Below, one piece after another: positions 1 through 64,000 of a stretch of DNA of 64,000 nt (within the stretch, counting starts at the first letter, position 1; each line of letters starts with the position of its first letter). The translations under genes were made by a program, and so were the position numbers. The notes beneath the pieces are model-generated. The model worked only from the letters and a program-made list of their open reading frames with translations. It had not been told where the DNA came from and searched no databases. Origin of the DNA: Verrucomicrobiota bacterium (GTDB lineage Bacteria > Verrucomicrobiota > Verrucomicrobiia > Limisphaerales > JADLHS01). The stretch lies in NCBI GenBank assembly GCA_039806955.1, contig JBDHQI010000009.1, positions 65,517 to 129,516 of the forward strand, given 5' to 3'.

Positions 1-333
1 CAACTCGTCCACGACGGCCACGTCTATGTGCTGGAGACGCCGTTGTTCCGCGTGCGCAACAAGCAGGAAACGATTTATTGTTACAGCGAAGCCGAGCGCG
101 ACAAAGCCGTGACCGAACTCGGTGGCAAGCCTGAGATCACGCGCTTCAAAGGCTTGGGCGAAATCAGCCCGAAAGAATTCGCGCAATTCATCGGCAAGGA
201 GATGCGGTTGAGCAAAGTGGAATATGCCCCGCGCGCCGAGTCCTCGCCGATCTTGACCTTCTACATGGGCAAGAACACGCCAGAGCGCAAGGATTACATC
301 ATGGATAAATTGGTAGTCCCAGTGGAAGAATGA
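1..333 (+). CDS. Type IIA DNA topoisomerase subunit B (ParE/GyrB family), C-terminal ~110 aa; the 5' part lies outside the window
   Basis: Frame 1 is open from base 1 (QLVHDGHVYVLETPLFRV...). RFKGLGEISPKEF matches the conserved KGLGEM box near the C-terminus of GyrB/ParE. Ends ...FYMGKNTPERKDYIMDKLVVPVEE, stop at 331..333. Confidence 0.8.
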   Translation, partial: QLVHDGHVYVLETPLFRVRNKQETIYCYSEAERDKAVTELGGKPEITRFKGLGEISPKEFAQFIGKEMRLSKVEYAPRAESSPILTFYMGKNTPERKDYIMDKLVVPVEE

Positions 334-386
334 ACGTGAATTGAATCACAACGGCCTGTCCACCATAGCTTCAGCGAAGGTGGAAG

Positions 387-434
387 CGCAAAGACTACAT
401 CATGGACAAGCTCGTCGTGCCGGTGGAGGAGTGA
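387..434 (+). pseudogene. Displaced copy B of the topoisomerase-B 3' end (15 codons plus stop), no gene body
   Basis: cgc aaa gac tac atc atg gac aag ctc gtc gtg ccg gtg gag gag tga = RKDYIMDKLVVPVEE*. Protein-identical to 286..333 but different at 11 synonymous positions. In-frame TAG at 366 just upstream. Confidence 0.75.
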
Positions 435-491
435 TGTATCGTCGCCCTTTCCGGGCACCAAAATCTGCGCAGCAATTGGCAAGAACGGGTA

Positions 492-2483
492 TTGTCAAAG
501 TCACGCTGCTTTGGTGAAATGGAGACCGTTCGGGAAGAATTATGTAACCAAACAAACCATCACAGATTTGCGGCTTCGGCTGCTGTTCATACGTTCGGTA
601 TCGAAGGGCTCAAGTTGCGTATCCACTGTCCCGACGTTGTTCTGTCGTGGCCAAGCGTGGAAGACGAAACTTATATGGTTCAATATCGCGAGACCTTGGA
701 CACGAACTCGGTGTGGATTTGGCTGACGAATTCGCTGCCCGCTGAAGTCGGCACAAATCTGACGATATTCATCCACTCCAATCGCGTTGATTGTCCAACC
801 GGTCAAATCTTCGGGATGATGTTCAATGGCGGTGGTGGTGGCGCTGGCGAATCGGAGACTGAAGATGCGCAAGAGAGCGAAAAGCCAACGGTGCCGATGG
901 TGGCATCCAAGGATACATCGCGACCGCCGGTGCCGCTGGGAATCTATCCGCCGGGAATTGATCTCACGGGTTACACCATTATTTGGCCGGACGGCTCGAC
1001 GGATGAGTGGAGCAAAGAACTAGTGGAAAAGTGGCGGGCTAGCCAGCAGGAGGAATCAAACGGGCCGGAACCAGAAGACGCAGGCGGTGGACCGGGGTGC
1101 GGATTCTATCGAGTGGTGCGAACAGGATTGCATCTATTCGGCGTTACCAATGGCACTGTTCTGAGTGGCGAGGTTACTCTTCCCGTCGAAATCGGCTTCG
1201 ATGACGGGATTGAATTCGACGGTTTCTTCGTGATGGTGGGCGACACCAATCAGACCGTCCCGGCCAACGGCCTCGAATTCCAGGAAGTGACGAACGGATT
1301 GCCAAGATTCGTTTTGTGGGACACTCGCCAAGTTACAAATGGGAGTTATCAAGTATTCCTCGGTGCGCAGTGGGGAGAGACTCAAATCTACGAGTCGCCT
1401 CCGGTGACTGTCATTGTCTCAAATGCCATCTGGCTCCCGGATTCGTGGAACGTCGCGGGCTATTACATCAACGTCGAGGCTCAAAGCATATACACGAACG
1501 GAACCTACGATGTGGAGATTTTTGATGACACTGGATTCCAAATCCTTCAGGTGAGCGGCACCAACGACAGTGAAGGTTTTATTACTTATGGAGGAGCCCG
1601 TGGTTTTGGGGTGGAAAACTTCGATCAGAATGGCGAAATCTATCCGAGCGTGTCTTATGCGGTGGTGGTGACTGCGGCTGCTGCTGGTGGCGGTTCATCA
1701 GCCACGACGACGAACATCATCTGGACTGAATTCAAATGGCCGACTCAAGGCGTCGGCTGGACTAAGTTTGCCATCGGCTACCAGCCGATTTTCGGTAATC
1801 CAGCTCTCGGAAGTCCGAATGCGGTCGCGCTTCAGTCGATGATCCAACTGGTTTACGCGTCAGCGCAGGCCCGCCCCGGCTTTCCCGAAGGCCAGCGCGT
1901 CATCCGTGGTCACGATCAAAATCCCAATGAGCTATGGAGCCAGGGCGACTTCACGCAACTCCTCGTCCCGGACTTGAGAGACGACCAGGTCCGCAACCTT
2001 TATTATTTCGGGCATGGCGCAACGAAACATATCGGTGAAAAGGGAGTGCCACGGTTCCTGAGCATTGACGATTTCAACTTTGTACTGCGAAACAACTTCA
2101 AAGACCCGCTCGCAGGGACCAACGCACATCCATTCCGCTTCGTCTGGCTGGACGGATGTTATACGGCGAAAGGAAATCTGTGCAAGGCGTTCGGCATTCC
2201 GAAAGAACAGAATGTTTCCTCGAATCGGTTCGACGCCCGGGGGCTGCGCTACCGGACCTTTATGGGTTGGACTGGGGGACATCTAATTGCAGTTGGCGCT
2301 TTCAACACTTCACACGCCACGTTTGTCGGTGACTTCTGGGACCGCTGGCCAATGAATAACACCAATGGACGACCGAATTCGGTGCGGGAAGCTCACGCTT
2401 ACGCTGGAAGAAACTGGGAGACGTCTGAAAAACTGCGCGTCTATGGTTATGAAGGCCTCAGGTGGCAGGATACGTTGCCGTGA
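492..2483 (+). CDS. Hypothetical multi-domain protein: beta-sandwich (FN3/Ig-like) repeats plus a C-terminal caspase/gingipain-like His..Cys motif (putative cysteine peptidase fold)
   Basis: 663-aa ORF (TTG at 492; first ATG at 519). VVLSWP...GFYRV-type beta-sandwich signature, acidic/Gly linkers. C-terminal NLYYFGHGATKH followed ~45 aa later by HPFRFVWLDGCYTAKG, resembling the HG ... hydrophobic strand-C dyad of clan CD peptidases. No signal peptide seen. Visibly more A/T-rich than neighbouring genes. Confidence 0.6.
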   Translation: MSKSRCFGEMETVREELCNQTNHHRFAASAAVHTFGIEGLKLRIHCPDVVLSWPSVEDETYMVQYRETLDTNSVWIWLTNSLPAEVGTNLTIFIHSNRVDCPTGQIFGMMFNGGGGGAGESETEDAQESEKPTVPMVASKDTSRPPVPLGIYPPGIDLTGYTIIWPDGSTDEWSKELVEKWRASQQEESNGPEPEDAGGGPGCGFYRVVRTGLHLFGVTNGTVLSGEVTLPVEIGFDDGIEFDGFFVMVGDTNQTVPANGLEFQEVTNGLPRFVLWDTRQVTNGSYQVFLGAQWGETQIYESPPVTVIVSNAIWLPDSWNVAGYYINVEAQSIYTNGTYDVEIFDDTGFQILQVSGTNDSEGFITYGGARGFGVENFDQNGEIYPSVSYAVVVTAAAAGGGSSATTTNIIWTEFKWPTQGVGWTKFAIGYQPIFGNPALGSPNAVALQSMIQLVYASAQARPGFPEGQRVIRGHDQNPNELWSQGDFTQLLVPDLRDDQVRNLYYFGHGATKHIGEKGVPRFLSIDDFNFVLRNNFKDPLAGTNAHPFRFVWLDGCYTAKGNLCKAFGIPKEQNVSSNRFDARGLRYRTFMGWTGGHLIAVGAFNTSHATFVGDFWDRWPMNNTNGRPNSVREAHAYAGRNWETSEKLRVYGYEGLRWQDTLP

Positions 2484-2484
2484 T

Positions 2485-4029
2485 ATGAAGCCAGTCCTCT
2501 GCCTAGCCTCGCTCCTGATCACCCAGTCGCTGCCGGCGGACACAAATGCTCCTGTCACGCCGCAGGTTGCTTCAGGCGAGCACCGACAAGCGTTGTTGAG
2601 CTACATTCCCGATGAGCCATTTGCCAGATCACGTTTCGCGGCGCGCCAGGGCTACGTGCCCACCAACACGCTGGCGTTTCGCGAATACGCGTTGGAGTTG
2701 ATGCTGGCCCAAGCAAACAAGCTGAATCATAGCTTTGGACTTGGTCTGCCGACGCCGCTAACGACGGATCATGTGAGCGGGGCGGGTGCCGTGCCGAAGA
2801 TCGGGGGCATCAAAGGCGCCATCACCATCAGCAATCGCTTTAGCCTGAATTTTGAGGATGGAAAATTGGAGGCATTCTGTGACCGCCTCTACTGGTCCGC
2901 AGCGTGGATGCACGATCTGCGCCCACCCGCTATCCCCTCCCTGACCACTAACGGCCAGATGAGGATTCCACTAACGATTGAGGATACGTATAAACGCGCT
3001 TTTGAAGGGCAGGATGCCCGAAACAAAGCGTATCACCAGAAAATGCTACAACTCGCCAAAATGACCAATTTGCTGACCAGAGATGATGCACTGCGTGTCG
3101 CTCAAGAAGCCTTCCACAAGCTGGGCTTTAGCGAAAAGCAGCTGCGGCTGCGCGAGCATCCGGAAGTCAATCAGTTCACATATTCGCCCGAGGGTCAGAA
3201 CATCACCTATCCGCTGCCACTCTATCACGTCGCTTGGCGGCACGCGGAGAGAGACGGCTTTGAGCCCGTTCGGATGGAGGTTTCCGGCATAACCAAAACC
3301 ATTGTGGATTACTTCAATGTGGCGAGCGCTTCGGTTGTGGTCCCAGTGCCGACGAACTATTTTGAAATGCTCGGCGTCCCGCCGGAGCCGCGGCTGTGGG
3401 GCAAACAATATGGGTATGACCCGATCAATACTGAAGCCTTTCAAACGTTCGCACGCGATGTCCTTGTGGAAAAAGCCAACTGGTTGAATGAGACGTGGAA
3501 GCTCGGTATTGCCGGAACAATAACATCAAATCATGTCGAGCGGTTCCAAGCCATCCCGCATACAAATACCTTTCTGGCGTCAGGGCAAATTGCGAGCCGA
3601 TTCCAGTTCCAGGTTGGCGATGGCATGATTCAGATATTCAAGGATGACAAACATGCCTCGGATGCGTTCACGGGCCACAAGGAGAAGATGATGGCGCTGC
3701 TGAAGCAGAAGAACCAATTGACCAAATCTAGTGCTCTCGCTTTGGCTCGTAAGGCTCTGGCTCAAATCGGCCTTGACGAGAAAATGCTCCGCCTGCCGAA
3801 ACCGCAGGTGAGCCAGGTGCGGGAACCGTTTCCCGGTGAGGAAAAACTGCGCGACATCCCATTTTTTTACATTGCATGGAAGTGGACCAACAACGAGGAA
3901 GAGTATCCAATTATGGCGATGGAGCTGTCTGGGATCACCGAGAAGGTGACTTTTTTTGCGAACTCATGCACGAACACTCCGCGGTTCGCGCTGCCGTCGA
4001 ATTATCACGCGATTCTTGGGTTGAAATAG
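2485..4029 (+). CDS. Secreted hypothetical protein with a two-fold internal duplication (each half ends in a PepSY-like helix plus sheet module)
   Basis: ATG at 2485 lies 1 nt after the upstream stop (2481..2483). N-terminus MKPVLCLASLLITQSLPADT looks like a signal peptide. The two halves share NT.AF..A...L..AN.LN, LT(R/K)..AL..A..A....G..EK.LRL, Y/F..(V/I)AW(R/K) and (M/L)E(V/L)SGIT(K/E). Confidence 0.6.
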   Translation: MKPVLCLASLLITQSLPADTNAPVTPQVASGEHRQALLSYIPDEPFARSRFAARQGYVPTNTLAFREYALELMLAQANKLNHSFGLGLPTPLTTDHVSGAGAVPKIGGIKGAITISNRFSLNFEDGKLEAFCDRLYWSAAWMHDLRPPAIPSLTTNGQMRIPLTIEDTYKRAFEGQDARNKAYHQKMLQLAKMTNLLTRDDALRVAQEAFHKLGFSEKQLRLREHPEVNQFTYSPEGQNITYPLPLYHVAWRHAERDGFEPVRMEVSGITKTIVDYFNVASASVVVPVPTNYFEMLGVPPEPRLWGKQYGYDPINTEAFQTFARDVLVEKANWLNETWKLGIAGTITSNHVERFQAIPHTNTFLASGQIASRFQFQVGDGMIQIFKDDKHASDAFTGHKEKMMALLKQKNQLTKSSALALARKALAQIGLDEKMLRLPKPQVSQVREPFPGEEKLRDIPFFYIAWKWTNNEEEYPIMAMELSGITEKVTFFANSCTNTPRFALPSNYHAILGLK

Positions 4030-4092
4030 CTCGGCCCGCACACGTTGTCCGCGTGACGCTCGCCTGCAAGCTGGACTCACGAACCGGTTCTT

Positions 4093-4118
4093 AATCGAAC
4101 GTCGTGGCGCGTTCGATT
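4093..4118 (+). terminator. Possible terminator hairpin downstream of the two-gene module
   Basis: Perfect 9-bp inverted repeat aatcgaacg / cgttcgatt with an 8-nt loop, followed by gggagttttgcc (weak T tract). Confidence 0.3.
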
Positions 4119-4160
4119 GGGAGTTTTGCCAGAGCGGAAATCGTTTTCCCAAAAGCATGA

Positions 4161-4573
4161 GCAGTTTTCGCCGAGACCATTGTTGCGAAGGTGAAGGACA
4201 CGCAGGAGTTGCGAAAGGAATTGCAGAACGTGAAGAAGCTCGCGCGCGAACGCGCCAAGGCGATCACGTTGCGCATCCCGCAGTTGAAGGACTGCAAGAA
4301 TCATTTCGACAAGAAGAAGGAAAAGGGCAAGGGCACGATGGTCTTCATCTGCGAAGGCCAATCCGCCGCCGGTTCGATCACGAGTTGCCGCGACGTGAAC
4401 AATCAGGCCGTGTTCGTGCTCAAGGGCAAGCCGCTCAACGTCTGGGACCTCATCCGTCTTGATTAACACGACATCGAGGAATCACAAGCATTACCATGGG
4501 AAACACCATGGGCAAGAAAACGCCTGAACGAAAAGAATACATCATGGACAAGCTCGTCTCGCCGTTGGAGTGA
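4161..4573 (+). pseudogene. Topoisomerase-B pseudogene: an internal (linker plus TOPRIM) fragment fused out of frame to tail copy C
   Basis: 4161..4466 translates to ...KELQNVKKLARERAKAITLRIPQLKDCKNH...MVFICEGQSAAGSITSCRDVNNQAVFVLKGKPLNVWDL*, the ...L.DC...EG(D)SA(G)GS...GK.LNV TOPRIM block of GyrB/ParE. The roughly 200 aa expected after it are missing. 4496..4573, in another frame, reads MGNTMGKKTPERKEYIMDKLVSPLE*. Confidence 0.7.
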
Positions 4574-4592
4574 GCGAGAGCAAACAAACCTT

Positions 4593-4620
4593 TTGCGCCG
4601 TCAACCGGACAGGCTAGAAT
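4593..4620 (+). promoter_or_regulatory. Possible sigma-70-type promoter for hicBA
   Basis: TTGCGC (4593..4598), 16-nt spacer, TAGAAT (4615..4620), then GAGG just before the ATG at 4627. Confidence 0.35.
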
Positions 4621-4626
4621 GAGGCC

Positions 4627-4845
4627 ATGAAGAAGCTGACAGCCATCTTGCATCGCGGCGAACCGAGTGAAGGCGGGTTTTGGGCGACCTGCTTGGAAGT
4701 GCCCGGCGCAAATGGTCAAGGCGAGACCAAGGAAGAATGTCTGGCCGACCTCAAAAACGCTGTTCAACTCCTGCTTGAAACCGAGCGCGAAGAGGTATTT
4801 CGTCTCGATCCCAGCGCGGAAACGGCCGAGTTGGAAGTGGCATGA
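4627..4845 (+). CDS. hicB: HicB-family antitoxin (short form, UPF0150/RNase H-like fold only)
   Basis: 72 aa. ...GGFWATCLEVPGANGQGETKEECLADLKNAVQLLLE is typical of the HicB N-domain. Overlaps hicA by 4 nt (ATGA). Confidence 0.75.
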   Translation: MKKLTAILHRGEPSEGGFWATCLEVPGANGQGETKEECLADLKNAVQLLLETEREEVFRLDPSAETAELEVA

Positions 4846-5036
4846 AACGCCGGGCATTGCTCGGCCACCTGCAGGAATACGGTTGTGTGCCGCACCGCGA
4901 AGGCGGCAGTCATTCGATCTGGATCAATCCTCAGACCGGACGTAAAGAAGCCATCCCCCGCCACAGCGAAATCAAGAGGTTTCTGGCCCGCTCCATCTGC
5001 CGGAATCTTTCTGTACCTATTCCTCCGGGCAATTGA
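4842..5036 (+). CDS. hicA: HicA-family mRNA interferase toxin
   Basis: 64 aa. KRRALLGHLQEYGCVPHREGGSHSIWINPQTGRKEAIPRHSEI matches the HicA pattern (GGSH, P.H.EI). Confidence 0.8.
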   Translation: MKRRALLGHLQEYGCVPHREGGSHSIWINPQTGRKEAIPRHSEIKRFLARSICRNLSVPIPPGN

Positions 5037-5046
5037 TCCTCAAACA

Positions 5047-5112
5047 GGCAAGCAGACGCCGGAGCGCAGGGGCTACATTATAGACCAGCTCGTTGTGGCG
5101 GTGGAGGAGTAA
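5047..5112 (+). pseudogene. Displaced copy D of the topoisomerase-B 3' end
   Basis: ggc aag cag acg ccg gag cgc agg ggc tac att ata gac cag ctc gtt gtg gcg gtg gag gag taa = GKQTPERRGYIIDQLVVAVEE*. It has no topoisomerase-B gene body in front and begins 10 nt after the hicA stop. Confidence 0.7.
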
Positions 5113-5198
5113 TCAAGCGGGAACAGCCTCGCGCATGGACACTGATGGACGGGTGCGAGGCCGCCTTTGCGTCCTTTGTGCCTTTTTGCGGCAGTCCA

Positions 5199-5439
5199 TC
5201 AAAGCTCCCGTTCTGCTTTGCGGTTTTTCATCATCGCCTTCAACACGCCCTTGCCCTTGAGCGAGCCGCGCAACCGACGAATGAATTTGGTGGTGACGGG
5301 TTTGAGGAGGATACCTTCCGGCGTGGCTTCCACGTAGGCGCGCGTGCCCTCCTCAATCTCAAATTCCTTTCGCAATCGCCGGGGAATGACCGCCTGTGGC
5401 CTTGGATCGAGAAGTAAACCGATTCCGTTTTGTTGCCAT
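5199..5439 (-). pseudogene. AbrB/MazE/SpoVT-family antitoxin-like gene, apparently frameshifted near its 5' end
   Basis: The reverse strand reads ...LLLDPRPQAVIPRRLRKEFEIEEGTRAYVEATPEGILLKPVTTKFIRRLRGSLKGKGVLKAMMKNRKAEREL* (looped-hinge-helix pattern). The only upstream ATG (5439) is in a different frame (MATKRNRFT...). The span is 241 nt, not a multiple of 3. No partner toxin gene. Confidence 0.45.
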
Positions 5440-5599
5440 ATTCAGAATATGAACCCTGATTGATATAAGAAAATAAGTTAAAAATCGTTTTGCGAGGAAT
5501 TACTTGCCGGGCTTCGATCGCTCCACTTGAAACGGTGGGTTATACGGAGGTGAACGGTCCAGGCTGGCATGAGTTCCGCCCTTCTGCTAGGGTGCGCGC

Positions 5600-6517
5600 A
5601 TGAAGATTCGTCGGATATTGCGCTGGTTCTTTTTGACGCTGCTTGGCCTAGTCGGGTTGCTCGGCGTGATCGTGGGTTCCGTTTGGTGGTATTTCCATCC
5701 ATCTGTCGAACGCACGGATGGAATCGTGTATGGCTGGCGCGGAAAACGGGAGCTGGCGTTAGACGTCATCAAACCGCACCGGGCGAATGGCCTCGGCGTC
5801 TTGGTGATGGTCAGCGGTGGTTGGAAATCAAAGGCCCCCGGCGAACTCAGCACCTGGATGGCGGCGGCCCTGTTGCGTCGGGGTTACACGGTGATTCCGG
5901 TCTATCATGTTTCACAACCCGAGGCGAGCATCATGGAGATTATCACGGATGTGAACCGCGCCGTGCGCTTCGTCCGTTATCACGCTCGTGAATACGGCAT
6001 CGAACCGCAACGACTCGGCATCACGGGCGGCAGCGCCGGAGGTCACCTGAGTTTGATGCTGGCAACGCGGGGCGGGCCGGGGCCAACAGATGCGAGTGAT
6101 CCAGTGGATCGCGAAAGCAGCGCGGTGCAATCAGTGGCGATCTTTTTTCCCGTGACGGATTTGTTGAACCTCGGCAAGTCCACGGAAAACCTGGGCGACG
6201 GCGGTCCTCCCAAAAGCTTCCGGCGCGCGTTTGGTCCGGAGGGAACAAACCTGCCAGTCTGGCAGGTGATTGGCCGCGATTGCTCGCCGATTTATCACGT
6301 GACAACGAATCTGCCGCCCATCCTCATCTATCATGGCGATGCCGATACGCTGACACCGCTCGAACAATCCGAATGGTTTATCGCGAAAACAGAGGCAGTT
6401 GGTCATCCCGCCAAACTGGTCGTGCATCACGGTGGCCGTCATGGTTGGCCCAGCATGATTTTTGATCTTCGCCGTTTCGCCGATTGGTTTGATCAAACGC
6501 TGCGGAACCCAAAGTGA
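5600..6517 (+). CDS. Alpha/beta hydrolase (esterase/lipase-like)
   Basis: 305 aa with an N-terminal TM/signal segment. GITGGSAGGHL nucleophile elbow (GxSxG). A late HGDADTLTP and H..GRHGW are consistent with an Asp/His triad. Confidence 0.7.
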   Translation: MKIRRILRWFFLTLLGLVGLLGVIVGSVWWYFHPSVERTDGIVYGWRGKRELALDVIKPHRANGLGVLVMVSGGWKSKAPGELSTWMAAALLRRGYTVIPVYHVSQPEASIMEIITDVNRAVRFVRYHAREYGIEPQRLGITGGSAGGHLSLMLATRGGPGPTDASDPVDRESSAVQSVAIFFPVTDLLNLGKSTENLGDGGPPKSFRRAFGPEGTNLPVWQVIGRDCSPIYHVTTNLPPILIYHGDADTLTPLEQSEWFIAKTEAVGHPAKLVVHHGGRHGWPSMIFDLRRFADWFDQTLRNPK

Positions 6518-6542
6518 AGTAGCCGGGCGACAGTGTGACCCG

Positions 6543-6932
6543 TCATTGGCCGCGCTTGAGCAGGGCGATCACCGCCGCATGGGTGAGAATCACATCCGGG
6601 TCACGCTGCAACGCGTCGTAGTAGTGTCCGGAAAATCCGTGACCGGCTTCCGAGGCGACGAGCAATTGCTCGGCCTGCTGGCAAAGCGCAGCGGCTTGCG
6701 ATTCATTGAGCGGATGCCGCTGCGTATCGAGCGCCTGATCCATGCTGACGATCAGACGCGAGAGCGGGTGCAACCAGGCGAACCACGGGTCGGTGGTCAG
6801 CAGATGGAGGAAACGGTTGGGCGTGGGGATTTTACCCATGGTCCGCTCATAACTGACGCGTTCGGATTCCACCAGGGTCTTGTGCAAACGCAGGAGCGCC
6901 TCACGCAGTTTCGTCAGTTGCGCGGCGGTCAT
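6543..6932 (-). CDS. Hypothetical protein
   Basis: ATG at 6932 (MTAAQLTKLREALLRLHKTL...). Non-repetitive helical-looking sequence. The longer ORF in the track would overlap the upstream gene. Confidence 0.5.
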   Translation of the reverse strand: MTAAQLTKLREALLRLHKTLVESERVSYERTMGKIPTPNRFLHLLTTDPWFAWLHPLSRLIVSMDQALDTQRHPLNESQAAALCQQAEQLLVASEAGHGFSGHYYDALQRDPDVILTHAAVIALLKRGQ

Positions 6933-6976
6933 TTCGCTTTTGAAAACGGATTGGGGTGAAACGGATCTCGGCGTGG

Positions 6977-7984
6977 TTACAAACTGTTCAACACGTCCAC
7001 CATCTGGCGCAGGCGACCATAATCGCGACGGTTGAAACCGAACGCAATGCGCTGCTGCTCGAGGCAATCCTGGTCTTCGCGTTCCTCGGGCGTGGGTTCA
7101 ATGCGCTTGATGGGCGCGCCCGAAATGAGGTCGGCAAAATCCTCATTCATCGCTTCCAACGCGGTGTCGGTCGGTGCGTGACGCAGCCGGATCACCAGCA
7201 GGTCTTTGACGAAACGAGTTGAATGGAAATTGCGATAAAACCGGGAGACAATTTTCACCGCTTCATCGGCGTTATCGGTGATGCGGTAAAGGTGCAGATC
7301 GTCGGGCGAAATCAGTCCGTCGCGCAGCAAGTGTTCGCGGATGTTCTTATCCCACGTTTTCCAATACGTGCCACCGGGTTTATCCACCAACACCAACGGC
7401 ATGAGCTGGCTCTTACCGGTTTGCATGAGGGTGATCGCTTCGTAACCCTCATCCATGGTGCCGAAACCGCCGGGGAAAAGAACGATGGCGTCCGAGTGGC
7501 GGATAAACGTGAGCTTGCGCGTGAAGAAGTATTTGAAGGTGACCAATTTTTTGTCCTGGGCGATGACGGGATTGGCGTTTTGTTCCCACGGCAACCGGAT
7601 GTTCGCGCCGAAGCTGTTCTCCGAACCGGCGCCTTCATGTCCGGCCTGCATGATGCCTGAACCCGCACCGGTGATGACCATGAACCCGGCCTGGACAATC
7701 TTGTGACCGAACTCCACGGCTGTTTGATATTCCAATTTGTTTGCCGCAGTGCGGGCCGAGCCGAAGATGGTTACTTTACGGCGTTGGGCGTAGGGCGCGA
7801 ACAGGCGGTAAGCGTAACGCAACTCACGCACGGCGGTTTGAATGACCCGCACGTCGCCGGTGTCCTTCACATCCTGCAGCAATTTCAGCGCGTTTTCGAT
7901 GATGTCCGCCACGGCTTCTTCGTTATAGCCGCCACCTTTGAATTTGATGAGATCCAGGACCCGCCGATGTAATTCCGGATCCAT
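6977..7984 (-). CDS. LOG/TIGR00730-family Rossmann-fold nucleotide phosphoribohydrolase (long form)
   Basis: KVTIFGSARTA...VITGAGSGIMQAGHEGA...PGGFGTMDE motifs. Start taken at MDPELHRRV (7984). Confidence 0.75.
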   Translation of the reverse strand: MDPELHRRVLDLIKFKGGGYNEEAVADIIENALKLLQDVKDTGDVRVIQTAVRELRYAYRLFAPYAQRRKVTIFGSARTAANKLEYQTAVEFGHKIVQAGFMVITGAGSGIMQAGHEGAGSENSFGANIRLPWEQNANPVIAQDKKLVTFKYFFTRKLTFIRHSDAIVLFPGGFGTMDEGYEAITLMQTGKSQLMPLVLVDKPGGTYWKTWDKNIREHLLRDGLISPDDLHLYRITDNADEAVKIVSRFYRNFHSTRFVKDLLVIRLRHAPTDTALEAMNEDFADLISGAPIKRIEPTPEEREDQDCLEQQRIAFGFNRRDYGRLRQMVDVLNSL

Positions 7985-8071
7985 CGAAGTTTTTTCAGAT
8001 TTCACACTCACAAGACAAATAATGATAATTAACTGGTTGGCAATTTGACCACTGAACCCGGCGCGCAATCT

Positions 8072-10030
8072 CTAGGGCGTCGAACGGGTATCGGCCGGGG
8101 TCTGGGATTGATCCGCTTCTCCGGGCGGCTCTTTGGGTTCCAATTGCGGCGGAACGGCGACGGGCGTCGCGTTATCCGACCACCGCTTGTAATCCCAAAG
8201 AATTAATTGCTCCGGGAAATAACCCGGTTGGGCGAAACGCAGCGGAAACTTTTCCGGCGCACGATTGCGGAGCAGCGATTCAAGAATGAACGTGGGCCAA
8301 CTGCGATCGCCCGCCCGCACCCAATCGGTCAGGATGCGGCTATCCGTCGTCTCTGGCGTCAGATAAAGGCAGCGGATGGGTTTGATGTAATCATGCACCT
8401 GATAAAACTGCTCCTCAGAATTGCGCGTCAGCCACAAGCACTGACGCTTACCGTACCAGGCCACGGCCCACGGAATATCGCTGATCATCATTTCATCGGG
8501 TCGCAGGTACTGTGCGATGTCTTGAATCGCCGGCGGATAATAAGGCGGATAATGAACCGGACGCACCTTGGGCGAGATCAGGGTAAATGCCAGCGGCAGA
8601 TTGACGAGGACGGCAAACAAGCCGATCACAATGTAACGCAGCTCGCGAATCTTGAGGTTCATTTGATCCAGCAGTTGGAAAAACAAACCCGCGCCGTAAA
8701 TGAAAATTAGCGGCACCAACAGAATGAGCAGATTTTCCGAGTTGAACCCGGGACTTTCCACCGACAACTGGGTTTTACCCATCGCCTGTACCAGAAACAA
8801 AGTGAACAAAGCTGCGAGAACAAAATAGCGCAACCGCCGGATCGCGAGGCTGCGATACGAGAGCAACAGCCCGGTCAGAAACATCGCGCTGACCCAGGTG
8901 CCGCCCAGCCGCGGCAGTGCGTCCGTGATGAGATCGCGGGCGTTGTACAAAAATTTGTAGAAGAAGATGGGCAGCGCGATGCTGCGGAAGTCCGGGTTGA
9001 GCGAGCGTTGCAGGCGAAACTCCGGCAACGCGAAAGTTCCCTCCAGCAGCGCATAACCCGCCGTCCCAAAGGGTGTGCCGCTAACGTGGAAGTTCCGCCA
9101 AATCCAGGGCGCGATGACAATTAAAAACGTCGCGCTGATCAGCAGGAGAACGCGCCAACGCCGCAACGCGCAAATAATGCCGACGTAAACCAGCACGGGG
9201 ACCACCAGCCAGCCGAAGGAGTAAGTCGTCAACATGCCCAACCCGAGCAGCAGGCCGATCAGCAGCGCGAGCCAGATCTGGGCGCGTGGACTCCAGATCG
9301 GATCGCGTTCTTCCCGTTCGATCCAAACCAAGCCCCAGATCAGTCCCTGAAAAATCAGCATCAACAGCAGCGTGGGCAAGCCAGTCACGCTGAAATGCCA
9401 GAGCACTTCACAGCAAATCATCAGGGCGAACGACAGCCACGCCACCGAACGATCAAAGAGTTTTCGCGCCAGAAAGAATACGACGACGGCGTTGAGGATC
9501 AGCAGGCTTTGATTCAACAGCGCGAGCAGGAAATCCGGCTCGTAACGCCAGAACTGGCGGGCAGAAGTCTGCCGCAACTGCTCAGACGTCAGCGAAGCCA
9601 GCCTTGGATTCGGGATGCTCCAGAACGGGTTGACGACATTGATCGGATAACGAAACGGCAGCACTTTCATCGCCCCCGCTAGGAAGAGCGGATAAACCGG
9701 CGGGTTGGCCAGATCCGGGTGCATGACCTCCTTCACTTCGGCCAGATCGGGGCGCTCATCCGACGCCGGATCTGTCGCACGATTTTGATTGTGCTTCCGA
9801 ACGAGATGCAGACTGAACGGCCGGATCAAATGCGTGGTGAAGCCATTCCCCTCGGCGATATTGCGCGCGACCTGGGCGGCATCCATGGCTTCCTGGTTGC
9901 TCAGGTTACGGAAATCGCGCCAGTTATAGACGACCAGCAGAATGCCCACCAGCAGCCCCACGAATATGATCCGGAACCCACTACCGCCGCGTTCTTCAAA
10001 CTTGTGAATCCAATCCTGAATTAACGGCAT
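8072..10030 (-). CDS. Polytopic membrane protein, GT-C-fold glycosyltransferase-like (ArnT/PMT, GT39-like)
   Basis: 652 aa with many predicted TM helices. NQEAMDAAQVARNIAEGNGF-type first loop, C-terminal soluble domain. Starts 3 nt after the response-regulator stop. Confidence 0.45.
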   Translation of the reverse strand: MPLIQDWIHKFEERGGSGFRIIFVGLLVGILLVVYNWRDFRNLSNQEAMDAAQVARNIAEGNGFTTHLIRPFSLHLVRKHNQNRATDPASDERPDLAEVKEVMHPDLANPPVYPLFLAGAMKVLPFRYPINVVNPFWSIPNPRLASLTSEQLRQTSARQFWRYEPDFLLALLNQSLLILNAVVVFFLARKLFDRSVAWLSFALMICCEVLWHFSVTGLPTLLLMLIFQGLIWGLVWIEREERDPIWSPRAQIWLALLIGLLLGLGMLTTYSFGWLVVPVLVYVGIICALRRWRVLLLISATFLIVIAPWIWRNFHVSGTPFGTAGYALLEGTFALPEFRLQRSLNPDFRSIALPIFFYKFLYNARDLITDALPRLGGTWVSAMFLTGLLLSYRSLAIRRLRYFVLAALFTLFLVQAMGKTQLSVESPGFNSENLLILLVPLIFIYGAGLFFQLLDQMNLKIRELRYIVIGLFAVLVNLPLAFTLISPKVRPVHYPPYYPPAIQDIAQYLRPDEMMISDIPWAVAWYGKRQCLWLTRNSEEQFYQVHDYIKPIRCLYLTPETTDSRILTDWVRAGDRSWPTFILESLLRNRAPEKFPLRFAQPGYFPEQLILWDYKRWSDNATPVAVPPQLEPKEPPGEADQSQTPADTRSTP

Positions 10031-10033
10031 AAA

Positions 10034-11398
10034 TCAAAATCCTTCCAGATGGTAGGTATGCAATTTCCGGTGGAACGTCCGGCGCGGCATCCCGATCTTC
10101 TGGGCCGCCAGTGTCCGGTTTCCGCCGGTTTCTTTCAAGGCACGGATGATTAATTGTTTCTCGGCTTCTTTCACGGTCAAGTTGTTCTTTACCAGCAACC
10201 GGGCGGGATCACTCGTGGGTGCGGTTTCCGAACGCACCGTACGCGGCAAGTCGCGTGCCGAAATCCGCTCCCCGCGACACATTACCACCGCGCTTTCAAT
10301 CGTCGCCCGCAACTCGCGCACGTTACCTGGCCAGCGATGATTCAAAAGCATCCCCATCGCGTCGGTGGTGAAGTCGGCGATGGTCTTGTCGTTTTCTTTG
10401 GCGTATTCGCGCAAAAAATTCGTGGCCAGCAAGGGAACGTCCTCCATGCGCTCGCGCAACGGCGGCAGATATAACTCCACAATTTTCAAGCGGAAATACA
10501 AATCTTCGCGGAACGTGCCCGCCTTGACCATCGCCTCCAAATCCTTGTTGGTGGCCGCCATCAATCGCACATCCGCCGTCTGGGTTTTGTTTGAACCGAC
10601 CCGCTCGAACGTGCGTTCGCCCAGAAAGCGCAGCAGTTTGATTTGCAGCGTGGGATCAATTTCGCCGATCTCATCGAGAAACAGCGTGCCGCCCTGGGCT
10701 TGCTCAAAGCGGCCGATGCGCCGCTCGTGCGCCCCGGTGAACGCGCCGCGTTCGTGACCGAACAGTTCGCTCTCGAGCAGCGAAGGCGAGAGCGCCGCGC
10801 AATGCACCGAGACCAGCGGTTGTTTGGCGCGCGGACTGAGCTGATGAATGGCCTTGGCGATCATCTCCTTGCCGGTGCCGCTTTCGCCGAGAATCAACAC
10901 CGTGGCGCGCGTGGGGGCCACCTGCTTGACCGTTTCAAACACCTCCAACATTGCGGCGGATTTGCCGATGATGTTTTCCAGTCCGAACTTGTCATCTAAT
11001 TGCTGCCGCAGCGTGACGTTTTCCGATTCAAGTTTTTGCGTGCGCACCGCACGGGCAATGCGCATTTCCAATTCGTCAATCTGCATCCGCCCCTTGGCGA
11101 TATAATCGTCCGCGCCGCGCTTCATCGCTTCCACCGCCAGCTCCTCCGAGCCATAGGCGGTCATTAAAATGCAGACCGGCGGTTTGGCCAGAGACTTGGC
11201 CCGCGCAATCAGTTTCATGCCGTCTTCATTCGGCATTTTGAAGTCGGTCAACAGCACCTCGAAGTTTTCCGTCTCGAGCAGGTCGAACGCACTCTTGGCG
11301 TCCTCCGCCAGATAAACATCAAAGCGTTCTTCCAACGCGGCGCGCAAGCCTTCGCGCGTCGGCTTTTCGTCATCCACAATCAACAGGGTCGGTTTCAT
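10034..11398 (-). CDS. Sigma-54-dependent response regulator (NtrC/AtoC family)
   Basis: REC domain (LIVDDE...D), AAA+ GESGTGKE, GAFTGA sigma-54 contact motif, C-terminal Fis-type HTH. Confidence 0.9.
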   Translation of the reverse strand: MKPTLLIVDDEKPTREGLRAALEERFDVYLAEDAKSAFDLLETENFEVLLTDFKMPNEDGMKLIARAKSLAKPPVCILMTAYGSEELAVEAMKRGADDYIAKGRMQIDELEMRIARAVRTQKLESENVTLRQQLDDKFGLENIIGKSAAMLEVFETVKQVAPTRATVLILGESGTGKEMIAKAIHQLSPRAKQPLVSVHCAALSPSLLESELFGHERGAFTGAHERRIGRFEQAQGGTLFLDEIGEIDPTLQIKLLRFLGERTFERVGSNKTQTADVRLMAATNKDLEAMVKAGTFREDLYFRLKIVELYLPPLRERMEDVPLLATNFLREYAKENDKTIADFTTDAMGMLLNHRWPGNVRELRATIESAVVMCRGERISARDLPRTVRSETAPTSDPARLLVKNNLTVKEAEKQLIIRALKETGGNRTLAAQKIGMPRRTFHRKLHTYHLEGF

Positions 11399-11460
11399 GT
11401 CAGTGCGTCAATGGCTCCGGAACGGCATCAAAGTCACGAGGGCTTTCAGTTGCGTGTCGT

Positions 11461-12693
11461 TCATGCTTCCAAAGTGGCGGCCAGCAGGCGTGGTTTCTTT
11501 TCATGGCGCGGAAACCAGAGCCGGAACGTCGTGCCGTGACCGGCGCGACTATCAAGCTCGAGTCGTCCGCCGTGGGCACGAACGATGCGTTGCACGATCA
11601 TCAGCCCTAGTCCGGTGCCTTTTTTCTTCGTGGTATAAAACGGCTCAAAAATCCGGGCCAACTGCTCGGACGGAATGCCCGCACCGGTGTCGGCAATACT
11701 GACCCAAACTGCGTCGTGGCTTTCACCGGTCCGTACGGTCAACGTGCCGCCGCGCGTCATGGCTTGCATGGCGTTCTTGACCAGATTGACGAGCGCCTGT
11801 TGGACCTGGGTCGCATCAATGGGAGTGGCCGGCAGTGATTGGGCCGGCTTGATTTTGATATGGAGACCGCGGTTGTTCAATTCAGGTCGCAATAGTTCGA
11901 TGGTGCGATCCACCACTTCGTTGAGCGAGACCAGTTTGAGCTGTAACGGTGCGGGCCGAATCGCCTGGAGAAACTGGGTGACGATGTAATCCAGCCGGTT
12001 GATCTCTCCTTTGCAGACTTCCAGATACTGTTCGAGCCGGCGCACATCCAGTGAAGCGTGGCGCGCTTCGGCTTTGCGCGCAAAGCGCAGTCCGCCCTCC
12101 GGCTTGACTTCACGACTGCGCTTCAATTCACGCTCCATCAACTGCAGATGAATGTGCAGGGCGTTGAGCGGATTGCCGATTTCGTGGGCCACGCTCGCGG
12201 CCAGCAGGGTCAGGGCCTGCACCCGTTCGCTTTCAATGGCGTCAAACGTTTTTTGCCGGGCCTCGGTTGCGTCGTGCAAAATCAAGGCCACGCCCGAACT
12301 GCCCACCCGCTCTCCATCCAGCGGCGCGGCGTAGAGTCGTAAAAAGCGCGGGCGCGGATATTCCACCTCAAACTCATGTCGAACGACGTGCGAACCGCCC
12401 TCCCGATCGAAACGCGAGACTTTTTCCCAATCCACCTCGGGCAACACCTTGTTCAGCGACTGACCTTCGGCGCCGGGTTGCAGGCCGATCAAGCGGGTCA
12501 CAGCCTGGTTGAAGTAAACGATGCTGCCGTTTTCATCCACCACCAGCACACCATCTTCGATGATGTTGAACAAGGTTTCCAGAAGCGCGCGTTCGCGGGC
12601 GAGCCGCTGGACCACCGTATGCAGGCCGTCCGTGTCCAACTGCCCGATCCGCCCCAGGACTTTATCGAGGAAACTGGATTTAATCGTCGCCAT
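11461..12693 (-). CDS. PAS-domain sensor histidine kinase (NtrB/AtoS-like)
   Basis: H-box SVAHEIGNPLNAL; N and G boxes (NLVKNAMQA, DTGAGI, GTGLGLMIVQRIV). Confidence 0.9.
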   Translation of the reverse strand: MATIKSSFLDKVLGRIGQLDTDGLHTVVQRLARERALLETLFNIIEDGVLVVDENGSIVYFNQAVTRLIGLQPGAEGQSLNKVLPEVDWEKVSRFDREGGSHVVRHEFEVEYPRPRFLRLYAAPLDGERVGSSGVALILHDATEARQKTFDAIESERVQALTLLAASVAHEIGNPLNALHIHLQLMERELKRSREVKPEGGLRFARKAEARHASLDVRRLEQYLEVCKGEINRLDYIVTQFLQAIRPAPLQLKLVSLNEVVDRTIELLRPELNNRGLHIKIKPAQSLPATPIDATQVQQALVNLVKNAMQAMTRGGTLTVRTGESHDAVWVSIADTGAGIPSEQLARIFEPFYTTKKKGTGLGLMIVQRIVRAHGGRLELDSRAGHGTTFRLWFPRHEKKPRLLAATLEA

Positions 12694-12694
12694 A

Positions 12695-13696
12695 TCAGAA
12701 CCAGTTGCGCCGTTTCAAATACCAATACGTCGCCAGGGTGGTGAGCGCCGCCAGCGCAAAGACGAACAGGTAACCGTGTTCCCAATTAATTTCGTGCATG
12801 TCCTTCTGAAAATTCATGCCGTACCAACTGGCGATCAGCGTCGCTGGCGTGGAAAGAATCGTAATGAGCGTCAGCGCCTTCACCACTTCGCCGGTGCGAT
12901 TCGAGGACATGCTGAGATAAACCTGCAGAATCCCGGTCAGCGAGTCGGTGTAGCTCTGCGCCAGTTCGGAAATCTGAAACAACCCGTCGTAAACATTGCG
13001 ATAATACGGCACCAGGTGCGACCGGATCAGTTTGAATTCGCCGCGCGCAAACCGGGCCAGCACTTCGCGTTGCGGGCCGATGATCTGGCGCAGGTGCATC
13101 ACTTCTTTTTTGATCTGGATGATTTTGTTCAACGTCTCCACCGAGGGCGATTGCAACGCCTGCTCTTCAAGTTCGGCAATCTCGAGCGAAAGCTCGTCCA
13201 GCGCCGGCTTGTAATTTTCCACGATGGAATCCAACAACGTGTACGCCACGCGATCGGGCGCGCGGGCGATGTGCATCGTGGCGTTGATGGCTTGTTCCTC
13301 GGTTTGCGTGATGCTCCGCGACGGTCCATCGTGATACGTGACGAGAAAATTTTTACCCAGAAAGAAGTTCAACTCGCTCGTGGCAAACACGCCGTCCTTG
13401 CGACTGTAATCCACCGCGTGAATCAGCATGAACAGATACGGCGCAAAGGCCTCGTCCTCCTTGGGAGAGAACTCTTCCACCTTGGGTGACGGACTGGCCT
13501 GCACGCAATCCTGGATGGACAGCGGATGGAAATGGAACAAGTCTTCCAACACAAATTTCCGCTCTTCCTCCGTCGGATTTTCCAAATCCACCCAAAGAAA
13601 CAGGTTGGTATCGTTGAGCAGCGTCGGCATGAGAAACATCTCGACATTGCGGGTGTGCAAACGGCCCTGAGTGGTGAAGGCAAGTGAGCGAATCAT
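12695..13696 (-). CDS. corA: CorA-family magnesium/cobalt transporter
   Basis: 333 aa with YGMNF signature (WYGMNFQKDMHE) and two C-terminal TM helices. The stop abuts the kinase start. Confidence 0.9.
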   Translation of the reverse strand: MIRSLAFTTQGRLHTRNVEMFLMPTLLNDTNLFLWVDLENPTEEERKFVLEDLFHFHPLSIQDCVQASPSPKVEEFSPKEDEAFAPYLFMLIHAVDYSRKDGVFATSELNFFLGKNFLVTYHDGPSRSITQTEEQAINATMHIARAPDRVAYTLLDSIVENYKPALDELSLEIAELEEQALQSPSVETLNKIIQIKKEVMHLRQIIGPQREVLARFARGEFKLIRSHLVPYYRNVYDGLFQISELAQSYTDSLTGILQVYLSMSSNRTGEVVKALTLITILSTPATLIASWYGMNFQKDMHEINWEHGYLFVFALAALTTLATYWYLKRRNWF

Positions 13697-13896
13697 AATC
13701 TCATTGGATTAGCCGGACGTGACAGCTTGGCACGAAGCTTAGTCCGTAAATGGAGGGATGCAAGACCCGGTTCGCGCTGAATCGGCACAGCCAGGTTAAT
13801 GGTTCGTTTATGGATGATGCATAGCGCTCACCATTCCCACGTTCCAAATCGGACGTCGAAAAACAGCGGGGGAATCCGAATCCATCTGCGTTCTTT

Positions 13897-15588
13897 TCAA
13901 AAGTTCAACGCCGGCAACCGATAAATTTCCACCTCATCAAACCAGCATACGTCGGCATCGGTTTTCTGATCGTGGACGTTGAGCAGTACCACCAACCGCC
14001 CCGTGTCCGGCGGAACGGTGACTACCCCCGTCGTCGCCTGCCAGTCGCCTTGATCAGGCTTGAAGGTGAGAACGCGGTCAGCCGCTTCGTGCGTCCAATC
14101 GCCTGCGCCGGTTTGCCAGCGAATCATCAGGTCCGGCAACGACTCGCCTTGCACTCGGCACTTTGCTTTCACCACAAAAATCTGACCCGGCGCGGCGGAA
14201 ACACTCTGCAAAAAGCAACCGCGCGTCATCTTGCTGACGCGCCCGGAGCCGCCACCGATCTGGCTATCCCAGGCAAAAGTGCCGGTCGCCTGCTTTTCAT
14301 CCTGCCACACGTTCCAACCTTCCGGTTGGATGGCGCCTTGGGCCGGACCGCGATCGAACGCACCATTCACCGCCAGGTTGGTTGTGGCGTTCCGGGCTTG
14401 CAAATCTGCGAATTCCACTCGCGCTGCCGCTTCAGGATCACGCACCCACGCAATCGTGCGCGTGATGCCGGGCAAGGCTTCCTCCCACGAACGACCTTTG
14501 CCCACCGTGTGGGCCAGCGCTTCCGCGCGCCAGGGCTGCTCCCTGGCCAACCCACTCCACCAACGGGATTGCTCGCCGTAAATCCAGACGTATTCGTCTG
14601 CCGCATCGCGCGCGGCATTCAAATTGCGCGCCAACCGCTTGAGGCGCGAGCCGTCCAACGGCGGACGGTAATATTGATTGCCCGGTTCATTGACAAACAT
14701 GTCGAGGTAAAAACCGAAACCGGCCTGCACCTGTTGCCGGTACTTGGCGCGACTCTCCGGCGCAACCAGTTTGATGCACGGGCCCGACCAGGAGCGCATG
14801 TTGAGCGCGGCGCGCTGGTAGGCTTCCACACTGTCCAGGTAGTAACCGTTCTCGCATCCGTCCACGAGGACCATTTCGGCTGGCGCGGCGTCGAGCATGC
14901 CGTTGAAAAATGCGGGCAGCAACCCGTAGTGGTCATGGATCAGCACCGGGACGGGAGCCTCCGCCTGGCCCGCGTGCTGCACCACGCTGTTGAGGAACAA
15001 AGCCAGCACCACGGCCTGCGGCATCTCCGCGGCCAGACGGCGGATGACCTGCGCGCCGCGTTGCCGGGCGAGCGCAGCGGTTTCGGCAAAGGTCCGTTTC
15101 TTGGCGGGATCAAATTTCCACTGATTTTCACCATAAGGCTCGAAGTCGAGCGCCAACCCTTTCGCGCCGCCGTCACGGGCGAGCCAGCCGCAGAGACCGA
15201 TTTTTTCCGCCAGCGCGCTCCAACCCTGATCGTCGGCCCAATCAATCAATTGGGGGGTCGCATTGAAGAGTACAAAATTCTGCGCGTAATTCGTGAACCG
15301 GCACGCGCGCAAATCCGCCAACGCTTCCTTGAACCATTCCCGCTGCCACGCGCCCGTCCCCCAACCGCTTTGCGTGGAGACGATCCGGCCCGCATCGGTC
15401 TTGGCCGTGACATAAAAAATGACGCCATCGAACGGACCTTCGCGTTCCATCTCCGGACCAAATTGCCGCAGGAACGCCGTGTCAGGAATATCCCAGCCCA
15501 GTTCAATGAATTTCCGGTCCGCAGCGTGCGCCGCGAACGAAGCCAGCAGACCTAATCCCGTCAGTAAAACCGAGGTGATGTATTTCAT
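13897..15588 (-). CDS. Secreted hypothetical protein with a C-terminal carbohydrate-binding-module-like domain
   Basis: Signal peptide MKYITSVLLTGLGLLASFAAHA. The C-terminal ~150 aa (NLAVNGAFDRG...GWNVWQDE...) resembles a CBM4/9-type jelly roll. Sits at the head of a CAZyme operon. Confidence 0.5.
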   Translation of the reverse strand: MKYITSVLLTGLGLLASFAAHAADRKFIELGWDIPDTAFLRQFGPEMEREGPFDGVIFYVTAKTDAGRIVSTQSGWGTGAWQREWFKEALADLRACRFTNYAQNFVLFNATPQLIDWADDQGWSALAEKIGLCGWLARDGGAKGLALDFEPYGENQWKFDPAKKRTFAETAALARQRGAQVIRRLAAEMPQAVVLALFLNSVVQHAGQAEAPVPVLIHDHYGLLPAFFNGMLDAAPAEMVLVDGCENGYYLDSVEAYQRAALNMRSWSGPCIKLVAPESRAKYRQQVQAGFGFYLDMFVNEPGNQYYRPPLDGSRLKRLARNLNAARDAADEYVWIYGEQSRWWSGLAREQPWRAEALAHTVGKGRSWEEALPGITRTIAWVRDPEAAARVEFADLQARNATTNLAVNGAFDRGPAQGAIQPEGWNVWQDEKQATGTFAWDSQIGGGSGRVSKMTRGCFLQSVSAAPGQIFVVKAKCRVQGESLPDLMIRWQTGAGDWTHEAADRVLTFKPDQGDWQATTGVVTVPPDTGRLVVLLNVHDQKTDADVCWFDEVEIYRLPALNF

Positions 15589-15692
15589 GATAAATTTAAC
15601 CGTCGCGACTCTACCTCCGAAGTCGGTGGGCTTGAATTAAATTGGATCAGCCACAGAAAATGGGAAGGGGTTCGGGGCAGTGATTTATCCGC

Positions 15693-16829
15693 TCACTTGG
15701 ACAACCAGCTTTTCACCCGACCGCCATGCTGAATCCAGTCTTCGTCGAGTACCGCATGATTGATGACGGTGCGTTCGTGCGAAGTGAAGATGAGGTGGAT
15801 TTTTCCGTCGCGTGTCTGCACCGCCGCCGGGTAGGCATAATCGTAAGGTCCTTCGGCCACATTCCGCCGCCAGGGCCAGGATTGATCGCCATCGGCGGAA
15901 AGGGCGACCGTCAACGGCGTGCGTTCGTTCATGTTGTCATTGAACACCAGCAGCAGCTTGCCGCTGGCCAGCTTGATGAAATCCAGCGCAGCGTTGGGAT
16001 TTTTGAATGACGAATTCTCACCCGCGCTCCAGGTCCAACCGCCGTCGTGGGATTCCGCGCGGATGGCCCAGCCGTTGGTGGTTGGCTCATAATCGCCACC
16101 CCGCCGCGCGTAAGCCACCAGCCGGTCTTTTTGGATTTCCACCGCCACGGGCTGGATGTTGCCCGTCGTCGAGCGGATGCGTCCCGTTGGCTGCCAGGTT
16201 CGGTGCTGGACGTCGTAGCGCAGGAACAGTCCGGCGCTGTCGGCGGCAATTTTTTCGGTGTCATTCCCGCGCTCCTGATACAGGGGCAGCAGATAATCGC
16301 CCCCCTGCAGAACAATCGGCCGATTGCAAATCATCATGCCTTCCTCGCTGACCAGCGGAAAGGCATCTGACCAGGTTGCGGCGTTGTCGGTGGACACCTT
16401 GGCCTGCACGCGCGAGCTGGACCAGGTCTCGCCATAGCGCACGACATAAAACAACCAGACCAAACCGTCCGGCGCCTGCCAGACCACGCCGTTGCCCAGC
16501 GAGCGGAACGGATCGTGGGCGATGCGCACCGGCTTGCTCCACTTGCGGCTGCCGGACTTCAAGCGCGAGCCGAACACGCCCGTATCAAGCGCGTATTCAC
16601 CTTCACCGCCGTAATAAACCACGTAGAGATCGCCGTTTGCGAGTGCCTCGATACGTGCCGGATGTTTGTACGGACCCGTTTTTACTTCCGGCCCGAACAC
16701 CCGCTCAATACGCAATTCGCCAGCAACGCCGGACGAGAGCGGGATCAGCATTAAGCCCAGCAGCAAGCTCAGTGAGAATCGGAGTCGAAGTCGCTCACGA
16801 CAAATGGGAAAAGGATCAGTTCGGTTCAT
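15693..16829 (-). CDS. BNR/Asp-box repeat glycoside hydrolase (sialidase-like, GH33-like)
   Basis: Asp-boxes STDNAATWS, SHDGGWTWS, SADGDQSWP. Start taken at MNRTDPF (16829) to avoid overlap with the upstream gene. Confidence 0.7.
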   Translation of the reverse strand: MNRTDPFPICRERLRLRFSLSLLLGLMLIPLSSGVAGELRIERVFGPEVKTGPYKHPARIEALANGDLYVVYYGGEGEYALDTGVFGSRLKSGSRKWSKPVRIAHDPFRSLGNGVVWQAPDGLVWLFYVVRYGETWSSSRVQAKVSTDNAATWSDAFPLVSEEGMMICNRPIVLQGGDYLLPLYQERGNDTEKIAADSAGLFLRYDVQHRTWQPTGRIRSTTGNIQPVAVEIQKDRLVAYARRGGDYEPTTNGWAIRAESHDGGWTWSAGENSSFKNPNAALDFIKLASGKLLLVFNDNMNERTPLTVALSADGDQSWPWRRNVAEGPYDYAYPAAVQTRDGKIHLIFTSHERTVINHAVLDEDWIQHGGRVKSWLSK

Positions 16830-16903
16830 GCGGGGCGAAATCATACGGTCCGACTGCGGGCAAGCCAAGCCAATCTGACCGCAGAGTGCGGATCCGCCGC
16901 AGG

Positions 16904-18100
16904 CTAACGCGCGGCCGGATCGTTTAACTGAACCCGCAGCCGCGCGTTGGCTTGTTGAATCGCATCCAACTGCCAGCCGCGTCCGTTGGTCGCGGTGACG
17001 TTCCAATCCTTGGCCTGGTAATCGAAATCAAACACCCAGAGCGCGCTCAGGGGAATCTGATTCGTTTCCATGGCGGAAAGGATCGTGGCGAAATCAGCGC
17101 GGGCGGCGGGGGTGTCATTGCCCGGCACCCCAAACTCACCCACAAACAACGGCTTCTGTTCCGCCCGCGCCACCGTCACGGCTTGAGCGAGCCGGCCCAG
17201 GTCGTTGGTCAAATCGTACGCGCGCACGGAAAGCGAGTTGATGGGCGGGGGATTATCCGCCGCGAGCATTGCTGCAAATTGTTCCGGGGTGTCGTTCTGC
17301 CAGCTACGTTCCTGTTGTTGGTGCCAGGCGGAGGGACGGGGAAAAGCGTTGCCGCTGATGATCAACCGATGGGAATCGTATTTCCGCACTTCATGGGCGA
17401 ACGCGCGGAAGGCGATCCGGATATCCTCGTGCGTTACTTCGTCTTCCGCGGTACGTTGCGCCGGCGTGCCCAGATGCGGTGCCACCGGCGGGCGATGGGT
17501 GGCGGCGTTGGGCAGATCTGCAGCCAGATTATATTCGTTGCCAAATTCCCAGGCCCAGATGGCCGGTGATTGCACATAGCGCGTCACCAGTTCGCGGGTG
17601 TAATCGCGCATGAACGCAATGGAGCGACTGTTCGTATCCCCCCAGCGCGTGCAAGGTTCGCCCATCAGGTCCGGCACGGTGCTCAAGTTCCAGAACAACG
17701 ACGGAATCAATCCGACTCCCTGCCGCTCGGCGCACCGCACCACCGCGTCCAACTGCGTGAAGTACTGCGCGCGGTTGGTTTGATAAAGTTGCCAATTGAC
17801 GGGCCAATAACCCCCGGCGGAAAAGCGGACGAACGGAATCTTCCGCGCGGCCAGTTCCCGGAAACCGGCGGCGTAATCCGTCCGTGGCGATGGGGCCAAC
17901 GTGCGCACGAAGGCATCGTAGTAGTTCACGCCAATACCGCGAAACGGCGCGCCTTGCAGCCGCAATTCGCCGTGTTCATTGACGGTCAAACCCGGTTGTG
18001 CAGAGAAGCTGAATTGACCGGCAGCCACTAAAAGCCCGACCGCCAGCAACCAGCTTCCGCATCCGCCGTTTGATTTAATCTGGAACCGAAAATGACGCAT
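16904..18100 (-). CDS. Glycoside hydrolase family 5-like (cellulase/mannanase superfamily)
   Basis: Signal peptide; FRGIGVNYYDAF; AIWAWEFGNEYNL (the NE acid/base motif of clan GH-A). Confidence 0.7.
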   Translation of the reverse strand: MRHFRFQIKSNGGCGSWLLAVGLLVAAGQFSFSAQPGLTVNEHGELRLQGAPFRGIGVNYYDAFVRTLAPSPRTDYAAGFRELAARKIPFVRFSAGGYWPVNWQLYQTNRAQYFTQLDAVVRCAERQGVGLIPSLFWNLSTVPDLMGEPCTRWGDTNSRSIAFMRDYTRELVTRYVQSPAIWAWEFGNEYNLAADLPNAATHRPPVAPHLGTPAQRTAEDEVTHEDIRIAFRAFAHEVRKYDSHRLIISGNAFPRPSAWHQQQERSWQNDTPEQFAAMLAADNPPPINSLSVRAYDLTNDLGRLAQAVTVARAEQKPLFVGEFGVPGNDTPAARADFATILSAMETNQIPLSALWVFDFDYQAKDWNVTATNGRGWQLDAIQQANARLRVQLNDPAAR

Positions 18101-18183
18101 AAAGTTTGAGATAGCCTAACCGGCGCGGCGCCGGAGGCGCAACGCGGTTGCACTGGTGACGACAAAATGAATCCGCCGACGGC

Positions 18184-19518
18184 TCACGGCAGTTCGATGT
18201 CGAATTGGTTTTTGTCGCCCGGTCGCCACTGAACCTCCTTCGTGATGGTGCGGTCGTCCGGCGTTGTGATGGTGATTCGGTGGGTGCCGTGAAACACGCG
18301 CACCGACATGACGCCCGCCGCATCAGAACGGCCTTCAAGCTTGCTCCACCATTGATCGCGGATAAGCGCTTTCAGGCGCTCGTAAACCGGTTTGGGTGAC
18401 ATATCGTGCCGCAACCAACCAGCCGGGGCGCGTTGCCAGGCGCCGCGATCAGAAAAATCCCACCAGGTAATCGCCTCCACCGCCGGGTGCGCAAAAAGCG
18501 CCGTGTAAAAATTCGCCGTTTGCTCCGCTTGATGCGCCTCGCCTTCCGCCGTGGTGCCGCCCCAATTCTCACCCGGCCCCAACCGTGGACCACTCAAGAT
18601 GGTGGTTTCCGTAAAATGCAGTGGTCGCCCCAGTTCCGCGTAGGCATCGCTGACCCCCCAGACGATGGACAACGGCCAGACCCGGTCGTGCATGTGCGTC
18701 TGCAAACCCACGACGTCAAAAAGCGATTTCGATGCGGCCTGTACGTCTCGCAGCAGCTTCAGGTAGGGCGCGTCGTTGCGATAATCATTTACCAGTAATG
18801 TAGCGGTCGGGTGGGCCGCGCGCGCCACGCGCAAATGTTTGGCCACGTATTCCACCGGACCGAGGCGTTTGGCCCAACGCGCCATTCGCGTCTGATTGGC
18901 GCCTTCGGGAATATGCGTGGCTTCGTTGACCACGTCCCACACATCAATGCGCCCCTGGTAACGGGTAATAATCTCACGGACCCGCGCGGTCGAGAGCGCT
19001 TCCAGTTCGGCGTCACTTTCCGGCAGCCAACCCGGTGAACCAGCCGGATGATCCCAGACCAGCGGATGCCCCTTGCAGGTAATGCCCTGCTCCCGGCACC
19101 ACGCGACAACGCGATCGGTATATTCGTAATTGGGCTGGCCTCGTTTGGCCTCGTAAGCCGCCCAATAGAAACCAAGCGTGGCAAAATTGAATACGGCAGC
19201 GAACTGGCGGCGGTATTGAGCTTCCAGGTCTGGAACGCCGACGCGATCCAACATGAACGCATTGCCACCAAACCGAAAATCGTGGCGCAGTTGTTCGAGG
19301 CGGATGGGCACGCCAACCACCGGTCGCCCCTGCGGATCGCGCAATCGGATTTGCCCCGCACTTTTGCGGTGCTGCTCGATACGAGCCGGACATTGGGAAA
19401 GAATTTCTTCATCTGGCAACTGATCCCCGGCGACATTCGCCACCCTGATTCCCGGAACGAGCGACAACGTGGCCGCAGCGGTGGTTTTCAAAAAGTCGCG
19501 GCGGGTCAGACGCATCAC
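18184..19518 (-). CDS. Glycoside hydrolase family 10 (endo-1,4-beta-xylanase-like) with Tat signal
   Basis: MMRLTRRDFLKTTAAATL twin-arginine signal; GHPLVWDH; WDVVNEA (acid/base); LHFTETTI (nucleophile region). Confidence 0.8.
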   Translation of the reverse strand: MMRLTRRDFLKTTAAATLSLVPGIRVANVAGDQLPDEEILSQCPARIEQHRKSAGQIRLRDPQGRPVVGVPIRLEQLRHDFRFGGNAFMLDRVGVPDLEAQYRRQFAAVFNFATLGFYWAAYEAKRGQPNYEYTDRVVAWCREQGITCKGHPLVWDHPAGSPGWLPESDAELEALSTARVREIITRYQGRIDVWDVVNEATHIPEGANQTRMARWAKRLGPVEYVAKHLRVARAAHPTATLLVNDYRNDAPYLKLLRDVQAASKSLFDVVGLQTHMHDRVWPLSIVWGVSDAYAELGRPLHFTETTILSGPRLGPGENWGGTTAEGEAHQAEQTANFYTALFAHPAVEAITWWDFSDRGAWQRAPAGWLRHDMSPKPVYERLKALIRDQWWSKLEGRSDAAGVMSVRVFHGTHRITITTPDDRTITKEVQWRPGDKNQFDIELP

Positions 19519-19523
19519 GCAGT

Positions 19524-22307
19524 TTACTTTTCCAACCGGATGAACGCCAGTTCCACCTGAACATTGGACCGGGTGCCGGGATCAAGCCGTAACCGGGTGA
19601 TGTGGTCGCGCCAGCGCTGGTTCTGACCAACAGGAATCCGGTACTCATGCCATCGGCCGTCACCGCGGACGGCAAAGCGTTCGCTGCTGCTTTCGGTTTC
19701 CGCCTGTCGTGCGGTGCTCCAGAAAATTTGGGCCAGGTCAGTGAAGGATCGGCCATCGGCGCGACGTAACCGCAGGCGCACGATCACGGTGCTGAAATCG
19801 GCGGCTTTGGCCTGCGTTGCCGGACCGAAAAAAGCGGGATCGTTCCCCGTCGTCCGTGCGCGCAAACAACCATCCGAAACTTTTACATCAGTCAAGTGCA
19901 TGGTGTTGTTCCAACCCTGATCGTCACGCGTGAATTCCCAGGCGGTTCGCGGCGGTTCGGGCGGAGGAGTGTTGTACGGGCCAAGACCGACATCGGCGGG
20001 CGTGAGGTCGGTGTGCGGTCCGGACGCCGTGGTAAAGACGCTGCGGATGGCGTCCAGATAGCCGAAACCAAATTCCGCCTGCGGTTCGATGTAAGAGCCT
20101 TCGCCCCATTCGTTCCAGGCCTCGATCAACACGGCGGGCGCGAGGCGGGGATTGGACGGCTGCAATTCGATGACGGCTTTGGCGTCACGCAGATGTTGCT
20201 GGAATAATCGTGGGGTGCGATCGAAGCGCACGAGATTGTTCTCCCCGTGCCACGGACGGCTATCCCAGCCACCACTGATCGGCAGTGGCGTCAACGGCAC
20301 CGGGCTTTCGGCCAGCAGATGTTCCCATTGGCGGCGATAAGCTGTAACCAACTCGGCATACGGTGCGAATTTACCTTCACCGATCATGCCCAGATGCGGC
20401 CAGTTGTACGCGGTGACCGCGTCGTAACCTTCCTCCGCCGCGCGGCGCGCGCCGCCCACGTCACCCACGCAAGCGATCAGGTAAAGTCCTTTCAGCCCGG
20501 CGCGCTGACATTCCTCACGCATCGCAGTAAAAGCGCGTTTCACGCCGGCGCCGCCCAGATCGGCAGTCAAACGATCCGTGCTGAAAATGATGACGACCGG
20601 TTTGCCATCGAAGGTCAAATGCTCCGGGCGGCGGAAATAATTTTCAATCCAGTATCGCGTGACCGCGAGGCAATCCTCCAGCGAAGAAGTCTGCGGCGGA
20701 TTGTGATTGGCCCAGAGCAGACAGAACTTCAGGAGGTGCCGGTAGCGCGCCTTGAAGTAGCCATCGTGCAAAGCGTGTTCGAGAAAGCGCGCGCCTTGCG
20801 ACCAATACCAGTCGTAGGCAAAAAACGTGATGCCGTGTTCAACCGCCCATTTGATGTGCCAATCGGCAATTTCCGGATCGCCCTCGCGATACCAGCCGAG
20901 CACGGGGCGGCGCTCGGGAAAACGCTGGATCGGCTGCCATTGGCTGGCCGTGTTCCAACCAGGAAAATAATAGACGCCCACTTCGATTGGGCCACGTACG
21001 GGTTGAGGCTCAGGCACGTAACCGGTCATCGCCACGGACGGGCGCGGAGTGAAATTGACGTGGACTTGTCTGCGGGCGGCGGCAGCGTTCGGGGCGCTCA
21101 AGGTGAGCTGACAAACATTGCTGAGCGGGCGATCGGCCTCGACGCGCCAGGACCACACCATCTCGGCCCCAGGCGCGAGCGGGTGGTTGAGCGGGTGGTT
21201 GAGCGGGTGGAGATTTGCCGGTTCAAGCAATTTGAGGCCATCGGGAAGCTGGAGATCGGCACGGATTTCCGACGCCGATTCACCGCCGGTGTTGACCACC
21301 GTCGCGCGCAACGTGGCGGGCCGGCCGACGCGCGGCAACGCTTCCTCCAGCGCGAAGGCAGTAAGTTCGAGTTGCGCCGGGCCTTGCGGCGCATCGGCGA
21401 CTTTCAGCCAGCGCAATTGGGCGGTGGCGTTTGCCGCGTCGCTGGGACGCAAACCGATCGCGCTGACGTGCCCGCGCCAATTGGCGGCGGAAAGAAGATC
21501 GAGATTGTAGGTGTGCTCACGTCCGTCAGCCTTGAGCGGAAACGAAAAGCTGTGCAGACCCGATTTGTAATCGCTGGCAAAAAACAGCGTGGCGCGTTCA
21601 CCGCGATCCACCGCCAGGCGCAGCGATACGTAGAATTGATTGGTCGTGTCAATTTGCACCGGTGGACCGAGCAGCAGTCCGTTGGGCGGCACCTTGAACT
21701 CGCCGTCTTTCCATGTCGGCGGAGTGGGTGAGTCCACCATCTCGAGCCACTGCCAACCCGCCGCGTCCTGGCGAAAATCAAAGTCCGCGGTGGCGCTTGG
21801 CGGCGCGGGGGTTAAATCAACCACACGGAGAGAAGTCAGTTCAAAGCGCGCGCCATCATAAACATCGAAGCGCAGCCGCACGATGCGTCCCTCCATCTGC
21901 CAGCACGGCAGCACGCGATAGGTGTGCGGAACGCCGTCGCCCCGGATGTTGAAGCGAATGGTTTTTTCCTGCGTGAATCCGCCGTAATGGCCGGTGGCGG
22001 TGTTGGCCCAAAACAGTTCCGCCGTGCCGTCGGAATCGGCCCGCAATTGGATTTCCACCACCTGAAAGGCGGACGCCGGGAAATTGAGCAGCGGCTGCAA
22101 TTCCAGGATGGGATCATTGCCGATGGCGCGGCAATGGAGCGCACCGTTCGTAATCACGATGTCAGTCAAATCGGTATTGGGCCGCCAGCCTTGCAAATCA
22201 CCGGGCCGCTCGAAGTTCCATTCGACCACCGTCTTTGCCGCCAGCCCGGTGGGGGCGAACAGCGCCAACGCGAGGGCCGCGAACCAATGAATTCTGGTAT
22301 GACTCAT
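19524..22307 (-). CDS. Large secreted protein with a GH99-like / WbsX-family domain
   Basis: Signal peptide. Central VGVYYFPGWNTASQW...GWYREGDPEIADWHIKWAVEHGITFFAYDWYW is typical of the WbsX/GH99-like family. Flanking beta-sandwich domains. Confidence 0.65.
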   Translation of the reverse strand: MSHTRIHWFAALALALFAPTGLAAKTVVEWNFERPGDLQGWRPNTDLTDIVITNGALHCRAIGNDPILELQPLLNFPASAFQVVEIQLRADSDGTAELFWANTATGHYGGFTQEKTIRFNIRGDGVPHTYRVLPCWQMEGRIVRLRFDVYDGARFELTSLRVVDLTPAPPSATADFDFRQDAAGWQWLEMVDSPTPPTWKDGEFKVPPNGLLLGPPVQIDTTNQFYVSLRLAVDRGERATLFFASDYKSGLHSFSFPLKADGREHTYNLDLLSAANWRGHVSAIGLRPSDAANATAQLRWLKVADAPQGPAQLELTAFALEEALPRVGRPATLRATVVNTGGESASEIRADLQLPDGLKLLEPANLHPLNHPLNHPLAPGAEMVWSWRVEADRPLSNVCQLTLSAPNAAAARRQVHVNFTPRPSVAMTGYVPEPQPVRGPIEVGVYYFPGWNTASQWQPIQRFPERRPVLGWYREGDPEIADWHIKWAVEHGITFFAYDWYWSQGARFLEHALHDGYFKARYRHLLKFCLLWANHNPPQTSSLEDCLAVTRYWIENYFRRPEHLTFDGKPVVIIFSTDRLTADLGGAGVKRAFTAMREECQRAGLKGLYLIACVGDVGGARRAAEEGYDAVTAYNWPHLGMIGEGKFAPYAELVTAYRRQWEHLLAESPVPLTPLPISGGWDSRPWHGENNLVRFDRTPRLFQQHLRDAKAVIELQPSNPRLAPAVLIEAWNEWGEGSYIEPQAEFGFGYLDAIRSVFTTASGPHTDLTPADVGLGPYNTPPPEPPRTAWEFTRDDQGWNNTMHLTDVKVSDGCLRARTTGNDPAFFGPATQAKAADFSTVIVRLRLRRADGRSFTDLAQIFWSTARQAETESSSERFAVRGDGRWHEYRIPVGQNQRWRDHITRLRLDPGTRSNVQVELAFIRLEK
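21177..21210 (-). repeat. In-frame 12-nt tandem repeat (2.8 units) inside the WbsX-like gene
   Basis: gagcgggtggtt gagcgggtggtt gagcgggtgg, encoding LNHP LNHP LNHP on the coding strand. Confidence 0.9.
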
Positions 22308-22461
22308 CGGCGCAGTTTAGTCACAACTCCGGGCGATGCGGGAAATGATTTTTGCATCAGAAGCAAAAACGAGGCAATCGGGGCCGCCGCATTCCTCGCC
22401 ACGAAACGAAAGCGGAGCGGCGCAACCGCCACGACCGCCATCAGGCGATTTGGGGAAGCGC

Positions 22462-24789
22462 TCACCTTTCCAAGCTCTGAAGCAATTGTCGGGCGGCGGC
22501 AAAATCCGGGCGCAGCTCCAGTGCGCGGGCGGCGGCGGTGCGAGCTTCCTCTTCGCGGCCCAATCGCGCGAGAACCGTGGCGCGAGCGTAAGGAATCTCG
22601 GCGGAATGTGGGCTTAATGTTTCCGCGCGCCAAAGCGCCGTGAGCGCGTCGGCCAGATGGTTTTGCGCGGCATCGGCGAGACCAAGATTATACCAGGCGC
22701 GCGCAAATTGTGGATTGAGTTTCACTGTAGCGGCCAGCGCTTCCCGCGCCGCTGCGAGTTGACCGTTCTCGTTCAAGGCCAGCGCCAGTTGATAACGGTA
22801 TTCCGCATTGGTTGGTGCGAGGTGGCAGGCCGCTTCAAGGGCTTTAACTGCTTCCGTCGTTTGTTTGGCTGTGCTCAACGCCAGGCCCAATGCTTGTTGC
22901 AATGGCGCGGAATGAGGGTCCCAACTGACCGCGCGGCGGAAGCAATCCACGGCGGCGGCAACATTGCCGCGGTCCAGATGAAACACTCCGAACTGCATCG
23001 CGCCAACCGGTTGATCCGTGTTGAAGTTCAATTGGGTCAGCAAATCACGTCCAGCCGGCAAGTTGGTGTCGAGCGTGCGGCGCAACGCCCAAGCGGCTTC
23101 CGTCCGCACCCAACGCACCGGATCGGCGAGGCGTTCACTCAATGCGTTGAAAGCTGCCTGATCCCCCGTGGCCACCAACGGCTCCAGACCGCGCACGCCC
23201 ATCGCGCGCAACAGTTCGTTGGTGTGCGTGAGGGTGGTCAACAACGCTTGCTGAGCTTCCGGTTGATCGGGCCATGATTTCAACAGGTTCGCCGCGACCG
23301 CCTGCCAAAACGCGTTGGTCTCCGCGCGCAGGGTTTTCACCAGTTCCGGCACGGCGGCGACCGCGCCCGCTCGCGCCTGCGCAATGGCGATGACTCGCGC
23401 GCGATTCGCTTGATTGGTACGTGGCCCGTACCACTTGGTAATTGCCGCCAACGCCCAATCCGCGCTCTGATTTGCGTGGCAACGATTGCAGGCGTTCGGA
23501 ATGCCCAACTCCTGTGTCAGCCGCGGATCGGGAATGGTGAACCCGTGATCGTAGCGCGGATGCCGTTGCATGTAGGTTGTAACGGGCATGTGACACTGCA
23601 CACACTCCGTGCCATTGCCCATGCGCGCGGCGGCCTGATGCTCTGCCGCCGGCGTGGCCGGGATGAAATGAAAACTATGTTTTTGCGGATCAATGGTGGG
23701 CGCGCCATTGGCCGGTGGATTGCCGTGACAACTTAAACACATTTGATTCCCCGGCCGACGCAACTGACTGGTGTGCGGATCGTGACAATCCAAACAGCGC
23801 ACTCCCGCCGCGTACATGCGGCTGCCCAGAAACGCGGTGAACTCGTAATCCTCATCGCGCACCTGTCCATCGGGATAAAACACGTCCGTCTCATCTGGAA
23901 TGGTCAGTTGATAATGATCGTAGAAATTATCGCCCGGTTGAAATTCGCCGGTCAATTCGCCGCGCCGGGAATGACACTGGGCACAGGCGAAAAACGCTTG
24001 CTCCCGCGTGTAGCGGTGAATGGTGGGGTCGCCGGTTTGTTGCGGGTGTTGGGCCTGCCAGGCATTGTGCTCGGCCATCGGTCCATGACAGGCTTCGCAA
24101 CTGACACCGCGCTCGGCCATGGTCGTGCGATAACTATCGGTGACCGCATCGTAGTTGCGCCGCACCCGGGTATTATGACAAGCCGCGCACATGCTGTTCC
24201 AGTTCATGCCGCGCCCGGTCCAATGCCCCCATTCGCCGGGCTGACGGTCCTCATCGCCAAACACGTCAAACCACTCCTGCCGGTGCGGATCATAGGCCAG
24301 TTCCGAAGCCTGGTAGCGTCCGTTTGTAGTCGGGATCAAATACTGCCGCAACGGCGCCACGCCCAGCGCGCGTTCCGGGATGAAGGGGTGCAACCGGTTG
24401 TCCTGGCCAGGCGTGACGATTTGGAAAATTTGGTTGGTTGCGCGCAACTCCGAGGTTTGCCCGCCGTGTTGCAACTGGCGCGAGGGCACAAAGGCGGCGG
24501 CGTCCAGGTCAGCGGTGACCAATCGTTCCGCCTGGGCGTGATGTGATTTCTCCCATTGCGCATAAATTTCCGCGTGACAGGAACGGCACGATGCCGACGT
24601 GCCATAACGGGCGTACAATTCCACATCCGAAAGACGATCAAGTGGCGTTGGATTTTTTCCTGAGCGGCGGTTTGTGGCAGTGGAGTTGGCAAGCCAGGTG
24701 ATGGCAGCACCGAGCAGGAGCGCCACGCCCACGGCGACCAGGAGGATCGCTCGCGTGCCAGCCGGGGGCTTTGAGTTCTGCCTGTTCAC
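22462..24789 (-). CDS. Multiheme (8 x CXXCH) c-type cytochrome fused to C-terminal HEAT/TPR repeats
   Basis: CRSCH, CAACH, CEACH, CAQCH, CLDCH, CLSCH, CVQCH and CNRCH counted in the translation. N-terminal TM/signal anchor. The C-terminal ~300 aa has TPR-like repeats (AWYNLGLADAAQNH..., AEYRYQLALAL...). Confidence 0.85.
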   Translation of the reverse strand: MNRQNSKPPAGTRAILLVAVGVALLLGAAITWLANSTATNRRSGKNPTPLDRLSDVELYARYGTSASCRSCHAEIYAQWEKSHHAQAERLVTADLDAAAFVPSRQLQHGGQTSELRATNQIFQIVTPGQDNRLHPFIPERALGVAPLRQYLIPTTNGRYQASELAYDPHRQEWFDVFGDEDRQPGEWGHWTGRGMNWNSMCAACHNTRVRRNYDAVTDSYRTTMAERGVSCEACHGPMAEHNAWQAQHPQQTGDPTIHRYTREQAFFACAQCHSRRGELTGEFQPGDNFYDHYQLTIPDETDVFYPDGQVRDEDYEFTAFLGSRMYAAGVRCLDCHDPHTSQLRRPGNQMCLSCHGNPPANGAPTIDPQKHSFHFIPATPAAEHQAAARMGNGTECVQCHMPVTTYMQRHPRYDHGFTIPDPRLTQELGIPNACNRCHANQSADWALAAITKWYGPRTNQANRARVIAIAQARAGAVAAVPELVKTLRAETNAFWQAVAANLLKSWPDQPEAQQALLTTLTHTNELLRAMGVRGLEPLVATGDQAAFNALSERLADPVRWVRTEAAWALRRTLDTNLPAGRDLLTQLNFNTDQPVGAMQFGVFHLDRGNVAAAVDCFRRAVSWDPHSAPLQQALGLALSTAKQTTEAVKALEAACHLAPTNAEYRYQLALALNENGQLAAAREALAATVKLNPQFARAWYNLGLADAAQNHLADALTALWRAETLSPHSAEIPYARATVLARLGREEEARTAAARALELRPDFAAARQLLQSLER

Positions 24790-24834
24790 GCTCGCCGAGG
24801 GTTTACGAATTATCCGGCGTTGAAACCATTCCGG

Positions 24835-26310
24835 TTATTCCTCCCGCCCCACTTCGTGAACCCGGATGTAAGGACGCAAGAACAAGAGGCCCAACGGACA
24901 AAGCGTGGCCACCAACGCGAAGAACAACCACATGGTTGCGGAATGGCGCGCCCCCACCTCGGGACAATACTTGGCGAGCAGCGGGCCGGACGAAATCGTG
25001 GCGATGACTTTGCCCAGCAGCAACGGAATGTACGACAGCGCCGAATACGAAGCTTCCTGCCCCTTGGGCGCAATAGCCGCCGCGTATTCATAAACACGCG
25101 GCGAGTAAAACGCTTCCCCCACGGAAAACACCGCAATGTAGAACGCAATCATGACGTAATACGGATGAATGCTTCCGGTCAGATTCAGGTACCAATGCCC
25201 AACCAGATGGCCCGCCCAGCCATCGGCGGCGGCCTGAAACCAGACCGTTGGCAGCGCCATCACAAAAACCGATCCAGCAGTGATGGCGCCGCCGATCATC
25301 GTCATGCCGTAGGCCGGAAAGCGTTGCGTCAACGCGCCGATAAATGGCACGAGAAGGATCACCATCCAACTGTTGATGTTCCACAACGTGCCCACTTTCG
25401 CGCCTTCGCCCAGCTCGCGAATGCCGAACGTGGGAAACACGTAATACATCACCATCAGGATGGATTTCAGACAGGCAATCAGCGCCAGGAAACAGAGCAG
25501 CCGGTAAAAACTTCGCTGTTTGAACAGTCCCGCAAACAAATCCACCGTGTCCCGCGCGGCCTTGGCCACGGTCGCCAACAAGGCCGTGACCATGTTGCCC
25601 GACCGCGCCGCATGGGTCGGCGGATGAATTTGCACCCCCGTGTCCGTGACTTCCACGCCGGGACGCATCCACCACACGAGCGGCACCAAAGCCAGTTCAA
25701 TGATCCAACTGACGGCGAACAACGCACGATACGTGGTGATGGTGGTGCCGAGCAGCGGAAGGGTGAAATGCCCGTGTTCACCAAGTGATTGGCGCACGTA
25801 ATCGAACAGCAGCCCCGTCACCAGAAAACCCACATTCATCGCCATGTACACCATCGAGAACGAAATCGAACGCTGCCGGGTCGTGGAATATTTACGCACG
25901 GCCGCCACCAACACCGGCGTGCCCAACGCTTCACCGATGGCGAGTGGAAACAACCCGCCGATCAAGGCGATCCATTGGTTTGTCGTCAACACCATCACCA
26001 GCCGCGCCACCAGACAAACCCAGACTCCGAGGAAAAAGGTTTTGCGCAACCCCAACGCATCGGTCAGCGAACCGACCAGCAACGTGACGCCCGTCATCGT
26101 CAGCGACCACGCCAACACCAGCGCCAGCGCCTGCTCATCGGAAAAGCCGAATTCGGACGAAAGCCACAGCTTGATGGTCAGGTTGGTGACCGCATAAGCC
26201 GCCACGCTGAGGAACTTGATGACGAAGGTCAGCCACAACTCACGCGCCGCGCCGTTGAGCACGAGAAATTTCCCGATGAACCCCTCGGATGCCCGCGTTG
26301 CTTCAGCCAT
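24835..26310 (-). CDS. MFS transporter
   Basis: About 12 predicted TM helices. Start taken at the ATG at 26310 (MAEATRASEGF...); the track ORF begins at an upstream TTG. Confidence 0.75.
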   Translation of the reverse strand: MAEATRASEGFIGKFLVLNGAARELWLTFVIKFLSVAAYAVTNLTIKLWLSSEFGFSDEQALALVLAWSLTMTGVTLLVGSLTDALGLRKTFFLGVWVCLVARLVMVLTTNQWIALIGGLFPLAIGEALGTPVLVAAVRKYSTTRQRSISFSMVYMAMNVGFLVTGLLFDYVRQSLGEHGHFTLPLLGTTITTYRALFAVSWIIELALVPLVWWMRPGVEVTDTGVQIHPPTHAARSGNMVTALLATVAKAARDTVDLFAGLFKQRSFYRLLCFLALIACLKSILMVMYYVFPTFGIRELGEGAKVGTLWNINSWMVILLVPFIGALTQRFPAYGMTMIGGAITAGSVFVMALPTVWFQAAADGWAGHLVGHWYLNLTGSIHPYYVMIAFYIAVFSVGEAFYSPRVYEYAAAIAPKGQEASYSALSYIPLLLGKVIATISSGPLLAKYCPEVGARHSATMWLFFALVATLCPLGLLFLRPYIRVHEVGREE

Positions 26311-26445
26311 AAATGAGTCTGGCAATCATTTTTGAAGTCTGCATCAGAACGAATTTCAACCTTCAGGTAAAGTGCGAACCATCCGCAAACGGAAAAAGTT
26401 TTGAATTTCCCCACATCAACTGACACGCTGATTCGGATTGGCACG

Positions 26446-27618
26446 ATGAAAGTCAAATTCAGTTGGCGGCTCTTAACAACCCTGTTCGCACTGTCAGTGG
26501 CCCTGTCCGGATGCGCGACGAAAACCACTTCAGGAAATGGCAGCGCGGCGGACCGGTTCGCCCACGTTCTGCAAGTGTTGCAGCAACAATATGCACCCGA
26601 TCCCCATCTCGCGCGCTTTGACATTACCGCCGCCGGCCAAGGCCCGGAATTGATTCTCACCGGTGAAACGGACAACGCCGCCGCCAAAGCCGCCACGTTG
26701 CAAGCCGCCCGCCAGACCGGCGCGACGGTGGTGGATCAAATCCGCATTTTACCAGCGGCGGAATTGGGCGTCACCAACTGGGGCATCGTCACTGTCAGCG
26801 TGACCAGCGGACGCGAGCAACCGGAAAACAAGGCGGAACTCGGCACCCAAATGTTGCTCGGGGAAATCGTCCGCGTGCTGAAACGCAACCGGCACTGGCT
26901 GCTGGTGCAAACGCATGACCGTTACCTTTCCTGGGTCGGCGCGGACATGATCCAACTTTGCCCGGAAACCGAGGCGCAAGCCTGGGAACGCGGTCCGTTG
27001 CTGATCTACACCCAGCTCGACGGCATCATCCGCGAAGCGCCGGAAGCAAACGCGCCGCCCATTGCGGACATCGTGCTGGGCAACCGGGTGCGTCAGGTGG
27101 GCACGACCGGCGACCAATTCAAAGTGGCCTTGCCCGACGGGCGGACGGGTTATCTGGCACAATCGGCTGTGATGGATTTTTCCACATGGAAAAAAACACG
27201 GCAACCCACGGCCGCGAATATCGAGCGCACGGCGCGACAATTCCTGGGCCGGCCTTACTTGTGGGGCGCCAGCACCCCGCGCGGCATGGATTGCTCCGGA
27301 CTCACCAAGCTCACGTTCTTTTTGAACGGCATCGAATTGAGTCGTAACGCCAGCCAGCAAGCGCACCAGGGTACGGCGGTGCCGTTGGATGCCGAGCTCA
27401 GTCAGTTGCGCAAAGGCGATCTGCTCTTTTTCACCTTTGATCGCAACCACCCGTCGCCCGATCGCATCACGCATACGGGCATTTATCTGGGCAACAAACT
27501 ATTCATTCAAGCTTCCGGGCGGGTCCGCATCAGCAGCCTCGACCCGAACTCGCCCATTGCCGATCAGAGCCGCATCCGCGGTCTCGTCAAAGCCCGTCGC
27601 ATTTTACCGGCGAACTAA
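26446..27618 (+). CDS. NlpC/P60-family peptidoglycan endopeptidase lipoprotein with SH3-like domains
   Basis: Lipobox ALSGC. GRPYLWGASTPRGMDCSGLT (catalytic Cys) and HTGIYLGN (His). Confidence 0.85.
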   Translation: MKVKFSWRLLTTLFALSVALSGCATKTTSGNGSAADRFAHVLQVLQQQYAPDPHLARFDITAAGQGPELILTGETDNAAAKAATLQAARQTGATVVDQIRILPAAELGVTNWGIVTVSVTSGREQPENKAELGTQMLLGEIVRVLKRNRHWLLVQTHDRYLSWVGADMIQLCPETEAQAWERGPLLIYTQLDGIIREAPEANAPPIADIVLGNRVRQVGTTGDQFKVALPDGRTGYLAQSAVMDFSTWKKTRQPTAANIERTARQFLGRPYLWGASTPRGMDCSGLTKLTFFLNGIELSRNASQQAHQGTAVPLDAELSQLRKGDLLFFTFDRNHPSPDRITHTGIYLGNKLFIQASGRVRISSLDPNSPIADQSRIRGLVKARRILPAN

Positions 27619-27707
27619 TGGAGTTGCGAAAAACATCGCTGCACGTTCGCGAAAGACAATCGCGGCGATGCCTTTCCATGGCTGCGCTTGCTTGTGCGAA
27701 CTGGAAC

Positions 27708-30491
27708 TCACAAGTCCAAACGTTTGCCGCCTTGGAAGGTGAACCGTACCCGGCACGGCGTTTCGTGTGGGCGGCGAATCATGAACGCGGCTTGGTGTTC
27801 GCCGGGTGATAATACAGTGGCCGGCGCGAGCGGGCCGCGTTCCGGCGGTTGCAATCCGGCCCGATGGTGCGCCGTCGGTTCCCCCGGCCAGAAGAACAGG
27901 AACTGGCCGTTGGTCAAAGTCCCGGACCAAGCCCAGCGCTGTTCCCCCAGCGTGATGACGGGATTCGTTATTTCCGCGCCTTGCTGCGCATGCAGTTGCA
28001 CTCCCACTTGAGTAAAACCGTCCGGAACGCGCACTGGCCAGACGACATTGGTTGCGCCCGCCGGAATTTCATGCCACGCACCGTAAACGACCGGTTGCAG
28101 ATATTGTTGTCCGGATTGTTCGAGCAGCCGATACTCGTGGCGTTTCGCCAGCAGCGGCGAATCCGGATCGCCGGGTTTGATGGCGGTCAGCGCCGGATCA
28201 ATTCGCAACTGCGCCTTGATCTTTTCCGGCACGCGCCCGGAGCGGCGCAGTTTTTCGTAACGCGCAATGAGGTCCAGAATTTCCCCCGTGAACGGATGCG
28301 CCGTCGCCGCCTGGCACGACACCTGAAACGACATTGAGGAATCGTAACCAAGCGTCGCCGCCAGCACGTATTCAAACATGTCCGGCGTGCAGGTCGGGTC
28401 GTAACCGTAATACCAGCCGATGTCCAGCGGCATGCCGTCGCGGGCCAGGGAATCGAACCAACCCGAGCGCTGATCCAGATAGCCTTTCAGGTCCCCGTGG
28501 CCGTCCGCCGAAGCGCTGCGCGCCAGCAAGTGCCAGGAGTAGTGGCTGAAGCTGCTGGCCTGCAACAGCGTGTTCTTGTTCGCGAGCTGGTCGTAAAAGG
28601 CCTGATGCAAGCGCGCATTGTAATACCAGTGTTCGCCTTGCAATTGCTCCGAGCCGTCGAAGTAAATCATGTCAATCCCACAGGTGTTCGCCACGCGCGC
28701 AAAATTTTTGGCCACCTCCTCCAGCAACGTCGTGTCCATGTCGAACATGTGATAACCGTAGGCGCGCGTCAGATGCCGCACCGGTTCGCCCTGCCGATGC
28801 GCGGTGGCTTTCGTCCCCAAGTGGCCGCGTTGACAGTCCTCAAACCCAAACGGCGGTTCCAAGGCGCGCTTTCCGTAAGTGATCAATTCATCGCCCACTT
28901 GCAACACGGTGCCTTGCCCCATGTAACCGCCGTCCTCAGCGGGGAAATTCGTCGGCGCGGTCGTGAGCGGCAGGAATTTGCCCGTGGCGCCCACGGCGGC
29001 GGCCAGTGTCGCACTCGCGCCTTTCACCAGCCGCGGATCGGGCGCCGGCGTGAGGTAGGAATCCGGTGGATAAATGGATGCAGCCAGGAAATGCAGCCCC
29101 ACGCGAAAGCCCGCGTCTTTGAACCGTTGCAACGTCCGCTGGAGTCCGGCCAGGCCGTCCGGGAAGCGGTCGCGATTCACTTCGTAATGTCCGGTGCCGT
29201 GACTCCACGATTCCTGCCCGAACAAAATCGTGCTGAACCCGCCGCGCCGCGCCAGTTCCAGCCCGGCCGCAAATTGCGCTTCCCGGAAGTCGGTAAGGAA
29301 AAGATAGGATTGTTTGGTCCAAGGCGATTGTTTGTTCCAAACGCCGCCCAGTTGCGGACTTGGCAGGCCGGCGGCCACTTCAAATCGCCGAATGGTTTCC
29401 AGAAAATCCGTTTCGCGACCGACCAGCACCCCAAACGCCGCCGGTTCGATGCCGTGGGCGCGCTCTGTTTGAACGCAAAGATTGATCGTGTCCGAAGACC
29501 ACAGGGGCGAAGTGGAATCCTCGAAATCCTCCAACACCACCGTGCGCGACACGCCATCACGTTCCACCAGCGCTTCGACGTGATCCACAAGACAGGTGAC
29601 GGTCGTGCCGGCAGGCAGGCCGTTGTAATAAAAGTTCAGCGTGGTGGCGTGATCGTAACGCAAGGAATTGATCGGGCAGTTGGTGAGCGTGACCTGCCGC
29701 CAGCCATGGAAATCAATGGGCACGTAATTATCCCGGTAGCCGCCGGCGCCGTCGTAGAGCTGAATCTTCAACGCTTCACCGCGACCATCCCCATGCACCC
29801 ACGCGCGCAAGGCGCGGCAGCCCGTGAGATCCAACGGCGCGGCGAACTGGCGTCCGCGCATGCTCCAACCGTTGGCTTGTTCGTTGCAGGTGGCGGTGAA
29901 TTGCGCCGCGAACCGACCCTCCTGCGCTTCCGTCACGGGCACAAAATCATGGTGGCAACCCGCGCGATCCACCTGCGTGCCGCCCGCCTGCCGGTGGAAC
30001 GCGTGGACGTTCGGTTTGACGGCCATCAACGCGGCAAAGTTCCCATCCTTGGCCGCACCATTGAGGGTGTCGAATAATCGCCCGGTGCGCGGTGCGCCCA
30101 ACTCGAACAAACCGAACCGTGTGACCGGCTGCGTGGTTTCCAATTGAGTCAATCGAAACACGGCGAAGCCGTTGCTCAGGACAACTTGAAACTCTGCGCT
30201 ACCCGCCGCGCCAAACTGCACGGATAAGCGATCCCCCGACCACGATGCGGATTCCGCCCGATGCAACGCGCCGTCCATTTCCAACACGAATGCCGATTGC
30301 CCGGCTCTCGACCAGCGCACACCATCGGCAAATTCCAAGGTGGCCGTTGGATTCGTGGCGGAGATTTCCAGCTTGGCCGTGCCGAGATCCAACGTAACCA
30401 CAGTGGCTGAGGGTTGATCCGCATGGGCGGCGATTGCCAGCGCTATACCAACAACCCAACCCAACACGAACTTAGAAATAATTCGCCTCAT
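27708..30491 (-). CDS. Large secreted hypothetical protein, probable TIM-barrel glycoside hydrolase of unassigned family
   Basis: Start at MRRIISKFVLGWVVGIALAIAAHA (30491). Central NRDRFPDGLAGLQRTLQRFKDAGFRVGLH and GIDMIYFDGSE resemble (beta/alpha)8 barrel strands of clan GH-D-type enzymes (weak, by eye). Confidence 0.45.
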   Translation of the reverse strand: MRRIISKFVLGWVVGIALAIAAHADQPSATVVTLDLGTAKLEISATNPTATLEFADGVRWSRAGQSAFVLEMDGALHRAESASWSGDRLSVQFGAAGSAEFQVVLSNGFAVFRLTQLETTQPVTRFGLFELGAPRTGRLFDTLNGAAKDGNFAALMAVKPNVHAFHRQAGGTQVDRAGCHHDFVPVTEAQEGRFAAQFTATCNEQANGWSMRGRQFAAPLDLTGCRALRAWVHGDGRGEALKIQLYDGAGGYRDNYVPIDFHGWRQVTLTNCPINSLRYDHATTLNFYYNGLPAGTTVTCLVDHVEALVERDGVSRTVVLEDFEDSTSPLWSSDTINLCVQTERAHGIEPAAFGVLVGRETDFLETIRRFEVAAGLPSPQLGGVWNKQSPWTKQSYLFLTDFREAQFAAGLELARRGGFSTILFGQESWSHGTGHYEVNRDRFPDGLAGLQRTLQRFKDAGFRVGLHFLAASIYPPDSYLTPAPDPRLVKGASATLAAAVGATGKFLPLTTAPTNFPAEDGGYMGQGTVLQVGDELITYGKRALEPPFGFEDCQRGHLGTKATAHRQGEPVRHLTRAYGYHMFDMDTTLLEEVAKNFARVANTCGIDMIYFDGSEQLQGEHWYYNARLHQAFYDQLANKNTLLQASSFSHYSWHLLARSASADGHGDLKGYLDQRSGWFDSLARDGMPLDIGWYYGYDPTCTPDMFEYVLAATLGYDSSMSFQVSCQAATAHPFTGEILDLIARYEKLRRSGRVPEKIKAQLRIDPALTAIKPGDPDSPLLAKRHEYRLLEQSGQQYLQPVVYGAWHEIPAGATNVVWPVRVPDGFTQVGVQLHAQQGAEITNPVITLGEQRWAWSGTLTNGQFLFFWPGEPTAHHRAGLQPPERGPLAPATVLSPGEHQAAFMIRRPHETPCRVRFTFQGGKRLDL

Positions 30492-30706
30492 GGCGGCTCC
30501 AGTTCTTTGCGACTTCATTTCACACATCAGTTTGTCCGGCTGAGAATCGTGCCGGCGACAATTCCAAAATTCAAAGTCAGAATTTCCATCTGGTAATGGC
30601 ACACGACTCTTCCTGTTGAGCCAACATTAGTCTGGGTTCGTAAATGGGGATGCGCTGATGCGATTTAGGTCTTGGGCTGGTTTTGGCTCTGTGACAATCT
30701 GGCGGC

Positions 30707-33700
30707 ATGAAAACGCTGCGCATCCTGCTTCCGCTCCTGTTTTTGGCGGCGCTGGCCATCAATCCAGTTCCGGCTCGCCCGACCGATTCCGCCACGGTGA
30801 AGAAGCTCTTCCGCAATCCGCCCCGCGAATACAGCACCGGCCCGCTCTGGGTGTGGAACGATTTGATCACGGACGAGCAAATCCGCTCGACGTTGCGCGA
30901 TTTGGCCCGACAACAGGTCAAGCAGGCCTGGGTGCATCCGCGCCCCGGACTCATGACGCCGTATCTTTCGCCCGAATGGTTTCATCTGTGGGAAGTGGCG
31001 CTGGATGAAGCGCGCCGACTCGACATGAACATCTGGATTTATGATGAGAACTCCTATCCCAGTGGTTTTGCCGGAGGCTGGGTGCCCGAGTTGATGCCCG
31101 AAGCGCGCGGGCGCGGTTTGAAACTTTCCGAAACCAAAACTCCGCCCAAGTGGAGTGATGAGTTGATCACCGTAGTGCGGGTGAGTGGCGACACCTCGGA
31201 AGAGGTCTCCGCTCAAATCAAGGCGGGGGAAACGCTGCCGGAAGGGCGTTACTTTGTCGCCACCCTCCTGCGCGCGGCGGATCGCGCCTGGACCGGCGAT
31301 CACGCTTACGTGGATTTGCTGTATCCCGGCGTGACCGAAAAATTTCTGGAAGTCACGCACGAGGCGTATCGCCGTCATTTCGGCAAGGAATTTGGCAAAC
31401 GCATTCCCGGTTCGTTCACCGACGAACCGGAATTATTGCCCGCCGGAGGAATGCCCTGGACCGCGGATTTGCCCGAGCAGTTTCAGCAACGCTGGGGTTA
31501 CAGCCTCCTCGCGAACCTCCCGAGTCTGGCGGCGGAGGTCGGTGATTGGCGGCGTGTCCGGCACAATTATTATTCCACGTTGAATGAACTGTTCGTCGAG
31601 CGCTGGGGACAACCTTACTTCAACTATTGCGCGTCCAATCATCTCGAGTTCACCGGCCACTATTGGGAACACGAATGGCCCAACGGCGGCATGGTGCCCG
31701 ACAACATGGCCATCGCCGCGTGGCAACACCGGCCCGGCATTGACCTGCTGATGAATCAGTACGCCGAGCACACGCACGCGCAGTTCGGCAACGTACGTTC
31801 GTGCCGCGAGGTTTCGAGCCTGGGCAATCAATTGGGGCGGCGCACGTTCGTGGAAGTGTACGGCGCGGGCGGTTGGGATTTGCGGCTCGAAGACATGAAA
31901 CGCATCGGCGATTGGCTGCAAGTCCTGGGCGTGGACACGCTGAATCAGCACCTCGATTACCTCACGCTGCGCGGCGCGCGCAAACGCGATCATCCGCAGA
32001 GCTTCTCCTATCACGAACCGTGGTGGGACGCGTATCACATTTCCGCCGGCTACCTCGCGCGACTCAGTGCCGCGTTGTGTCAGGGCGAACAAATCAATCG
32101 CATCCTCGTGATGGAACCGACCACCACCGCCTGGATGTATCAGGGCAACGGCGCCAAGCTCGGCGCGCTGGGTGATTCCTTCGCCAAACTGCTCGTGGCG
32201 CTCGAAGCGGCGCAAATCGAATACGATCTCGGCTGCGAAGATGTCATCAAACGCCACGGCCAGATTCGGAATGGCGAATTCTGGGTGGGTCAGCGCGGTT
32301 ACGACGTGGTGGTGCTGCCGCCACACACGGAAAATCTGGATGAACAGGTGGTGGACCTGGGCGAAGCCTTTCTCGCCAGTGGCGGGCAGGTGGTGTGTCT
32401 GGGGGAACCGCCGTTGCGCGTCAGCGGTCGGGAATCCTGGCGTGTGCAGGAAGGCGCGAGCGAAATCGGTTGGACGACGGCGAAGGCCGAAGCCGCGCCG
32501 CAACTGTTGCAACGCTGGAACCGGACGAATGAATTTCATATCATCCGCGCCACCGGCGATCGCGGCCTCCTGTTCCACATGCGCCGACAACTGGCCGATG
32601 GCGAATTGCTTTTCCTCGTCAATACCAGCAGCGAGTTTCCCACCGCCGGCGAATTGGTATCGCGTCGTCAGAGCGTCGAGCAATGGGAACTTTATTCAGC
32701 GGCAGTGAAGCCGTATCCGTTTGCCGCCGCCAGAACTGGAGTCCAAGCGAGTTTCAACCTGCCCCCCTGCGGCAGCTTGCTGCTGTTCCTGTCCGACCAA
32801 TCCCGGAAGCCAGTGCCGACGCCCAATACAATAGTGACCACCATCCCGCCGACCGATTCCACCACGGTGCGGCGGCTTGAACCCAACGTGTTGACTTTGG
32901 ATTACGTGGACATCACGGCGGGCGGCGAAACCAAGCGTGACCTGTATTTCTATCAAGCCAACCAGTTTGCCTTTCAGAAGAACGGGCTGGAACGCAATCC
33001 GTGGGACAGTGCGGTGCAGTTCAAAGACCGACTGATCACGAAGTCATTTCCGGCGGACAGCGGCTTCAGCGCAAGCTACAAATTCACCATCCAAGGCGCG
33101 GTGCCGGCTAATCTGGCCATCGTGATTGAGCGGCCCGATTTATACACCATCACCTGCAACGGACAGCCGCTGCCCACGCCCGCGCACCCGCCGGCCAAGC
33201 TCTGGCAATCCAAGGAAACCGCCTACGCCGACGGCACCGTGCTCCGGCCCAGCCCGGTGTTCAAGGATTGGTGGCTCGACAAGGCGTTCGGCAAAATCCC
33301 GCTCGCTCAGGTGGCGCGCGTCGGCGAGAACGTGGTCACCATCACCGCCGCCCCCTTCACCATCTATCACGAACTCGAAGCGGCTTACGTGCTCGGCGAT
33401 TTTACATTGCAATCGTCCGACCGGGGCTTCGTTATCACGCCGGATCAACCGTTACAACTCTGCGCCGCCACGACCGTGACAACGCTGAAGCATGACGCCA
33501 ATCCGGATCAAAGCATGTGGTTAAACGGCGGCATCGGGTTTGCCGCCGGCGTGGAAGACCGCGCGCCGTTCGTGGTGTTTGATCTGGGTGGCGCGCGGGA
33601 CCTGCGCACGCTGCGCCTCTGGAATTACTGCGAAGCGAATGTGCGCGACCTGACTTCGCGCGGCGCGAAGGAGATTCGCGTGACCGGCGCGGCGGATGCC

Positions 33701-34438
33701 GTCACGCCCGAATTCAATCAACCGCTCGGCCAGTTCACCCTGGCCCGCGCCAGTGCCAGCGGCGGCACGTCCGAAGACCTCGCCGTGACGGCGCGCGGCG
33801 TACGGTTTGTGCGCGTGGAGATTTTGAGCAACCACGACGGCGTGACCTTTCCTGCCACCGGTCAGCCGGAGGACAACGGGTTCGTCGGTCTGGCGGAGGC
33901 GCAATTCCTCGACGCCAACGACCAGATCCTTGACGGGGTTAAAATCCAGCAAGTCTCCAGCGAACTGGGCGCACGCCAACGTCTGGCCCGGCACCTGGTG
34001 GACGGCAGCGGCTTCACGCGGAAAATTTCCGGCGGCTGGAATTCACAAGGGCATCCGTTCTACTCGGCGGGCGTGGCGTATCAACAACAGTTTCACGTCG
34101 CGAAACGCGCGGGACGTTATGTGGTAGTGTTACCCCAATGGTTGGGCAGCGTGGCGCAGGTGACAGTCAACGGCAAAGCGGCGGGTTACATTGATGCGCC
34201 GCCCTACGAATGTGACGTGACCAAACAGATCAAACGCGGCAACAACACCATTGCGATCACCGTCATTGGCACGTTGAAAAACACGCTCGGACCGCACCAC
34301 GGCAATCCGGCGTTGGGTCTGGCCTGGCCGGGCATGTTCCAAAACGCGCCCAATCCCGGCCCACCGGCCGGTGAAACCTATTCCACTGTCGGCTACGGAT
34401 TGTTCGCGCCGTTCGCGTTGAAACAGTTGACGGACTGA
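30707..34438 (+). CDS. Large secreted glycoside hydrolase (GH106/alpha-L-rhamnosidase-like N-terminal region) with a discoidin/F5-8-type-C-like domain
   Basis: Signal peptide. FRNPPREYSTGPLWVWNDLITDEQI...QAWVHPRPGLMTPYLSPEW...MNIWIYDENSYPSGFAGG is the N-terminal signature I associate with this family. A later FVVFDLGGARDLRTLRLWNYCE is discoidin-like. Confidence 0.55.
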   Translation: MKTLRILLPLLFLAALAINPVPARPTDSATVKKLFRNPPREYSTGPLWVWNDLITDEQIRSTLRDLARQQVKQAWVHPRPGLMTPYLSPEWFHLWEVALDEARRLDMNIWIYDENSYPSGFAGGWVPELMPEARGRGLKLSETKTPPKWSDELITVVRVSGDTSEEVSAQIKAGETLPEGRYFVATLLRAADRAWTGDHAYVDLLYPGVTEKFLEVTHEAYRRHFGKEFGKRIPGSFTDEPELLPAGGMPWTADLPEQFQQRWGYSLLANLPSLAAEVGDWRRVRHNYYSTLNELFVERWGQPYFNYCASNHLEFTGHYWEHEWPNGGMVPDNMAIAAWQHRPGIDLLMNQYAEHTHAQFGNVRSCREVSSLGNQLGRRTFVEVYGAGGWDLRLEDMKRIGDWLQVLGVDTLNQHLDYLTLRGARKRDHPQSFSYHEPWWDAYHISAGYLARLSAALCQGEQINRILVMEPTTTAWMYQGNGAKLGALGDSFAKLLVALEAAQIEYDLGCEDVIKRHGQIRNGEFWVGQRGYDVVVLPPHTENLDEQVVDLGEAFLASGGQVVCLGEPPLRVSGRESWRVQEGASEIGWTTAKAEAAPQLLQRWNRTNEFHIIRATGDRGLLFHMRRQLADGELLFLVNTSSEFPTAGELVSRRQSVEQWELYSAAVKPYPFAAARTGVQASFNLPPCGSLLLFLSDQSRKPVPTPNTIVTTIPPTDSTTVRRLEPNVLTLDYVDITAGGETKRDLYFYQANQFAFQKNGLERNPWDSAVQFKDRLITKSFPADSGFSASYKFTIQGAVPANLAIVIERPDLYTITCNGQPLPTPAHPPAKLWQSKETAYADGTVLRPSPVFKDWWLDKAFGKIPLAQVARVGENVVTITAAPFTIYHELEAAYVLGDFTLQSSDRGFVITPDQPLQLCAATTVTTLKHDANPDQSMWLNGGIGFAAGVEDRAPFVVFDLGGARDLRTLRLWNYCEANVRDLTSRGAKEIRVTGAADAVTPEFNQPLGQFTLARASASGGTSEDLAVTARGVRFVRVEILSNHDGVTFPATGQPEDNGFVGLAEAQFLDANDQILDGVKIQQVSSELGARQRLARHLVDGSGFTRKISGGWNSQGHPFYSAGVAYQQQFHVAKRAGRYVVVLPQWLGSVAQVTVNGKAAGYIDAPPYECDVTKQIKRGNNTIAITVIGTLKNTLGPHHGNPALGLAWPGMFQNAPNPGPPAGETYSTVGYGLFAPFALKQLTD

Positions 34439-34471
34439 GTGATAACGCAAGACAAAGTATTGGTGACGGTC

Positions 34472-36493
34472 ATGAAGCGCACCCCGCAATTTCTCGTGAC
34501 TATGACTTGTCTCCTGTCGTTGCTTTCCGGAGTGGCCACCGCTCAATCCGCGCCGGCGGCTTTACCCGGCGATCGCATGTTGCCCGAGTATTTCCATCAC
34601 GAAACTGCAGCGCTCAGCGAGCGTTGCCTGATGGAGATTCAATCGCTGACCGACTGGCAGGCCCGGCGCGCGGAGTACCGTCGGCAGTTGCAGGAAATGC
34701 TTGGATTGTGGCCGCTGCCGGAACGGACCGAGTTGCATCCGGTTGTCACGGGCAAAATCGAGCACGACGAGTTCACGGTGGAGAAGCTGTATTTCCAGGC
34801 GGCGCCGCAACTTTACGTGACTGCGAATTTGTGGTTGCCCCGGCACCAACTCCAACCCGCGCCCGGGATCCTCTACGTTTGCGGTCATTCCCGGCAAGTC
34901 GGCAACGGGATGAGTTACGGCAACAAAACCGGTTATCAACATCACGGGGCGTGGTTTGCGCGGAACGGTTACGTGTGCCTGATGATTGACACGGTGCAAC
35001 TGGGCGAGATCGAGGGGCTGCATCACGGCACGTATCGTGAAGGGATGTGGTGGTGGAATTCGCGTGGTTATACGCCAGCGGGCGTCGAGGCATGGTTCGG
35101 TTTGCGCGCGCTGGATTATCTGTGCGCGCGGCCCGAGGTGGACGCGGAACGCATCGGCATGACGGGGCGTTCGGGCGGCGGTTCGTACACGTGGACGGTG
35201 GCGGCGCTGGATGAGCGGGTCAAGGTGGCCGCACCAGTGGCGGGCATCACCGATCTGCAAAATCAGGTGGTGGACGGCTGCGTGGCCGGACATTGCGATT
35301 GCATGTTTTTCGTGAACACGTATCGCTGGGATTTCCCCCAACTGGCCGCGCTCATCGCGCCGCGTCCGTTGCTCATCGGCAACACGGACAAGGACGGCAT
35401 CTTTCCGCTGGATGGCGTGGTGCGTTTGCACGAAAAGGTGCGCCGCATTTATCGCCTGCACGGGGCGGAAAAAAATCTGGGGCTGCTGATCACCGAAGGG
35501 CCGCATCAAGACACCCAGGATTTGCAGGTGCCGGTCTTCCGCTGGTTCAACCGGTTTTTGCAACCGAAGCAACCGTTGATCGAGATGGCGGCGAAAAAGT
35601 TTTTCGAGCCGGAACAACTTCGAGTGTTTGATCAACTCCCCGCCGATCAGGTGAACACGGAAATCCATTCGCGGTTCGTTCCAAAGGCCAAACCGCTCAT
35701 CGGCGCAGAATGGCGAACGCAGCGCGCCGCCCTGGCCGCAAGGCTCAAGGCACAGACGTTCGCGGGCTGGCCGGAGGAAAATTCACCGTTGGCGCCGGAG
35801 CGGGTTCGCTCGGTCGAGCGCGAAGGGTTGCGGTTCAGCGCCTGGGACTTTACCAGCCAGCCGGAAGTGCGACTGCGACTGTATTGGCTCGAACCGGCGG
35901 ATGGCGGCGGCAACGCAGTCAATCTGAACGTGCTGGATGCGGATGACTGGTCGGATTGGCTGGCCGCGATGCGCGTGGTCTTTGCGGATCAGTTGGCTGA
36001 TGAACTGGCGCTGCCGCATCCGCCGGCGGCAACAAGCGAAGCATTCGCGCATTTGAAAGCGCGCGTGACGCAGGGTGAAGCGAATGTTGCAGCGCAGGCG
36101 TATTTCGCGCCGCGTGGCGTGGGGTTGTCTGCCTGGTCGGGTGAGGCCAAGCAGCGAACGCAGATTCGGCGGCGCTTCATGTTGTTGGGACAAACCCAGG
36201 ATGGCATGTGCGTCTGGGACATTCGGCGCGCGGTGCAAGCGCTGCGTTCGGTGCGTGGCGCCGCGACCCGCCGCGTGGATTTGCAGGCCAACGGTCCGAT
36301 GGCGCTGAATGCGGGTTGGGCGGCTTGGTTTGAACCGAACGCGCACTTGGTCTCCCTCGCGCCCATCCGGGCGTTGACGGAAACCACCGCGCCGGATTAC
36401 TTGAATCTTTACAAGGTGCTGGATTTCCCGCAGGTGGTGGAATTGATGGAGTCCACGCGCGCGCCTAATCGGACCGAAGCGACCAGGAAATGA
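34472..36493 (+). CDS. Secreted alpha/beta hydrolase (acetyl-xylan-esterase / dienelactone-hydrolase-like)
   Basis: Signal peptide MKRTPQFLVTMTCLLSLLSGVATAQS. IGMTGRSGGGSYTW nucleophile elbow. Follows the upstream gene almost directly. Confidence 0.65.
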   Translation: MKRTPQFLVTMTCLLSLLSGVATAQSAPAALPGDRMLPEYFHHETAALSERCLMEIQSLTDWQARRAEYRRQLQEMLGLWPLPERTELHPVVTGKIEHDEFTVEKLYFQAAPQLYVTANLWLPRHQLQPAPGILYVCGHSRQVGNGMSYGNKTGYQHHGAWFARNGYVCLMIDTVQLGEIEGLHHGTYREGMWWWNSRGYTPAGVEAWFGLRALDYLCARPEVDAERIGMTGRSGGGSYTWTVAALDERVKVAAPVAGITDLQNQVVDGCVAGHCDCMFFVNTYRWDFPQLAALIAPRPLLIGNTDKDGIFPLDGVVRLHEKVRRIYRLHGAEKNLGLLITEGPHQDTQDLQVPVFRWFNRFLQPKQPLIEMAAKKFFEPEQLRVFDQLPADQVNTEIHSRFVPKAKPLIGAEWRTQRAALAARLKAQTFAGWPEENSPLAPERVRSVEREGLRFSAWDFTSQPEVRLRLYWLEPADGGGNAVNLNVLDADDWSDWLAAMRVVFADQLADELALPHPPAATSEAFAHLKARVTQGEANVAAQAYFAPRGVGLSAWSGEAKQRTQIRRRFMLLGQTQDGMCVWDIRRAVQALRSVRGAATRRVDLQANGPMALNAGWAAWFEPNAHLVSLAPIRALTETTAPDYLNLYKVLDFPQVVELMESTRAPNRTEATRK

Positions 36494-36718
36494 ATGACGG
36501 CAGCGCCGCGAGTGGAGCGCATCCGGCCTCGGTCGCAGCAGTTGCCGCAATGCCAAATAATTCCCGAGGAAGCAAAGGAATGATCGGTAAGGGAATCGGG
36601 ATTGGGAAGGGTGGGCGTGTCACCCAAACCAACGGCATCATTCCGGATAAGCGAGGCACGCAAGCATTGAATGTTCGCGCGCCTCAACTTAAGCTCGGGC
36701 GTGTTTCACCACAATTTC

Positions 36719-38965
36719 ATGGTGCGTTCAGTCAACTGGCTGATGCGGTTATTGATCGGCACGGTGGTTGTGTCGTCGCTGTCCGCCTTGGAAATCATCC
36801 CGCTGGAAACACCCGCCCCGTGGCAGCGACTCGAATTTCGCATCGTCGGTGTGCCCATCGTGGCCAACCCCTTTGATCCCGAATTGATCCGGGTCGAAGG
36901 CACATTCCAGTTGCCGTCCGGGCAAGCGCTGCCCGTCCCCGGCTTTTGGTATCAAACGTGGCAGCGTCAACTGACCGGTAACAACGAGCAGTTGAGTTCG
37001 ACGCACGCGCCGGAGTGGCGCTTGCGATTTACCCCACCGACGGCCGGGGATTATTCCGTGAGCGTAACCGTTTTCACCAACCACCAGCCCACCGGGCTGT
37101 CCGCCCGCACGAATTTTTCCGTCACGGGCGAAGCGCCGGCGCGCAGCGGTTACGTGCGCATCGCTCCGGGCGGGCAGTATTTCGAGACGGGCGATGGCCG
37201 GGCGCTGCGGTTGATCGGCGCGAACGTGTGCTGGCATGGCAGTCGGGGCACGCACGATTACGATGACTGGTTCGCTGCGATGGAGGCGGCGGGCGCCAAT
37301 TTTATGCGCCTCTGGATGTGCCCGTGGTCGTTTGGTTTGGAAACCGAGCCGGACTCGCTCAACCGTTATCGTCTCGATCAAGCGTGGCGACTGGATTACG
37401 TCCTGCAACAGGCCGAGCAGCGCGGCTTTTACGTCGAGTTGTGCCTGGATTACCACGGCATGTTTGCGTCTAAACCGGATTACTGGGGCGGCAACGATTA
37501 TTGGCCCAAGCATCCTTACAACGTCGCACAAGACGGTCCGTGCGCCACGCCCAACGCGTTTTTCACCGACGCCACCGCGCGCACGCTTTACCAGAAGCGG
37601 TTGCGCTATCTGGTGGCGCGTTACGGTTACAGTCCCAACCTGCTCGCGTGGCAGTTCTTCAACGAGATTGACAATGTCTATTCCGTGCTGAACGCCACCG
37701 ACGTCGCCGCATGGCACGCGGTCATGGGCGACTGGCTGCGCGCCCACGACCCGTTCCAACATTTGCTGACCACCAGTTTTACCACCGCCGATCCGCACGC
37801 GGAAATCTGGTCGCTGCCGCAAATGGACTTTGTGTGCATCCACTCCTACGGCGCGGGCCGCCCGGCGCACGCGTTGAGCGCGCACCCACAGAAGTTGAGG
37901 CAACAATTTGGCAAGCCGGTGTTGATAGATGAATTCGGCACGAGCTGGCAGGGTTGGAATCGCGCCGCGGACCCGCACCTGCGCGGGTTGCGTCAGGGCC
38001 TCTGGGGCGGCGCGTTGGGCGGCTCCGTCGGCACCACGATGTCCTGGTGGTGGCAGAACATTCATAGCGAAAACGCGTATCCCATCTATGCGGCGTTGGG
38101 AAAAATTCTCAACCCCACCAGTTGGGGACAAGGCGCATGGACCAATCTGGTTTTCGACATGTCGCTGACGCCGCCGCCGCTCGTGGATGAACTGCTGACC
38201 AATGCGCCGTCATTCAACGTGACGCTGCCGCTGGATACGCGTTGGGGATCGAGGCTTGCGGGTGAAGTCGCCGTGCCCGGTCCAGAAGCGTCCAGCTATT
38301 CCACCAGCGCGCTCAACAGTTTTGTGCATGGCACCACCCATCCCCATTTGCGAATCCCCTTCCGCCTCAACGCGTGGCTGACCAATGACGCGCGCCTGAT
38401 TCTGCATCTGAATTCGGTTTCACAAAATTCCGTCCTGGTGGTGCGCGTCAACGACACGGAATTGTATCGCACCAACCTGGTTAATCTTGACGGCAGTCAC
38501 GCCGTGAACCGCGAATACAACACCGACCTGACCGTGCCCCTGCCCGCAGGGCAATGCCGGATTGAAATTCTCAACGCGGGCGCGGATTGGTTTTATCTCG
38601 ATTGGGTGCGATTGGAACGCGTGCGGCCCGCCACCTATGCGAATCACTGGCAGCCGCCGTGCGAGCCGATCGGTCTGGTCGGAGCACGCGAGGCGTTGCT
38701 GTATGTGGTCGCGCCCGGCGTGGCGTTTCCCGGCAGCGCCACCGAACTGACGCTTCCCGTGCAGTCGGGTCAATTCATCACGCTCAACAACTGGCCGTCG
38801 GGCCGTTACGTGGTGGAATGGTTTGACCCCGTCAGCGGAGACCGCGTGGGCCAGACTCACGCCACCACCCGCCAGGCACGATTGCGGTTGCCGTTGCCTG
38901 ATTTCAGCGCCGACCTTGCGGGCGTACTCCGCCTGCCGCCCCGGTTGTCGCAATCCGGTTTTTGA
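36719..38965 (+). CDS. Secreted clan GH-A (GH5-like) glycoside hydrolase with an N-terminal DUF5060-like beta-sandwich
   Basis: FRIVGVPIVANPFDPELIRVEGTFQLPSG (DUF5060-like); NFMRLWMCPWSFGLE; LLAWQFFNEIDN (NE acid/base motif). Confidence 0.6.
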   Translation: MVRSVNWLMRLLIGTVVVSSLSALEIIPLETPAPWQRLEFRIVGVPIVANPFDPELIRVEGTFQLPSGQALPVPGFWYQTWQRQLTGNNEQLSSTHAPEWRLRFTPPTAGDYSVSVTVFTNHQPTGLSARTNFSVTGEAPARSGYVRIAPGGQYFETGDGRALRLIGANVCWHGSRGTHDYDDWFAAMEAAGANFMRLWMCPWSFGLETEPDSLNRYRLDQAWRLDYVLQQAEQRGFYVELCLDYHGMFASKPDYWGGNDYWPKHPYNVAQDGPCATPNAFFTDATARTLYQKRLRYLVARYGYSPNLLAWQFFNEIDNVYSVLNATDVAAWHAVMGDWLRAHDPFQHLLTTSFTTADPHAEIWSLPQMDFVCIHSYGAGRPAHALSAHPQKLRQQFGKPVLIDEFGTSWQGWNRAADPHLRGLRQGLWGGALGGSVGTTMSWWWQNIHSENAYPIYAALGKILNPTSWGQGAWTNLVFDMSLTPPPLVDELLTNAPSFNVTLPLDTRWGSRLAGEVAVPGPEASSYSTSALNSFVHGTTHPHLRIPFRLNAWLTNDARLILHLNSVSQNSVLVVRVNDTELYRTNLVNLDGSHAVNREYNTDLTVPLPAGQCRIEILNAGADWFYLDWVRLERVRPATYANHWQPPCEPIGLVGAREALLYVVAPGVAFPGSATELTLPVQSGQFITLNNWPSGRYVVEWFDPVSGDRVGQTHATTRQARLRLPLPDFSADLAGVLRLPPRLSQSGF

Positions 38966-39068
38966 CCTGCTGCGCCGCACGTGATGGTCCGGCAGCGACA
39001 ACCGCTCTCGCGAATTGCGCGTTCGGATATTTTCTCAAGGAGGACTCCGTTCCTCCCGGGAAAATATC

Positions 39069-40151
39069 TCAGCGTTGTGGAGCGAGGAGTTGTTGATAGT
39101 CCGGATACAAATGATTGGTGCGGCTGACGGCGGGGCGGATGAATTCGCGGTAGCCCCAGGTGATGGCCGTGGGCGTGTAGGCACGAACGAAGCGCAATTT
39201 CGCCGCCAGTTTTTCAGCCGGCACCCCGCGCCAGTAAGGTTGGGTGCGCGGATCATTCACGTGCGTTTTCAGACCGAACTGCGCCACGTAATCCTCGAGA
39301 CCGTCCACCAGCAATTCGCCGGTTTCCACGTTGGCCCAAAGTTGCTTTCCGGTGACAACGCAGGCTTGTTTCATGGCCGCAAAAAACGGCGCGCACTGGG
39401 CGTCGGTGTAACAGGCAAGATGCTCGCCGCGATCCTGCAACGCCACAATGTCAATGGCCGAATCGCGCAGGATGTCAGTCCAGAATTCGGCGTAATCCGC
39501 AGGCGTGGCCCAACGAAAATCCCCCAGTACCTGCGCCTCATCCAAAATGAAAAAAGGCGAAATCATTACCGGCTTGGCGGGCGCAACGACTTTGCAGGCG
39601 GCGGCGACTTCGCGATAGAGCGTGCGCGCCAGTTCCCGTTGCGCGCCCCACATCACGTAAGTTTCGTAGGGCACGTAAAACCCCTTGAACGACGAATGCT
39701 GTCCGTAGCGCTCCTGTAAAGTCTGAATCCGCTCCCGGGCGCGCGCCAGCTCGGCTGCCGCATCCGGTTGCCCCCACCAATGGCTCATTGCGCCGGTGCT
39801 TACGAAGAATTCCAACCGGCGCTGATCCGCCGCTTGAAACAAAGTTTCCGTGGGATCACTCAATCCCGCCGGCGGCACCGCGCCAAACGCCGAGCCCATC
39901 AATACCACCACGTTCATGCGCAGCGCTTTGAGGGCGTCCAGCTCTGCCGCGTTCAGGTCGAAGCCATGACTGGCTTTGTCAGGCGTGACGTACCAAAGAC
40001 AACCGACCAGATGGGCGGATGGGTTGGTGGGATGATGCACGCAACCGACAAGCGTAATCAGGAACAACGCCAACCAACCGCGTTGCCTCCAAGTCGCCCG
40101 CCTGGCGAGAAGTTTTCGAAAACCAGTGTCCGGGCAGTTCATCGGCATCAT
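39069..40151 (-). CDS. Lipoprotein, DUF4434-like putative glycoside hydrolase
   Basis: Lipobox TLVGC. Start ATG at 40151 overlaps the upstream stop (ATGA). TIM-barrel-like alternation; family assignment is tentative. Confidence 0.4.
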   Translation of the reverse strand: MMPMNCPDTGFRKLLARRATWRQRGWLALFLITLVGCVHHPTNPSAHLVGCLWYVTPDKASHGFDLNAAELDALKALRMNVVVLMGSAFGAVPPAGLSDPTETLFQAADQRRLEFFVSTGAMSHWWGQPDAAAELARARERIQTLQERYGQHSSFKGFYVPYETYVMWGAQRELARTLYREVAAACKVVAPAKPVMISPFFILDEAQVLGDFRWATPADYAEFWTDILRDSAIDIVALQDRGEHLACYTDAQCAPFFAAMKQACVVTGKQLWANVETGELLVDGLEDYVAQFGLKTHVNDPRTQPYWRGVPAEKLAAKLRFVRAYTPTAITWGYREFIRPAVSRTNHLYPDYQQLLAPQR

Positions 40152-43100
40152 GGCGAAGATGATTTTGTGGCGGCCGTTTTCCAATCCAGGCGATACCCGA
40201 AATCCGTCGGCCGGGTGGTGAAGCTTGCGGACAACCCCTTTGATTCCCAGGAAACCGAGTGCGAGGACTGGCCCTGCGCATCCACGACTTGAAGCGCTTC
40301 AATGTCGGCGGGAGTGCGATGGAAATGCTCCAGAGCCAGCGTGATTTCGAACGCGGGCTGATCGGGGAGCGGAATCAGCGTGAGATGATCCGCAGCTTCC
40401 ACCAGTCGCAAGCCGTGCGTTGTTCGCACAGGGCCAAAATCCACCCGCTGCGACTGCAGCGACGGAGTCACGTCGTTCGGTGACGGAGCGGCGGCGGTCA
40501 TGCTGATTTGGGTGATGTTGGTTTGCCCGGCTTCAATTTCACCCGCGACGTGCAGCACCCCGAGCGAGTAACGCCGGGTTTGGCGCGCGGCGCCGACGAG
40601 CCGATAGCGCGTGCCGTTGCCTTTGGCGTCGTAAAGACCGCAGAGGATTTCGTAGTCACCCGGCGGACAATGTTCCGGAACGCGGATCGTCCAATTTGTG
40701 CCGGTAACGATGTCTCCGCGCCAGGTGGTCGTAGGCATTTCGGGATCGCCGCCACCGTAAAATTCCGTGTCGGTGTAACGCCCCGGTGTGGGGCGACTGA
40801 AATGGTAAAACACGCGTAAATCCTTGGGCGCGGCTTGGGCGGCTTCCCAGCGCGTGATTAAACGGAAATTGCGTCCCCCCAACGGTTCAAGTCGCTCGGC
40901 AGTGGGGCGGATGGCCAGCGTTTCCGCGTCAGCCGGTCGCGCGTTCACGTAACGAATCGCGCCGGTGCTGGATTGTTCGATTGCACGGCCACCAATTTTT
41001 TCCACGCTGCAAAGCACTGAACCGGATTGCGCGATGAAACCATAGGGCGGCAGCGTGCGCCCGGCGGTTGACCAATCCGTCGCGCCGCGGTTCACCCAGG
41101 TGGTCGCACCGGAAGCCCAGCGTACCAGCAGCCGATGCAAATCGCCGCCGGGATTTTCTACCGCCGTAATTTCATCTAGCGCGACCTTTTCCGCGAATGG
41201 CTGGAGCAGCCAGTATTTGCGAATGGCGCCCGCGGACAGCATGGGCAGATCGGCCATCAAGGCGTGACCGGCCAGAACTTCGACACCCAGGTAATCGTCA
41301 CTCGTGATGCCGTGCTCGTCGCGCGAGCGGTTGCCTTGGTAACGATTGGAATATCCCGCGCCGTGCAAACTGAAACGAGTGTGATTGACCAGATCGAACC
41401 ACGGCACGCGTTCCCAATCGTCGCCCGGCACCATGATGCTGAACGCGCCGCCGCGCGGCTGGAGTTGCAGCCATTGACAATCCGCGCCATCGAGCCAGCC
41501 GATTAATTGGTCGCTGCCCGCTTCACTGATGGTCGGCCCTCCCTCGAAGGTCGCACGGATCGTTGCAAACGCCTCGCCCCAATGCCGGAGCGTTTCCATT
41601 TTGGAATGCCAGCGTCCGTCGCGATCCAAATAATCAAACGCATTCAGGGAGGTCCAGACATCCACAAACGAAGCGGTGGGGTGGAGCGCGGGCTTGATCT
41701 GGCGCAGGTTGCGTTGCAAGAACGGCTGGATATGGTCGGGACGAAACTGCCAGGCCTGCGCGTCGCGCCCCTCATTCAACCAGGCGCGACGCGGTTGCCC
41801 GCCGCCATCGAACGTGATGTGGGCATAATCAAATCCCGCGGCGTCCGGATAGAAATCAATGTAGTTGTCGTGCAAGCCCCAGAGCGCCCCGGCGCGCACA
41901 CAGATTTCACCGAGACGGCGCAATTCCTCCAACGCGCCAAGTTGCGGTTGCGGCGGAAAAATATCCGGCAGCCGGTAATCGTAACCCCAGCGTTGCCAGA
42001 CATGAATGATCGCCAGGGAATTGGTCAGGCCGTAATCGAAACAACGTTGCAGCGCAGTGGCGTTGCGTTGATACGCGCCGCCCCAAAGATCGAAAACAAA
42101 CCGCCCGGCTTTTCGGGCGACCGCCGGCGCCGCGGACTTGTCATAGAGCGCGCGATATTGAATGGCGCAATCCATCGCGTTGCGCCGCCCCGGCACGAAG
42201 GTAAACGCCGGCGCGGGATGCGTGTGCAGCGCGTAAATCTGTGCCTCGGGGTCCACTTGAAAGGAATCCGGCGGCGTGTCACAGGCCTGCAACAGCGCCA
42301 CGCCGTTGGCGAAATCGCAACCGACATGGCTGGTGGAAAGATCGTGCCCGCCGCCATGCACTTGAAATTTTCCCGGACGCACCACCGCATAGCCGTGACC
42401 GAAATAAACCCGTTCGGCCAACTGATCAACGGGCCCCATGGCCGCGTCCGTGATTCGGGCGTCACTGGAAAATTTCACGCGCAAACCGGGACCGTCCGCC
42501 CAGATCGTGGCCGTCAAAGTAGCCGGAGTGACGCCGGGTGCGGACCGGTTGCCGCTGCCATCGAATTCACGTTGCAACTGGAGGTGATGCCGCAATTCCA
42601 AGTGATTGTTGCCGGACACAATTTCCACTTTGTCCAAGCGCGCGGCTGATTCCCAGACGCCCACCCGTTCGCTTTCGAGGCTCAGATCAAATCCGTTGAT
42701 CACCACGGCGCCGGGTTCGGCGCCGAACGCCAGCACGGCATCCAGCAGACCGTTCGCCCCCGGCGACAAGGCGGCGCGCATACCATCGGCCAGCGTGAAT
42801 ACATACGTTCCCGGCCCGGTTTGTCCGGTGATCACGGTTTGCCGCACTGATGCGGCGCGCGACTCGAAATCACTGGCGGCGGTGGCGGCGGGAGCGAGGT
42901 CGGCCAGCAGCATCGGGTCGCCCCAGAACCCCAGATCGCAGGTGGTGTCCAGGTTGGGGCCAGGGTGAATCTCCAGGCGCAACTGGATGGTTTGTCCAGC
43001 CCAGTGGGAAAGGTCCGCCTCACCCGGCACCCACGATTTACTCGCGGTGTGGCGCTCGAAAACTTTTTCATCGCCAACCCAGACGCGGAACGTGGCGCCG

Positions 43101-43879
43101 TCGCTGGGCGGCTCGGGAGGAACGGCATCACGAATGGCGTTGAAGAAGCGCAGGCGCAACTCGTGCGCCGCCGGCAGTTGGAGTCGGTATTCGAGGAACA
43201 AAGCACCCGGACCGTGGCGATACGGCGGATGCACGTTCAACGACGCGCGCGTCTGGCCGCGCGCCATCGTGCCGCGATGAAAATAAGCCAGTGATTCCGG
43301 CTCGGTACCCTCCCAGCCCATGGGCAAGGGATGCAACGCGCCGCCGATCCGTTGCCAGAGCGGTCGGCAGTTGGTCAGCTTGGCCAACGCCAGACCACCG
43401 GGCGTAGGCACGACGCTGATGGCGGCCTGCGGCTGCGCCGATCGAACGGATGAATCAAACCGCGTTTCAAAAATGCGGACGGCGTGCGCAGTGATGGCTT
43501 CGGAATTTCCAGCGGGGTGAAACCGCGCGTAAGCGTGAATGGGATACAGGGCTGAATACGCACCTGACCCGAACTGGAAGGTGAAATCCTCGGCCGCACT
43601 GCCCCGACCGGGAAGCTCCAGCGTCACGCGCGAGCGACCGACCGGCATGCAGGGCGAAACCCAATCCTTGAGCTCCAATTCAATTGTCAACGCGGTGGCG
43701 GCGTGGTTGGTCAGCGTGATCCGCACCGACTGCGCGGCGACGAGTGAACGCACGATGGGAATTTCACCAATCGTCAAAGTGATCGGGCCTTCAGTCACTT
43801 CATGACCGTTGAACGCCGGCGTAGAAATTGCGCTCGCCGCCAGGAGCAGCCCGCCAGACCAGAATCGCAAACGACGCAT
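40148..43879 (-). CDS. Very large secreted hypothetical protein (probable glycoside hydrolase of unassigned family)
   Basis: 1243 aa with a signal peptide (MRRLRFWSGGLLLAASAIS). Central ...IHVWQRWGYDYRLPDIFPPQP...GALWGLHDNYIDFYPDA... looks like a catalytic barrel region. Flanking beta-sandwich domains. Confidence 0.45.
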   Translation of the reverse strand: MRRLRFWSGGLLLAASAISTPAFNGHEVTEGPITLTIGEIPIVRSLVAAQSVRITLTNHAATALTIELELKDWVSPCMPVGRSRVTLELPGRGSAAEDFTFQFGSGAYSALYPIHAYARFHPAGNSEAITAHAVRIFETRFDSSVRSAQPQAAISVVPTPGGLALAKLTNCRPLWQRIGGALHPLPMGWEGTEPESLAYFHRGTMARGQTRASLNVHPPYRHGPGALFLEYRLQLPAAHELRLRFFNAIRDAVPPEPPSDGATFRVWVGDEKVFERHTASKSWVPGEADLSHWAGQTIQLRLEIHPGPNLDTTCDLGFWGDPMLLADLAPAATAASDFESRAASVRQTVITGQTGPGTYVFTLADGMRAALSPGANGLLDAVLAFGAEPGAVVINGFDLSLESERVGVWESAARLDKVEIVSGNNHLELRHHLQLQREFDGSGNRSAPGVTPATLTATIWADGPGLRVKFSSDARITDAAMGPVDQLAERVYFGHGYAVVRPGKFQVHGGGHDLSTSHVGCDFANGVALLQACDTPPDSFQVDPEAQIYALHTHPAPAFTFVPGRRNAMDCAIQYRALYDKSAAPAVARKAGRFVFDLWGGAYQRNATALQRCFDYGLTNSLAIIHVWQRWGYDYRLPDIFPPQPQLGALEELRRLGEICVRAGALWGLHDNYIDFYPDAAGFDYAHITFDGGGQPRRAWLNEGRDAQAWQFRPDHIQPFLQRNLRQIKPALHPTASFVDVWTSLNAFDYLDRDGRWHSKMETLRHWGEAFATIRATFEGGPTISEAGSDQLIGWLDGADCQWLQLQPRGGAFSIMVPGDDWERVPWFDLVNHTRFSLHGAGYSNRYQGNRSRDEHGITSDDYLGVEVLAGHALMADLPMLSAGAIRKYWLLQPFAEKVALDEITAVENPGGDLHRLLVRWASGATTWVNRGATDWSTAGRTLPPYGFIAQSGSVLCSVEKIGGRAIEQSSTGAIRYVNARPADAETLAIRPTAERLEPLGGRNFRLITRWEAAQAAPKDLRVFYHFSRPTPGRYTDTEFYGGGDPEMPTTTWRGDIVTGTNWTIRVPEHCPPGDYEILCGLYDAKGNGTRYRLVGAARQTRRYSLGVLHVAGEIEAGQTNITQISMTAAAPSPNDVTPSLQSQRVDFGPVRTTHGLRLVEAADHLTLIPLPDQPAFEITLALEHFHRTPADIEALQVVDAQGQSSHSVSWESKGLSASFTTRPTDFGYRLDWKTAATKSSSP

Positions 43880-44115
43880 GGCCAGAGCTTGTCCGGTACG
43901 GCGGACTTTGTCACGCCGTTGCGATGGAGTCAGAAAGCGACGCTGAAGTTAAGCGGATTAAAACGGAAGTCGGTCCATTCCGGCGGGGGCAGTGCATCAC
44001 TGTCGGTTGTTTTACCAGGGAGCTACCGTATGTGCGAACGTCTGCATCGCGCTGCGTTGGCCTCCGCAGTTCCAACGGCGTGCGGAGTTCAGGAGGTAGC
44101 ACAGGAATGGACGCA

Positions 44116-45369
44116 TCAGGGAGCGCGTCCCATTCGCACCAACGCGCCGACGCCGGGCGCGAGTTTGAAGTCCAACCGGTTTTGTTGTGTGCCGTTCCAG
44201 CGGCGTCCGACCGGATCGAAGATTTCCAGCGGACCGGTGCCGCGCAGGCCGATGGTGGTTGCGGCTTGATAATCCAGATTCACCAGGACGGCGTGAGTTG
44301 CCGTCACTCGTTTACCCGGTTTCCCGAATACACCGATCAGGGCGCCGCGCGCGGGTTGGGGCGGGGTGAATTCCTCGCGCGGCAATGGCGGATCAAACTG
44401 GAACACGCAATCCGTCGGGACTGCCACCGCGCCTGGCGGAAACATGCCGCCGTGATACACGCCGAGCGATTGCAGCGGCTGCAGCTCCGCGGCCATGACG
44501 GCAAAATCCCGATTCAATAATTTCAACGCTGGATAGAGGGCGGTGGGCGTGCCGTCCGGATGGGCGATGCCGCCGGTGTGTTTGGGCCAGCAATACACGT
44601 AATACGAGATACCCTGCGCGCCGTATGCCAGCGTGGTGTAAACCAGATAGCGCATCTCCTCCGCGTTCGGCACCCGCATGGAGGGTGTCCAGGTGGCGGC
44701 CTGCACGATATTCAGGAACGGCACTTCAGCATCCAGCGCGGCCTGGCGGATCAATGCCAGATTGAGAAAATAATCCGGCATGTCGCCCTTGATGCTGAAC
44801 TGGTAGTGATCGTAACTGATCAACGACGGATTCACCCGCTCGACGTATTGCTGCAAGTGCTCCTGATACGCGGGGATCGGAGCGCCGCTGTTGCCCAGTT
44901 GCTCATTGCTGGCGTAAGTGGGAAAGAGATTGATGTAGGCCAGGTGCGCCGGATCATGCTTGCGCAGATAGGAAACCAGTTCGCCCAGGGCGACAAAATT
45001 CGTCGCGTTGGGTTCATCGGTGATGAAATAGGAATAGAGGGCGGGATGCCGTTTCACACGTCGGATCAACGCGTCCAACTCCTGCCGCTGCGCCGGATTA
45101 TTGAGCGCTGCTGGCGAGAGCAATTGGTTTTGTAATTGTCCCCGCAACCCGTGGCGCGCGGCCACGTCCAGTTCCGCTTCGGTACACCAGACCAGATTCC
45201 AACCGCCCTCAGCCATCTGGCGGGCGACCGGGTCCGTCAGGCTTGGTCCGGCCCAATAGGTGACAATCGGCGTGCCCACCTGCCAGGCTTTCGCGGCCTC
45301 GCTGTTTTGCGGGCAACCGAGCGTCAAGGTCAGGGCGGCCAGGATTCGCACAACCATTCCGTATTTCAT
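44116..45369 (-). CDS. Secreted hypothetical protein, GH42-like/TIM-barrel glycoside hydrolase candidate
   Basis: Signal peptide/lipobox (LTLGCPQN). ...INLFPTYASNEQLG...SYDHYQF... pattern; family unassigned. Confidence 0.4.
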   Translation of the reverse strand: MKYGMVVRILAALTLTLGCPQNSEAAKAWQVGTPIVTYWAGPSLTDPVARQMAEGGWNLVWCTEAELDVAARHGLRGQLQNQLLSPAALNNPAQRQELDALIRRVKRHPALYSYFITDEPNATNFVALGELVSYLRKHDPAHLAYINLFPTYASNEQLGNSGAPIPAYQEHLQQYVERVNPSLISYDHYQFSIKGDMPDYFLNLALIRQAALDAEVPFLNIVQAATWTPSMRVPNAEEMRYLVYTTLAYGAQGISYYVYCWPKHTGGIAHPDGTPTALYPALKLLNRDFAVMAAELQPLQSLGVYHGGMFPPGAVAVPTDCVFQFDPPLPREEFTPPQPARGALIGVFGKPGKRVTATHAVLVNLDYQAATTIGLRGTGPLEIFDPVGRRWNGTQQNRLDFKLAPGVGALVRMGRAP

Positions 45370-45544
45370 GCTCCAGCGTTAACAGGTCCGGGCGGAAACG
45401 GAAAGCGCCAAAGTGCGATCTGGAGGTGGTAATTTCTCAAAACCCAACTTGGAGAAACGCAGCAGTGTTTTTGTCATTCGGATTGAAACCAGAGGTTGAA
45501 GTCGCCTATGGTTTATCCCGAACGTGATACCCTGATGGCTGCCA

Positions 45545-46997
45545 ATGAACTTTTACACGCCCATCTTTGCCGATGCCATCAATCTGCCGTTGGTGCTGCT
45601 GTTCGGCATCGGCGTGCTGATTCCGCTCCTGGCGTTCCAGGTTGTGGTCGAAGGTGCGATCCTCGCCCGGTTCTGGCGGATTCCATTTCGCGGGTTGGCG
45701 CGTTGCGTTTTTGTCGCCAATTGCTGGTCGTTGGTCGCCGGGTTGCCGGTCAAAATTGTCAACGTATGGCTTTACAGCCGGCTGCTGCCTGCGGATCTCG
45801 CCGGATATTTTGCGCGTTATCCGGATGCCGTGCTGCTGGGCACATTGATTTATTTTCTCGTGACCTGTCTCGTCGAGACGGGTTACGTGATGAAATGGTT
45901 GGCACGGGAAGAGCACTCTGTCTCTCGATCGCGAATCTGGTCGGGGGGTACTGATCGCCAACCTGGCCACTTACGTGGTTCTCGCGCCAGTTCACTATCT
46001 GGTCACGCGCCCGATCCACGACATTCAGGAATTCACAACCGACACTGCCTGGGCCAGCCAGCCCCTCACGCAGATTCTCTACGTTGACACGGCGACGCAG
46101 CACCTGAAAACCATTCGCTCCGATGGCTCGAAACTGGAGACAGTCGTGCCGTTGCCCGTGGTGGATTATCAGGTTTCCGCCGATCTGAACCTGTGTTTGT
46201 TTCGCGCTCCGGATGGGAACTTGTATTTGTATCGGCGCGAGGCCGCCACCGCCCAACTGGTCTGGAAAACCAAGGCCCGGTATTTCATGGAGAACGTGGC
46301 CTTCAGTCCTTCGGGGCGTTTCGTCGCCTGGTTCGATCCGGACACGCGAGTGCTGGAGGTGACCGATCTGCAAAGCGCGGAACACTGGTCGGCGACGTTG
46401 GCGAAACTGGAGACGACGACTCAAATCGCGTGGACGACCAACGATTCACAATTGGTATTTTCATCACGCACCCCAAAAACCTGGTTGCGGATAACTCCAG
46501 ATCTGGGTTTGGAAGAATTGGCCTCCCAACCCGAAGCGTTGCCGTCGCTCGCCCAAGTGTATGGTCGAGTGGGAGGCAGCCACCGTTTCAGTGGCCCTAA
46601 TTGGGGGCAAGCTTATTCCACTGATGAACTGGATGAGTTAAAAGTTTGGGCGCTGCCGGGTTTGGGCGCATCCATGCGGATTTACCGCACCAACCGTCCA
46701 TCCGCAGGTCTGGTGAAACTCGCGGTCAATCCGGGTTTGCTCCACCTCTCGCGTTACGATTTTACCTTCACGCATCCACGCTTTCTCGCGGCCGGACGCG
46801 AGTGTCTTTTTGAAACGTCCACCGATATTTATCTGTTGGACCTGGAGCGCAAGCGCATCGGCCGGGTGGTGGCCGGGCACAGTTACAGCTTGTTAAATCC
46901 ACGTTACGCCAAGGGCAATGATATTGCCGTTCTGATTTCCGTGCGATTGGGCGGCGCAATGCGAGTGATAATTAGAGCATTTCGAGTATTCCTGTAG
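45545..46997 (+). pseudogene. Membrane-anchored protein with a C-terminal TolB-like beta-propeller region, split by a frameshift at a G6 run (or a sequencing error)
   Basis: ORF 45545.. reads sensibly up to ...SRSRIWSGG and then turns into R/H/S/P junk. The frame of ORF 45975..46997 reads sensibly from VLIANLATYVVLAPVHYLV immediately after gggggg (45943..45948). Removing one G fuses them into one ~480-aa protein. Confidence 0.55.
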
Positions 46998-47132
46998 CTC
47001 TCGACCCGCGATCGGAAAGCGGCAGCGGGCTGCCGCACTCCAAAACCTCGCGGGCACAGAACTCATTCCGCCATTCGAACTCAGCCTTCACTGAGTTACG
47101 CTCATTCTGCTTCGACAGCTACGGCTCTAATT
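46970..47132. other. Nested inverted-repeat element between convergent genes (structured RNA, MITE-like remnant or bidirectional terminator)
   Basis: aattagagc (46970..46978) pairs with gctctaatt (47124..47132). An inner gtagct..tcga pairs with tcga..agctac. Internal hairpins gcggcagc-gg-gctgccgc (47019..47036) and actcag-ccttc-actgagt. Confidence 0.35.
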
Positions 47133-47202
47133 GAATCGCCATAGAGCGTATTAACCGTGAGGCCGATGTAATGGCGCGGACGAGGCGCGCGCAATCGTCG
47201 CG

Positions 47203-48303
47203 TTATATTTTCGGCGCGGTGTAATCCAAGCCATGCGCGGCAGCCACGGCCCGGTGGGTGACTTTTCCGTTCATCACGTTGATGCCGCCGAGCAGCGCAG
47301 GTTGACGTTGGATGACGTCGCTCAGTTTGTTTCCGGCGAGCGTGGTCAAAAAGCGGAACGTGGCATTGGTCAAAGCCTGGGTCGCGGTGCGCGCGTAGGC
47401 TCCGGGCATGTTGGCCACGCAGTAATGGGTCACCCCTTCCTCGACAAACGTCGGGTGATCGTGCGTGGTGGGATGCGAGGTTTCCACACATCCGCCCTGA
47501 TCAATCGCAATGTCCACCAACGCGCTGCCGGGGCGCATGGATTTAAGCATTTCCCGGGTCACCAGCTTCGGCGCGCGCGCACCAGGAACGAGCACCGCGC
47601 CGATGAGCAAATCCACCTGCGGCAACAATTCCATAAGGTGAGTTTCATTGGAATAAAACGTGTGAACCGAAGGCAGCGTGAGATCGAGAAAGCGCATGCG
47701 TTCCAAATCCACCTCCAGGATGGTCACATCGGCGCCGAGTCCCAGAGCCATGCGCGCGGCATTCAGCCCCGAAGTGCCGCCGCCCAGCACCGCAACTTTG
47801 CCGGGCAACACACCCGGCACCCCGCCGAGCAACACGCCGCTGCCACCAAGGTGTTTGGCCAGAAAATAGCTGCCGACTTGAAGACTCATGCGTCCGGCGA
47901 TCTCGCTCATCGGCTCGAGCAACGGCAGGCGATGATTCACCTCGATGGTTTCGTAAGCGATGCAGGTGGCCCCGGACTGGAGCAACGCTTCCGTGAGCGG
48001 CTGACTGGCGGCGAGATGCAGGTAGGTGAATAAAATCTGGCCGGAGCGCAGCAACCCGTACTCGGATGGCAACGGTTCTTTGACCTTGACGATCAAATCC
48101 GCCCGGGCAAAGACGGCTTCGTGCGTGTCTATGAGCCGGGCTCCGGCGCGTTCGTATTCGGCGTCGGCATAACCGGAGCCCACGCCCGCGCCGCGCTCGA
48201 CGAGAACGGTATGGCCGTGTTTGGTGAGTTGATACGCCCCGCTGGGCACGAGGGCCACGCGGTATTCTTGAGTTTTAATTTCTTTGGGTACGCCAATGAT
48301 CAT
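47203..48303 (-). CDS. ald: Alanine dehydrogenase
   Basis: [22 protein letters not shown]..., NAD-binding [14 protein letters not shown]. Full length of 366 aa is typical of Ald. Confidence 0.9.
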
Positions 48304-50159
48304 AAGGGAAAATCTTGCTCCTCGGTTTCCAGCGCGGCCACAGTCGGGGCGGTGGAGGGAGGATTTGTGGTCGCCAACGTCGGCGCGTTTGTTTCCACAG
48401 GCGATACCGCGTCGGTAGAAGCAGCGGGAACGTCCACTTCGATTTCAGATGCGCTTGTCAGACGGCTGGCGAGCGGTGGTGCCAGCTCGGATTTTGGAGC
48501 GGCTTCCGTCGCCACAGCGGATTCCACATTGATGGCCGCATGGGTTGAACGGGCGCCGTTCAGCGCCAAGCGCGCTTGGGCGCGATCCACCAGATCGCGC
48601 ATGGAAACGGCGGTGGCGGCGTGTTCTTCAGCCGCTTGAATGCGCGCGAATTCACCCAGCACCTCCAGCCGCACCGGTTCATCGCGGGTGGCGGGCTCCT
48701 GACCGTGCGCGGCGCGCATGGCGTAAAGGACCTGGTGGCAGTTGATGGTTTCCAAGGGGCGCGCCGGTGAATAGCCCACTTCGCTGCCGCCGACTTCCAC
48801 CACCAGTTGCGACGCGAGCAGCGTGTGCATGATCTGTTGCACCAGTTTGCTCGGGATGCCGAGTTCGCTGGTGATCTGCCGCACAGTGGCCGGCGGCAAA
48901 CCGCGTTGGAACCGTTGCCCGATGCAGGTCATCAAGCGCAGCGCGACAAATTCACGCCCGCGTTGATTCACGTTTTCCGCCAGCCGATCCTGCAAATAGG
49001 AGGCGCGATTCTGAAAGGCGTAGGCCACCTGCGCACCGAACAGCACGGTCAACCAACTGATGTAAAGGCCGCCCATGAATAGCGGCACGATCGCGAGTCC
49101 ACCGTAAATCTTGTTGGCGTTCACCCAGCGCGACGCCAGTAAAAAACCGAGGTGATTGTAAAAATGCCAGGCCACCCCCGCGAGCGCGCCCCCGACCAGC
49201 GCGGCACTGAAGTTGACGCGCGTGTTGGGAACGAGTTTGTAGAACAGCGCGAACGTGAAAGCGATGATGATCACTGGCAGCAGACTGGTGATTAGCGGCT
49301 CCAGAAACGGAATGATGGTGATTAAATCCCGCGTGCGCTGAAAGTTGGGCTGGTTCATCAATCCCAACGCGAGAATCAACAGCGTCGGTCCAAAGCCAAT
49401 GGTGAAGCTGTAGTTGGTGATGCGCGACCACCAATCGCGCCCGTGCGTCACGCCCCAAATGTCGTTAAACACCTCCTCCACCCGCGCGAGGGTCAAAATG
49501 GCGGTCACGATCAAAAAGAACATGCCCGTAAAACCGAGCGTGGCGCTGGAACTTTTTTTGGCGAAGCCGTAGATAAAGTTGGCGACCTGTTCCGCCACGC
49601 TTTCCTTGGCGTGCGTCAGCTCGGTACTCTCGTTGGGGCTGGACAACCGAGCGTTGGCGGGAGGGGCTTCAGAAACGGCAAGGGAATCATCCGGTGCGAT
49701 CAAGAGCGGACCGTCTTGCCGGGCGCGCAGTTCATCCACTCCAAACTGAATGCGATCCAAACCGCTGGTGAGGTTGGAAATCGGGTCGAGCTGTTGGTCC
49801 GGACTCAAGGCCAAGGAAACGACCGGCGGCTGATTCGTGCCGGTGGGAGCGGGGACGATACGTTCGACCATCTGGGCGATGAACGCGCGGATTTGGGCTT
49901 CGCCCTTGGATTCGAGAATGGCATTGGCGACGCCCAGCACCACGGTGAGGATGGGAATCATCGCCACCATGGTGGTGAAAGACAAAGCCGAGGCACGAAT
50001 CGGACAGCGGTTGCGGACAAAACTGCTGCCCACCAGCGTCCAGAAATGGAAGAACCGCTCGAACTTGCTCAACCCACCCTCGAACAAAAAATCGTCTTCC
50101 TTCGAAGGGTCAAAGGAACTGGAGGCGATTTGCGCGAGACGTTGGAACCATTTCTTCAT
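48300..50159 (-). CDS. YihY/BrkB-family membrane protein with a long loop insertion and a C-terminal winged-helix-like extension
   Basis: FVRNRCPIRASALSFTTMVAMIPIL is the YihY N-terminal signature. At 619 aa it is much longer than usual. The stop overlaps the ald start (ATGA). Confidence 0.7.
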   Translation of the reverse strand: MKKWFQRLAQIASSSFDPSKEDDFLFEGGLSKFERFFHFWTLVGSSFVRNRCPIRASALSFTTMVAMIPILTVVLGVANAILESKGEAQIRAFIAQMVERIVPAPTGTNQPPVVSLALSPDQQLDPISNLTSGLDRIQFGVDELRARQDGPLLIAPDDSLAVSEAPPANARLSSPNESTELTHAKESVAEQVANFIYGFAKKSSSATLGFTGMFFLIVTAILTLARVEEVFNDIWGVTHGRDWWSRITNYSFTIGFGPTLLILALGLMNQPNFQRTRDLITIIPFLEPLITSLLPVIIIAFTFALFYKLVPNTRVNFSAALVGGALAGVAWHFYNHLGFLLASRWVNANKIYGGLAIVPLFMGGLYISWLTVLFGAQVAYAFQNRASYLQDRLAENVNQRGREFVALRLMTCIGQRFQRGLPPATVRQITSELGIPSKLVQQIMHTLLASQLVVEVGGSEVGYSPARPLETINCHQVLYAMRAAHGQEPATRDEPVRLEVLGEFARIQAAEEHAATAVSMRDLVDRAQARLALNGARSTHAAINVESAVATEAAPKSELAPPLASRLTSASEIEVDVPAASTDAVSPVETNAPTLATTNPPSTAPTVAALETEEQDFPL

Positions 50160-50364
50160 TGTTCGACCGAAATCACGCTAACAAAGCGCCCCCTCAAGTC
50201 AATCGGCGCGACGACTTTTGTACGATTTGGCTGGTAACGCAACGAGGCGCAATCGGTCTTACGTCGAACGCGGGATTCCCGGTGTGATTGACTTTTCAGG
50301 AGGCTGATGCTAACCCGACACGGCGAATAAAGTGAAACTGCGAGCGTCGAACAACAGTTGAGTT

Positions 50365-51057
50365 ATGAAGAAATTCGTAATCATCCTCCTGAGTGGAATA
50401 GGGCTCATCCCGATGCGGGCGCAATGGTTGCATCCGGAGGCCGTGCAAGGCGCGTTTCTGGGCGGGTTGATCGGCGGCATCGCCGGCGGTCACCATCATG
50501 CGTTTTCGGGTCGGGACGCCGCGCTCGGCGCCGGCGTGGGGCTTTTGGCTGGCACCCTGATTGGAGAAGCCAACCGCTCGCGTTACGATTACGGAACGAC
50601 GTTCTATGCGGACCCAACGCTGAGTCTCAATTTTGGCTATGGTTACTATCACCGGGGCCGCTCGGTATATGTCGGTTATACGCCGGGTTGGTATCATGCG
50701 CCGCGCACCGACTACCGCGCCATGCGCCCCAACTACGCCGTGAGCGGAACGATGTTCGGCGCCGCTTCGGGAGCGTTGATTGGGGCAGCCAACCATCACG
50801 CGGGCCAAGGCGCAATCATCGGCGCCGCGGCGGGATTGGTGGCCGGTGGTGTGGCGGAAGCGGCGGCAATTAAACGCGAGCGCGCCGAAGCGCAGAACGC
50901 AAATCTCCGGGTTGAAACGACTGCAACCGTTGCCCGCCAGCCGGAAGGAGCGAGCCACCCCATCACTTCGCAACCAAGCTGCACTTCAACGTATTATTGG
51001 ACGCCGCGCCCGCAGATCGCGGATGCGCCGAGTGTACCAAACGCGCCGACCTTTTGA
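50365..51057 (+). CDS. Secreted glycine-zipper protein
   Basis: Signal peptide MKKFVIILLSGIGLIPMRAQ. GGLIGGIAGG and GALIGAANHHAGQGAIIGAAAGLVAGGVA glycine-zipper segments. Confidence 0.6.
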   Translation: MKKFVIILLSGIGLIPMRAQWLHPEAVQGAFLGGLIGGIAGGHHHAFSGRDAALGAGVGLLAGTLIGEANRSRYDYGTTFYADPTLSLNFGYGYYHRGRSVYVGYTPGWYHAPRTDYRAMRPNYAVSGTMFGAASGALIGAANHHAGQGAIIGAAAGLVAGGVAEAAAIKRERAEAQNANLRVETTATVARQPEGASHPITSQPSCTSTYYWTPRPQIADAPSVPNAPTF

Positions 51058-51171
51058 GCTCCCAACGAATGCTTGAAAAGATCGCCACGAGAGTTGGCTT
51101 GTTTCCGATTGGCGTCCGTGTTCCCCTGAGCGAGTTGGGTGTGAAATTCGATTATTAAGCAATTATCAAAT

Positions 51172-51795
51172 ATGAAAACCATTGGTCGTAAAATTACCGG
51201 TCTGGCTTTAATTGCGTTGGTCGCGGGTTGCGCCTCGCGCGGCGTCAAGAATCCTTCGGGCGTCCCGGTCACACGCATGAACGCGGATGAGCAGGGATTT
51301 GTCGCGGGCACTGGCGTTGAATCGCAGGATTTGGTGGCGGTGACCGATAAGATGGCGCGCAGCATCTTGGGCATTCAATCCATCGCCACCGCCGCGGCGC
51401 CGCCCATCATCGTGCTCGATCCAGTGGAGAACAAAACCCGTTTCCCCATCAACAAGGACATCTTTCTCACCCGCATCCGCACCGAACTGATTAAAAAGGC
51501 CGGCGGCAAGGTGACGTTCCTCGCCCGGGATCGGATGGCGGCGCTGGAGAAGGAACGCAACCTGAAACGCGAAGGCGCCGTGACGGCGTCGAGCAATCCC
51601 CAGGCGCAGGAATTTGCCGGCGCGGACTATTTCCTGACGGGCACACTGGAAGGCATGTCCACCCGCACCTCGGCGGGAACGAGTGATTACATCCTGTACA
51701 CCTTCCAACTCATCAACGCCCGCACCAGCGCCATCGTTTGGGAAGACAACGCGGAAATTAAGAAGCAGGGCTTGGAAGACGCGGCATATCGGTGA
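51172..51795 (+). CDS. LpoB-like lipoprotein (COG3417-type)
   Basis: Lipobox LVAGC. The layout ...PIIVLDPVENKTRFPINKDIFLTRIRTELIKKAGGKVTFLAR...ADYFLTGTLEGM...YTFQLINARTSAIVWE parallels E. coli LpoB (VLLVDSVNNRT...FTLV...AHYVLYS...LMLVQTGEIIWS). Confidence 0.55.
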   Translation: MKTIGRKITGLALIALVAGCASRGVKNPSGVPVTRMNADEQGFVAGTGVESQDLVAVTDKMARSILGIQSIATAAAPPIIVLDPVENKTRFPINKDIFLTRIRTELIKKAGGKVTFLARDRMAALEKERNLKREGAVTASSNPQAQEFAGADYFLTGTLEGMSTRTSAGTSDYILYTFQLINARTSAIVWEDNAEIKKQGLEDAAYR

Positions 51796-51918
51796 AAAAC
51801 CACGGCGAATTATCGAAGACGATTTAGGCTCGTTTTTAAAGTACAAGCAACCGGGAGAAACGCTGACCGTATTTGATCATGCGAGTACTTTATCGAAGTA
51901 GCGCAATGTTGTAGGTCA

Positions 51919-53097
51919 ATGAAACCACTCGTTTCAGGGTTGTTGCTTGTTAGCCTCCTTTTTTTCGCTGGCTGTGCTACGACCCAAACGCCTCAAATTC
52001 CCCTGACTGGCGACATCCTCGTGGACGGGCCGCGGATGATTGCGGAAGGCCCGGCGCGCGATCAGGTGCTTTGGCAGTATCGCACGGCGGCAGCCGCACT
52101 GCGGCGCGGGCAATTCGAGGCCGCCAAACCTTTGCTGGATGCAGCGTTGGCGCGCCTGCAAGGCGTGTACGGCCCTGACTCCGAGGCGCGAAAATCACGC
52201 GGTATGTTCCAACGCGAATCGCACAAGACCTTCATCGGCGAACCGTACGAGCGCAGCATGGCGTATCTGTATCGCGGCATGATTTACTGGCGCGATGGGG
52301 AACTGGACAACGCCCGCGCCTGTTTTCGCAGCGCCGAGTTCGAGGACAGCGATGCTGAAAACCAGGAATACCAGGGCGACTGGGTGTTGCCGGATTACCT
52401 CGATGGTCTGGCCACGGTGAAATTGGGCGGCGACGGGCGTGATGCTTTGCAACGAGCCCGCGCCAACGCCAAGAACATCACCCTGCCCGATTACCAGCCG
52501 CAGGCGAACGTCTTGTGTTTTGTGGAATACGGCCCCGGACCGGAGAAATATCGCGCCGGAAGTTACGGTGAGGAATTGCGTTTCCGCGCGCGCCGATCAG
52601 AAATTTTTTCCGCCACGATAAAAACCGGCGCGATCGTCAAATCCGTGGCGCCCTGCGATGATTTGAATTTCCAAGCGACCACGCGCGGCGGGCGGCTCAT
52701 GGATCACGTTCTGGCCAATAAAGCCGTGTTCAAAGGCACCACGGATTCCGCTGGCGACATGGCTTTGTTTGGTGGACTGGCAACGGCCACGGTGAGTCGG
52801 GATCGCACCGTGCAAAGCGTCGGTCTGGGAGTGGCCCTGGCGGGTTTGATCGCCAAAGGCATTTCCTCAGCCGCCACGCCCGAGGCGGATATCCGTCAAT
52901 GGAACAACCTGCCGCAATTCATCAGTTTCGCCTCGTTGAAATTAACGCCCGGCAACCATGTGCTGACGGTGGAATTCAATAACGCCGGCCGCGCTTCTCT
53001 TTCGTCCTTAACCAAAACCATCAACGTGAACGTGCGCGCGGATCGAGACACGGTCGTCTATGTCAGCGACAGTTCCACAACTCCCGAAAATCAATGA
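51919..53097 (+). CDS. Hypothetical lipoprotein (TPR-like N-terminal region)
   Basis: Lipobox FFAGC. 392 aa with no family recognised. The stop overlaps the next start (ATGA at 53094..53097). Confidence 0.5.
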   Translation: MKPLVSGLLLVSLLFFAGCATTQTPQIPLTGDILVDGPRMIAEGPARDQVLWQYRTAAAALRRGQFEAAKPLLDAALARLQGVYGPDSEARKSRGMFQRESHKTFIGEPYERSMAYLYRGMIYWRDGELDNARACFRSAEFEDSDAENQEYQGDWVLPDYLDGLATVKLGGDGRDALQRARANAKNITLPDYQPQANVLCFVEYGPGPEKYRAGSYGEELRFRARRSEIFSATIKTGAIVKSVAPCDDLNFQATTRGGRLMDHVLANKAVFKGTTDSAGDMALFGGLATATVSRDRTVQSVGLGVALAGLIAKGISSAATPEADIRQWNNLPQFISFASLKLTPGNHVLTVEFNNAGRASLSSLTKTINVNVRADRDTVVYVSDSSTTPENQ

Positions 53098-53513
53098 ACG
53101 CAAAACATCTCCTTTTGATTCCACTGCTCGGCGCGATGCTGGCCACTGGTTGTCGCACCCATGATCGCGGCCCGTATCTGCCCGAGAACTCGAAGCGAGC
53201 CGCTTACGAAGACACTGAGCGCTTTGTGTTGCTCGATCCCGGCACGCAATACTCCGTCACCTGCTCCGGCATCAACGAACGCACGCTGGAGGACGGTCGC
53301 TTGGAAATCACGACGCTGCTACGTAACCGCGAGAATCGGCGCATCGAGATCCAGGCCAACTGCGTTTTCAAAGATGGCAACATGATGCCGATTGACGATG
53401 AAACTCCGTTTCAAGCCGTCATTTTGACGGAGAACGCCACGGAAGCGGTGAAGTTCACGTCCATGAATAATCGCGCGAAAAAGTACACCGTTCGCGTGCG
53501 CCAGGCACGTTAA
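53094..53513 (+). CDS. YcfL-like (DUF1425) small lipoprotein
   Basis: Lipobox LATGC. The size and the C-terminal beta-sandwich pattern (IEIQANCVFKDGNMMPIDDETPFQAVILTENATEAVKF...YTVRVRQ) resemble YcfL, which neighbours lpoB in E. coli. Confidence 0.45.
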   Translation: MNAKHLLLIPLLGAMLATGCRTHDRGPYLPENSKRAAYEDTERFVLLDPGTQYSVTCSGINERTLEDGRLEITTLLRNRENRRIEIQANCVFKDGNMMPIDDETPFQAVILTENATEAVKFTSMNNRAKKYTVRVRQAR

Positions 53514-53534
53514 GCTGAAGTCGCCTGCCCCGAC

Positions 53535-54137
53535 TCACGCGTCGAGTTGGGGCGATTGGATTTCACCCCACAACTCCCGCAAGTCGTCATCGGCCAGCGC
53601 CATGGCGTGAATTGGTTGTGTACCGCCGATCTCGCAGGCGCGCCACAACCAGCGCCGCGCGGCGGGCAGATTGCCCAACCGGCACTCGTAACACGCCAGG
53701 TTGAAGGCGATGGTGGCCTCGCGCGGAAATTTTTTTGCTGCCGGGATCAGAAAATCGCGCGCGGGTTCGATGCCGCCGCCGGTTTTGCGGCGCAGGGCGT
53801 ACGCACAATGCAACCAACCCGCCGGTTCATCCGGCAGCGCGCGCACCAGTTGCTCGGCACATTGAAAGGCCGCGTCCCAATCCCGGTCCGCTGCCGCCAG
53901 GACGAAGCGCAAACTCAACACGGCCGGATGCGTTTGATTTTCCGGACTGATCGCCGCCAGTTCCATTCGCGCTTCCGTGGGATTGCCCAGTTCCAGCCAA
54001 CCACACGCCGCGCTAACGTAATGTGCATCCGGATTTTCCAACGGTTTCACGCGCCGAACATAGGCACGCGGCGGCGCTTCGGCAATGCCCTTTGATTTGA
54101 CCTTGAGCGCGCGGACTGGTAGAACGCCGGACGACAA
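53535..54137 (-). CDS. TPR-repeat protein
   Basis: Repeated A..W...A.....G....A helical-pair pattern ([15 protein letters not shown]..., [21 protein letters not shown]...). Start uncertain. Confidence 0.5.
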
Positions 54138-54160
54138 AAACGTCGCCGCCGCATCGTATT

Positions 54161-54886
54161 ATGAAAACCAGCGCCCAACCCAGATATCGTCGCATCCTCC
54201 TTAAACTCAGCGGTGAAGCGCTGGGTGGCGAGGCGGGATTTGGCATCAACGCGCGCGAAATTCAGAGTATGGCGGAACAGGTGCGCGAGGTGCGCGACCT
54301 GGGCGTGGAAGTCGTTGTGGTACTCGGCGGGGGGAACATCTTCCGCGGTTTGGCGGGGAGCGAGAAGGGCATTGAGCGCGCCACCGGCGATTACATGGGC
54401 ATGTTGGCCACCATCATCAACTCGCTCGCTTTGCAGGATGCGCTCGAAAAAATCGGGGTGGCCACGCGGGTGCAAACGGCCATCGCCATGCCGCAGGTGG
54501 CGGAAACCTTCATCCGCCGCCGCGCCGTGCGGCATCTGGAAAAAGGCCGCGTGGTCATTTTTGGCGGCGGTACGGGCAACCCCTACTTCTCCACCGACAC
54601 CGCCGCGGCCCTGCGCGCGACGGAAATCGGCGCGGAAGTCATCTTGAAAGCCACCAAGGTGGATGGCATCTACGAGAGCGACCCCAAAAAAGATCCGGCC
54701 GCCCGACGCTACCCGCAGATCACTTACCTGGAATGTTTGCAGAAACAGCTCAAGGTGATGGACGCCACCGCCTTCTCGCTTTGCATGGACAACAAAATGC
54801 CCATCATCGTCTTCGATTTTTTCAAACCGCACAACCTGAAGCGCGTGGTGCTGGGCGAGTCCGTCGGCACGGTGGTGACGGGATGA
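54161..54886 (+). CDS. pyrH: UMP kinase
   Basis: [13 protein letters not shown]...[12 protein letters not shown]...[15 protein letters not shown]...[13 protein letters not shown]: full-length match to the PyrH pattern. Confidence 0.95.
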
Positions 54887-54905
54887 TCCGATCGGAACAA
54901 GCCGC

Positions 54906-55760
54906 ATGCCGGAGCTGCCCGAAGTTGAAGTCCTGGTGCGTCATCTGCGTCCGCTGTTGCGCGGCAAACGGATCCGCGCCGTCACCGTCCACCGGAAGAA
55001 AGTCATCCGACCGGACACCCCGCGGCGGTTGCGACGCGTGTTGACCGGGGCCACCTTTCAGGGCGTGCAGCGGCGCGGCAAGTATCTGCTGTTTCAATTG
55101 CAACGAAGGGGCAGCCACCCTCCGGTGCTGCTGACCGGCCACCTGGGCATGAGCGGGCGGATGTTTTTGACCCGCAACCCGGCCCCGTTGCCCAAACACG
55201 CCGCCGTCGTGCTGGATTTGGGCCGTGAACGGTTCATTTACGAGGACCCACGCTACTTTGGCCGCCTCAGCTTGAAGGTGGAGGCGGTCAAGCGGCTCGG
55301 TCCGGAACCCCTGAGCCGCAAGTTTACGCCGGCAGTCTTTGCCGCCGCCCTGACGGACTCCCGGCGCGCCATCAAGGTTTGTTTGTTGGATCAGAACCTT
55401 GTGGCCGGCATCGGCAACATCTATGCCAGCGAAGCATTGCACCGGGCCCGCATCAACCCATGCTGCCCGGCGGGCGGATTGACAGTCCGGCAGCGGCACA
55501 CGCTCTGGCGCGCCATGCGGGCGGTGTTGACGGAGGCCATCCGCTTCGGCAGCACGGTGCCGCTGCACCACGGACCGGGCGGGCGAAGCCAGGGCCGGTT
55601 GTTTTACTACGGGCTGCGGACGGAAACGCCCCGGTATTACCGGGAATGCCTGCAGGTTTACGACCGGGCGGGGCAGCCCTGCCGCCGCTGTCGCACCCCC
55701 ATTGAACGCCTGGTTCAGGCGGGGCGCAGCACTTTTTATTGCCCGCAATGCCAGCGGTGA
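54906..55760 (+). CDS. mutM: Formamidopyrimidine-DNA glycosylase (Fpg/MutM)
   Basis: N-terminal MPELPEVE catalytic Pro, H2TH region, C-terminal zinc finger CRRCRTPIERLVQAGRSTFYCPQCQ. Confidence 0.9.
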   Translation: MPELPEVEVLVRHLRPLLRGKRIRAVTVHRKKVIRPDTPRRLRRVLTGATFQGVQRRGKYLLFQLQRRGSHPPVLLTGHLGMSGRMFLTRNPAPLPKHAAVVLDLGRERFIYEDPRYFGRLSLKVEAVKRLGPEPLSRKFTPAVFAAALTDSRRAIKVCLLDQNLVAGIGNIYASEALHRARINPCCPAGGLTVRQRHTLWRAMRAVLTEAIRFGSTVPLHHGPGGRSQGRLFYYGLRTETPRYYRECLQVYDRAGQPCRRCRTPIERLVQAGRSTFYCPQCQR

Positions 55761-55957
55761 ATTGCCCGGATTTTTCAGTGTAAATTTACGCTTGAAGTTA
55801 GCCGTTGTTTTGCCAAAGTCAGCCCGTCTGATAGATAGCTTGTCGCTGCCACGACATGGTGAATCTTCAAGTGAACTTGGTTCAGTGATGATTTGAAACC
55901 CGGCGGTCGGGAACAGTGTGGAGTAAGCAGAGTTGGTCTCGGACAGTTAAACATCAC

Positions 55958-56290
55958 ATGAGCACAAAGTTGTTTGTAGGAAATCTTTCCTTCAAAACCA
56001 CTGAAAACGACCTTCAAGACGCCTTTGCCGCCTTCGGCGGCGTCGTGGAGGCCAACATCATGATGGACCGCATGACGGGCCGCCCTCGCGGGTTCGCGTT
56101 CGTCACGATGGCGAGTCAGGAAGAAGCCGAAAAAGCAATCGAAGGATTACACGGAAAGGAAATTGATGGTCGGGCATTGACCGTCAATATTGCGCGTCCA
56201 CGCGAAGAACGTCCGGCGGGCGGCGGCGGGCGCGGACCGCGCCGGGACTTCGGCGGCCGGGGCGATCGCGGCGATCGGGGCGGACGTTAA
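55958..56290 (+). CDS. RRM-type RNA-binding protein with an RGG-rich tail
   Basis: MSTKLFVGNLSF (RNP2) and RGFAFVTM (RNP1). C-terminal GGGGRGPRRDFGGRGDRGDRGGR. Confidence 0.9.
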   Translation: MSTKLFVGNLSFKTTENDLQDAFAAFGGVVEANIMMDRMTGRPRGFAFVTMASQEEAEKAIEGLHGKEIDGRALTVNIARPREERPAGGGGRGPRRDFGGRGDRGDRGGR

Positions 56291-56318
56291 TCATTACGCC
56301 GCTGGGATTTTTTCAGGC

Positions 56319-56348
56319 GGGATCCAGTGAAAGCTGGGTCCCGTTTTT
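56319..56348 (+). terminator. Rho-independent terminator of the RRM gene
   Basis: 9-bp stem gggatccag / ctgggtccc (one G-U pair), 6-nt loop, then g-ttttt. Confidence 0.7.
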
Positions 56349-56463
56349 CTGTTCACCACCATCTCCGTCACCCCGCCGCAACGCACCATTGAACCTCGTG
56401 ATATGAGCGACCTGCCGTCCTCCAGAGATTGACCGCAACTGAAAATCTTCCGATGCTCTTCCC

Positions 56464-57693
56464 GTGTTGAATCCGACTCCGCTTCAAACCTACCTGGAAA
56501 CCCAACTGCCCGACGCGCTCGAATTGCTGCGGCGAATGGTGGCCATCAACAGCTTCACTCTGAATCGTGAAGGCGTGAATCGCTTGGCGCGGTTCACGGC
56601 GGAATGTTTCGCCCCCTTGGGGTTTACGGCTGAATATGTCAATCCCACCAATCCGCAGTATGGACAGCATCTGGTATTGACGCGTCCCGGCAACGGAAAG
56701 CAAAGCATCATGATGGTGTCACATCTGGACACCGTGTTTCCGCCGGGGGAAGAAATGCGCAATAATTTTCATTGGTCGGTGGAAGGAGACCGCATTTTTG
56801 GTCCGGGCACCAACGATATCAAGGGCGGCACCATGATGATGTGTCTGGTGCTAAAGGCGCTCCAGGCGCAGGCTCGGGAACTTTTCGAGCGAGTAACCTG
56901 GAAACTGTTCCTCAATTCAGCCGAGGAAATGTTCTCGCCGGACTTTGGAACGGTGTGCCGGGAGCGACTGGATAAAAACACCCTGGCCGCACTGATTTTT
57001 GAGGCGGAGGGACGGTTGGGGCAGGATCGGTTGGTGGTGCTGGCACGCAAAGGTCGTGCAACGTGGCGGGTAACGGTCACCGGACGCGGCGCGCACGCCG
57101 GGGGCAAACATCCGCACGGTTGTAACGCCATTGTGCAACTCGGCCAACTGCTGCCGCGCCTCGCGGCCATCACGGACTATTCGCGTGAACTGACCGTCAA
57201 CGTGGCCACTGTAACCGGCGGCACGGTGCTGAATCGGGTGCCGCATGAAGCGGTGATCGAGGGCGAATTGCGCGCCTTCGATGCGACGACCTACCAACAC
57301 GGCGTCAATCAACTACTCGCGCTGGCTGGGCCAGGCGAAGTCAGCAGTCCTGCGGATGGTTTCCGCAGTCAGATCCAAGTGGAAATCCTCACCGAAGCAC
57401 GTCCCTGGCCGCGCAATGCCGACACGGACCGGTTGGGCGAGATTTGGATGCAAGCCGGACGCGAGTTAAACCTTCCCGTCAGCGGTCATCAACGCGGCGG
57501 ATTGAGTGACGGCAACCAGATTTGGGATGTTGTCCCCACGCTGGATGGGCTTGGCCCCTGGGGCGATGGGGATCACTGTTCCGAACGCAGCGCGGACGGC
57601 TCAAAATTGCCCGAATTCGTGGAAATCAGTGGCATCATTCCGAAGGCTTTGCTGAATGTGACGGCAATTTCCAAGCTGATCGCCAACGCGTAA
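56464..57693 (+). CDS. M20/M25/M40-family metallopeptidase (carboxypeptidase G2/ArgE-like)
   Basis: MVSHLDTVFP, GPGTNDIKGG, later FEAEG and H.. metal-ligand context. 409 aa. Confidence 0.8.
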   Translation: MLNPTPLQTYLETQLPDALELLRRMVAINSFTLNREGVNRLARFTAECFAPLGFTAEYVNPTNPQYGQHLVLTRPGNGKQSIMMVSHLDTVFPPGEEMRNNFHWSVEGDRIFGPGTNDIKGGTMMMCLVLKALQAQARELFERVTWKLFLNSAEEMFSPDFGTVCRERLDKNTLAALIFEAEGRLGQDRLVVLARKGRATWRVTVTGRGAHAGGKHPHGCNAIVQLGQLLPRLAAITDYSRELTVNVATVTGGTVLNRVPHEAVIEGELRAFDATTYQHGVNQLLALAGPGEVSSPADGFRSQIQVEILTEARPWPRNADTDRLGEIWMQAGRELNLPVSGHQRGGLSDGNQIWDVVPTLDGLGPWGDGDHCSERSADGSKLPEFVEISGIIPKALLNVTAISKLIANA

Positions 57694-57778
57694 CTCCGGC
57701 CGATCCACAATCACTGCTTGTGCAGGCGTCAGCGGATTGCGTTCCGGGAGATCCCCGGAAAAATCCTTGGCACTTCCG

Positions 57779-57810
57779 CCTTGCAAACCTCCTTGAGACT
57801 CCATGCAAGG
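57779..57810 (+). promoter_or_regulatory. Inverted repeat, candidate enhancer-binding-protein site (UAS)
   Basis: CCTTGCA-N18-TGCAAGG about 55-85 nt upstream of the -24 element. A third CCTTGCA lies at 57837..57843. Confidence 0.4.
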
Positions 57811-57863
57811 CAACCTTGGGTAGAACCAGGACACCTCCTTGCACTGAGGCCCATAAAACGGCT

Positions 57864-57878
57864 TGGCACGGACGTTGC
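57864..57878 (+). promoter_or_regulatory. Sigma-54 (-24/-12) promoter
   Basis: TGGCAC-GGACG-TTGC is an exact match to TGGCAC-N5-TTGC. It lies 35 nt upstream of the ATG at 57914, with GGAGG at 57905..57909. Confidence 0.7.
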
Positions 57879-57913
57879 GAGGATATGGACGCAACGAACA
57901 TTCGGAGGCGTAT

Positions 57914-58189
57914 ATGAAGTTCAAAGTCGAAGTTGGCGAAATCGAAAAAAATCAAATCGAATTCAACCACAACCAACTCATGGGAATGTTATCCATCAAG
58001 GTGAACAAAAAAACGGTGCTCAAAAACGCCCGGCTGCTCAACGAACCGGAGCGCGAGGTATTTCAATTCGTCGTGGGGCAGATGGAACGTTCCGAAATCC
58101 GCATTGAAAAATTGCGACGGCAGCTGTTCGGCACCCGCAACACCGTGTATGTGGACAACCGGCTGGTACGCGTTTTTGAAGGCGTCTGA
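57914..58189 (+). CDS. Small hypothetical protein (91 aa, beta-rich)
   Basis: Good RBS (GGAGG 5 nt upstream). MKFKVEVGEIEKNQIEFNHNQLMGMLSIKVNKK... No family recognised. Confidence 0.55.
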   Translation: MKFKVEVGEIEKNQIEFNHNQLMGMLSIKVNKKTVLKNARLLNEPEREVFQFVVGQMERSEIRIEKLRRQLFGTRNTVYVDNRLVRVFEGV

Positions 58190-58258
58190 TGCGGCTCCTT
58201 TTCCGAGGGCCGTCCGTTTTCCATTGGCGGCGGCATTGATACGGGAAATACTGCGGAC

Positions 58259-58816
58259 GTGTCTGAAACGACTGAAGCCGTCCCCACGCAAGAATGGCTT
58301 GGCGCACACCGCCTGCCGGACCAGCGCCTGGTGCGTTTCCGTCGCATCCAGTCGAGCGATGAAGCGCTGATTACCACTGCCATCAATTCCGCCTCGCCGG
58401 AAACACTGCTGCACCGCTTCTTCAGCCCGGTCCGTCAGGTATCGCCGGAAATGCTGCGCCGCATGCTCAGCTTCGATCCGCAGCGTGAAACCTGCATTGT
58501 GGGTTTGGTTGAAACAACGACAGATCCGCGCCTGATTTGCGGCGCGCGGTATGTAAAATTAGCGGCGACCAGCCGGGCGGAAATCGCCCTTACCGTACAT
58601 GACGATTTTCAGCGGGCAGGCCTCGGCATTTTCATGCTGCGCCTGCTGGCCCGACTCGCCACCCACGATGACGTGAAATTTTTTACCGCTGAAGTCCTGA
58701 GCAGCAATGACAAGATGTTGCGGTTGTTGCGCAAAATTTCGGCGGGTGGCGGTCAGGGAGCATGGTCTGGTGAAGTTTATCACGCTGAAATTCCCATCAG
58801 GCAACTGCTCCACTGA
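58259..58816 (+). CDS. GNAT-family acetyltransferase (Pat-type GNAT domain)
   Basis: LVRFRRIQSSDEALI...LLHRFFSP...IALTVHDDFQRAGLGIFMLRLLARLA...AEVLSSNDKMLRLLRKI follows the pattern of protein-lysine acetyltransferase GNAT domains. GTG start. Confidence 0.7.
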   Translation: MSETTEAVPTQEWLGAHRLPDQRLVRFRRIQSSDEALITTAINSASPETLLHRFFSPVRQVSPEMLRRMLSFDPQRETCIVGLVETTTDPRLICGARYVKLAATSRAEIALTVHDDFQRAGLGIFMLRLLARLATHDDVKFFTAEVLSSNDKMLRLLRKISAGGGQGAWSGEVYHAEIPIRQLLH

Positions 58817-58833
58817 CCCCGACATCGCACGGG

Positions 58834-59751
58834 TCACTTCAACGAAAAGTAACCGCGTTGCCGCGAACTGATGGGCAGGTCCAATTTCTCCATCACTTGC
58901 AGCATGTCCTCCCAGACCGCGCGCTTGTCCTTCATTGAGTTGGTGCGGAGCAAATATGCGGGATGAAACGTGGGCATGAGAGGAAGACCGCGATATTCCA
59001 TCCAATGACCGCGAGACTTGGTGATGGGAACCGGACATCCCAGCAACCCTTTGATGGCAACTGCACCCAGTGCCACCAGCACCTTGGGCTGGATGAGATC
59101 AATCTGCTCATGCAAATAAGGCAGGCAGGTGGCCATTTCCTCGTCGGTAGGCTGCCGGTTTCCGGCTTTCTGTTGCGGCGTGTCAGGACGACATTTCAGC
59201 ACGTTGGCGATGTACACATCGCTCCGTTTCAAGCCCATCGTCTCAATGATCTTGGTGAGTAATTGCCCGGCCTTGCCGACGAACGGTTCGCCCTGCTCAT
59301 CTTCATCCGCTCCCGGCGCCTCGCCGACGAACATCAGTTGCGCATCAATGTTGCCCGTTCCAAAGACCACTGATTTGCGGGTGGCGACCAAATGCGGACA
59401 CTTCACACAGGCCAGCACCCGTTTTCGTAATTCAGCGTAAGCGACAACTTTGTCTGGGTTGTTGGGAGAAATCGGGATCAGTTGGCTTTGCGGAGTCACC
59501 GGCACGGCTGGAATCACGATTGTAGTGGCGGGTAGCGGCGGCTGCGGCATCGTCGCCCGGCGCACTGCTGGTGAAATCTTCGAAACAGCCCGCGAAGCGG
59601 ACGTTGCCGTCGGGGGCGAAATTTTTTGGACTGGAGCGAACAGCGCCCGCACCGCTTCCGCCGACACGGTGATTTGTCGCTGCCCTTGATTCCGCCGGTG
59701 CTCCAGGTAGCGAATCGTGCTGTCCAGCAATTGTACGTAAGCCGATTGCAT
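58834..59751 (-). CDS. Uracil-DNA glycosylase, family 4, with an N-terminal extension
   Basis: C.KC..L cluster (CVKCPHL), GEAPGADED motif A, HPAYLLR motif B. Confidence 0.85.
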   Translation of the reverse strand: MQSAYVQLLDSTIRYLEHRRNQGQRQITVSAEAVRALFAPVQKISPPTATSASRAVSKISPAVRRATMPQPPLPATTIVIPAVPVTPQSQLIPISPNNPDKVVAYAELRKRVLACVKCPHLVATRKSVVFGTGNIDAQLMFVGEAPGADEDEQGEPFVGKAGQLLTKIIETMGLKRSDVYIANVLKCRPDTPQQKAGNRQPTDEEMATCLPYLHEQIDLIQPKVLVALGAVAIKGLLGCPVPITKSRGHWMEYRGLPLMPTFHPAYLLRTNSMKDKRAVWEDMLQVMEKLDLPISSRQRGYFSLK

Positions 59752-60121
59752 CCTGACATCCTAACCGGCTGGTCACCTGGAGCGAGTGAAAATTCCACCT
59801 CGTCAACACGCACGGACGAATTGACTCAAATTAAAAGACACCCATCCGTCTATCTTCGCCTCGACCGCCTACGTCCGCGACGGTGCTTCCGTTCTCATTC
59901 TCATTTCGTGTGATCCGCACGTTTCGCGATTCAGCCTGCAGCGGTAATGCGCCAGAGATCTGATGTTTGTCACCATCGGCAGTCGTTCGCACAAATTTTG
60001 CGTCAACCGTCAGAAGGCTGCGTAAATTTTCCCGAAGGATGGCGACGTGCAGGGTCATGCGAAGTTGCTGGAACGGTGGTTTCCAAATCTCGATGCGTTC
60101 GGTGATGAAAAAACAGCCTCA

Positions 60122-60153
60122 CAACCTTTTGTTGCATATGCGACAAAAGGTTG
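60122..60153. promoter_or_regulatory. Perfect 11-bp palindromic arms with a 10-nt spacer in the udg/ppx divergent region (operator or RNA hairpin)
   Basis: caaccttttgt tgcatatgcg acaaaaggttg. On the minus strand it is followed 8 nt later by TTTTTT. Confidence 0.35.
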
Positions 60154-60343
60154 CATGAACAAATTCAACGGTTTGTGATTGAAGTAAGCCACCAAACGCG
60201 AACAACCTCAGCAAATAGAGCGCAACGTGATTGCGCAATCCGCGTCTTTCGCAGTCAATCCGCCGCCACTTTGCCTCGCCGCAGTTGACATGTGGGTAAT
60301 TTCGCTTGGTCAAGATGGCGTTGACTGTTCTAATTTGTCGCGC

Positions 60344-61294
60344 ATGTCTGGGCTGCGTCAGGCCGCCATTGATGTCGGCACCAATTCGGTGAAATTGCTC
60401 ATTGCTGAAATCTGCGGCAACGAGGTCCGGGCGCTCTGCGAAGCCAGCCACCAAACCCGGCTCGGACAGGGGTTTTACCAAACGCGCAATCTACAGCCGG
60501 GGGCAATCGCCCGTACCGCTGAAGCTGTAGCGGATTACGTGGAGCAAGCCAAACACTTCGCCTGCGAGACCATCCGTGTTTTCTCCACCAGCGTCGCCCG
60601 TGAAGCGGTGAATGCCGCCGCACTGGTTCGGGCTATTGAACAACGGAGCGGGATCACTTTGGAAATCATCTCCGGCGACCAGGAGGCCGAGTGGGTATTC
60701 CGGGGCGTTCTCACCGATGCCACCCTGCCGCCAGCGCCACTGTTGCTGCTCGACGTGGGCGGCGGCAGCACCGAATTCATTCTCGGTCGCCGCGAGCGCA
60801 GAATTTTCAGTCAAAGTTTCCCGCTGGGTTCCGTACGGTTGATGGAAACTTTTACCATCAGCGATCCGCCGACCGCCGCGGAATTACACGCCGTCACTCA
60901 GAGCGTGCGCAGTCTGCTCGCTAATCAGGTGGCGCCAATTCTGATGCCGATCTGGCAGAATGAAATTTCCGAGGCCTCCGCTCAAGTTCAACTCGTCGGC
61001 ACCGGCGGGGCGGCAACCATTCTGGCGCGAATGGCCGCGCAACTCACCACGTTTGACCGCGCGGTAATTGAAGCCGCGCGTATCAGCTCGGACTGGTTGA
61101 CTCAACAAACGGAACAGCTCTGGCGTTTGCCGCTGGTCCAAAGGCGGGAACTAATCGGTTTACCGCGATCGCGGGCGGACGTCATTTTGACCGGGGCGGT
61201 CATTTACCAGGCCATTCTGGAGTACTTTCAATTTCGCGAACTGCGCGTCAGCACGCGCGGCTTGCGCTTCGCCGCGGTGCTGGACGCGTGTTGA
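60344..61294 (+). CDS. Ppx/GppA-family phosphatase (exopolyphosphatase-like)
   Basis: AAIDVGTNSVKLLIAE (phosphate-1), LLLLDVGGGSTEF (phosphate-2). Start taken at MSGLRQ (60344). Confidence 0.85.
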   Translation: MSGLRQAAIDVGTNSVKLLIAEICGNEVRALCEASHQTRLGQGFYQTRNLQPGAIARTAEAVADYVEQAKHFACETIRVFSTSVAREAVNAAALVRAIEQRSGITLEIISGDQEAEWVFRGVLTDATLPPAPLLLLDVGGGSTEFILGRRERRIFSQSFPLGSVRLMETFTISDPPTAAELHAVTQSVRSLLANQVAPILMPIWQNEISEASAQVQLVGTGGAATILARMAAQLTTFDRAVIEAARISSDWLTQQTEQLWRLPLVQRRELIGLPRSRADVILTGAVIYQAILEYFQFRELRVSTRGLRFAAVLDAC

Positions 61295-61300
61295 GCGTGA

Positions 61301-61828
61301 TCAGCGGGCAAAGAACGTGTCGTGCAGCGACCCGCGCTCGGTGCGAATCACCGCGCCGGTCCGAATGTTATGCCGCTCGAACCAGCCGCGGGAAACTTCC
61401 AAAACGTATTGCAAATTGGACGTTTTGGAGCGCACGCCGACTTCGTTGCCCGGTTCCAACTCGATGATCTCGGCAATCGTTCCATCCGGAGTAATGTAAG
61501 CCGCCGAAAGCGGCACGACGCAGTTGCGCATGTAGAAATCCTTTGGCCCGATCGCCTCCGGCGGAAAGACAAACAACATGCCCTCGGTTTCGACGAGGTT
61601 GGTACGAAACATCATTCCCGTGCGGATTTGCAGTTCGGTGCGGGCCAATTCAGCGGTGAGTTCTTCCGCGCCCAGCCAGAGTTTGAGGGTGGGCAACCGT
61701 GGTTGCGCATGGGTCAAATGTCCATAGAGCGGATCAATCTCGGGCTTGGAGGCCGGGGCCGGTTTTTTACAACCGCTCAACCCGGCAAGGATGAACCCGA
61801 GCATCAAACTACATGCCAAAAATCGCAT
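61301..61828 (-). CDS. DUF192-domain lipoprotein
   Basis: Lipobox GLSGC. MLFVFP...FYMRNCVVPLSAAYITPDGTI is typical of DUF192. Confidence 0.7.
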   Translation of the reverse strand: MRFLACSLMLGFILAGLSGCKKPAPASKPEIDPLYGHLTHAQPRLPTLKLWLGAEELTAELARTELQIRTGMMFRTNLVETEGMLFVFPPEAIGPKDFYMRNCVVPLSAAYITPDGTIAEIIELEPGNEVGVRSKTSNLQYVLEVSRGWFERHNIRTGAVIRTERGSLHDTFFAR

Positions 61829-62085
61829 GAGCGCATTTAGACAAATCCGCCAGTCGAAAACCATTCTTTTTCTGGCCTCGTTTGCTTGTCTCACGGCATC
61901 GGCAGGGACTGGCTGCGTGCCATACTATTCGGAAGTCTTGCGTTCGTTTCATTCTATTTTTTCCGCCGGTTAAACAAATGAAAATGCTGGAGACTTGATG
62001 TAAGTGGCAGCTGAGAGGCGCGTCCCAAAGGCGTTTGTGGCCCAAGTCTAAACTGGCGGACGCAGTGTCAATTGTTGATAGAAGC

Positions 62086-62700
62086 TTACCGAAGATGCTT
62101 GAGCCAAGATGGGACCGGCTCGTTCAACTGCACGGTCTGACCGTTCGCATAGGTAGCCACATGACGGAATGGAGACTTCAAGTCATCGTTGTCGAAAACC
62201 AAGACGCACGGCAATTCGCGGACGGCGGCAGTGAGGTTTGTAAGTGTGCGCGGAAAACGTTCCACCAACTTCTCGGCTGGCACATCATGTCCACCTTGGG
62301 AAACCCGCATGGCCACACGCTGCCCGGACGTGTCAGCGTCGGCAATGCCCACAAAGCCAAGGACGACGGCATATCCCGATTGAACTAACTGTTTCAGGAA
62401 ACCCAATTTGTCGCCCACCGGATCCGAGAATACCGTTTCAAATATGAAGCTCTCGCGTTGATTGACTAGTTCGGTCCGGAGCGACGTGATCATCCGGGCG
62501 GCTTCATACGCGTCCACGGCCAATTCCCGGGCGATGGCATCCGCGTTAAGAAATCGTAAACCGCTGAATTTCAGATGCGCTTTGAAAAAGGTGGTTTTCC
62601 CAGCGCCATTCGGGCCGGCGATTGCCACCACGATCGGGCGGCGATCCAGATACTCGCTCCAAGCCGCCGTGCTTTCCACAGAACTGCGGCCCCGTTTCAC
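62086..62700 (-). CDS. Zeta-toxin-like P-loop kinase (COG4185-type)
   Basis: Walker A IAGPNGAGKTT; 204 aa. The start overlaps the upstream antitoxin stop by 4 nt. Confidence 0.7.
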   Translation of the reverse strand: MKRGRSSVESTAAWSEYLDRRPIVVAIAGPNGAGKTTFFKAHLKFSGLRFLNADAIARELAVDAYEAARMITSLRTELVNQRESFIFETVFSDPVGDKLGFLKQLVQSGYAVVLGFVGIADADTSGQRVAMRVSQGGHDVPAEKLVERFPRTLTNLTAAVRELPCVLVFDNDDLKSPFRHVATYANGQTVQLNEPVPSWLKHLR

Positions 62701-63074
62701 CGTTTTGCCTTTTTGACAACTTGGAATTCGCGGTTAACGAAGCGGCCAATCATGCGCTTGCCGTTCGCCTCAATCCGGACCAACAGACCGGGCGAATTGG
62801 CCGGTTCGTAATGAGGATACGGGAGTTGATTAAGATGTTCGGCCACCCGCTGGCGGCCTTCCGGCGAATCCACAGAATTCAGGCACTCCGAAAGCGGCCG
62901 GGAGTCCCCGGCCCGGCGCAACGCCAAGGCCTGATCCCCGCGCAAAAGCGGCTCGATGGCGCGCCCCAATCTGGCCCAGAACTCAATTTGTCCCGCAATC
63001 GACCGTTCAGCGACTTCGGCCGTGAGTCGGGCGTCGAGAACCAAGGTGTCAGAAACCTTAACCGGTTGACTCAT
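62697..63074 (-). CDS. ParD-like antitoxin (PF11903-type) paired with the zeta-like toxin
   Basis: MSQPVKVSDTLVLDARLTAEVAERSIAGQIEFWARLGRAIEPLL... matches my recollection of the ParD_like family. Position and overlap fit a TA operon. Confidence 0.6.
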   Translation of the reverse strand: MSQPVKVSDTLVLDARLTAEVAERSIAGQIEFWARLGRAIEPLLRGDQALALRRAGDSRPLSECLNSVDSPEGRQRVAEHLNQLPYPHYEPANSPGLLVRIEANGKRMIGRFVNREFQVVKKAKR

Positions 63075-63104
63075 GCTCTTAAGGTAGCAAAACGCTACCA
63101 TCTG

Positions 63105-63695
63105 TCAACCACCACCTCTCCGCCTGAAAATAGTCCCAGTCCCCCGGGGCCGCCCCCGTGATACCGCGGGCTTGTGAGACGCTGCAACCACGGCGGCGCC
63201 TTTATGACCTGAGCAACGCCTGCCTAGCTGACTCCAAGCGGGTTTGCCTTTGGGCCGCCATTCCAGTTTCGATCCCTGACCTTGAAGCCAGTGCGGCGGC
63301 ACACCCCCATAAACACTTTCCAAGGTGACCACGCCGCCAACATGATTGATTTCCCAGGCAATTTGCGGATCGTTGACTCCGTGCGAACGGCACACCAGAA
63401 CATAAAATGCCCGCATCCCACGCGAGGTGATCTTTTTCTTTAGAAGCCCTTTTTGGTGCAACCACTCCAGCGTCAACCCCAGATGCGCCGCCGCTTTGGC
63501 GGCCCGGCGCGCATCCAGGCGTTCCAGTGCCTGCTTGAGGCAGGTCGTCTCCAAGGACCGCAACGTGTCGGCACCTTGGTAATATACCCGGACGAAAAAT
63601 GTCCCGCTGCGCGCATCCCGGTAGAGCGCCCGTTCTCCAGCCACTTTTTGAGTCGTGCCATAACCAGGTTGCTTGTTGAACCGGGTACAAGCCAT
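63105..63695 (-). pseudogene. Tyrosine integrase remnant with an internal deletion
   Basis: N-terminal GTFFVRVYYQGADTLRSLETTCLKQALERLDARR (arm-type N-domain) runs directly into RGMRAFYVLVCRSHGVNDPQIAWEINHVGGVVTLESVYGG (the box II H-x-x-R ... Y region). The core-binding domain and most of the catalytic domain are missing (196 aa versus 300-450). Adjacent to the 3' end of a tRNA. Confidence 0.5.
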
Positions 63696-63735
63696 TATAG
63701 GTCCGGGCGAAAATGGGGGGAACCCTTGATTTTAT

Positions 63736-63812
63736 TGGCGCACCCATGAGGAGTTGAACCTCAAACCTGCTGATCCGTAGTCAGCCGCTCTATCCAATTG
63801 AGCTATGGGTGC
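63736..63812 (-). tRNA. tRNA-Arg (anticodon ACG), CCA encoded
   Basis: Manual cloverleaf: acceptor GCACCCA/TGGGTGC, D-arm GCTC..GAGC, anticodon stem GCTGA/TCAGC with loop CTACGGA, T-arm TGAGG-TTCAACT-CCTCA, discriminator G, CCA. 77 nt. Confidence 0.9.
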
Positions 63813-64000
63813 GCTCAAGGGATACGCAGGCTAGAGAATCCAGCCCGCCGCTGACAAGCCATTTCGCAACCGCACGCAACGGCCGCGCGCCGACTGTACC
63901 CCTGCTTCGGGCCAATTCAGTTTGGACTCAAAGTCTTCCGAACAAATTGCGATCGCTCGCGTCCAACCTCGAAAAAAGATTTATGAAAATAGCTCGTTCA

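What the first reader, a model, noticed from the sequence alone, without database searches (positions are those of the whole stretch)
265..5112. Four diverged direct copies of the topoisomerase-B C-terminal tail stacked behind the live gene, delimiting cargo cassettes
Four copies are present. Copy A (265..333) is the end of the live gene: MGKNTPERKDYIMDKLVVPVEE*. Copy B (387..434) reads RKDYIMDKLVVPVEE*. Copy C (4496..4573) reads MGNTMGKKTPERKEYIMDKLVSPLE*. Copy D (5047..5112) reads GKQTPERRGYIIDQLVVAVEE*. All are in direct orientation and each keeps its own stop codon. B and D have no gene body in front of them. Between B and C sit a two-gene orphan module and an internal topoisomerase-B fragment. 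Between C and D sits a hicBA pair. After D comes an abrB-like remnant. This is the footprint expected when elements carrying a surrogate 3' end integrate repeatedly into the 3' end of an essential gene; the established precedents are phage 21/e14 in E. coli icd and islands in tRNA/tmRNA genes. Two things are unusual here: a type IIA topoisomerase gene as the reiterated target, and no recombinase anywhere in the 5 kb.
Basis: partly seen in the sequence, partly recalled or inferred. Interest (0 to 1): 0.75.

Follow-up and report, generated by a model that had tools for sequence, protein, structure and literature searches.

The report
Stacked relic ends of topoisomerase gene
Behind an essential topoisomerase gene of a soil or freshwater Verrucomicrobium lie three leftover copies of the gene's own last codons, each marking a past insertion of foreign genes that brought a replacement gene end; no recombinase gene is linked to any of these insertions, here or in related species.

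Summary
Four direct copies of the topoisomerase-B C-terminal tail sit at the stated coordinates, and nothing else in the 64 kb resembles them. The organism is a subdivision-3 Verrucomicrobium (Pedosphaerales/Limisphaerales).

- **Recurrence:** 13 of 80 related species carry extra tails behind this gene. All are downstream and in direct orientation, and most keep their own stop codon. Cargo differs every time.
- **Empty sites:** many relatives have none. In 34 of 80 the A-subunit gene follows directly.
- **Origin of the tails:** A and B differ by 11 substitutions, all silent, so they diverged as working gene ends. This is not a decayed local duplication.
- **Displaced ends:** in two occupied/empty species pairs the relic is followed by the native downstream genes.
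- **TOPRIM fragment:** by inference from assembly-graph breaks, it is an exact 268-nt repeat of the live gene.
- **No recombinase:** about 50 cargo and flank ORFs in 14 arrays have none. The one nearby integrase belongs to a tRNA-Cys island family.
- **Boundaries:** relic left ends are scattered from 15 to about 270 codons before the stop.
- **Second gene:** the A-subunit gene shows the same scars.

Best reading: homology-anchored, recombinase-free displacement of the 3' end, as known for Rhs and T6SS effector genes, here at an essential gene. A trans-acting site-specific system is not excluded.

The parts
1..333 (+). Last 110 codons of the live type IIA topoisomerase B-subunit gene (ParE/GyrB-like, about 635 aa in relatives). 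Tail A is 265-333 and has unusually A/T-rich third codon positions.
   Evidence: PF00986 E 3e-8. 89% identical to the full-length gene of L005. Tail HMM score 111. The Logan contig L003 extends it 203 nt upstream. The closest DNA relative of tail A is a relic tail in L014 (86%).
334..386 (.). 53-nt spacer between tails A and B, part of a conserved A-spacer-B unit.
   Evidence: 92-94% identical to two places in L014 (3188-3291 and 10260-10361), each again lying between a tail and a 15-codon tail. No Rfam match.
387..434 (+). Tail B: a relic of the last 15 codons plus stop, with the codon usage typical of live genes.
   Evidence: Tail HMM score 33, profile positions 31-45, own stop. 11 silent and 0 non-silent differences from A; 0 of 200,000 random sets of 11 substitutions were all silent. 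96-98% identical to live tails of L007 and L013 and to an L014 relic.
519..2483 (+). Cargo gene g1 (654 aa): beta-sandwich domains followed by a probable gingipain/PorU-like cysteine peptidase domain.
   Evidence: No Pfam, NCBIfam or PADLOC hit. 130 homologues, apparently all from Verrucomicrobia where named. Invariant His499 and Cys547. AF2 pLDDT 82. Top PDB fold hit is PorU 6za2. Homologues in L168-L170 are not next to a topoisomerase tail.
2485..4029 (+). Cargo gene g2 (514 aa): signal peptide, two internal repeats, function unknown. It travels with g1.
   Evidence: No family hit. The g1-g2 pair is conserved in L169 and L170, with 76% DNA identity to L169 over window 585-4030.
4026..4166 (.). 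'P arm': a conserved non-coding block directly upstream of the TOPRIM relic.
   Evidence: 89-91% identical to L004 1345-1507 and 77% to L021 4209-4335, in both cases directly upstream of a topoisomerase-B relic although the cargo upstream differs. No homology to the live gene by nhmmer. No Rfam match. Absent from the viral and metagenome collections searched.
4167..4452 (+). Relic of the gene's TOPRIM region, starting about 261 codons before the stop. Bases 4185-4452 are inferred to be an exact repeat of the live gene.
   Evidence: PF01751. Aligned to live genes. The first 30 nt of Logan contig L003 equal window 4423-4452, L003 ends at 4214, and L001 starts at 4423. This is the pattern of a two-in, two-out repeat node in a k=31 graph. 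L021 shows the same end point after GGGAYCTCA.
4453..4495 (.). Filler at an internal deletion junction. About 145 codons of the relic are missing between the TOPRIM block and tail C.
   Evidence: tblastn maps residues 3-77 and then 222-242 of the 243-aa C-terminal reference. See also the alignment.
4496..4573 (+). Tail C: the end of the same internally deleted relic copy. It has its own stop and has lost one codon.
   Evidence: Tail HMM score 40, window 4508-4570. 11 silent and 6 non-silent differences from A.
4627..4845 (+). Cargo: hicB-like antitoxin gene (72 aa).
   Evidence: Weak matches to TTHA1756 and HicB chains (E 0.02-0.6). Overlaps hicA by 4 nt. No Pfam hit.
4842..5036 (+). Cargo: hicA toxin gene (64 aa).
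   Evidence: PF07927 E 5e-10. An identical protein is found on 4 Logan contigs.
5047..5112 (+). Tail D: the outermost and most decayed relic (21 codons plus TAA).
   Evidence: Tail HMM score 30. 10 silent and 10 non-silent differences from A. Homology to the live gene starts 22 codons before the stop.
5199..5420 (-). Frameshifted remnant of a MazE/AbrB-type antitoxin gene, just beyond the array.
   Evidence: PF04014 E 1.7e-4, below threshold, profile positions 9-45 of 48. Translation. A 63%-identical copy lies in L025.

Best explanation
The locus is a stack of scars from repeated, recombinase-free displacement of the 3' end of an essential type IIA topoisomerase B-subunit gene.

Each event brought in DNA that began inside the gene's very conserved 3' part. 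Host homologous recombination crossed over there, so the gene kept its own 5' part and acquired the incoming 3' end. The far side of the incoming DNA joined in one of two ways:
- illegitimately, inside or just behind the old 3' end (homology-facilitated illegitimate recombination); or
- by homology to an existing relic, either as a double crossover or as Campbell-type insertion of a circle carrying 'tail plus cargo'.

The old end, now without promoter or gene body, was pushed downstream together with everything behind it.

Repetition gives the order: gene, newest cargo, newer relic, older cargo, older relic. Relics then decay by substitutions, internal deletion and MITE insertion. Where they are still similar enough, gene conversion against the live gene refreshes them.

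In the window the order is:
- live end A with its spacer
- relic B
- g1-g2
- P arm, TOPRIM relic and tail C
- hicBA
- relic D.

Shown here: the tails are former working gene ends; the process recurs across species with different cargo; empty sites exist; relics keep the native downstream flank; and no recombinase is linked.

Inferred: the recombination pathway itself (RecA-type anchoring plus illegitimate joining or circular intermediates), and gene conversion as the cause of the exact 268-nt repeat.
For: 1. The tails were functional ends. A and B differ at 11 of 48 bases, all silent (P < 5e-6 by simulation). All four keep a stop at the homologous codon.
2. Age gradient. Non-silent differences from A are 0 for B, 6 for C and 10 for D. 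Outer relics are also the most decayed in L006, L049 and L067.
3. Recurrence. 13 of 80 species-level genomes carry 20 extra tails. All are downstream, all on the gene's strand, and all within 7.1 kb. Further arrays were found in L006 and L004.
4. Empty sites. L005 has none. The A-subunit gene lies directly after the gene in 34 of 80 loci.
5. Occupied/empty pairs. The L038 relic is followed by the genes that directly follow the live gene in L025, and the same holds for L040 against L037. In L040 the last ~300 nt of the live gene are foreign (74-84% against 93-96% upstream), the relic is closer to L037 (87%), and a mosaic tract shows recombination between the copies.
6. No recombinase. None was found in about 50 ORFs within and beside 14 arrays. 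The L004 integrase is of a tRNA-Cys island family. No tail is present in viral contigs.
7. Relic left boundaries are scattered: 15, 20, 22, 23, 26, 27, 37, 45, 50, 52, 59, 60, 70-72, 79, 89, about 261 and about 270 codons before the stop. Their upstream flanks are unrelated.
8. Cargo is ordinary and heterogeneous, not an element backbone. It includes two-component system, rubrerythrin, esterase, beta-lactamase-fold, ECF sigma/kinase, R-M, Fic and HicAB genes.
9. The neighbouring, equally conserved A-subunit gene has relic tails of its own in L038 and L028. This argues for a general homology-driven process.
10. The TOPRIM block is 90-97% identical in DNA between species, so it is a good anchor.
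11. The same mechanism has been proposed for Rhs tips and T6SS effector-immunity arrays (PMC2935791; PMC5361080).
Against: - Three junction types are shared between species: the P arm plus the 261-codon boundary in the window, L004, L021 and partly L006; the identical end of the TOPRIM block in the window and L021; and the A-spacer-B unit in the window and twice in L014. A site-specific system would also leave such fixed junctions. I explain them by descent or horizontal spread of old relic modules, but this is not shown.
- No relic 5' 'heads' were seen upstream of the gene in 80 loci. A purely homology-driven process might be expected to leave some. Selection against expressed truncated N-terminal fragments could explain the asymmetry, but that is untested.
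- No donor was found in which g1-g2 lies next to a topoisomerase gene.
- Homology-facilitated illegitimate recombination is rare in experiments (as discussed in PMC5361080).
- Neither competence nor any other DNA uptake route is known for these uncultured bacteria.
- The exact 268-nt repeat is inferred from contig breaks. It was not read in the live gene, whose 5' part lies outside the window.
Confidence: 0.55

Rival explanations
1. The cassettes are, or were, site-specific integrative elements that use the 3' part of the topoisomerase gene as attB and carry a surrogate end, as in phage 21/e14 in icd. Their recombinase was either lost each time or acts in trans from elsewhere in the genome, as with integron cassettes or cis-mobilisable elements.
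For: - Fixed, conserved junction modules are shared between species with different cargo: the P arm plus TOPRIM relic, and the A-spacer-B unit.
- In L040 the foreign part of the live gene starts close to the relic's left boundary.
- Cargo is tightly trimmed to gene ends, with 10-140 nt between the cargo stop and the next relic.
- All relics include the last 15 codons, so a core located there would fit every copy.
Against: - No recombinase was found in about 50 ORFs of 14 arrays, nor upstream of the gene in the nearest relative L017.
- The only integrase nearby is a tRNA-Cys island integrase.
- No phage or viral contig carries a tail or a 3' fragment.
- Left boundaries are scattered and have no common flanking motif.
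- Cargo shows no element backbone such as excisionase, replication or transfer genes.
- The A-subunit gene shows the same scars, which would require a second targeting system.
Confidence: 0.27
2. A local tandem duplication of the gene or its 3' end, followed by decay and by insertion of genes between the copies.
For: The 268-nt TOPRIM block is inferred to be identical to the live gene, which looks like a recent local copy.
Against: - A and B differ only silently at 23% of positions, which neutral decay cannot produce.
- Tails are closest to tails of other species, not to each other.
- Cargo differs in every species, and empty sites are the majority.
- Relics carry the native downstream flank.
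- The identical block is bounded on the left by diverged relic sequence and on the right by a deletion junction. This fits gene conversion better than a fresh duplication.
Confidence: 0.03
3. Assembly artefact: a metagenomic mis-join of strains at the repeated TOPRIM block creates the apparent stack.
For: Short-read assemblies break at both ends of the 268-nt block. Many database proteins of this gene are truncated.
Against: - The graph has two entries and two exits at the repeat, and only the window's path keeps the essential gene intact.
- Contigs identical to both sides occur in several sequencing runs.
- Tails A-B and C-D each lie on a single contig, independent of the repeat.
- The same architecture occurs in 14 other assemblies, including long-read ones (L067).
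Confidence: 0.02
4. The repeated tails are kept because the last ~50 nt of the gene carry a functional signal, for example an RNA element or terminator, that cassettes need or capture.
For: Most relics keep the last 15 codons and the stop. The spacer after tail A is conserved.
Against: - Divergence between tails follows the codon pattern (silent sites), not an RNA-structure pattern.
- Outer tails decay.
- No Rfam match and no terminator-like site at the tails.
- Many relics extend far upstream of the last 15 codons.
Confidence: 0.05

Closest known systems
C-terminal displacement in rhs loci (Jackson et al. 2009, PMC2935791) and orphan cdiA-CT/cdiI arrays
   Same: - A conserved 5' gene body stays in place.
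- A laterally acquired 3' end replaces the old one, which is pushed downstream.
- Arrays of dissociated 3' 'tips' build up in direct orientation, each with a piece of core homology at its 5' side.
- No dedicated recombinase is involved; homologous recombination, possibly with circular intermediates, is proposed.
   Different: - The gene here is an essential housekeeping enzyme, not a polymorphic toxin.
- The new end encodes the same peptide as the old one, so the end itself brings no new function.
- What varies is unrelated cargo behind the gene, not a toxin tip with its immunity gene.
Sequential displacement of T6SS effector-immunity modules in Vibrio cholerae by homology-facilitated illegitimate recombination (Kirchberger et al. 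2017, PMC5361080)
   Same: - A one-sided homologous anchor in a conserved upstream region, with a non-homologous far end.
- Successive insertions shift older genes and effector 3' remnants downstream.
- No integrase was found.
- Complex arrays can later move between strains by ordinary homologous recombination.
   Different: - The retained orphans there (immunity genes) are under selection. Here the relic tails appear to be neutral scars.
- The anchor here is an essential gene.
- The clade is different.
Integrative elements carrying a surrogate 3' end for a protein-coding attB: phage 21 and e14 in E. coli icd; also tRNA/tmRNA islands
   Same: The target gene stays intact because incoming DNA supplies a new 3' end. 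The old end remains as a direct repeat at the far side. Tandem accretion is possible.
   Different: - Those elements encode their own integrase next to the att site and recombine at one fixed core.
- Here no recombinase is linked, boundaries are scattered, and the cargo is not an element backbone.
Integron cassette arrays (my own knowledge; the parallel is also drawn in PMC5361080)
   Same: Recombinase-free cassettes are inserted at one end of an array, next to a fixed landmark, so that older cassettes move outward. The cassettes are tightly trimmed.
   Different: There is no intI gene next to the array and no attC-type structured sites. The only sequence shared between cassettes is the coding sequence of the adjacent gene's end.

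Membership tests
Integrase-mediated integrative element with surrogate 3' end (phage 21/e14-icd type, tRNA-island type) | The element encodes a tyrosine or serine recombinase, usually next to one att site. | tested here: not met
   No recombinase domain in the window's 5 kb, nor in about 50 ORFs of 14 related arrays and their flanks. The L004 integrase belongs to a tRNA-Cys island family.
Integrase-mediated integrative element with surrogate 3' end (phage 21/e14-icd type, tRNA-island type) | attL and attR share one fixed core, so displaced copies start at the same position of the target gene. | tested here: not met
   Relic left boundaries range from 15 to about 270 codons before the stop, with unrelated flanks. 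A subset (window, L004, L021, L006) does share one boundary.
Integrase-mediated integrative element with surrogate 3' end (phage 21/e14-icd type, tRNA-island type) | The target gene's reading frame is completed by incoming sequence, and the old end is left as a direct repeat distal to the insert. | tested here: met
   Silent-only A/B divergence. The L040 live end is foreign while its relic resembles L037, and relics are followed by native downstream genes.
C-terminal displacement arrays (Rhs / CDI / T6SS effector type) | The conserved gene body is retained, and displaced 3' ends accumulate downstream in direct orientation, each with partial core homology at its 5' side. | tested here: met
   Window tails B, C (with the TOPRIM piece) and D. 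20 extra tails in 13 of 80 species, all downstream and on the same strand.
C-terminal displacement arrays (Rhs / CDI / T6SS effector type) | No dedicated recombinase; homologous recombination acts on the repeats. | tested here: inconclusive
   Absence of a recombinase is shown. A mosaic tract between the L040 relic and its live gene, and the inferred exact 268-nt repeat in the window, indicate recombination between copies. The pathway of the insertions themselves is not shown.
C-terminal displacement arrays (Rhs / CDI / T6SS effector type) | Displaced tips are polymorphic toxin domains paired with cognate immunity genes. | tested here: not met
   All tails encode the same conserved topoisomerase C-terminus. 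Cargo is unrelated to the gene.
Integron | An intI integrase with attI at the head of the array, and attC sites bounding each cassette. | tested here: not met
   No integrase upstream in the nearest relative L017 or in the arrays. Cassette junctions share no motif apart from the tail itself. The region upstream of window base 1 could not be read.
Homology-facilitated illegitimate recombination product | One junction lies in a homologous anchor, and the other is an illegitimate join at microhomology with the donor end. | not testable with these tools
   No donor sequence is known for any cassette, so microhomology at the far junction cannot be scored. In L040 the drop in identity begins roughly 50-100 nt upstream of the relic boundary, as expected for an anchor, but this is within noise.
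HicAB type II toxin-antitoxin pair (cargo between C and D) | A HicA toxin domain next to a HicB antitoxin. | tested here: inconclusive
   HicA matches PF07927 at E 5e-10. The partner has no Pfam, NCBIfam or PADLOC hit and only weak PDB matches to HicB-like chains. The genes overlap by 4 nt.

The most novel reading that the evidence does not exclude
The tail of the topoisomerase B-subunit gene, and that of the A-subunit gene, is the attachment site of an undescribed cassette-capture system in subdivision-3 Verrucomicrobia. A recombinase encoded elsewhere in the genome would insert and excise recombinase-free cassettes at the end of an essential gene. The conserved P arm and A-spacer-B units would be its recognition arms. 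This would be a functional analogue of an integron, built on a housekeeping gene.
Probability: 0.12. Interest if true: 0.85.

Novelty: new variant of a known kind. Interest (0 to 1): 0.55.

Why it matters
- **Wider reach of a known mechanism.** If the reading is right, 3'-end displacement is not confined to polymorphic toxin genes. The most conserved essential genes of a clade can serve as landing pads through which unrelated genes enter genomes across species boundaries without any mobile-element machinery. The cargo seen here includes restriction-modification systems, toxin-antitoxin pairs and surface proteases.
- **A readable history.** The relic tails give an ordered, datable record of successive acquisitions at one locus, newest next to the gene.
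- **An annotation problem.** Public protein sets of this clade hold hundreds of truncated 'toprim domain' proteins. Assemblies often break inside this gene because of relic repeats, which matters for a gene commonly used as a phylogenetic marker.
- **A testable question.** It asks how often homology-anchored illegitimate recombination, rather than site-specific recombination, builds genomic islets in uncultured bacteria.

Tried and rejected
- **L004 integrase as the mobilising enzyme.** The integrase lies 1 kb from a relic in L004. Eighty metagenome loci of its family showed 0 topoisomerase tails and 12 tRNA-Cys genes on the integrase strand, and a tRNA-Cys lies beside it in L004 itself. No direct repeat of the tRNA end was found to delimit that island.
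- **P arm as decayed topoisomerase sequence.** nhmmer with a profile of 77 live genes extends homology only to window 4167, not into 4026-4166. Rejected.
- **P arm or spacer as a known RNA.** No Rfam match. No terminator-like or promoter-like site at the junctions.
- **P arm elsewhere.** 0 matches in viral contigs. 0 matches in the metagenome collection, which evidently lacks even the L004 contig, so that result says little.
- **Phage-borne surrogate ends.** Neither a protein-based nor a pattern-based scan of viral contigs found any.
- **Pfam scan of 81 flank ORFs through an alignment.** The output lists only the top 25 of 107 families, so it could not prove absence of recombinases. It was replaced by direct scans.
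- **HMM of the single integrase family against all loci and the window.** Nothing found, but sensitivity is low.
- **Reading the gene upstream of window base 1.** The window's own 140-kb contig is not retrievable, and the Logan contigs stop 203 nt upstream at the repeat.
- **A donor with g1-g2 next to a topoisomerase gene.** Three homologous loci have other neighbours.
- **Identity profile of the window's live 3' part against relatives.** Uninformative, because the gene's 3' end is generally less conserved.
- **Clustering of relic boundaries** (for example 70-72 codons before the stop in four species). Judged to be probably a detection effect, since a variable linker lies just upstream.

Full report
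**Observation**

The repeat finder places them in its top direct-repeat family. I built a profile HMM from 81 tails of this gene in related loci (nearly all of them live gene ends). In the whole 64-kb window, on both strands, it finds exactly four hits, all on the + strand: 196-330 (score 111), 387-431 (33), 4508-4570 (40) and 5047-5109 (30).

Copy A ends a gene whose last 110 codons match DNA_gyraseB_C. The stretch 4191-4466 is a Toprim fragment. HicA is confirmed by Pfam. HicB is supported only weakly. The minus-strand remnant after D is a frameshifted MazE/AbrB-type antitoxin, matching below the Pfam threshold. No recombinase domain is present in the 5 kb.

**Organism and gene**

Homologues of the gene's C-terminal part come from Verrucomicrobia subdivision 3: Pedosphaera, Limisphaerales and 'Verrucomicrobiia' MAGs. 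Sources call it topoisomerase IV or gyrase subunit B. The full gene is about 635 aa (L005).

In 34 of 80 related species the A-subunit gene (PF00521) follows it directly. An operon of the two subunit genes is therefore the commonest arrangement and perhaps the original one.

**The TOPRIM fragment is a repeat of the live gene**

Logan contigs of the same organism break in a telling way. L003 holds 203 nt upstream of the window plus window 1-4214, and its first 30 nt are identical to window 4423-4452. L001 starts at 4423. In a k=31 graph this is the signature of an exact repeat, window 4185-4452, with two entries and two exits. One copy lies in the live gene just upstream of the window. The other lies between g2 and tail C.

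This is an inference from contig ends. The live copy itself was not read. Only the window's path through the graph leaves the essential gene intact.

Homology of the fragment to live genes starts at about 4167, 261 codons before the stop. It ends at 4452, after which about 145 codons are missing before tail C. So C and the fragment are one internally deleted relic copy.

**The pattern recurs across species**

A scan of one genome per species returned 80 loci. In 13 of them the tail HMM finds 20 further tails. All are downstream of the live gene, all on its strand, and all lie 57-7124 nt from the stop. Most keep their own stop codon. Two more arrays came from metagenome contigs (L004, L006).

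Cargo between tails differs every time: Type ISP and XhoI restriction-modification, Fic, subtilase, a giant RCC1/Ig protein, carboxylesterase, a two-component system with rubrerythrin, a beta-lactamase-fold protein, FG-GAP proteins with a kinase and an ECF sigma factor, and orphans.

Most species have an empty site.

**The tails are former working gene ends**

A and B differ at 11 of 48 positions, all silent. None of 200,000 random sets of 11 substitutions was all silent. B has the codon usage of live genes and is 96-98% identical to live tails of other species. A has unusual A/T-rich third positions, and its nearest relative is a relic in L014.

Non-silent differences from A rise with distance from the gene: B 0, C 6, D 10. 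This fits the newest relic lying next to the gene.

In two pairs of species, the relic in the occupied genome is followed by the genes that directly follow the live gene in the empty one: L038 against L025, and L040 against L037. In L040 the last ~300 nt of the live gene are foreign relative to L037 (74-84% against 93-96% further upstream), while the relic is closer to L037 (87%). A 90-nt tract in which the relic and the live gene of L040 agree against L037 shows recombination between the copies. In L038 the relation is the other way round: the live end looks orthologous (94%) and the relic is diverged (72%). So the partition between old and new sequence varies from event to event. A local tandem duplication followed by decay is therefore rejected.

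**No recombinase**

Pfam scans covered about 50 ORFs inside and just beyond 14 arrays, plus the region upstream of the gene in the nearest relative. They found no integrase, resolvase or transposase.

The single integrase near a relic (L004 3332-4393) was followed up. A tRNA-Cys gene lies beside it. In 80 metagenome loci of its family there is no topoisomerase tail in 409 kb, while 12 loci have tRNA-Cys on the integrase strand. It belongs to a tRNA-Cys island. Viral contigs hold neither a 3' fragment of this gene nor a tail.

**Boundaries**

The left ends of the relics are scattered between 15 and about 270 codons before the stop, and their upstream flanks are unrelated. Some cluster (70-72, 26-27 and 22-23 codons). 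Each cluster coincides with the start of a conserved motif after a variable linker, so the clustering may be a detection effect.

**Shared junction modules remain unexplained**

- Window 4026-4166 (the 'P arm') has no homology to the gene. Yet it is conserved next to the 261-codon relic in L004 (89-91%) and L021 (77%), where the cargo upstream is different. L006 shares the boundary.
- The TOPRIM block ends at the same base in the window and in L021.
- The 53-nt spacer between A and B, together with both tails, recurs twice in L014, where the two copies flank 7 kb of cargo.

A site-specific system would leave such junctions. They also follow if old relic modules are inherited or spread horizontally, with cargo swapped by recombination in the flanking homology.

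**A control, and a second gene**

For 766 long ORFs in the window and the related loci, I searched the 9 kb downstream for copies of the last 45 residues. The B-subunit gene gave hits in 13 loci.

The A-subunit gene gave relic tails of 15-17 codons, each with its own stop: L038 19614-19661 and 20668-20712, and L028 13544-13594. About a dozen other genes gave hits. Most were full-length matches typical of tandem paralogues or low-complexity sequence, and I did not examine them one by one.

Scars at both topoisomerase genes favour a general process that depends on sequence conservation over a dedicated targeting enzyme. The TOPRIM block is 90-97% identical in DNA between species.

**Mechanism proposed**

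Incoming DNA that starts within the conserved 3' part of the gene recombines there by host homologous recombination. Its far end joins in one of two ways:
- illegitimately, in or just behind the old end (homology-facilitated illegitimate recombination); or
- by homology with an existing relic, as a double crossover or as Campbell insertion of a circle formed by recombination between tails.

The gene stays intact with a new end, and the old end moves outward. Relics then decay, suffer deletions and MITE insertions, and are partly homogenised by gene conversion. Gene conversion would explain an exact 268-nt block bounded on the left by diverged relic sequence and on the right by a deletion junction.

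Shown: the origin of the tails, recurrence, empty sites, the native flank behind relics, and the absence of a recombinase. Inferred: the recombination pathway. I put this explanation at 0.55, and site-specific recombination with a lost or trans-acting enzyme at 0.27.

**Comparison with what is known**

The closest precedents are C-terminal displacement of rhs genes, with arrays of dissociated tips and proposed homologous recombination with circular intermediates (PMC2935791), and sequential displacement of T6SS effector-immunity modules by homology-facilitated illegitimate recombination (PMC5361080).

The locus works like these but is not a member. The gene is an essential enzyme, the replaced end encodes the same peptide, and the variable part is unrelated cargo.

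It shares with phage 21/e14-icd only the outcome: an intact gene plus a displaced end. It fails the defining tests of an element-encoded recombinase and a fixed core. It is not an integron.

I rate it a new variant of a known kind.

**Cargo of the window**

- g1 (519-2483) belongs to a family whose named members are all from Verrucomicrobia. It has invariant His499 and Cys547. The AlphaFold model is confident (pLDDT 82), and its best PDB fold match is PorU, a gingipain-type cysteine peptidase, alongside many Ig/FN3 matches.
- g2 (2485-4029) has a signal peptide and two internal repeats but no family.
- The g1-g2 pair occurs in other genomes away from any topoisomerase tail.

**Limits**

- The 5' part of the live gene was not read.
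- The related loci are MAGs.
- No same-species pair with and without a cassette was available.
- No donor is known for any cassette.

Noticed in passing
L038 19614-19661 and 20668-20712; L028 13544-13594: The topoisomerase A-subunit gene follows the B-subunit gene directly in 34 of 80 species. It has relic tails of its own, of 15-17 codons each with its own stop and in direct orientation.
   Followed up: partly
window 519-2483: Cargo gene g1 has an invariant His499/Cys547 pair. Its confident AlphaFold model best matches PorU, a gingipain-type cysteine peptidase, preceded by Ig/FN3-like domains. It is a probable surface or secreted peptidase of a family whose named members are all from Verrucomicrobia.
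   Followed up: partly
L004 about 1560-1600; L006 inside 10001-10879; L021 about 4630-4720: Short palindromic MITE-like repeats have inserted into relic gene fragments. One is in frame and reads LTPSLSPSDGERVAKPGEG. A similar insert occurs in some database proteins.
   Followed up: no
window 5600-10030 versus L017 2-3182: The esterase, LOG-family and membrane-protein genes that follow the array in the window lie upstream of the topoisomerase gene, inverted, in the nearest relative L017. An inversion breakpoint therefore coincides with the outer end of the array.
   Followed up: no
proteins P0001-P0120: The 120 best-scoring database proteins for this gene's C-terminal part are all truncated (158-310 aa). 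Some have frameshifted N-termini. They are relic fragments, frameshifted genes and contig-end pieces, so this marker gene is poorly assembled and annotated in the clade.
   Followed up: partly
L004 3332-6027: A tyrosine integrase with DUF6573 and small genes lies next to tRNA-Cys. Its family is widespread in soil and freshwater metagenomes, and 12 of 80 loci show the tRNA-Cys. No repeat of the tRNA end was found to mark the other border in L004.
   Followed up: partly
L025 10615-12428; L038 11918-13767: A HipA-like kinase gene and a partner gene sit between the two topoisomerase subunit genes. In L025 no relic tail accompanies them, so insertions at this site do not always leave a scar.
   Followed up: no
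window 2485-4029: g2 consists of two diverged internal repeats, seen as DNA repeat D10 (3035-3060 and 3776-3801) and in the translation. It starts with a signal peptide and has no family match.
   Followed up: no
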